DNA from: Chitinophagaceae bacterium
Lineage (GTDB): Bacteria; Bacteroidota; Bacteroidia; Chitinophagales; Chitinophagaceae
Direction of reading: 5' to 3'
NCBI GenBank assembly: GCA_036375835.1
Contig: DASVBM010000405.1
Location: 1 to 27,583 of the forward strand
Length of the DNA: 27,583 bases
Part shown: positions 1-27,583 of the stretch, piece after piece
Layout: the number at the start of each line of letters is the position of its first letter
Position numbering within the stretch: the first letter of the stretch is position 1
Program-made: the position numbers and the translations under genes
The notes under the pieces: model-generated
Seen by the model: the letters and a program-made list of their open reading frames with translations, nothing else
Told to the model about the DNA's origin: nothing
The model's database searches: none

Positions 1-1
1 A

Positions 2-382
2 GAGGACGCCGTTCAGCACGTGATGGCTGCACCGCAACCTGTTTATACTCATGCACAGCCGTCATTTGCACCCCAGCCGGCTTCCCAGCCGCAGCCAGCC
101 GCCGCAGCTGGACCTAAGTCCCCGGATATTAAAACGGAAAACCTGATTACCATAAAAAGCCCGATGATCGGAACGTTTTACCGTAAGTCTTCACCCGACA
201 AACCGCCTTTCGCAGAAGTTGGCGACGAGGTATCGCCGGGCAAAGTGGTGTGTATTATTGAAGCAATGAAGTTGTTCAATGAGATTGAAAGCGAGGTGAG
301 CGGACGCATCGTTAAGATACTGGTAGACGATGCCAGTCCCGTGGAATACGACCAGCCCCTGTTCCTGGTAGAACCGGCATAA
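2..382 (+). CDS. accB: Acetyl-CoA carboxylase biotin carboxyl carrier protein (5' truncated by window edge)
   Basis: Pro/Ala-rich linker, SPMIGTFYR, biotinylation motif EAMKLFNEI, C-terminal VEYDQPLF. Frame is open from position 2, so the true start lies upstream. Directly upstream of accC. Confidence 0.97.
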   Translation, partial: EDAVQHVMAAPQPVYTHAQPSFAPQPASQPQPAAAAGPKSPDIKTENLITIKSPMIGTFYRKSSPDKPPFAEVGDEVSPGKVVCIIEAMKLFNEIESEVSGRIVKILVDDASPVEYDQPLFLVEPA

Positions 383-502
383 TGACAGCCACGAACGATA
401 ATCCGCGACCCCTGAAAGGCATCCTGATGCCGGCATTTTTTAATTAATACCCAAAACGATGGACAGTTGTTCCAATTCAGCCTGTCCGAATCATCATAAC
501 AT

Positions 503-1843
503 ATGTTCAAAAAAGTACTGATTGCAAACCGTGGCGAGATCGCACTGCGTGTGATCCGCACCTGCCGGGAAATGGGAATCAAGACCGTAGCGGTTTATTC
601 CACTGCCGACAAAGACAGCCTGCACGTCCGCTTCGCGGATGAGGCAGTATGTATCGGCCGGCCGGCGGCAGCAGACTCCTACCTGAATATCCCGCACCTG
701 ATGGCGGCGGCCGAGATCACCAATGCAGATGCAGTGCACCCGGGCTACGGTTTCCTGGCTGAGAACGCGAAATTCTCGCAGATCTGCGCCGATCACGGCA
801 TCAAGTTTATCGGGCCTACGCCGGAGATGATCAACAAGATGGGTGACAAGATCACCGCAAAAGATACAATGATCAAAGCCGGCGTTCCGGTTGTTCCCGG
901 CAGCGATGGATTGCTGGAAAGCCTGGAGGAGGCAAAGGACCTGGCCAAAAACAAAGTAGGCTACCCGGTGATCCTGAAAGCCACTGCCGGAGGCGGTGGT
1001 AAGGGTATGCGCGTGGTATGGGAAGAAAGTGAAATGGAGCGCGCCTATAATACAGCGAAGGCGGAAGCAGGTGCGGCTTTCAAGAATGATGGCGTTTACA
1101 TGGAGAAATTCGTGGAAGAGCCCAGGCACATTGAGATACAGGTGGCGGGCGATCAGTATGGCCAGGTTTGCCACCTGAGCGAACGCGACTGTTCAATCCA
1201 GCGTCGCCACCAGAAACTGGTAGAAGAATCCCCATCGCCTTTCATGACGCCGGAACTGCGGAAGGCAATGGGTGAGGCTGCAATCAAAGCTGCGTCCGCG
1301 ATTAATTACGAGAGCGTGGGAACCGTGGAATTCCTGGTTGACAAACACCGGAATTTCTATTTCATGGAGATGAACACGCGTATCCAGGTTGAACACTGCG
1401 TAACTGAAGAAGTAATCAATTTCGACCTGATAAAGGAACAGATCAAGATTGCGATGGGTGAAAAGATCAGTGGGCAGAATTATGAGCCCCAGATGCACGC
1501 TATCGAATGCCGGATCAATGCAGAGGATCCGTATAATGATTTCCGTCCTTCGCCGGGAAGGATCACAACGCTGCACACACCGGGCGGACATGGAGTGCGC
1601 GTGGACAGTCACGTGTATACCGGTTATGTGATCCCGCCATACTATGATTCAATGATCGGCAAACTGATCACTATTGCGCAGACCAGGGAAGAAGCCATCC
1701 ACACGATGTACCGTGCACTCAGTGAATACGTGATCGAAGGTATCAAAACCACGATCCCCTTCCACCTGCAACTGATGCAGAATGAAGACTTCATAAAAGG
1801 AAACTTCACCACCAAATTCCTTGAAACTTTCAAAATGAAATAA
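503..1843 (+). CDS. accC: Biotin carboxylase subunit of acetyl-CoA carboxylase
   Basis: [54 protein letters not shown] and ECRINAED motifs; 446 aa. Confidence 0.98.
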
Positions 1844-1845
1844 AA

Positions 1846-1880
1846 AAAAGGTCCGAATCTCCACGGACCTTTTCTTTTTT
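1846..1880. terminator. Bidirectional intrinsic terminator between accC and the convergent metalloprotease gene
   Basis: AAAAGGTCCG (1846-1855), 8-nt loop, CGGACCTTTT (1864-1873); A-run on the left, T-run on the right. Confidence 0.85.
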
Positions 1881-1892
1881 TATGCCACAGTG

Positions 1893-2855
1893 TTACCGCG
1901 CTGCTGTTGCAGCACCTGTATGCATTGACAGATATCCAACATTTTTTCCCTTATCGTTTACCAGGTAACCGGTTTTAGCCACGAATACATAGTTCTTCTG
2001 GCTGTCATAGATATAAAACGGGTAATTCTCATTCCTCAGTTTGGCCAGCTTCCCGATGAGCGTCAGGCGGCTGCCATCCCACTTCACCAGGTTTTTGTTC
2101 ACGGTGATGAAATATTCGTTCTTTTTATCGACTGTAAAGTTTACTTCCACCAGGATATCCTCATCGGCGAGTACCGCAGACCTGCTGTATTGCTGTTCGG
2201 CTTCCCTGCCCAACGTTACCGCGGTACTGGTCGTACGGGTGCTGCTACCCTGCCGGCTTTCGGAACGGGCCACATCAGCGGGAACGGCCGCATTCCAGCC
2301 TTTCGCAATTGCCATCAGCCGGTCTGCCTTGCCGGGGTGAGTAGCTGATGCGCGATCTGCTGAAATTAAACGCATCGCGATCTGCGCGTCTTCCAGCGAA
2401 GCGCCCATCTTGCGAAGCACCATTCCTGAAAACTCATCTGCCTCCAGTTCATTACGGTGGGAACTTCCGCCATTGCTTTCAAAAACGTGTCCTTTCACGT
2501 GATGCCCGATCTCGTGGGCAAGTATACTCACCGAAGCCCAATCGGTGCCAGTGGCACGATCGATCTGCCTGATGAAATTCGGGTTGTACAGAATATATCG
2601 CTTGTGATTATAAAACACCGCGCCTGCATTGGGCACATTGGCTTCCCGTACTTCGAAATTCACCCTCAGGTTCATAATGGAGATGATCTCATCAATAATG
2701 TTTCGCGCTTGACCTACCGAGGCGAAATTCGAAACCTTTGCGCTGCCGGTACCCTCATTGGTCAGCACCTTCCATTCCACCTGGAACTGTGCGTTTGCAC
2801 TGCCTGCAGCAAGAAGGAAGATTATAATCGCGGTCAGGAACCTGGATAATTTCAT
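1893..2855 (-). CDS. Secreted zinc metalloprotease (HExxH; M48-like) with an unassigned C-terminal domain
   Basis: N-terminal signal peptide (MKLSRFLTAIIIFLLAAGSANA), ILAHEIGHH, ELEADEFSG, THPGKADR, Ser/Thr-rich linker. Confidence 0.75.
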   Translation of the reverse strand: MKLSRFLTAIIIFLLAAGSANAQFQVEWKVLTNEGTGSAKVSNFASVGQARNIIDEIISIMNLRVNFEVREANVPNAGAVFYNHKRYILYNPNFIRQIDRATGTDWASVSILAHEIGHHVKGHVFESNGGSSHRNELEADEFSGMVLRKMGASLEDAQIAMRLISADRASATHPGKADRLMAIAKGWNAAVPADVARSESRQGSSTRTTSTAVTLGREAEQQYSRSAVLADEDILVEVNFTVDKKNEYFITVNKNLVKWDGSRLTLIGKLAKLRNENYPFYIYDSQKNYVFVAKTGYLVNDKGKNVGYLSMHTGAATAAR

Positions 2856-2961
2856 AGGAAGTTTTGAGTATTCTACTGATCAGACGGTAATTTCCTATAG
2901 AAATCGTTAGGGAAAATTTAAAAGCCAGCTTGCTAACGAAGCTTTAACGGCCATTTCCGGA

Positions 2962-2991
2962 AATAAAAAAGCCGCCTCTTACGAAGCGGCT
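2962..2991 (-). terminator. Intrinsic terminator of glutamine synthetase III
   Basis: On the minus strand: AGCCGC stem, 10-nt loop, GCGGCT, then TTTTTATTT; about 20 nt past the stop. Confidence 0.8.
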
Positions 2992-3013
2992 GTGATATTC
3001 CGGTCGATTGTTG

Positions 3014-5206
3014 TTACCTGAGGAACAGGAGCTCACGGTATTTGGGCAGTGTCCAGTCTTCGTCATTGACCAGGTGTTCCAGCTTATCCACATGGTACCT
3101 GATCTCATCGAAAAATTTTTCCTTCACGTCGTTGCAGTAGGCAATCGCCTTTTTACGCGTATCGGTGATCTTGTTTGCTTTTCTGCGGGCATCCACCATC
3201 TCGCAAACCTGTTCATGTACGGCCTGGATGTGTTCACTGATCTGCCGAAGTGCATTGAACTGGCTGCGATACAGCGGCTCGTCAATACCCAGGTCCTTCA
3301 TGCCCTTGATGTTTGCCAGCAAACGGTTCTGGTAGGTAATGGCCGCCGGCAGTATGTGATTGATCGCCAGGTCGCCCATGATCCTTGCTTCGATCTGTAC
3401 TTTTTTGATGTACTTCTCCAGCTCGATTTCATGCCTTGCTTCAAGCTCGGTATGCGTGTAAATTTTGTTTCCTTCGAAAAGCTTCTTGGCCTTCGGGGTA
3501 ACCATTGCGTCCAGCGCGACAGGAGTCGTTTTCAGGTTCGGCAACTTGCGTCTTTCCGCTTCTTTGTGCCATTCTTCACTGTAGCCATCGCCTTCAAACA
3601 ATACGGCCTTGCTGTCGACAATATATTTCTGAATGATATGCATGATCGCCACCTCCTTCTTGTCTCCTTTGTCGATCAGCGCATCCACTTCATTCTTGAA
3701 ATTCCGGAGTGTTTCTGCCATGATCGTATTCAGCACCGTCATTGCGTTGGCGCAGTTGGCCGAGGAACCCACAGCGCGGAACTCGAATTTGTTCCCGGTA
3801 AAGGCAAACGGTGAAGTTCGGTTGCGGTCGGTATTGTCCAGCATCAGCTCGGGGATGCTGCGGTGCAGGTCCAGTTTGAGAATCGCTTCATCCTGCTCGT
3901 CAAACTTATCGCCTACCCTTTGTTCAATATCATGGAGCACCTTCGCGAGGTATTGTCCCACGAATACTGAAATGATAGCGGGCGGCGCTTCGTTGGCACC
4001 CAGTCTATGATCGTTTGGTGCCGAGGCGATAGAAGCGCGCAGGATATCGGCGTAATCGTTAACAGCCTTGATGGTATTCACAAAAAACGTGAGGAACATC
4101 AGGTTGGTCTTCGGTGTCTTGCCCGGTGCCAGCAGGTTCACGCCGGTATCTGTGGCCATGCTCCAGTTATTGTGTTTCCCGCTTCCGTTGATGCCGGCAA
4201 ACGGTTTCTCGTGCAACAGTACCACCAGGCGGTGACGCTTGGCCACCCTGCTCATCACGTCCATCAGCAGGGTGTTGTGATCTACGGCGATGTTCACTTC
4301 TTCGAAGATCGGCGCGCACTCAAACTGAGCCGGCGCAACCTCGTTGTGGCGCGTCCGCAGGGGAATGCCCAGTTTATAGGCTTCCTGTTCAAAATCACGC
4401 ATGAACGCGTATGTCCTTTCCGGGATGGATCCGAAGTAATGATCCTCCAGTTGCTGGCCTTTGGCAGGTGCCGCGCCGAATACCGTTCTGCCGCACTGTA
4501 CCAGGTCGGGACGCGCGTTAGCCAGTGCTTCGTCGATCACGAAATATTCCTGTTCCCATCCCAGCGTGGGGGTAACCTTGGCTATATTCTTATCAAAATA
4601 GTTGCAGACATCCACTGCGGCTTTGTTGATCGCTTCCAGCGCTTTCAATAAAGGCGCTTTGTAATCCAGCGATTCGCCGGTATAGGATACAAATATGGTG
4701 GGGATGCAAAGGGTTTTACCTTCGCCGATCTCCATGATGAATGCCGGAGATGAAGGATCCCAGGCGGTATAACCACGCGCTTCAAACGTTGCCCGCAATC
4801 CGCCGCTGGGAAAAGAAGAGGCATCGGGCTCCTGCTGGATAAGTGCAGCCCCGTCAAATTCCTCTATGGCAGTACCGTCGCCTTTAATTGTAAAAAATGA
4901 ATCGTGCTTTTCTGCCGTGGTACCGGTAAGTGGCTGAAACCAGTGAGTGAAGTGTGTGACACCTTTGCTTTCAGCCCAGGCGCGAATGCCGGCTGCGATC
5001 TGGTTGGCAACGGCGCGGTCAATCTTTTTACCACCCCTGATACTGCCCACCATGCTCTTGTAGGCCTCGTCACTTAAGAATTCTCTTGCGGTTTTCAGGG
5101 TGAAGACATTCTCTCCGAAAATGGCGGTTATCTTGGCAGGATTGGCAACTTTCACGCTGCCTGAACTGTTGTTCAACCGGTTGATGGCATCAAATCTTAA
5201 ACTCAT
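3014..5206 (-). CDS. glnA: Glutamine synthetase type III (GlnN-like)
   Basis: 730 aa; THFTHWFQPLTG, YTAWDPSSP, HNEVAP, HEKPFAGINGSGKHNNWS, NRTSPFAFTGNKFEFRAVGS. Confidence 0.97.
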   Translation of the reverse strand: MSLRFDAINRLNNSSGSVKVANPAKITAIFGENVFTLKTAREFLSDEAYKSMVGSIRGGKKIDRAVANQIAAGIRAWAESKGVTHFTHWFQPLTGTTAEKHDSFFTIKGDGTAIEEFDGAALIQQEPDASSFPSGGLRATFEARGYTAWDPSSPAFIMEIGEGKTLCIPTIFVSYTGESLDYKAPLLKALEAINKAAVDVCNYFDKNIAKVTPTLGWEQEYFVIDEALANARPDLVQCGRTVFGAAPAKGQQLEDHYFGSIPERTYAFMRDFEQEAYKLGIPLRTRHNEVAPAQFECAPIFEEVNIAVDHNTLLMDVMSRVAKRHRLVVLLHEKPFAGINGSGKHNNWSMATDTGVNLLAPGKTPKTNLMFLTFFVNTIKAVNDYADILRASIASAPNDHRLGANEAPPAIISVFVGQYLAKVLHDIEQRVGDKFDEQDEAILKLDLHRSIPELMLDNTDRNRTSPFAFTGNKFEFRAVGSSANCANAMTVLNTIMAETLRNFKNEVDALIDKGDKKEVAIMHIIQKYIVDSKAVLFEGDGYSEEWHKEAERRKLPNLKTTPVALDAMVTPKAKKLFEGNKIYTHTELEARHEIELEKYIKKVQIEARIMGDLAINHILPAAITYQNRLLANIKGMKDLGIDEPLYRSQFNALRQISEHIQAVHEQVCEMVDARRKANKITDTRKKAIAYCNDVKEKFFDEIRYHVDKLEHLVNDEDWTLPKYRELLFLR

Positions 5207-5344
5207 AAATTTTTGGTTTCAGACCCCAAAAAAATGCTTTTTTCCGGAAATTTTCTTATTTTTTTAAGCCTGTTGGTTGAAAAATGGGGATAAACCGGAG
5301 AAAAATTCAGTTTTTTAGGACTGCCGCTGCAGAATTGATAATAT

Positions 5345-6589
5345 CTATTTTTTCCTAATATATGCAGATTTACTGAAGGTTGAAGCCACATAAGGTGCCA
5401 GCAGAAGGGGTAATACCAGCGCCCGGTATCGCACCACCGCGCCGGAAAATGGAACCGTATACCCGATGATCAGCAGGGTGATCAGGGCGAAAACCACACA
5501 GGCTACCGCTACCGGGGCGAACCCGAAACAAGCGCTGCGCCGGTAAATGCAATATCCCAACAATAACCAGCAGAGAATAATTTCCATCGAAGCGATCCAG
5601 GAAACCGCTCCGGCCTCACCGGGGTGTGGCCGTAAAAAGGCCATATCGATCGCAGCAGGAAGTGCCGCAACAAAACCGGCAAACGTAGGTTCCAGTGGCC
5701 GCGTTTCAATACGCGATCCACCTTCAAGCGCCATGAACTGGCGCTGCTTCTCTGCCAGCTGCCCGGGAATGTCGAGTGCAGGATGAATGTATTTTGCCGA
5801 AAAACCGATGGCAACCCCGGTAATCAACACAATTGCCACTGTTGCAAGCCGCCTGCGCGGAAATACATGCAGAATTCCGCCAAGGCCCAATGCTGCCACG
5901 AGGACAATCGCAAGATAGTTACGCAAAACAAAAATGAGCAGCAGGCAGGAAACCAAAACCAATACATGCAAAACACGTCGCCTCATTTCCAGTATAGCCT
6001 GGAATGAATAAAATGAGAGGCCCAGTGCCGAAAATATCAGCCCGTCTTTATGTATACCGCTGCACCAGAACAGAAACGACGGAACCAGGAACACTGCTGC
6101 CACCAGCTGCCAGCCTGTGTTCCGGTACAGTGTGCGCATCAACCGGTAAAATGCAACCAGCCCGATAAAGAAAAGAAAATTGAAAAAGATAATGTCTGCG
6201 TGGAAATTGCTGTTGGTAAAAACATTCGTTACCGCCACCAGTTTCACCAGGGCGCGGTCTTTAACATCGTTCCAGTATGAATTCTTATCGGCAAACAAAC
6301 CGCCGGTAGTGGGATAATAGTTTCGGAATAGCTCCGTGGTAAAGCCAACCGGGTCTTTTTTCAGTAGTTGCGTTTCCGGGAGGCTGCGTTCGTAGAACTT
6401 CCAGGTATCCGCACGCTGCCTGTATTGCGGAAGGGAATGAAACTGCAGGTAAGCGAGACCTGCGGCCACTTTTATCGTGAACAGCCCTACCAGTACAAAC
6501 CGGTTTAATCCACTGTTGCGGAAAAAGCGCATCCGAGTGATCAGCCAGCTAAATAACAACAGGTAAAAAAAGAAAATAAACCAGGACAT
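5345..6589 (-). CDS. Polytopic membrane protein, possibly Wzy- or GT-C-like; function unknown
   Basis: 414 aa with about 10 hydrophobic segments, a large early loop and PSFLFWCSGIHKDG. Starts 5 nt after the response regulator stop (same operon). Confidence 0.6.
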   Translation of the reverse strand: MSWFIFFFYLLLFSWLITRMRFFRNSGLNRFVLVGLFTIKVAAGLAYLQFHSLPQYRQRADTWKFYERSLPETQLLKKDPVGFTTELFRNYYPTTGGLFADKNSYWNDVKDRALVKLVAVTNVFTNSNFHADIIFFNFLFFIGLVAFYRLMRTLYRNTGWQLVAAVFLVPSFLFWCSGIHKDGLIFSALGLSFYSFQAILEMRRRVLHVLVLVSCLLLIFVLRNYLAIVLVAALGLGGILHVFPRRRLATVAIVLITGVAIGFSAKYIHPALDIPGQLAEKQRQFMALEGGSRIETRPLEPTFAGFVAALPAAIDMAFLRPHPGEAGAVSWIASMEIILCWLLLGYCIYRRSACFGFAPVAVACVVFALITLLIIGYTVPFSGAVVRYRALVLPLLLAPYVASTFSKSAYIRKK

Positions 6590-6594
6590 TCAAG

Positions 6595-7236
6595 CTAGTT
6601 TTTGACGATGCCATTTCTGATCGCGAACATCACGAGCGAAACCCGGTTGCGTATCCCGATCTTCTTTTCTATACTCTGTTTGTAAAAGTCAATCGTTTTC
6701 GGGCTGAGCCCCATTTCCCTGGCAATGGCGGCGTATCCGAGATCCGAGCAACTCAGGTGGATAAACTGGAGTTCTTTCGGCGTCAGGATACGGGTATCGA
6801 ATTCCTTTGCCGGGGTACGACCAACCGATTGGATAACGGTCATGTGCAACTGGTCGTTCAGGTAAAATCCCCTGCTGATCAAAGAATCCAATGCGGTCAG
6901 CAGTTCCTGTGGTGAGGCGTTTTTCAGCACATAACCATTCGCGCCGGCATGTAGCATCCTTATGATCGCGTCTTCCTCATCTCGCATGCTCAGCGCCAGG
7001 ATCTTCACATCGGGATACGTTTTTTTCATCCAGGCCGCTGCTTCAAAGCCGTTCATTTCGGGCATATTGATATCGAGTAGAATTGCCGTCGGTAATTGTT
7101 CAGGATTTATCATCTCCGTAAGCTGCTTCCCGTTATCGGCCTCAAACAAAACAGAATAACCGGGGAACGAATTTATCAGCGCAGCCAGTCCATGGCGCAG
7201 CAAAATATGATCATCTACTAGGGCAACTGTTTTCAT
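6595..7236 (-). CDS. NarL/LuxR-family DNA-binding response regulator
   Basis: Receiver domain (LVDDH, LLDINMP phospho-Asp, ALSM, GYVLK) plus LuxR HTH (LTPKE...IAREMGLSPKTID). Confidence 0.93.
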   Translation of the reverse strand: MKTVALVDDHILLRHGLAALINSFPGYSVLFEADNGKQLTEMINPEQLPTAILLDINMPEMNGFEAAAWMKKTYPDVKILALSMRDEEDAIIRMLHAGANGYVLKNASPQELLTALDSLISRGFYLNDQLHMTVIQSVGRTPAKEFDTRILTPKELQFIHLSCSDLGYAAIAREMGLSPKTIDFYKQSIEKKIGIRNRVSLVMFAIRNGIVKN

Positions 7237-7241
7237 ATCGC

Positions 7242-7988
7242 TTATGAATATTTAAATGTAATGATTGTTCCCGTACCCGGGGCGGTTTGAAGAGCCAGCA
7301 CCACACCGATGGCCCTGGAACGTTGACGGAGATTATTAAGGCCCTGGCCCTGCTTGCTCTGGCCCGGGTTAAATCCTTTACCATTGTCGCGGATCGATAG
7401 GAAGTTCCCCGACATCTCCGCAACTACCACTGTAGCTTCCGAATGTTTGATAATGTTGTTCAGCACCTCCTGTACCATCCGGTACATTACCATTTTCTCG
7501 CCCGGCTGCAGTTGCATCTCGCCATCCAGCTTGAATATGGTTTTGAACCTGCCGGATTGTTCCAGCAAGCCGAGTTCATTGCGGACCGCTGCTCCCAGCC
7601 CCTCGCGAAGCGTATTTTCCGGGTCCAGGCTTTTACTCAGGTGGCGCAGGTCCAGGATGGCCTTGGTCAGGAGCGCTGAAGTATGTGTCACTTTCTCGGG
7701 ATCGGTGTGTTGCAGGGTGTTCAGATTCAGGTTAACCAGCGAAAGCACCTGCCCTACATTGTCGTGTATCTCCTGGCTGATCTGCCGCATGGTATTTTCC
7801 TGCACTTCCAGGTGCGACTCAAGCAGCGCCTGCTCATAATGCAGCTTCAGGTTTTCTTTTTCCCGGATATTACGGAGATTCCGGTTGTTAAAATAGATCA
7901 GCATCATCATCATGAACAAAGCAATGAAGATGAGGATCACTACGAGGGCGATGATAACAATGAGTATTTCACCGGCGGATTGGGGCAT
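7242..7988 (-). CDS. Histidine kinase, HisKA_3 (NarX-like) type, single TM
   Basis: One N-terminal TM, coiled coil, EIHDNVGQ H-box, QEVLNNIIKHS N-box, IRDNGKGF, GQGLNN, GTGT. Confidence 0.92.
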   Translation of the reverse strand: MPQSAGEILIVIIALVVILIFIALFMMMMLIYFNNRNLRNIREKENLKLHYEQALLESHLEVQENTMRQISQEIHDNVGQVLSLVNLNLNTLQHTDPEKVTHTSALLTKAILDLRHLSKSLDPENTLREGLGAAVRNELGLLEQSGRFKTIFKLDGEMQLQPGEKMVMYRMVQEVLNNIIKHSEATVVVAEMSGNFLSIRDNGKGFNPGQSKQGQGLNNLRQRSRAIGVVLALQTAPGTGTIITFKYS

Positions 7989-8030
7989 GTTCGGGTTTGG
8001 GTTTGGTTAGCCACGAAAATCAATCCGCAA

Positions 8031-8060
8031 CAAATATGTAAAATTACCATGACATGGCAA
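8031..8060 (-). promoter_or_regulatory. Possible Bacteroidota housekeeping promoter for the kinase-regulator operon
   Basis: Minus strand: TTG (8060-8058), 19-nt spacer, CATATTTG (8038-8031; one mismatch to TAnnTTTG). Confidence 0.4.
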
Positions 8061-8112
8061 AGGCAGTTGATTCAAATTAACACCCGGGCATTTTAAACCG
8101 CAGGGGATTGGC

Positions 8113-8712
8113 TTAACTGAGTTTGGCGGAGATCAGCTTCAGGAATTCATTCCTTGTGATGTGATTGTTCAGAAACTCACCGTCAAAAGCCGAGGTGGTA
8201 GTGACTGAGTTCTGCTTCTGTACACCGCGCATCATCATGCAAAGGTGTTTTGCTTCTATTACCACTGCCACGCCAAGCGGATTCAGCGACTCCTTCAACG
8301 CCTGGAGAATCTGGGTGGTCATTCGTTCCTGTACCTGGAGCCTCCGCGCATACACATCCACCACCCGCGCCAGTTTACTCAGCCCGGCAATATAGCCATT
8401 TGGTATATAGGCGATATGTGCCTTGCCGAAGAATGGCAGCATATGGTGTTCGCACATGGAGTAAAGTTCAATATCCTTCACCAGTACCATCTCGCTTACG
8501 TCTTCTTTAAACTTCGCGGAATCCAGGATCTTCTTTGCGTCCATATGATAGCCCTGGGTCATGTACTGCATGGCTTTGGCCACGCGTTCCGGCGTTTTCA
8601 GCAGTCCTTCGCGCTCCGCGTCTTCACCAATCAGCTCAATGATCCTGCGGTTGGCGCGCACCATTTCTTCAATTGTTTCGTCGGAATATTCATCCACTCT
8701 TTTGTATGCCAT
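8113..8712 (-). CDS. folE: GTP cyclohydrolase I (type IA)
   Basis: [48 protein letters not shown]. Confidence 0.97.
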
Positions 8713-8732
8713 AGCTTTGTTTTTTGCCGCCT

Positions 8733-9149
8733 TTAATCGGCGGGATATTCTACAAAATTCCTCGGTGTCTCATACAACCGGACCTGGAGGTCGAACTGCT
8801 GATCGATATGTGGCCGCAGCAGATTATAGATCACCACCACGATATTCTCGGCGGTCGGATTCAGTTCCCGGAACTCTGCGGTATCAAGGTTCAGATTCTT
8901 GTGATCAAAACGGCTCAGAATTTCGCGGCCAACCAGGTCCGAGAGGAGCTTCATATCCATCACGTACCCGGTTTTTGGATCCGGCTCTCCCGTCACCTTC
9001 ACTTCCAGTTCATAATTGTGGCCATGGTAATTGGGCAGGTTGCATTTACCGAATACACGCTGGTTGGTGGCATCATCCCACTCAGCAACGTGCAGGCGAT
9101 GTGCCGCATTGAAATGTTCCTTCCTGTATACTGCCACTCTTTTACCCAT
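8733..9149 (-). CDS. 6-pyruvoyl-tetrahydropterin synthase family protein (COG0720), paralog B
   Basis: [16 protein letters not shown] (C-X5-HGH), FDHKNLN, PTAEN, LYETP. Confidence 0.92.
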
Positions 9150-9151
9150 GA

Positions 9152-9559
9152 TCAGCCGTAATATTCAACAAATATCCGTGGTGTTTCGTACAATTTGATA
9201 CAATGCAGTGTAACATTCGGGGGAAGCCGGGGCTGCAGTTCATTCCAGATGCCGATTGCCAGGTTTTCCGTGCTGCACATCTTTCCCCTCAGAAAGTCAA
9301 CATCCATATTCAGGTTTCGGTGATCAACCTTTTCAATAACGTGTTGTTTGATGAGCATGCTCAGCTTCTTTACGTCGATCAGGAACCCGGTCTCCGGATC
9401 GGGATCTCCCTTCACGGTAACGTAAAGATCAAAATTGTGTCCATGCCAGTTGTCGTTCGCACACATCCCGAAGACCTCGTCGTTTTTCTCGCGACTCCAG
9501 CTGGGGTTGAATAATTTATGAGCGGCATTAAAATGCTCGATCCTTGTCAGGTAGACCAT
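9152..9559 (-). CDS. 6-pyruvoyl-tetrahydropterin synthase family protein (COG0720), paralog A
   Basis: FNAAH, CANDNWHGHNF (C-X5-HGH), VDHRNLN, STEN, LYETP. Confidence 0.92.
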   Translation of the reverse strand: MVYLTRIEHFNAAHKLFNPSWSREKNDEVFGMCANDNWHGHNFDLYVTVKGDPDPETGFLIDVKKLSMLIKQHVIEKVDHRNLNMDVDFLRGKMCSTENLAIGIWNELQPRLPPNVTLHCIKLYETPRIFVEYYG

Positions 9560-9580
9560 CCCGGTACATTAGTTTGGTCG

Positions 9581-9588
9581 CAAAGTTA
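9581..9588 (-). promoter_or_regulatory. -7 promoter box for the PTPS-PTPS-folE operon
   Basis: TAACTTTG on the minus strand, a perfect TAnnTTTG, 21 nt before the start codon. Confidence 0.65.
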
Positions 9589-9614
9589 AGGCAACCAAAA
9601 GAATAGGTCCCTTG

Positions 9615-9645
9615 TTGCATAATCCGGCGGAAGCGCCGACCTTTG
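9615..9645 (+). promoter_or_regulatory. Promoter for mqnB-mqnD
   Basis: TTG (9615-9617), 20-nt spacer, GACCTTTG (9638-9645); ATG follows 7 nt later. Confidence 0.55.
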
Positions 9646-9652
9646 CGCGGCT

Positions 9653-10321
9653 ATGCGGATCATTGTTACTGCAGCCACAGTGGATGAATGGATGCCTGCC
9701 TACCTGCAGGTGGACACGTTGTATACCAGCGAAAGCAAACGCATGAAGGTGATCTTTCACCAGAGCGGTGTAGGACTATTGTCAACCGCCGTTTCGCTTA
9801 CACGGGTGATCTGCGACGAAAAGCCGGAACTGGTGATACAGGTCGGGATCGCCGGGACCTTCGACGACAAAATGCCGCTCGGTAAAGTGGTATGCATCAA
9901 AGAGGAAAGCCTGGGAGATCTTGGAGTGGAAGAAGAAGGTAAATGGAAAGACATATTTGATCTAAAGCTGGAGAAATCGAGTTATCCCCCCTTTGAAAAA
10001 AGAAAGCTGCCGAACCAGTGGCTTGCCGAATATAACCTGCTGAAGCTGCCCGAGGTTGCTGCGGTAACCATTAACCAGATAACCAGCTCGGAAGAACGGA
10101 AACTACAGCTTTCTAAAAAGTATGAAGCTTCTACGGAAAGTATGGAAGGTGCCGCACTGCATTATGTTTGCCGGAGCTTCAACGTGCCTTTCCTGCAGAT
10201 CAGAGCTGTTTCCAACTACATCGGGGAAAGAGATAAATCGAAATGGGAGCTTAAGGAGGCAATCGAAAACGTCAACCAGGTATTATTGAAATATCTTGAA
10301 AAATTTTACAAGCTGCCCTGA
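9653..10321 (+). CDS. mqnB: Futalosine hydrolase (PNP/MTAN fold)
   Basis: SGVG, IQVGIAG, ESMEGAA and IRAVSN motifs of the nucleosidase fold. The specific call rests on its position 1 nt upstream of mqnD. Confidence 0.82.
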   Translation: MRIIVTAATVDEWMPAYLQVDTLYTSESKRMKVIFHQSGVGLLSTAVSLTRVICDEKPELVIQVGIAGTFDDKMPLGKVVCIKEESLGDLGVEEEGKWKDIFDLKLEKSSYPPFEKRKLPNQWLAEYNLLKLPEVAAVTINQITSSEERKLQLSKKYEASTESMEGAALHYVCRSFNVPFLQIRAVSNYIGERDKSKWELKEAIENVNQVLLKYLEKFYKLP

Positions 10322-10322
10322 T

Positions 10323-11135
10323 ATGAAACTCACGATCGGATTCAGCCCCTGTCCAAACGACACTTTCATTTTCGATGCATTGGTCAATCACAGAATTGAT
10401 ACGCAGGGTCTTTCGTTCGATGTAAGACTGGAAGACGTACAGACTCTGAATGAATGGGCGATCGAAGGCAGGCTTGATATCACGAAAATCAGTTACGGAA
10501 CCCTGCCGTTGTTGCTGGAGCAATATGTTTTGCTGAACAGCGGAGGTGCATTGGGAAAAGGAGTTGGACCGCTGCTCATCAGTAAAACACAGCGGCATCT
10601 CGCCGATGTTCCCGACCTTTCTGTTGCGATACCCGGCGAGAACACGACTGCGCACCTGCTTTTTCAGCTCGCCTTCCCCAACGCCCGGAAAAAAACATTC
10701 ATGGTCTTTCACGAAGTAGAAGCCGCGGTGCTGAGCGGGGCGGTGGATGCCGGTGTAATCATTCATGAGAACCGTTTCACTTACCAGCAGAAAGGGCTGG
10801 TGAAACTGATAGACCTGGGCGAATACTGGGAAAACCGGATGCACGTTCCCATCCCGCTGGGTGGCATTGTTGCAAAAAGAAGCCTGGGCATTGCAGTCGC
10901 GCGGCAGGTTGATCAACTGATCCGCGAAAGCCTGCAATCGGCGCGTAAGGCGAGCCCCGGGATCAGCAATTATGTAAAACAGCATGCCCAGGAAATGTCG
11001 GAGCAGGTTATGCGGCAACACATCGATCTCTATGTAAATGATTTTTCGCTCGACCTCGGGGAAACCGGGCGCGCCTCGGTGAATATGCTACCCGGCCTTT
11101 CCGGGAAAACTGCGTCAGACATCTTCCTCAGCTGA
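10323..11135 (+). CDS. mqnD: 1,4-dihydroxy-6-naphthoate synthase
   Basis: MKLTIGFSPCPNDTFIFDAL, GGALGKGVGP, PGENTTA, IIHENRFTY, PIPLGGI, HIDLYVN. Start moved from 10296 to the ATG at 10323. Confidence 0.95.
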   Translation: MKLTIGFSPCPNDTFIFDALVNHRIDTQGLSFDVRLEDVQTLNEWAIEGRLDITKISYGTLPLLLEQYVLLNSGGALGKGVGPLLISKTQRHLADVPDLSVAIPGENTTAHLLFQLAFPNARKKTFMVFHEVEAAVLSGAVDAGVIIHENRFTYQQKGLVKLIDLGEYWENRMHVPIPLGGIVAKRSLGIAVARQVDQLIRESLQSARKASPGISNYVKQHAQEMSEQVMRQHIDLYVNDFSLDLGETGRASVNMLPGLSGKTASDIFLS

Positions 11136-11970
11136 GTTCCTGCACAAACCTTTTGTATAACATATCCGATACCTGGTGCGAATAGCCGGCCTGATCTATC
11201 TGCGCTACCCAGCGAAGCCCACGGATCGCATTGGTCAGGAACACCTCGTTCGCGTTTTCGAGCATCTCCGCGGTAATAACCGTCTCTTCTACAGGTATTC
11301 CTGCTTTACGGCAGCAATCAATCATATGGCGGCGCATGACGCCGGCAATGCAGCCTTCAGACAGCGCCGGCGTTTTGATGATGCCGGAAGACACGATAAA
11401 AATATTGGCGACTGAGGTATCCGCGATATTACCGGAACAGTTCAATACCACCACATCATCCAGCCCCTGTGCCTTTGCAAACCTCGCAGCCTGCAGGTAA
11501 GGATAATAACTGTTCCGCTTGATGGCCGAGAACAAATCTGCTGCCTTTCGGCCGTCGCGGAAAATACCCAGGCGCAATCCTTTATTGTTGAACTGCATGG
11601 CGGCATCGTCCAGTGACTCTGTTTCTATGATAACATCCGGCTCTTCGCCGGAACCTCCACCTGGTGGACCCTCGCGACGGTAAACAGCCAGCCGCACCCT
11701 TGCAAAACGAACCATTCCGTTTTTACGCGCCAGTTCCGCTGCCTGTTTTTCCAGCGTAGCCGCGTTGAATGTAGGGGGAGTTTTAAAACCCAGCTGGTCG
11801 AGCGAAGAAAACAAACGTTCAAAATGCAATGCGGAAAGCACGATCTTCCCGTCTGTCAATCTCATCGTTTCAAAGCACCCGTCACCATACCGCAAACCCC
11901 GGTTGGCGGCAATTATCACCGGCGTCGCAGCATCAACAAACCTGTTATTGAAAATGATCTGCCTGTTCAC
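11128..11970 (-). CDS. PLP-dependent aminotransferase class IV (PabC / 4-amino-4-deoxychorismate lyase-like)
   Basis: YGDGCFETMR, LHFERL, Schiff-base Lys in SAIK, ANIF, GCIAGVMR, EVFLTNA. GTG start is uncertain; overlaps the mqnD stop by 8 nt. Confidence 0.8.
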   Translation of the reverse strand: MNRQIIFNNRFVDAATPVIIAANRGLRYGDGCFETMRLTDGKIVLSALHFERLFSSLDQLGFKTPPTFNAATLEKQAAELARKNGMVRFARVRLAVYRREGPPGGGSGEEPDVIIETESLDDAAMQFNNKGLRLGIFRDGRKAADLFSAIKRNSYYPYLQAARFAKAQGLDDVVVLNCSGNIADTSVANIFIVSSGIIKTPALSEGCIAGVMRRHMIDCCRKAGIPVEETVITAEMLENANEVFLTNAIRGLRWVAQIDQAGYSHQVSDMLYKRFVQELS

Positions 11971-11981
11971 TTAGCATATTT

Positions 11982-12009
11982 AAAAAAAATCCTGTGGTTG
12001 CCACAGGAT
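11982..12009 (-). terminator. Intrinsic terminator of the orphan response regulator
   Basis: ATCCTGTGG / 3-nt loop / CCACAGGAT 9-bp stem (11989-12009), followed by a long T-run on the minus strand. Confidence 0.8.
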
Positions 12010-12033
12010 AAATACATCATAGCCGGGAATGGA

Positions 12034-12693
12034 TCAGCCCTCCACGATACCGTGTTTAACGGCGTAAAGAATAAGCCCGGCGGTGGTCTTTGCACCGGTT
12101 TTGATCTTCAGCCGGTCCCGGATCGCTTCCACTGTGCGCGGACTGATGTCCACAAGGTCCGCAATCTCCTTGGTACTTTTTTCTTCACACATCAGTTTCA
12201 GCACGTTGATCTCTTTTTCACTCAGGTCGACTTCTTCCGCAAACGGACTTACTGCTTCGTTCTTCTTATTCCGGAGGCCGGCGAGCATCGCCTTATTGGT
12301 ATACTCGTTAAAATAGAATTCGTTCTCAAAACAGGTTTTGATAGCCTGGTAAATCGTTTCCGAATCTGAGTTTTTGGTGAGGTAACTGTTCGCACCAATT
12401 TCCATCAGCCGGCTGATCATACTCACGTCGTCATTCATGGTGAGCATGATGATCTTCACGTCGGGCAGTATTTTCTTTACTTCCGGAAGCGTGGCGATGC
12501 CATCCATTATAGGCATCTGGATGTCCAGCAGGATAACATCCGGTTTCATGAACTTCACGAGATTAAGCAATTGCATTCCGTTTTCCGCCTCGCCCAGAAA
12601 TTCGATGTCAGGGTAATAAGACAGAGAGGTTTTTACGCCGGTTCTGAAGAGTGCATGATCGTCTGCGATAATGGTTTTTATTTTTTCGGGCAT
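12034..12693 (-). CDS. Orphan NarL/LuxR-family response regulator
   Basis: IADDHALFRTG, LLDIQMP, LTM, SYLTK, LSEKE...STKEIADLVDISPRTVE. No kinase gene is adjacent. Confidence 0.93.
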   Translation of the reverse strand: MPEKIKTIIADDHALFRTGVKTSLSYYPDIEFLGEAENGMQLLNLVKFMKPDVILLDIQMPIMDGIATLPEVKKILPDVKIIMLTMNDDVSMISRLMEIGANSYLTKNSDSETIYQAIKTCFENEFYFNEYTNKAMLAGLRNKKNEAVSPFAEEVDLSEKEINVLKLMCEEKSTKEIADLVDISPRTVEAIRDRLKIKTGAKTTAGLILYAVKHGIVEG

Positions 12694-12709
12694 AGGACAG
12701 GTTATTTGG

Positions 12710-12717
12710 CAAATATA
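12710..12717 (-). promoter_or_regulatory. -7 promoter box of the orphan response regulator
   Basis: TATATTTG on the minus strand (perfect TAnnTTTG), 16 nt before the ATG. Confidence 0.65.
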
Positions 12718-12836
12718 AAACGTAATTCTGCTAATGTTATTTTCTATTTTCCTCTAGGAAATATACGTGGTTTTCACTGCGGTTTTTACCTGAATCAACG
12801 AAAAAGACGCATCCCGGGAAATTAGCAGATTTGCTA

Positions 12837-12867
12837 TTGTTTCACGTGCCATCAGGAACTAAGTTTA
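12837..12867 (+). promoter_or_regulatory. Promoter for candidate small transcript 1
   Basis: TTG (12837-12839), 20-nt spacer, TAAGTTTA (12860-12867). The TAnnTTTA variant also precedes the NIF3, TPR and fabI genes in this window. Confidence 0.5.
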
Positions 12868-12871
12868 CAGT

Positions 12872-13022
12872 CCAATATCCAATCAGAAAAACGATTCAAT
12901 GTCCTGAACCCGCAACTACTCTTAGCTGCGAAACCAATGAATCCAACTATCCTGGGGAAAACTAATAAAGGCCCAGGTATGTGAAACCGGGGCTTGTTGA
13001 GGTAGACAAGCCCTTTTATTTT
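12872..13022 (+). ncRNA. Candidate small RNA 1 (about 150 nt; may instead encode the 15-aa peptide MNPTILGKTNKGPGM at 12937..12984)
   Basis: Bounded by a promoter-like element and a strong terminator; has no long ORF; shares a motif with candidate 2. Ends are approximate and no family was recognised. Confidence 0.4.
12990..13022 (+). terminator. Intrinsic terminator with no annotated gene upstream
   Basis: GGGCTTGT / 8-nt loop / ACAAGCCC, then TTTTATTTT. Confidence 0.8.
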
Positions 13023-13074
13023 ACCCTACCCCATCCCGGTTCATCATTACCTTCGGTTGAAATAACGAACTGCT

Positions 13075-13452
13075 ATGAACAGGACCAGCAATATTTTTTA
13101 CACAATACTCTCGCTGCTTCCACTGGTTTGTTTTATTATTTATATGGCTGCTTTTTTCTGCGTTTTCAGTGAATTCATTGGTATGGTGCGGCAACCGGAA
13201 GATTTAGGAGCGGCCCTGCTCAACTCCGGTGCATTTATTTACCTGATTGCGGCAGGTATTTTAATGGGCTTGTTTACCATTACGGCGCTGGTCGTGTTTA
13301 TCATTCATGTGATCAATAACCGCACGCTCACCGATACAGAGAAAATCCTCTGGGTAATGATTTGTGCTTTTGCCGGGATGATCGGGTTCCCGGTATACTG
13401 GTTTATGCGGGGCAAAAATGCCGGAAAAACCGCCGGAATGCATGGCTCGTAA
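13075..13452 (+). CDS. Small membrane protein with a PLDc_N-like C-terminal hairpin
   Basis: 125 aa with 3-4 hydrophobic segments; IIHVINNRTLTDTEKILWVMICAFAGMIGFPVYW resembles the PLDc_N pattern. Preceded by TACCTTCG (13048-13055), the same 8-mer that precedes purL. Confidence 0.65.
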   Translation: MNRTSNIFYTILSLLPLVCFIIYMAAFFCVFSEFIGMVRQPEDLGAALLNSGAFIYLIAAGILMGLFTITALVVFIIHVINNRTLTDTEKILWVMICAFAGMIGFPVYWFMRGKNAGKTAGMHGS

Positions 13453-13529
13453 TTTTCCTAATAAGCAAAACCGTGATTTTACGAAATCGCTTCATAAAAC
13501 CGAAGCCGCTAAATCGGGCAGTTTTTCGC

Positions 13530-13560
13530 TTGTTACTGCCGGTAGGTGAATCTACTTTTA
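13530..13560 (+). promoter_or_regulatory. Promoter for candidate small transcript 2
   Basis: TTG (13530-13532), 20-nt spacer, TACTTTTA (13553-13560). Confidence 0.5.
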
Positions 13561-13564
13561 TTAC

Positions 13565-13667
13565 TGCATACGAAAAACCCGTTTTAAAAATCCAAATCCT
13601 GGACGAAAAAGCCATCAACCTTTGTTAAACAAATGAAATTAGTCCCGCTCCGCGGGACTTTTCGTTT
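13565..13667 (+). ncRNA. Candidate small RNA 2 (about 100 nt), or 3' UTR of the upstream membrane gene
   Basis: Promoter-like element, A-rich body carrying the motif shared with candidate 1, GC-rich terminal hairpin. Ends are approximate. Confidence 0.35.
13641..13667 (+). terminator. Terminator-like hairpin
   Basis: AGTCCCGC / TCC / GCGGGACT 8-bp stem followed by TTTCGTTT. Confidence 0.6.
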
Positions 13668-13840
13668 CCCCGCCCATCCGGTTACCGGATCACTGCAGGT
13701 TATACCACATCACTGTACCATAAAAGGCAGAAGGAAACGAAAGCACCAGGTTCCGACTAAACTTCCTGTCCATGCCCTCGAAAAATGTTTCATACCGCAC
13801 CGCAGAATATAATGTTGAGCGACCCAACAGCAGGTGAACA

Positions 13841-13866
13841 AAAGCCGGCGCCATAAAACGCCGGTT
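13841..13866. terminator. Hairpin just upstream of the NIF3 promoter; U-tail on the minus strand
   Basis: GCCGGCG / 8-nt loop / CGCCGGT with AAAA on the left. Confidence 0.45.
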
Positions 13867-13880
13867 CTTATCTTTAACTC

Positions 13881-14981
13881 ATGAAGGTCAATGACGTAAT
13901 TAAGGTGCTGGAAGCGCTTGCGCCGGCCAGTTACCAGGAGAACTACGATAACGCCGGCCTGATCACGGGACAGCCAGGATGGGAATGCAGCGGTATACTT
14001 TGTAGCCTCGATGTAACGGAGGAGGTTGTGCGGGAGGCAAACGCACGAAACTGCAACATGATCGTTGCGCACCACCCGATCATCTTTTCAGGTCTGAAGA
14101 AAATAAATGGTAAGAACTACGTCGAAAAAGCAGTGATCGCAGCCATCAAAATGGACATCGCTATTTACGCCATTCATACAAACCTGGACAATACGGCTGC
14201 AGGTGTCAATGGGAAAATTGCTGAGAAGATCGGCCTCGGCAAACTGGAAGTGCTGGCACCAAAGGAAAATCACCTTCGCAAACTTTACGCCTTCGTCCCC
14301 GAAGATCACGCCGGGGCTGTACGGGATGCCATTTTTGCGACAGGCGCGGGCCATATCGGCAACTACAGTGAATGCAGCTTTAATATCCGGGGAAAAGGTA
14401 CATTCAAAGCCGGCGAGGGTGCCGACCCTTACCTGGGTGAGGTGGGAAAACGTCACCAGGCAGATGAGGTGAAAATTGAAGTCATCTTCCCGGCATGGCT
14501 GCAATCCGGGGTGATTTCCGCACTTCTGGATGCGCACCCCTACGAGGAAGTAGCCTATGATATCATTCCGCTGGGCAACTATTTTAAGGAGGTGGGCAGC
14601 GGGCTTGTCGGCGAGTTGCCTGAACCGATGGAGGAAGTCCGGTTCCTGTACATGCTGAAAACCAGTTTCGGACTTACGGTGATCAGGCATACGCCCCTGC
14701 GGGGCCGGCCGGTAAAACGGGTGGCTGTATGTGGCGGCGCCGGCAGTTTCCTGATCCGCAATGCACTTTCCATGGCTGCCGATGTTTATGTTACCGCGGA
14801 CGTGAAATACCACGAATTTTTCGACGCCGAGGGCGAAATGGTCATCGCGGATATCGGACACTTTGAAAGTGAACAGTTTACGACAGATCTGCTAATAGAG
14901 ATTTTACAGCAGAAATTTCCTACTTTTGCGGTCCTCAAAACCACGGTGAACACGAACCCCGTGCGGTATTTTGCAGGTTAG
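13881..14981 (+). CDS. NIF3/DUF34 dinuclear metal-centre protein, long form with PII-like insertion
   Basis: YDNAGL, IVAHHPIIF, YAIHTNLD, GAGHIGNYSECSF insertion, HPYEEVAYD, VCGGAGS, DVKYHEFF, IGHFESE. Confidence 0.95.
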   Translation: MKVNDVIKVLEALAPASYQENYDNAGLITGQPGWECSGILCSLDVTEEVVREANARNCNMIVAHHPIIFSGLKKINGKNYVEKAVIAAIKMDIAIYAIHTNLDNTAAGVNGKIAEKIGLGKLEVLAPKENHLRKLYAFVPEDHAGAVRDAIFATGAGHIGNYSECSFNIRGKGTFKAGEGADPYLGEVGKRHQADEVKIEVIFPAWLQSGVISALLDAHPYEEVAYDIIPLGNYFKEVGSGLVGELPEPMEEVRFLYMLKTSFGLTVIRHTPLRGRPVKRVAVCGGAGSFLIRNALSMAADVYVTADVKYHEFFDAEGEMVIADIGHFESEQFTTDLLIEILQQKFPTFAVLKTTVNTNPVRYFAG

Positions 14982-15039
14982 CCCTCGCCCGCGGGAATGC
15001 TGGCAATGGCGAAATAAATATCAAATCAGAAATCTACAT

Positions 15040-15792
15040 ATGGCAGTTAAAGACTTCTCTGTTGAGGAAAAACTAGCAAACCTCGTAAAGCTGCAGAAAA
15101 TAGACAGTAAACTGGATGAATTCCAGATCCTTAAAGGTGAACTTCCGATGGAGGTGAGCGATCTTGAGGACGAGATCCAGGGACTCCACAGCCGCAGAAC
15201 GAGAATCGAGGAAGAGATCAACGGGATCACCGAGTTTATTGAAAGTAAGAAAACTGCTATCAAAGACGCGGAAGCGTTGATCAAGAAATACGAGAAGCAG
15301 AGCGAGAACGTCAAGAATAACCGCGAGTTCGAAGCGATCAATAAAGAGATCGAGATGCAGCAGCTGGAGATCAAACTGGCGGAGAAGCACATCAAGGACG
15401 CCAATGAAGAGCTGGCCGACAAAGTGCGCAATCTCGACAACGCAAAAAAGCAGATCGCGGCAAAAGAAGGTGTTCTCACCCACAAAAAAGGCGAACTGGA
15501 AAAAATTATCGCCGATACCGAAAAAGAAGAAAAACATTTCAACCAGCTTTCAGGCGAGGCCCGCGGGCATATCGACGAAAGGCTGCTCTACAGTTATGAC
15601 CGGATCCGCACCAGTTATCGCAATGGACTGGCAGTGGTACCGGTAGAGAGAGATGCCTGTGGTGGATGTTTCAATTCCATTCCACCCCAGAAGCAAAGCG
15701 AGATCCGCCAGCACAAAAAAGTGATGGTTTGCGAGAACTGCGGAAGGATACTGGTAGATCGCGACCTCGTCGACAGCGTGGACGTTAAATAA
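15040..15792 (+). CDS. Coiled-coil protein with C-terminal C4 zinc ribbon (CT398/HP0958-like)
   Basis: Long charged coiled coil, then CGGCF...CENCGRIL. Follows NIF3, a commonly conserved pairing. Start moved to the ATG at 15040. Confidence 0.92.
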   Translation: MAVKDFSVEEKLANLVKLQKIDSKLDEFQILKGELPMEVSDLEDEIQGLHSRRTRIEEEINGITEFIESKKTAIKDAEALIKKYEKQSENVKNNREFEAINKEIEMQQLEIKLAEKHIKDANEELADKVRNLDNAKKQIAAKEGVLTHKKGELEKIIADTEKEEKHFNQLSGEARGHIDERLLYSYDRIRTSYRNGLAVVPVERDACGGCFNSIPPQKQSEIRQHKKVMVCENCGRILVDRDLVDSVDVK

Positions 15793-15810
15793 TTACACAA
15801 ACGTGAAGAG

Positions 15811-15848
15811 ACAAAGGGTGACCATCGGTTACCCTTTGTTTATTTTTA
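15811..15848 (+). terminator. Intrinsic terminator after the zinc-ribbon gene; its U-tail doubles as the -7 box of the TPR gene
   Basis: ACAAAGGGTGACC / ATC / GGTTACCCTTTGT 13-bp stem with one G-U pair, then TTATTTTTA. Confidence 0.75.
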
Positions 15849-15852
15849 GCCC

Positions 15853-17340
15853 ATGAAAAGAATCTTCCTGCCTGCGCTCATCGTGCTGTTCCCCTTACTA
15901 AGCAGAGCCGGGAAAGTTTACGAATTCAACGCGCTCTGCCAGCAGGCCTATCAGGAGATTACCAAGCTGAAGCTAAACAACGCACAGGTATTGCTGAACA
16001 AAGCCGCGCAGCAGAACCCCGACAACCTGGTACCCGTTGCCCTCGCCAACTATATCGATTTTTATACCCTGTTTTTTAATGAAGACCCCGCTCAATACAA
16101 AGTATTCCAGCAGCAGGTGTCCAGGCGCATCGCCCTGCTTAAACAAGGACCGGAAAGCTCTCCGTTTTACAACTTCTACCTGGGCATGATTTACCTGCAG
16201 AAGGCAGGGGTCGCCATGCGCTTTGGCGAAAAGTGGTCTGCCGGCTGGGATTTTAAACGGGGCTATGGTTATGTGAAACAGAACAAAAAGAGTTTTCCGA
16301 CTTTCACCCCGAATGACCTGCTCTACGGTCCGATGCAGGCAATTGTGGGTACAATACCCTCTGGTTATAAATGGATCGCGGGGCTGTTCGGAATGAAGGG
16401 GTCTATCAAAAACGGTATGCGGTTGATTGGCGGTTTCATGGATAGCCCGGATCCCTGGGCGCGCCTGTTCTTCAATGAGGCAGCCTTCCTGAATTGCTAC
16501 CTGATGTTCTACATCGCCAATGACAAGGATGCCGTATTTGAACTGATCCGTTCCAGGAAACTGGACGTGGTGAATAACCACCTTTTTACTTACATGGCTG
16601 CCAACCTCGGCATTCATAATAAAATGTCAGCTTACGCCGAAGAGGTGCTGAATAACCGGAACAAATCGCCCGAATACCTTGCTACCAATGCCTGGGATTA
16701 CCAGATGTCGATGGTAAAAATGAATCAGCTGCAACTGGATGACGCTGTTTATTACCTGGAAAAATTCCTGCGGGAGTTCCGCGGAAAATCTTTCGTAAAA
16801 GATGCCTGCCAGAAGTTGAGCTGGAGCTATTACCTCAAAGGAAACCTGAAATCGGCAGAAGCCGCGCGGAAAAGGCTGCTGGCGAGCGGATCAACGGAAA
16901 CAGAACCAGACAAAAAAGCACAGAAGGATGCCCGTTCCGGTACCTGGCCTAACCTGCTGCTGTTGCGGGCACGGCTCCTCAGTGATGGTGGCTATCACCA
17001 GCAGGCGCTGCAGGTACTGAACGGGAAAACGAAAAATGATTTTCAAAAAACAGCCGACCAGCTTGAGCTGGTATACCGGCTCGGACGGATACATGATGAC
17101 CTGAAACAATATAACGAAGCGATCTATTATTACCAGCAGGCGATCGATATCGGGTATAACCGGTCTGAGTATTTTGCCGCAAGGGCCGCCCTTCAGGCCG
17201 GGCAGATCTATGAAAGCCTCGGAAAAAAATCCACCGCCATCGCCTATTATGAGAAATGCCTTGATATGGAAGATCATGAGTATGAAGACTCAATTGAACA
17301 ACGCGCCAAGGCCGGCATACAACGGTGTAAAGGTGAATAA
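15853..17340 (+). CDS. Secreted tetratricopeptide-repeat protein
   Basis: Signal-peptide-like N-terminus; all-helical; C-terminal TPRs (YRLGRIHDDLKQYNEAIYYYQQAI, LQAGQIYESLGKKSTAIAYYEKCL). Confidence 0.8.
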   Translation: MKRIFLPALIVLFPLLSRAGKVYEFNALCQQAYQEITKLKLNNAQVLLNKAAQQNPDNLVPVALANYIDFYTLFFNEDPAQYKVFQQQVSRRIALLKQGPESSPFYNFYLGMIYLQKAGVAMRFGEKWSAGWDFKRGYGYVKQNKKSFPTFTPNDLLYGPMQAIVGTIPSGYKWIAGLFGMKGSIKNGMRLIGGFMDSPDPWARLFFNEAAFLNCYLMFYIANDKDAVFELIRSRKLDVVNNHLFTYMAANLGIHNKMSAYAEEVLNNRNKSPEYLATNAWDYQMSMVKMNQLQLDDAVYYLEKFLREFRGKSFVKDACQKLSWSYYLKGNLKSAEAARKRLLASGSTETEPDKKAQKDARSGTWPNLLLLRARLLSDGGYHQQALQVLNGKTKNDFQKTADQLELVYRLGRIHDDLKQYNEAIYYYQQAIDIGYNRSEYFAARAALQAGQIYESLGKKSTAIAYYEKCLDMEDHEYEDSIEQRAKAGIQRCKGE

Positions 17341-17391
17341 TTAATTTACAATTTGCTTCCCGGCCACCGGTAATGGTGTGCAACTTTGAGA

Positions 17392-17399
17392 TAGATTTG
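17392..17399 (+). promoter_or_regulatory. -7 promoter box of recN
   Basis: TAGATTTG (perfect TAnnTTTG), 7 nt before the ATG. Confidence 0.6.
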
Positions 17400-17406
17400 T
17401 CTGAAG

Positions 17407-19059
17407 ATGCTGCAGCGGCTACTCATACAGAATTACGCTATAATTGACGAAATACAGATCCGGTTTTCCCAGGGGCTGAATATTATTACCGGTGAGACCG
17501 GTGCCGGGAAAAGTATCCTGATGGGCGCGTTGAATCTCATACTCGGTGAGCGCGCAGATACCGGCGTGCTCCTGAACAAGGACAGGAAATGTATTGTGGA
17601 AGGAGTATTCAGCGTAGATACAAAACCAGCGGTGAAACAATTCCTGGTTGATAACGAACTGGACAACGAAACCGAATTGGTGCTGCGGCGGGAGATTGCG
17701 GTAAACGGAAAAACCCGGAGCTTCATCAACGACACTCCGGCTACGCTTCAGCAACTGAAACAACTCGCCTCGCTGCTGGTTGACCTGCACCAGCAATTCG
17801 ATACGCTGGAACTGGGTGATACCGCCTTTCAGCGTGAGGTGCTCGATGCCCTCGCGGGGAACCAGGCAACGCTGGTCCGCATGCGGGAACAATACAACAG
17901 CTGGCGGGAGGCCGCCACCGCGTTAAAACAGCTGCGGGAGCAAAGTGCCTCATTCCATAAAGAAACGGACTACAACCAGTTCCTGTTTGATGAACTGAAC
18001 GACCTGCAGCTGAAAGAAAATGAGCTGGAAGAGCTGGAACAGGAACTGCGGTTGCTGAACCATGCCGAAGACATCCGGTCTGCCTTACTGAAAATCGGTT
18101 ATGAACTGAAGGAGAGTGACCGGCCGCTCACCGGGGTATTAAAGCAGCTTGTTCAGGAGCTGAACAGTTTTGCAACGCATCATCCCAAGCTTCCGGAACT
18201 GATCCAACGCCTGCAATCCGCGCAGATTGAACTGGCCGATATCGCTGAAGAAAGTTCATCCCTCAGTGACGCTGTCCAGCTGGACCCGCAACGGGTTGCG
18301 CTGATCAACGATAAACTGGCTGCAGCCTATAAACTGCAGCGGAAACACGGGGTTTCTTCAACACGGGAATTGCTGGAGATCCAGGCAGGACTCGAAGAAA
18401 AACTCCGGGCGGTGCTGCACACAGATGAAGCTATACTGGCAAAAGAAAAGGAAACGGCACAACTGGTGAAGGAAGCCGCGTCTACCGCAGCCGCCTTGTC
18501 GGCGGCCCGGAAAAAACAGGCTGATCCACTCATTAAAAATGTAAACCGCCTGCTTGCTCAGGTGGGTATGCCCAATGCAAGGATTCAGGTAGAAGTTACT
18601 GACAGTGACTTACAGGAAACCGGCTCCGATACGGTCGAATTCCGGTTTGATGCAAACAAGAGTAACCGGTTCGAGCCTTTGCGTAAAGTGGCAAGTGGCG
18701 GCGAACTCAGCCGCCTGATGCTCTGTATCAAAAGCCTGGTGGCACAGCATATTGATCTCCCGACCATGATTTTCGATGAGATCGATACCGGTATATCCGG
18801 CGAAGCGGCAAGACAGGTGGGCCTCATCATGAAAGAGCTTGCCGGAAGCAGGCAGATCATCTGCATCACCCATCAGCCGCAGATCGCGGGAAAAGCGAAC
18901 GCGCATTTCTTCGTGTACAAGGAAATTAAAGGAGAAACGATCAAAACGAACATCCGTTTACTCGATAATGATGAACGGATCACCGCCATCGCCAGGATGC
19001 TGAGCGGCGAGAAACCCACGGCTGCCGCACTGGAGAACGCGCGTGAACTGATTAACTGA
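17407..19059 (+). CDS. recN: DNA repair protein RecN
   Basis: Walker A ITGETGAGKS, coiled coils, ASGGELSRLML signature, IFDEIDTGISG, ICITHQPQIA. Confidence 0.98.
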   Translation: MLQRLLIQNYAIIDEIQIRFSQGLNIITGETGAGKSILMGALNLILGERADTGVLLNKDRKCIVEGVFSVDTKPAVKQFLVDNELDNETELVLRREIAVNGKTRSFINDTPATLQQLKQLASLLVDLHQQFDTLELGDTAFQREVLDALAGNQATLVRMREQYNSWREAATALKQLREQSASFHKETDYNQFLFDELNDLQLKENELEELEQELRLLNHAEDIRSALLKIGYELKESDRPLTGVLKQLVQELNSFATHHPKLPELIQRLQSAQIELADIAEESSSLSDAVQLDPQRVALINDKLAAAYKLQRKHGVSSTRELLEIQAGLEEKLRAVLHTDEAILAKEKETAQLVKEAASTAAALSAARKKQADPLIKNVNRLLAQVGMPNARIQVEVTDSDLQETGSDTVEFRFDANKSNRFEPLRKVASGGELSRLMLCIKSLVAQHIDLPTMIFDEIDTGISGEAARQVGLIMKELAGSRQIICITHQPQIAGKANAHFFVYKEIKGETIKTNIRLLDNDERITAIARMLSGEKPTAAALENARELIN

Positions 19060-19077
19060 TAAATACATGACCCGCCG

Positions 19078-19293
19078 ATGAATAACGTTCCCCACTGGCA
19101 ATGGCTGATGGTTATTTACTTCGTCCTGGTAGCGGTACCGGTGTGGTTGGTACATTCAGCCTTAAAGCAACGCCTGCTGGCCAGTAAAACCGTGCTGAAT
19201 CTCCTGTTGTATTTCGTTTCTGTAACCGGTGTTGCTTTTATTATGCACTTCATAACGATGTGGCTTTATTTTTCATTCATTTTCCGGGCATAG
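19078..19293 (+). CDS. Small two-TM hypothetical membrane protein
   Basis: 71 aa with two hydrophobic segments separated by a basic linker; fills the gap after recN on the same strand. Confidence 0.6.
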   Translation: MNNVPHWQWLMVIYFVLVAVPVWLVHSALKQRLLASKTVLNLLLYFVSVTGVAFIMHFITMWLYFSFIFRA

Positions 19294-19391
19294 AAACGGG
19301 AAAAACCGCGGAACAGCCGGCGCTGCAGGTTAAATAAAACAGCGGCATTTTCTGCTGAAGCCTTATTTTTACGCCCTCAATTTTCTACTCT

Positions 19392-20204
19392 ATGGCTTAC
19401 AACTTACTCAAGGGGAAAAAAGGAATAATTTTCGGTGCATTGAACGAGCAGTCGATCGCATGGAAGATCGCCAAACGCTGCCATGAAGAAGGCGCGCAAA
19501 TTGTGCTCACCAATGCGCCTATCGCGCTGAGAATGGGTGAAATCAACAAACTGGCCGAAGAAACCGGCGCACCTGTTATCCCCGCAGATGTTGTGAACAT
19601 GGACGACCTCAGCCAGCTCTTCACCAAATCAATGGAACACTTTGGAGGCAAGATTGATTTTGTACTGCATTCCATTGGCATGAGCCTCAATGTGAGGAAA
19701 GGAAAACATTATACAGAGATCGATTACGGTTTCAACCAGAAAACGCTGGATATTTCCGCAATGAGCCTGCACCGGGTACTGCGCACCGCCTGGGATATGG
19801 ACGCGATCAATGAATGGGGCAGCGTGGTAGCGCTCACTTATATCGCCGCACAGCGTGTGTTCCCCGATTATAACGAGATGGCCGACGCCAAGGCGCTGCT
19901 GGAAAGTGTATCGCGCAGCTTCGGTTACCACTATGCGAAAAAGAAAAAAGTACGTATCAATACCGTATCGCAATCTCCGACCCGTACTACCGCCGGCAGT
20001 GGCGTAAAAGGCTTCGACGGGTTTATCAATTATGCAGAAAAAATGAGTCCGCTGGGTAACGCCAGTGCCGAAGACTGCGCGAATTACTGTGTAACGCTTT
20101 TCAGCGACCTCACGCGTATGGTAACGATGCAGAACCTTTTCCACGACGGTGGCTTCAGTTTCACCGGCGTAACACAGGATGTGATTGAACAGATGGAAAA
20201 ATAA
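19392..20204 (+). CDS. fabI: Enoyl-ACP reductase (NADH)
   Basis: LLKGKKGIIFGALNEQSIAW, LHSIGMS, ALTY, YNEMADAKA, INTVSQSPT, MQNLFHDGG. Confidence 0.95.
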   Translation: MAYNLLKGKKGIIFGALNEQSIAWKIAKRCHEEGAQIVLTNAPIALRMGEINKLAEETGAPVIPADVVNMDDLSQLFTKSMEHFGGKIDFVLHSIGMSLNVRKGKHYTEIDYGFNQKTLDISAMSLHRVLRTAWDMDAINEWGSVVALTYIAAQRVFPDYNEMADAKALLESVSRSFGYHYAKKKKVRINTVSQSPTRTTAGSGVKGFDGFINYAEKMSPLGNASAEDCANYCVTLFSDLTRMVTMQNLFHDGGFSFTGVTQDVIEQMEK

Positions 20205-20303
20205 GCGGGAAAAACAGGATAGTGGTGCCGGCTGCTGTACACGCTTCAGCTTCGTTGTGTCACTCACTTGTACTGTTTCTCCGCTGCTCAACAACCCAGA
20301 CAA

Positions 20304-20588
20304 ATGAGTAACTCCTCTACCCCGGCTACGCCCCGGCTGACCAACCTGATTGGTTACCTCGGGTCTTTCCTTACCTGTATCACCTTCGTGCCCCAGGTGA
20401 TCAAATCCTGGGAAACACAAAGCGTCGGTGACCTCAGCCTGACAATGGTTTGCATAGTGATCACCAGCACGCTGGTCTGGCTCTGGTATGGAATACGAAT
20501 CAAAAGCGGGCCGGTAATTGTTGCCAACTCCATTGTTTTTTTACTTGGGTGCATTCTGCTTTACTTCAAACTGACATTCCGCGCCTGA
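20304..20588 (+). CDS. SemiSWEET / PQ-loop transporter
   Basis: Three TM helices, FVPQ motif, DLS, WLWYG, VANSI. Start placed at the ATG at 20304, which has an A-rich upstream context. Confidence 0.88.
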   Translation: MSNSSTPATPRLTNLIGYLGSFLTCITFVPQVIKSWETQSVGDLSLTMVCIVITSTLVWLWYGIRIKSGPVIVANSIVFLLGCILLYFKLTFRA

Positions 20589-20713
20589 GCGGCAGTGTGC
20601 GTGTCCGCGCTGCACTGTTCCAGGCTAATCAAACCGCATCACGGCAGTAATCCACAAATGGTTGCATAAAAGCTCCCATCCCTCTCCCCTCTGTTCCTTA
20701 CCTTCGCAGCGTT

Positions 20714-22912
20714 ATGGAAATAACCGCCAAAACGGCTCAGCAACTCCGGCTTACCGAATCGGAATTTGAGCTGATCAAACAGAAACTCGGCCGCATCCCC
20801 AACTTTACCGAACTCTGCGCATTCAGCGGCATGTGGAGCGAACATTGCAGCTACAAGAATTCTATCAAATGGTTGAAGACATTGCCCCGCAGCGGAGGAA
20901 AAATGCTGGTAGCAGCCGGGGAAGAAAATGCAGGACTGATGGACATGGGCAACGGCTGGGGAGTGGTTTTTAAAATCGAAAGCCATAACCATCCCTCCGC
21001 GATAGAGCCCTTCCAGGGTGCCGCCACCGGTGTGGGTGGAATACAACGCGATATTTTTACAATGGGCGCAAGACCCATTGCTTCACTGAACAGCCTCAGG
21101 TTCGGTAAGCTGGACGATAAAAAAACGCAGCGTTTGCTGGCTGGTGTTGTACACGGCATTGGCCATTATGGCAACTGCTTTGGCGTTCCAACCGTAGGTG
21201 GGGAAGTATATTTCGAAGAATGCTATCACACCAACCCCCTCGTAAATGCAATGAGCGTAGGAATCGTACAGGTGGGCAAAACGATTTCCGCAACCGCGGA
21301 AGGAGTGGGTAATCCTGTATTTTTTGTTGGCAGTGCAACCGGGAAGGATGGCATCGGCGGCGCTTCTTTTGCCAGCGCCGATATCACTGCTGAAAGTGCG
21401 GAAGAGCTGCCGGCGGTTCAGGTTGGCGATCCTTTCCAGGAGAAAAAATTACTTGAAGCCTGTCTTGAACTGATTGATACCGGCGCCGTAGTCGGAATGC
21501 AGGATATGGGAGCGGCAGGCATTATCTGCTCCACGGCAGAAATGAGTGCGAAAGGTGGGGTGGGCATGCGCATAGACCTGGATAAAGTACCCACCCGGCA
21601 GCAAAACATGAAAGCCTGGGAACTGCTGTTGAGTGAAAGCCAGGAGCGGATGCTTATAGTAGTGGAAAAAGGAAAAGAAGCCGCGGTACTCAAGGTATTT
21701 GAGAAATGGGATCTTTCAGCGAGCAATATCGGAGAAGTCACCGGCGATGGCCTGCTCAAATTCTATATGCATGGTGAACTGGAAGCCGAAATACCGGCGA
21801 ATGAACTGGTGCTGGGTGGTGGCGCGCCGCAGTATGACCGGGAATATAAAGAGCCGGCCTATTTCCAGAATATAAAGTCATTTAGCATTGATGCAGTCGA
21901 TGACCTGCAGGCGCTGAAACCGGTTGCAGAACAACTGGTGGAAATTCCGAATATCGCTTCAAAAAAATGGGTGTATACGCAGTACGACAGTATGGTGGGC
22001 GCGGCAAACGCATCGACCAACCAGCCTTCCGACGCGGCAATTGTGCTGGCGAAAGGAACCGGCAAGGCACTCGCGGTAACGGTAGACTGCAATAGCCGTT
22101 ATGTATACGCCGATCCCTATAAAGGAGCGATGATTGCCGTGGCAGAAGCCGCCAGGAATATCGTTTGCAGCGGTGGTGAACCGTTGGGTGTTACCAACTG
22201 CCTGAATTTCGGCAACCCTTACGATCCCGAAGTTTACTACCAGTTCGTCAAGGCTGTATCCGGCATGGGCGAGGCCTGTCGCCGGTTCAATACCCCGGTT
22301 ACCGGTGGTAACGTGAGTTTTTATAATCAGAACCCCGAAGGACCGGTCTATCCCACTCCAACCATCGGAATGGTTGGCCTGGTAGAAGACCTGGAAAAGA
22401 GAATGACGATGGATTTCAAGTCGGAAGGCGACGTCATTCTGCTGGTGGGCTCACCGAAAAACGATATTGGTTCTTCTGAATACCTGCACAAGATCAAAGG
22501 TGTGGAGTTCTCCCCTGCCCCCGATTTTGACCTGGAACATGAATGGAAGGTGCAGCAGTTCATCGCTTCACTCATCGCAGACCGGTTAATCAGATCCGCG
22601 CACGATATCAGTGAAGGAGGCCTGGCTATCACGCTGCTGGAAAAAGGTTTTAACCGCGGGCTTGGCTTTGAGGTTAACGCTTTACGGGAAGGAATACGCA
22701 ACGATGCTTTCTGGTTCGGCGAATCACAGAGCCGGGCAGTGGTAACATGCAGCCGCGATCAGGTGAAACAGATCGTTGGCCGCGGTATTGAGGTAACAGA
22801 ACTTGGAATCGTCACTACAGGTGAAGTAAAAGTGAATGGTGAAAACTGGGGAAATATCGCAGACTGGAAACAGCGCTACGACACGGCGATTGAAAAATAC
22901 CTGGCGCGTTAA
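20714..22912 (+). CDS. purL: Phosphoribosylformylglycinamidine synthase subunit PurL (small type; needs PurQ and PurS encoded elsewhere)
   Basis: [65 protein letters not shown]; 732 aa with no glutaminase domain. Confidence 0.98.
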
Positions 22913-23919
22913 TGACAACGACAACTGAATCATATATAGTAGTAACCGGGGCGGCCGGCTTCATAGGCAGTTGCATGGCAGCCTGGCTGAACGAGCAGGG
23001 ATACCGCAACCTGGTACTTGCAGATGATTTCGGTTCCGAAGAAAAAAGGCGGAACTGGGAAGGCCGCGCTTATGCGCACGTGGTAGAACGATACAATCTT
23101 TTTGACTGGTTAAAGGAAAATGCGATCCGGGTGGACTGCATGATCCACCTCGGCGCGAGAACCGACACAACGGAATTCGACTATTCGATTCACGAGGCGC
23201 TGAACCTTCAGTATTCAAAAGATGCCTGGTTTTACTGCGTATTAAAAAACATTCCGCTGATCTACGCATCATCTGCTGCCACCTATGGCGCAGGCGAATA
23301 CGGATACGAAGACAACCACGAGCTGGTCAGAAAACTGCAACCGCTGAATCCTTACGGGATCAGCAAGAATGAATTTGATAAATGGGCCCTGCAGCAGGAA
23401 CAGCATCCCCCCTGCTGGACGGGACTGAAGTTTTTCAACGTCTACGGTCCGAATGAATATCACAAGGGAAGGATGGCCTCAGTGGTCTGGCATTCATTCA
23501 ACCAGATCAGAAAAGACGGAGAAGTAAAATTGTTTCGCAGCCACCGCAACGATTTCGAAGACGGAAAACAACTGCGCGATTTTGTTTATGTAAAAGACGT
23601 GGTAAAGGTGATCGGCTGGATGATGGACAGAATGCTGAACGGCAACTGGCCCGAAAAGCTGAACGGTATTTACAACCTGGGAACCGGCAAGGCCCGGAGC
23701 TTTGTTGACCTGGCGAAAGCAACATTTGCCGCGCTGGACCTGGAGCCGAAGATCCGGTTCATTGATATGCCTGCCGATATACGTGACAAATACCAGTATT
23801 TCACCGAAGCCAGGATGGAAAAGCTCCTGTCTGCCGGTTATCATGAACCCTTCTATTCGCTGGAAGCCGGGGTTGACGACTACGTGCGCAATTACCTTGC
23901 TGCCGGAAAAACCTGGTGA
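22912..23919 (+). CDS. hldD: ADP-L-glycero-D-manno-heptose 6-epimerase
   Basis: VTGAAGFIGS, YASSAATYG, PLNPYGISK, FFNVYGPNEYHKGRMAS, RDFVYV, YNLGTG, YQYFTEA. Confidence 0.92.
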   Translation: MTTTTESYIVVTGAAGFIGSCMAAWLNEQGYRNLVLADDFGSEEKRRNWEGRAYAHVVERYNLFDWLKENAIRVDCMIHLGARTDTTEFDYSIHEALNLQYSKDAWFYCVLKNIPLIYASSAATYGAGEYGYEDNHELVRKLQPLNPYGISKNEFDKWALQQEQHPPCWTGLKFFNVYGPNEYHKGRMASVVWHSFNQIRKDGEVKLFRSHRNDFEDGKQLRDFVYVKDVVKVIGWMMDRMLNGNWPEKLNGIYNLGTGKARSFVDLAKATFAALDLEPKIRFIDMPADIRDKYQYFTEARMEKLLSAGYHEPFYSLEAGVDDYVRNYLAAGKTW

Positions 23920-23921
23920 GG

Positions 23922-24812
23922 CTATTCGGTGTCTATTCTTTCCTGCAGGAATTCAACTGCTTTTTTCTTGGAATCTTCAGTGGCTTCCCTGTTGAATGCG
24001 GGATTGCTCGGATTGGCAAATCCGTGGCCCGCGTCATACCGGTATACCGTAAGAGACTTGCCCGCGGTCTTCATATCTTTTTCAAAAGCATCAACCATTT
24101 CAGGTGATGGGCTTTTGTCTTTATTTCCGAAAAAACCGATGATGTCTGCATTCAGCAACCGGAGCCGCTCGACGTTTGTTTCCGGGCGCCCATAGAACAT
24201 CACCCCGGCTCTGCCCTGTTTTCCCGCAATGATAGAAGCCTGGAGGCTCCATGCGCCACCAAAACACCAGCCAAGGGTGGAGATTTCCGCATCCTTGCCG
24301 GCCCAGCTGATCGCACCTTCTATAATACTGACGATCCGCTCATTTTTCACCGACTGCACATACTTCATTGCACTGTCGCGGTTATCGGTCACCCGGCCGT
24401 CATACAAATCCAGTGCAAGCACATTGGCTTCCTTATCAAGCTGGTCCCAGTACCAGTCGGATTCGCGCTTCACGTAATCGTTCAATCCCCACCACTCCTG
24501 GATTACCAGCAGGTACTTATTCGTTTTTTTCTTTGCGGGAACATAGTAACCACCCGCATCTGCACCGCCTGAAACCGCGAACCGGATCATGCTCCCCTTC
24601 TGACCATCATAATGAAATGGCAGCGGATTGACATGCATGTTCTTAAATGCTTCAGTCGAAGCCTCCCGCTGAAACCGCGCGAACATGTCACTCTGGAAGC
24701 AACTGATATAACATTCCGGGGAAAGGGGCTGCGGTGCCGGTGTTTTCAGTGTATAACTCAGCAGTCCCGCGGTGATGAACGCGGTACCCGCCAGGAACAG
24801 TAATTTCTTCAT
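23922..24812 (-). CDS. Dienelactone hydrolase family protein with signal peptide
   Basis: IQEWWGLN, LALDLY, GWCFGG nucleophile, DKS, YDAGHGFANPSN. Confidence 0.92.
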   Translation of the reverse strand: MKKLLFLAGTAFITAGLLSYTLKTPAPQPLSPECYISCFQSDMFARFQREASTEAFKNMHVNPLPFHYDGQKGSMIRFAVSGGADAGGYYVPAKKKTNKYLLVIQEWWGLNDYVKRESDWYWDQLDKEANVLALDLYDGRVTDNRDSAMKYVQSVKNERIVSIIEGAISWAGKDAEISTLGWCFGGAWSLQASIIAGKQGRAGVMFYGRPETNVERLRLLNADIIGFFGNKDKSPSPEMVDAFEKDMKTAGKSLTVYRYDAGHGFANPSNPAFNREATEDSKKKAVEFLQERIDTE

Positions 24813-24914
24813 CGTTAAATGGTTTGGCAGATCAAAATGTGCACTTTAAGTTAACATTTTTATTTTTTCAGCCGTAGCGGCTGTAGCTTATTTTTTTCCA
24901 AGAAATATTCTCCT

Positions 24915-24922
24915 TAGGTTTG
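24915..24922 (+). promoter_or_regulatory. -7 promoter box upstream of pyrG, implying a leader of about 150 nt
   Basis: TAGGTTTG (perfect TAnnTTTG), 157 nt before the pyrG ATG. Confidence 0.6.
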
Positions 24923-25067
24923 TACGACCTCTGAGAATTTCTCACATGTTTCTCCCTGGTCATATTGGTTTGCCCGGGCATACCGGCATCGAAGGCAGGA
25001 TGAGTTGGTGAACCACACAACGGAAGCCAGATAACAGATCAAAGCAAGGACGACAGAACAGTATTAA

Positions 25068-26729
<1,662 letters not shown>

Positions 26730-26752
26730 GTGATCAAAAGATAGTGAAAGAG

Positions 26753-26787
26753 GCCGTCTCAATACATTTTGAGGCGGCTTTTTCTTT
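26753..26787 (+). terminator. Intrinsic terminator of pyrG
   Basis: GCCGTCTCAA / 6-nt loop / TTGAGGCGGC, then TTTTTCTTT. Confidence 0.8.
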
Positions 26788-26821
26788 GCCTCTGCACCCC
26801 CCATTTCCGGGGTGCAGAGGC
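26788..26821. repeat. Perfect 13-bp inverted repeat
   Basis: GCCTCTGCACCCC (26788-26800), 8-nt spacer, GGGGTGCAGAGGC (26809-26821). Confidence 0.85.
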
Positions 26822-26968
26822 GGTTTAACCCTGCGCAAGGCATCACCCGGCCAGGAACTATCTTTTCGTGGCCAGCCCGGGTTTTTTCTCCGAAAATCCC
26901 GCAAATACTTCCATGCTCCCTCCGCTGCAGTATTGGAAGCGGACCCGTGCCGGCCATGTCCGGAGGTT

Positions 26969-27053
26969 GTCTACCCCTGGCTCACAGTTTGGCTACCCTT
27001 TGTTTACCCCCAGGGTAAACGAGGGGTAAACGAAGGGTAAACGAAGGGTAAAC
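26969..27053. repeat. Inverted array of 11-bp-period repeats (core GGGTAAAC)
   Basis: Four direct units end at 27020, 27031, 27042 and 27053. Inverted units begin at 27002, 26991 and 26969; the 26980 slot is degenerate. Confidence 0.9.
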
Positions 27054-27225
27054 CAGCTGAGACTATGGCCATGCCTTTTCCCGGTTTTGGCAGGTTCCGG
27101 GACCGCTCGGGATCTGTTATAGAAATGCAAAAAACCAGCTGAACTGTAACCTTTTGCCGGTAAAAAAGTTATACGGGAAGGAAAGGTCCCCTGTGGGATC
27201 AACATTTTTCAAAAAACCATCGATT

Positions 27226-27583
27226 ATGGCAAAGTTCAACAATGGAAATCTCAGCGGATTAATCGGCCCGGTGGTAGCATGCACATTGGGCGGTAAGACC
27301 TACCTCCGCAGCAGACCCGAACGATCGAACAAGCCAGCTTCGCCGGCGCAGCGCGCGCAGCGAACCAGTCTGGGAATGGTAAGGCTGTTTGTTACCCCGT
27401 TCAGGCCGGTATTACAATTAGGTTTTGCAGAAGCCTCGTCAGAAGGCAATGCACACAACATTGGGATCAAACGGAACTTCAGGCGGATCCTCCAGGGTGA
27501 GCACCCGGCGGTTTCCTCGACTACAGCAAGGCCACCCGGTTCCGCTGCTGCGGTGACTGCGGTAACATTCGCCAATCGGCCTT
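27226..27583 (+). CDS. DUF6266-like Bacteroidota protein, 3' truncated by the window, with a possible frameshift near 27516
   Basis: Absent from the ORF track because no stop falls in the window. MAKFNNGNLSGLIGPVVACTLGGKTYLRSRPERSNKPASPAQRAQR matches my recollection of the DUF6266 N-terminus (SGKxGxVV...GKxYxRSxP..SxxPPTxAQxAQR). Confidence 0.7.
   Translation, partial: MAKFNNGNLSGLIGPVVACTLGGKTYLRSRPERSNKPASPAQRAQRTSLGMVRLFVTPFRPVLQLGFAEASSEGNAHNIGIKRNFRRILQGEHPAVSSTTARPPGSAAAVTAVTFANRP

Follow-up and report, generated by a model that had tools for sequence, protein, structure and literature searches.

What does a mirror-image array of 11-bp repeats do in the gap between pyrG and a gene of the DUF6266 family in a soil bacterium of the Chitinophagaceae? 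The window, by which we mean the whole stretch of DNA analysed (27,583 nucleotides of one contig of the genome here called G000), carries such an array close to its downstream end, and a preliminary description had read it as a phased protein-loading site or the end of a mobile element. A literature search returned no paper that mentions DUF6266 and only irrelevant matches to the repeat unit GGGTAAAC, and no published description of this array module was found.

A mirror-image array between pyrG and a DUF6266 gene

The right arm of the array (27013-27053, + strand, the coding strand of the DUF6266 gene) consists of four exact GGGTAAAC units, at 27013, 27024, 27035 and 27046, with GAR spacers and a period of exactly 11 bp; Tandem Repeats Finder (TRF) reports 27012-27053 with a period of 11, 3.8 copies, 93% matches and a score of 77. 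The left arm (26969-27009, - strand) holds four 11-bp units with a TTACC/CTACC core, GGTAA on the - strand, where GGGTAAAC recurs exactly at 27002 and with one mismatch at 26969, the third unit is GGCTACCC at 26991 and the unit at 26980 is degenerate (GCTCACAG). Between the arms lies a 3-bp symmetry centre (27010-27012), CCA here and CTG in most copies of the array. The preliminary description had set a right arm of four 11-bp-phased units against inverted left-arm units at 26969, 26991 and 27002, had placed every left/right pair symmetrically about 27011 and had noted alternative pairing registers, one of which extends to CTCA/TGAG; all of this was borne out, and the dyad proved wider than first described, GGCCATGTCCGGAGGTT (26952-26968) lying opposite CAGCTGAGACTATGGCC (27054-27070). 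The outer left part includes a CCATGT core common to subfamilies A and B of the copies described below, while the outer right part is partly common to subfamily B (CAGCTCCGAACCTGGCC).

The five exact copies of GGGTAAAC at the array are the only ones in the 27.6-kb window, and the single-stranded DNA of 26948-27074 folds to -29.8 kcal/mol against -17.5 +/- 2.8 for shuffled sequences (z = -4.4); because of this confinement and this folding score, the array lies beyond chance. RNA folds of the dyad give z = -3.7 and -3.4 on the two strands. Nor is the array the assembly artefact that had been feared, because approximately 16 diverged copies, each with flanks of its own, are spread over separate contigs; the stretch is also present in a soil metagenome run that Logan assembled independently, with a summed contig depth of 73-93 over 26988-27073 and of about 6 in the flanks. 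The sequencing-run search found the stretch in one soil-metagenome DNA run, in short contigs only that leave 26816-26901 without cover, and listed no RNA run.

Upstream of the element, and outside it, lies pyrG (25080-26729, + strand), encoding CTP synthase as a 549-aa ORF that is 91-95% identical to the pyrG of congeners. The element itself is a subfamily-A copy whose full extent, by BLASTN against its own genome, is 26746-27153 (+ strand), and in which the terminator hairpin H1 and the array are accompanied by a left part of 225 bp and by a right part; it matches copies C154 (83% over 26746-27100), C111 (79% over 26747-27153) and C143 (70%). H1 (26750-26785, + strand) reads GAGGCCGTCTCAA-N6-TTGAGGCGGC with a T run after it; this hairpin likely terminates pyrG and is one of a rare family associated with the repeat. 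Between element and gene comes a copy-specific leader (27154-27225, + strand) with a CCGGT motif and an A-rich stretch before the ATG (ttcaaaaaaccatcgattATG), which resembles the leaders of other DUF6266 genes (for example ...ttaaaaaacccttgattATG and ...CCGGTTACA...) and in which the canonical TAnnTTTG box is absent. The DUF6266 gene (27226-27583, + strand) is cut by the contig end after its N-terminal 119 codons; its match to Pfam PF19781 clears the cut-off of 23.4 bits only narrowly (24.2 bits over 119 residues; 23.9 bits in the genome search), and it is the single DUF6266 gene of this genome.

Periodic arrays precede DUF6266 genes across Bacteroidota

According to the preliminary description, short periodic repeats often flank DUF6266 genes. 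This holds in two independent sets of loci, in which many of the repeats are inverted 11-bp arrays. At 36 DUF6266 loci of the same family, TRF found 40 repeats of period 10-11 within 500 bp upstream of the gene (2.2 per kb), compared with 10 far upstream (0.28 per kb), one in the gene and four downstream; at 27 independent loci from seven other families the corresponding numbers were 30, 7, 1 and 6, the upstream rate again being 2.2 per kb. Set against the rate of such repeats elsewhere in DUF6266 loci (0.05-0.28 per kb), the upstream enrichment is about tenfold in both sets. Exact 5-mers recurring at least three times in 11-bp phase were present in 13 of 35 upstream regions and in none of 33 downstream controls. 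A frequent layout has two inverted 11-bp arrays and one 10-bp array, lying upstream of the -7 box where a box was seen.

The units differ between loci. Inverted arrays of the CTTCG.../...CGAAG class were found in genomes G002, G004, G098, G127, G243 and G249, ATACC/GGTAT arrays in G299, and TTACC/GGTAA arrays in G127, G244 and G698; in G127 and G244 the GGTAA array lies 300-450 bp upstream of the DUF6266 gene. The two arms can be unequal in unit number or spacing (11 versus 22 bp in G002, eight units versus one in G698). Neighbouring genes vary between the DUF6266 loci that were read, and the flanks of the G000 elements match no DUF6266 locus elsewhere, the arrays alone doing so.

Unit sequence co-varies with the clade of the DUF6266 protein, as the preliminary description had raised: mapped on the protein tree, unit class changes three times, compared with a mean of 6.95 in shuffles, of which 0.2% are as low. 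Unit type follows the protein clade and not the host. G127 has two unit classes, on different DUF6266 paralogs, and the protein encoded in the window, alignable to 34 full-length members (25-36% identity), shares only 27% identity with the DUF6266 of its congeners (CGAAG class) and groups with xTACC-class proteins of other families, its best relatives carrying xTACC-type arrays. Such clustering of classes could also arise without recognition, simply from linked DNA being inherited together.

DUF6266, a family of small proteins, occurs in 45 of 301 sampled genomes of the Chitinophagaceae (15%) and in several other Bacteroidota families. Gene and array do not always coincide. Orphan arrays were seen at at least 10 loci in G098 and at five in G002, against two DUF6266 genes in each, and the related genome G256 has GGTAAAC arrays and no detectable DUF6266 gene. 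A 190-aa ORF beside an orphan array of G002 was considered as a DUF6266 relative and rejected (hhalign probability 0.7%).

The predicted fold of the DUF6266 protein has an FN3 domain at residues 111-212 (Z 11.5), and in searches with the whole protein every match was of FN3 type and lay in the C-terminal half. The N-terminal part is basic; its 95 residues searched alone (pLDDT 75) give no fold match above Z 4.8. A recognisable DNA-binding domain was not found in the predicted fold, a weak or missing fold match excluding nothing, and comparison with PHROGs and PDB sequences returned nothing significant.

The array is dispersed in one genome

That the array might be unique to its locus, a possibility raised in the preliminary description, is contradicted by the G000 genome, which holds about 16 copies, four of subfamily A and 12 of subfamily B. 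Every copy is intergenic and adjoins a terminator hairpin, and the count is a minimum because the assembly is fragmented (512 contigs). The neighbours of the copies are ordinary chromosomal genes (pyrG, ahcY, tnaA, rocD and nadC among them); most copies are downstream of genes and many are between convergent genes. DUF6266 is near one copy only, that of the window, the other 15 having none nearby (the ORF downstream of C154 is cupin-like). HU-like genes were rejected as a lead, since the two that G000 has are on contigs devoid of arrays. The element is an imperfect palindrome of about 130 bp within a repeat of 260-410 bp, and its unit number is 4 + 4 in 15 of the 16 copies, C187 being short of exactly two units (22 bp). 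Similarity within each sub-subfamily spans hairpin H1 to a second hairpin, H2, and the two resemble each other in inverted orientation. Long H1-type hairpins lie within 450 bp of an array in 12 of 16 cases in G000, and H-type hairpins also occur alone as plain terminators. H2, a terminator-like hairpin of subfamily B, follows the core only where a convergent gene ends and pairs better on the opposite strand. A promoter of the copies' own was rejected, the TAnnTTTG box standing at no conserved place on either strand.

Beyond G000 the element was not found in six congeners, 34 further relatives and 300 genomes of the family. JGI metagenome contigs gave no match to the dyad-centre pattern and 11 to a two-unit pattern, all of them unrelated chance pairs, and in the GTDB species representatives, where the mirror-arm element was not found, the one match was a plain 6x tandem of GAAGGGTAAAC in an Ignavibacteriales genome, with no mirror arm. 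Distant-mode blastn against plasmid and phage collections matched nothing; this result, together with the 16 copies among ordinary chromosomal genes, led us to reject plasmid or phage origin iterons.

After pyrG, where the preliminary description had suggested looking for an empty site in relatives, five congeners have just a short gap with a simple terminator and neither array nor DUF6266, the contig of the sixth ending inside pyrG. The downstream neighbour of pyrG differs in five of the six, and because synteny is broken there no clean element boundary can be read; DNA-level conservation is likewise absent from the gene downstream of ahcY. The syntenic gap between tnaA and the next gene contains a single plain terminator in about 100 bp in the congener G006 and H1, element and H2 in about 360 bp in G000. 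G006 is the only usable empty site and is too diverged for base-by-base alignment, so a target-site duplication is not readable.

These copies raise the question of a repeat that is non-autonomous and purely selfish, of the foldback-MITE or the REP/BIME-like kind, with the arms as its terminal or recognition repeats and with an adjacency to DUF6266 that is accidental or owed to permissive gaps. The existence of 16 diverged, lineage-specific, wholly intergenic copies in two subfamilies, bounded by H1 and H2, is what such a repeat would leave, as is the filled tnaA gap, and in the congener G001 H-type hairpins abut an IS1182-like insertion sequence; the lack of a fixed place for the canonical promoter box in the copies fits as well. 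Yet a mobile-element end of the kind offered in the preliminary description was not found, nor were terminal inverted repeats, a target duplication or, among the IS1182-like and Y1 candidates, a parent transposase, and the inverted repeats are central in the element, not terminal. The N-terminus of the IS1182-like transposase of G001 gave no tblastn match in the G000 assembly, from which this candidate parent is absent and on which ground it was rejected; insertion sequences often remain unassembled in such genomes. A RAYT partner was rejected as well: the only clear PF01797 gene (Y1, RAYT-like; G000:C265:2722-3225) is flanked by a different repeat, on CCCCGGCCTTCAGGCCGGGG and GGGCTTTAGCCC, and the GGGTAAAC array is absent from its contig. 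A position-specific link to DUF6266 across the phylum, with a GGTAA array again 300-450 bp upstream of the gene in G127 and G244, is not expected by accident, and we consider a purely selfish repeat unlikely.

Constraint acts on the sequence of the units

Between the 16 copies, identity is 93% in the right arm, 74% in the left arm and 40-70% in the flanks. GGGTAA is invariant in every right-arm unit present, the left-arm cores TTACCC, ACCC, AC and ACC are invariant or nearly so, and subfamilies A and B have only the array in common. The inner 17 bp are paired in nearly all copies, while beyond the inner units pairing is 59-64% Watson-Crick, with fixed mismatches between the arms (of 15 copies, 12 have G.A, 10 have G.G and 10 have C.C) and few compensatory changes. 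Since identity declines from right arm to left arm to flanks, mismatches are conserved and compensation is scarce, constraint acts on the sequence and not on pairing.

This pattern bears on the remaining explanations. In one of them the array would be a structural module that works independently of its sequence, its units duplicated by slippage and its phased A/T- and G/C-rich patches producing an intrinsic curvature that tunes the DUF6266 promoter, so that units drift while being inherited together with the gene. The wide variation of units among loci at a constant period of 10-11 bp, the constant position upstream of the -7 box, the alternation of GGG or CCC with an A-rich patch in each unit and the loss of exactly two units from C187, as slippage predicts, all agree with it. 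However, the invariance of GGGTAA in 16 copies amid flanks of 40-70% identity implies more constraint than curvature needs, 4 + 4 units are fixed in 15 of the 16, arms in mirror-image orientation are seen again at many loci, and the orphan copies between convergent genes have no promoter to tune. We therefore regard curvature as a rather unlikely account of the array.

A hairpin or cruciform acting as such, whether it insulates the cassette as a transcription barrier or terminator or serves as a folded single-strand recombination site (integron attC- or REP-like), would explain why the dyad folds so much better than shuffled sequence as DNA and on both strands as RNA, why almost every copy keeps its inner 17 bp paired and why the copies adjoin terminators. 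Against this stand the imperfect pairing outside the inner units, with its fixed mismatches and few compensatory changes, and the unequal unit numbers and spacings of other DUF6266 loci (as in G002 and G698), the arms of which cannot pair in register. In addition the dyad is not followed by a T run and the upstream gene is already terminated by H1, which makes this function of the array improbable.

A multicopy gene for a small structured RNA with the array as its main stem, as the conserved core of about 230 nt with its long stem and the H2 hairpin that follows in subfamily B might suggest, is very improbable, given that Rfam 15 (26500-27583, E-value mode) yields no family (the best score, 23.4 bits for mir-204, whose threshold is 48.4, is a chance hairpin match), that the promoter box has no conserved place on either strand, that H2 is limited to convergent gene ends and better paired on the opposite strand, that the arms are unequally conserved with fixed mismatches, and that A and B share nothing outside the array.

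Discussion

The anatomy of the array, its copy number, the pattern of conservation between copies, the phylum-wide link to DUF6266 and the tracking of protein clade by unit type lead us to favour, at a probability of about 0.5, a reading in which the array is the form that a cis-acting DUF6266 module takes in this species, a phased docking site that has been amplified here as a REP/MITE-like repeat. Protein binding to the array, the identity of the binder and the mode by which the copies spread are what we infer from that pattern, as follows. The two mirror-image runs of 11-bp units, GGTAA on the right and TTACC on the left, join at the dyad centre, so placed that the units of a run would share one face of the helix and could offer a cooperative docking platform to a sequence-specific DNA-binding protein, one that would travel with the portable DUF6266 cassette. 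The candidate binder is DUF6266, the only candidate that is consistently linked, perhaps through its basic N-terminal part, and the platform may govern how the cassette is expressed or maintained. In G000 the platform and flanking DNA would have been copied to 15 further intergenic sites, where the dispersed copies would behave as a non-autonomous repeat of the REP/BIME or MITE kind. A more specific version, which we put forward tentatively and with some doubt, has DUF6266 coating its own upstream 10-11-bp array, gene and array together forming a portable two-part module of which the array can be seeded at many other chromosomal sites (16 here).

Several observations sit uneasily with a docking site. 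Clear arrays are present at only about 40-55% of DUF6266 loci, and G256 has arrays without DUF6266. In G000, 15 of the 16 copies are far from DUF6266 and many lie between convergent genes, with no promoter to control. The spread of the copies is explained by no transposase, terminal inverted repeat or target-site duplication, and the model of the DUF6266 protein is without a recognisable DNA-binding fold.

Among the closest known systems, the parC centromere and its adaptor ParR, of plasmid R1, form a type II partition system in which parC has 11-bp iterons in two blocks, and the omega repressor of pSM19035 binds arrays of heptads whose units are direct and inverted; these arrays lie upstream of or around the promoter of the linked gene and are bound cooperatively by the small protein encoded downstream. 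The array of the window resembles both in having short units at about one helical turn upstream of a linked gene, here that of the putative binder. It differs from parC/ParR in its chromosomal setting and its presence at 15 other sites in the genome; among the neighbouring genes that were read, none for a partition NTPase was noticed, and DUF6266 is predicted to have an FN3 domain, a ribbon-helix-helix fold not being detected in the model.

The REP/REPIN-RAYT systems and BIMEs of Proteobacteria share with our element a single-copy gene flanked by the repeat with further copies in intergenic gaps, a lineage-specific distribution in which most copies follow the 3' end of a gene or separate convergent genes and, in the case of BIMEs, a mosaic structure with other hairpin motifs, here H1 and H2. 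However, DUF6266 is neither a Y1 transposase nor a recognisable enzyme, and the sole Y1 gene, on C265, has another repeat; directional 11-bp units in two mirror arrays replace the palindromes of 20-40 bp, and the copies number about 16, as a lower bound, against tens to hundreds. MITEs and foldback elements, ERIC and Correia-type repeats are comparable as intergenic, multicopy elements with diverged subfamilies, to which a palindrome of this size in a repeat of this length would correspond. In contrast to MITE/foldback elements, neither terminal inverted repeats nor a target-site duplication nor a parent element was found, and the inverted repeats are central, made of tandem subunits and unequally conserved between arms.

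Pho boxes and the sites of the OmpR/PhoB family are direct repeats of a 6-8-bp core with an 11-bp period. The array has the same period, two dimers would fit on its four successive units, and the GTTTAC core of its opposite strand resembles the half-sites of OmpR and PhoP. Unlike such sites, the array is co-inherited across hosts with a single gene family, and its unit type changes with the clade of that gene and not with a host regulon; it also has a second, mirror-image arm, and the whole context of 130-450 bp is duplicated, not the sites alone.

If no binder exists, the array would be another lineage-specific intergenic repeat, oddly preceding one gene family. A phased module upstream of DUF6266 genes, with units that change with the clade, provides the first testable handle on this family, and the genome studied here presents a natural experiment in which the array stands at 16 sites with a putative binding core that is near-unchanged while the flanks have decayed. 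Should a specific binder exist, the array and its protein would be a new repeat-protein pair beside REPIN-RAYT, centromere-adaptor and iteron-Rep pairs, and might explain part of the unexplained phased arrays in Bacteroidota genomes. Should DUF6266 itself coat the array, Bacteroidota would have a new protein-plus-repeat system whose logic would be comparable to that of the REPIN-RAYT or centromere-adaptor pairs, but whose protein combines an FN3 domain with an N-terminal domain of no matched fold.

Anatomy of the array and its copies

The repeat array at 26969-27053 has the sequence that the preliminary description had given it: a left arm of TTACC-type units (26969-27009) faces a right arm of GGGTAAAC units (27013-27053), and Tandem Repeats Finder reports 27012-27053 with a period of 11, 3.8 copies and 93% matches. 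Exact matching within the window places GGGTAAAC at 27013, 27024, 27035 and 27046 on the forward strand and at 27002 on the reverse strand, a reverse-strand copy with one mismatch lies at 26969, and the unit is found nowhere else in the 27.6 kb. In the left arm, counting GGCTACCC at 26991, three units are clear and the fourth, expected at 26980, is degenerate. The proposed symmetry of every pair about 27011 and the alternative registers of arm pairing were both borne out, and the dyad is wider than first seen, since 27054-27070 is mirrored by 26952-26968. Downstream, an open reading frame extending from 27226 to the end of the contig scores 24.2 bits with Pfam DUF6266, narrowly over the cut-off of 23.4.

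The assembly that includes the window, as its contig C358, measures 2.97 Mb in 512 contigs, is 94% complete and probably derives from a soil metagenome. Searching this genome with a two-unit pattern gave 47 matches (0 and 1 with the reversed control), and clustering of the units gives 16 loci, all with the same architecture; in an independent assembly of the single public run containing the stretch, summed contig depth is 73-93 over the array against about 6 over the flanks. The copies form two subfamilies, A with four members (C358, C111, C143 and C154) sharing about 400 bp (26746-27153 in the window) and B with 12 members sharing about 260 bp, and common to both is only the array with its outer dyad, roughly -64 to +75 around 27013. 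Pairwise identity between copies falls from 93% in the right arm to 74% in the left arm, 57-68% in the near flanks and 40-49% in the far flanks, where it drops to 25-31% between A and B. GGGTAA does not vary in any right-arm unit present, and 15 of the 16 copies retain four plus four units, the remaining one (C187) being short by exactly two; the view that the array is merely curved DNA acting independently of its sequence is weakened.

The arms might instead matter as a folded stem, and 26948-27074 has a predicted folding energy as single-stranded DNA of -29.8 kcal/mol, against -17.5 ± 2.8 for shuffles. Watson-Crick pairing of the arms reaches 79% for the inner unit and only 59-64% for the outer ones, however, and fixed mismatches recur among the copies (G.A in 12 of 15, G.G in 10 of 15 and C.C in 10 of 15). 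These mismatches, together with the paucity of compensatory changes between the arms, argue that the arms are constrained as sequences and not as a stem, which weakens the case for a functional hairpin. A small RNA is likewise a weakened explanation: no canonical Bacteroidota -7 box (TAnnTTTG) stands at a conserved position in or near the copies in this genome, and the array region belongs to no known RNA family, having no match in Rfam. In subfamily B the stretch from +75 to +108, counted from the start of the right arm's first unit (e.g. in C163, C192 and C278), is conserved and can be read as a 10-codon mini-frame, M-V-Q-T-R-L-S-P-G-I-stop, with some synonymous-looking changes; its ATG is present in only about half of the copies, its stop codon is replaced in frame in C216 and it is frameshifted in C490.

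Genomic context and distribution

The copies adjoin various unrelated housekeeping genes, including pyrG, ahcY, tnaA, rocD, nadC, trxA and a thiolase gene, and the genome's one DUF6266 gene is that of the window. Its two HU-like genes are on contigs that carry no array. For most copies the distance from the end of a same-strand gene upstream is 22-54 bp plus the length of a terminator-like hairpin, H1 (AGGCCGYCTCAA...TTGAGRCGGCCT), and copies bounded on the right by the end of a convergent gene have a second hairpin, H2 (AGGCTGCCCTTTTGAGACAGCCT). Of 16 long H1-type hairpins in the genome 12 adjoin an array, while four are solitary and resemble plain terminators (three of these were read). In the window a further perfect hairpin, CTCTGCACCCC-N8-GGGGTGCAGAG, follows directly 3' of H1 (26792-26821) and is kept in the four subfamily-A copies. 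A terminator hairpin family, GAGGCYGYCTCAA...TTGAGRCRGCCTC, has near-identical members at 26750-26785 of the window, on contigs C171, C210, C282 and C309 of the same genome, where it is rare and mostly beside the array repeat, and in the congener G001 (L029-L035). In G001 it abuts an IS1182-like insertion sequence at no fewer than eight places, most of them within about 100-370 bp of where a contig stops, in the manner of a target or a terminal part of that element.

Two of these gaps were compared with those of relatives. In five congeners pyrG is followed by a short gap that holds a simple terminator and neither array nor DUF6266 gene, and in four of the five the next gene is peptidase-like; in a sixth congener the contig stops inside pyrG. 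Between tnaA and the gene after it, a syntenic gap holds one ordinary terminator (about 100 bp) in the congener G006 and H1, the element and H2 (about 360 bp) in the window's genome. In another congener, G002, the same gap (L072, on its contig C2) holds two copies of a different hairpin repeat, AAAAAAGACATAAG..., and seems to be filled with differing repeats in different species of the genus. The element itself was not found in the six congeners and 34 further relatives searched, nor by BLAST of 300 family genomes, nor in the species representatives, JGI metagenomes, and plasmid and phage collections searched. A contig of a distant Ignavibacteriales genome (CAVXTT010000031.1; L021, about 1868-1935) has six identical tandem 11-mers, GAAGGGTAAAC, in an AT-rich intergenic gap with no mirror arm, either related or a chance likeness.

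Arrays at DUF6266 loci

The statement that DUF6266 genes are flanked by periodic repeats holds for their upstream regions. Tandem repeats of period 10-11 were scanned at 36 loci of the family and 27 loci from seven other families: the 500 bp upstream hold 40 and 30 matches respectively (2.2 per kb in both), against 10 and 7 far upstream (0.28 and 0.27 per kb), one and one inside the gene (0.05 and 0.06) and 4 and 6 downstream (0.08 and 0.16). Exact 5-mers occurring at least three times in 11-bp phase were found in 13 of 35 upstream regions and in none of 33 downstream controls. The association of array and DUF6266 is real and general, with clear arrays at about 40-55% of loci.

Loci read directly share a recurrent layout in which two mirror-image 11-bp arrays join at a dyad, about -420 to -230 from the ATG. 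The dyad centre is CTTCGGGAATTCCCGAAG in G002 and G004, and the units are CTTCG/CGAAG in G098, G127 and G243, CGAAC-type in G249, ATACC/GGTAT in G299 and, in G698 from another family, eight xTTACC against one GGTAAAG. Among 301 family genomes, three GGTAAAC units in 11-bp phase form multicopy arrays in a few other genera (G127 and G244 of one genus, G256 and perhaps G131), with controls near zero; in both G127 and G244 one such array precedes a DUF6266 gene by 300-450 bp and has its units on the coding strand, as in the window. A further 11-bp-period repeat, GGTTTGGTTGT, precedes GGTAA arrays in these two genomes (L074 2665-2706, L075 2670-2720, L063 and L064), a composite found at five or more loci in G127, a single one of which is at a DUF6266 gene.

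Many DUF6266 genes also carry a direct 10-bp-period array at about -195 to -120, placed after the 11-bp arrays and before the promoter box, e.g. TAAGTTGGTC repeated 3.9 times; the window has no clear counterpart. Examples are L076 1294-1332, L074 2250-2288, L088 1314-1347 and L102 2237-2271, with units including TAAGTTGGTC, AGACAAATAC and GGCAAAACNC and often a G-CAA core. Several loci have a TAnnTTTG box next, at about -80 to -110, and the leader then presents an ACTAGT or CCGGTTACA motif, an A-rich stretch and the ATG.

As had been suggested for checking, unit sequence does track protein clade. When 20 loci labelled as CGAAG-type or xTACC/GGTAx-type are placed on a tree of 59 DUF6266 proteins, unit class requires three changes, against a mean of 6.95 for shuffled labels (0.2% of shuffles being equally low), a clustering that kinship alone can yield. 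Both classes occur in G127 on different DUF6266 paralogs, and the window's protein, only 27% identical to those of its congeners, whose arrays are CGAAG, is nearest to other-family proteins with xTACC arrays (L133, 36% identity, and L146), which together argue against a host effect. Gene and array thus seem, from these sequences, to be inherited together, and were probably transferred together.

Arrays also occur as orphans: G098 has at least ten array loci and two DUF6266 genes, G002 five array loci with two at its DUF6266 genes, and G256 arrays with no detectable DUF6266 gene. Two orphan CCCGAAC arrays in G002 (L118 and L119; C1 about 273400, C3 about 1131250) each have next to them a 144-aa ORF, MYTFNETEWIRLVF..., nearly identical at the two sites and with no Pfam match; the pairing suggests a duplicated larger element.

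Structure of DUF6266

DUF6266 proteins, of about 212 residues, are very uniform. The AlphaFold2 model (mean pLDDT 87) predicts a basic, glycine-rich, low-confidence N-terminus with a β-hairpin, three helices (residues 43-90) and an FN3-type β-sandwich (111-212), the last resembling FN3 domains (VIA Z 11.5, rmsd 2.1 Å over 93 residues; Foldseek E about 7e-4) and phage FN3 and tail proteins (E about 3e-4). For the N-terminal 95 residues, modelled in isolation, no structure match exceeds Z 4.8, and nothing in the structure searches with the model points to a nuclease, a transposase or a classical DNA-binding fold. The predicted fold is neutral towards array binding, neither supporting nor excluding it.

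Discussion

Anatomy, copy number, conservation pattern, DUF6266 association and co-variation of the array are established here, and we found no published description of it. Among working analogies, centromere-adaptor pairs (parC/ParR of R1, the omega heptads) and REPIN-RAYT pairs come closest; no adaptor fold was detected in DUF6266, the defining protein of the REPIN-RAYT system is where that likeness fails, and the array does not belong to the origin iterons. The sole clear Y1 (RAYT-like) transposase gene of the genome (C265 2722-3225, within L047, 2000-3406) has on both sides several copies of another composite repeat, about 170 bp long and built on hairpins CCCCGGCCTTCAGGCCGGGG and GGGCTTTAGCCC; this resembles a classic REP-RAYT layout and is unrelated to the GGGTAAAC array.

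A purely selfish repeat is weakened as an explanation. The best fit to the sequence evidence is a cis-acting platform of phased sites for a specific protein, within a portable DUF6266 cassette; the binder, its identity and the mode by which copies spread are what we infer. The sites would lie on one face of the helix as two mirror runs and be bound by that protein, the platform being part of the cassette, and in the window's genome platform and flanks have been multiplied in the manner of REP/BIME or MITE elements, in neutral ground beside terminators.
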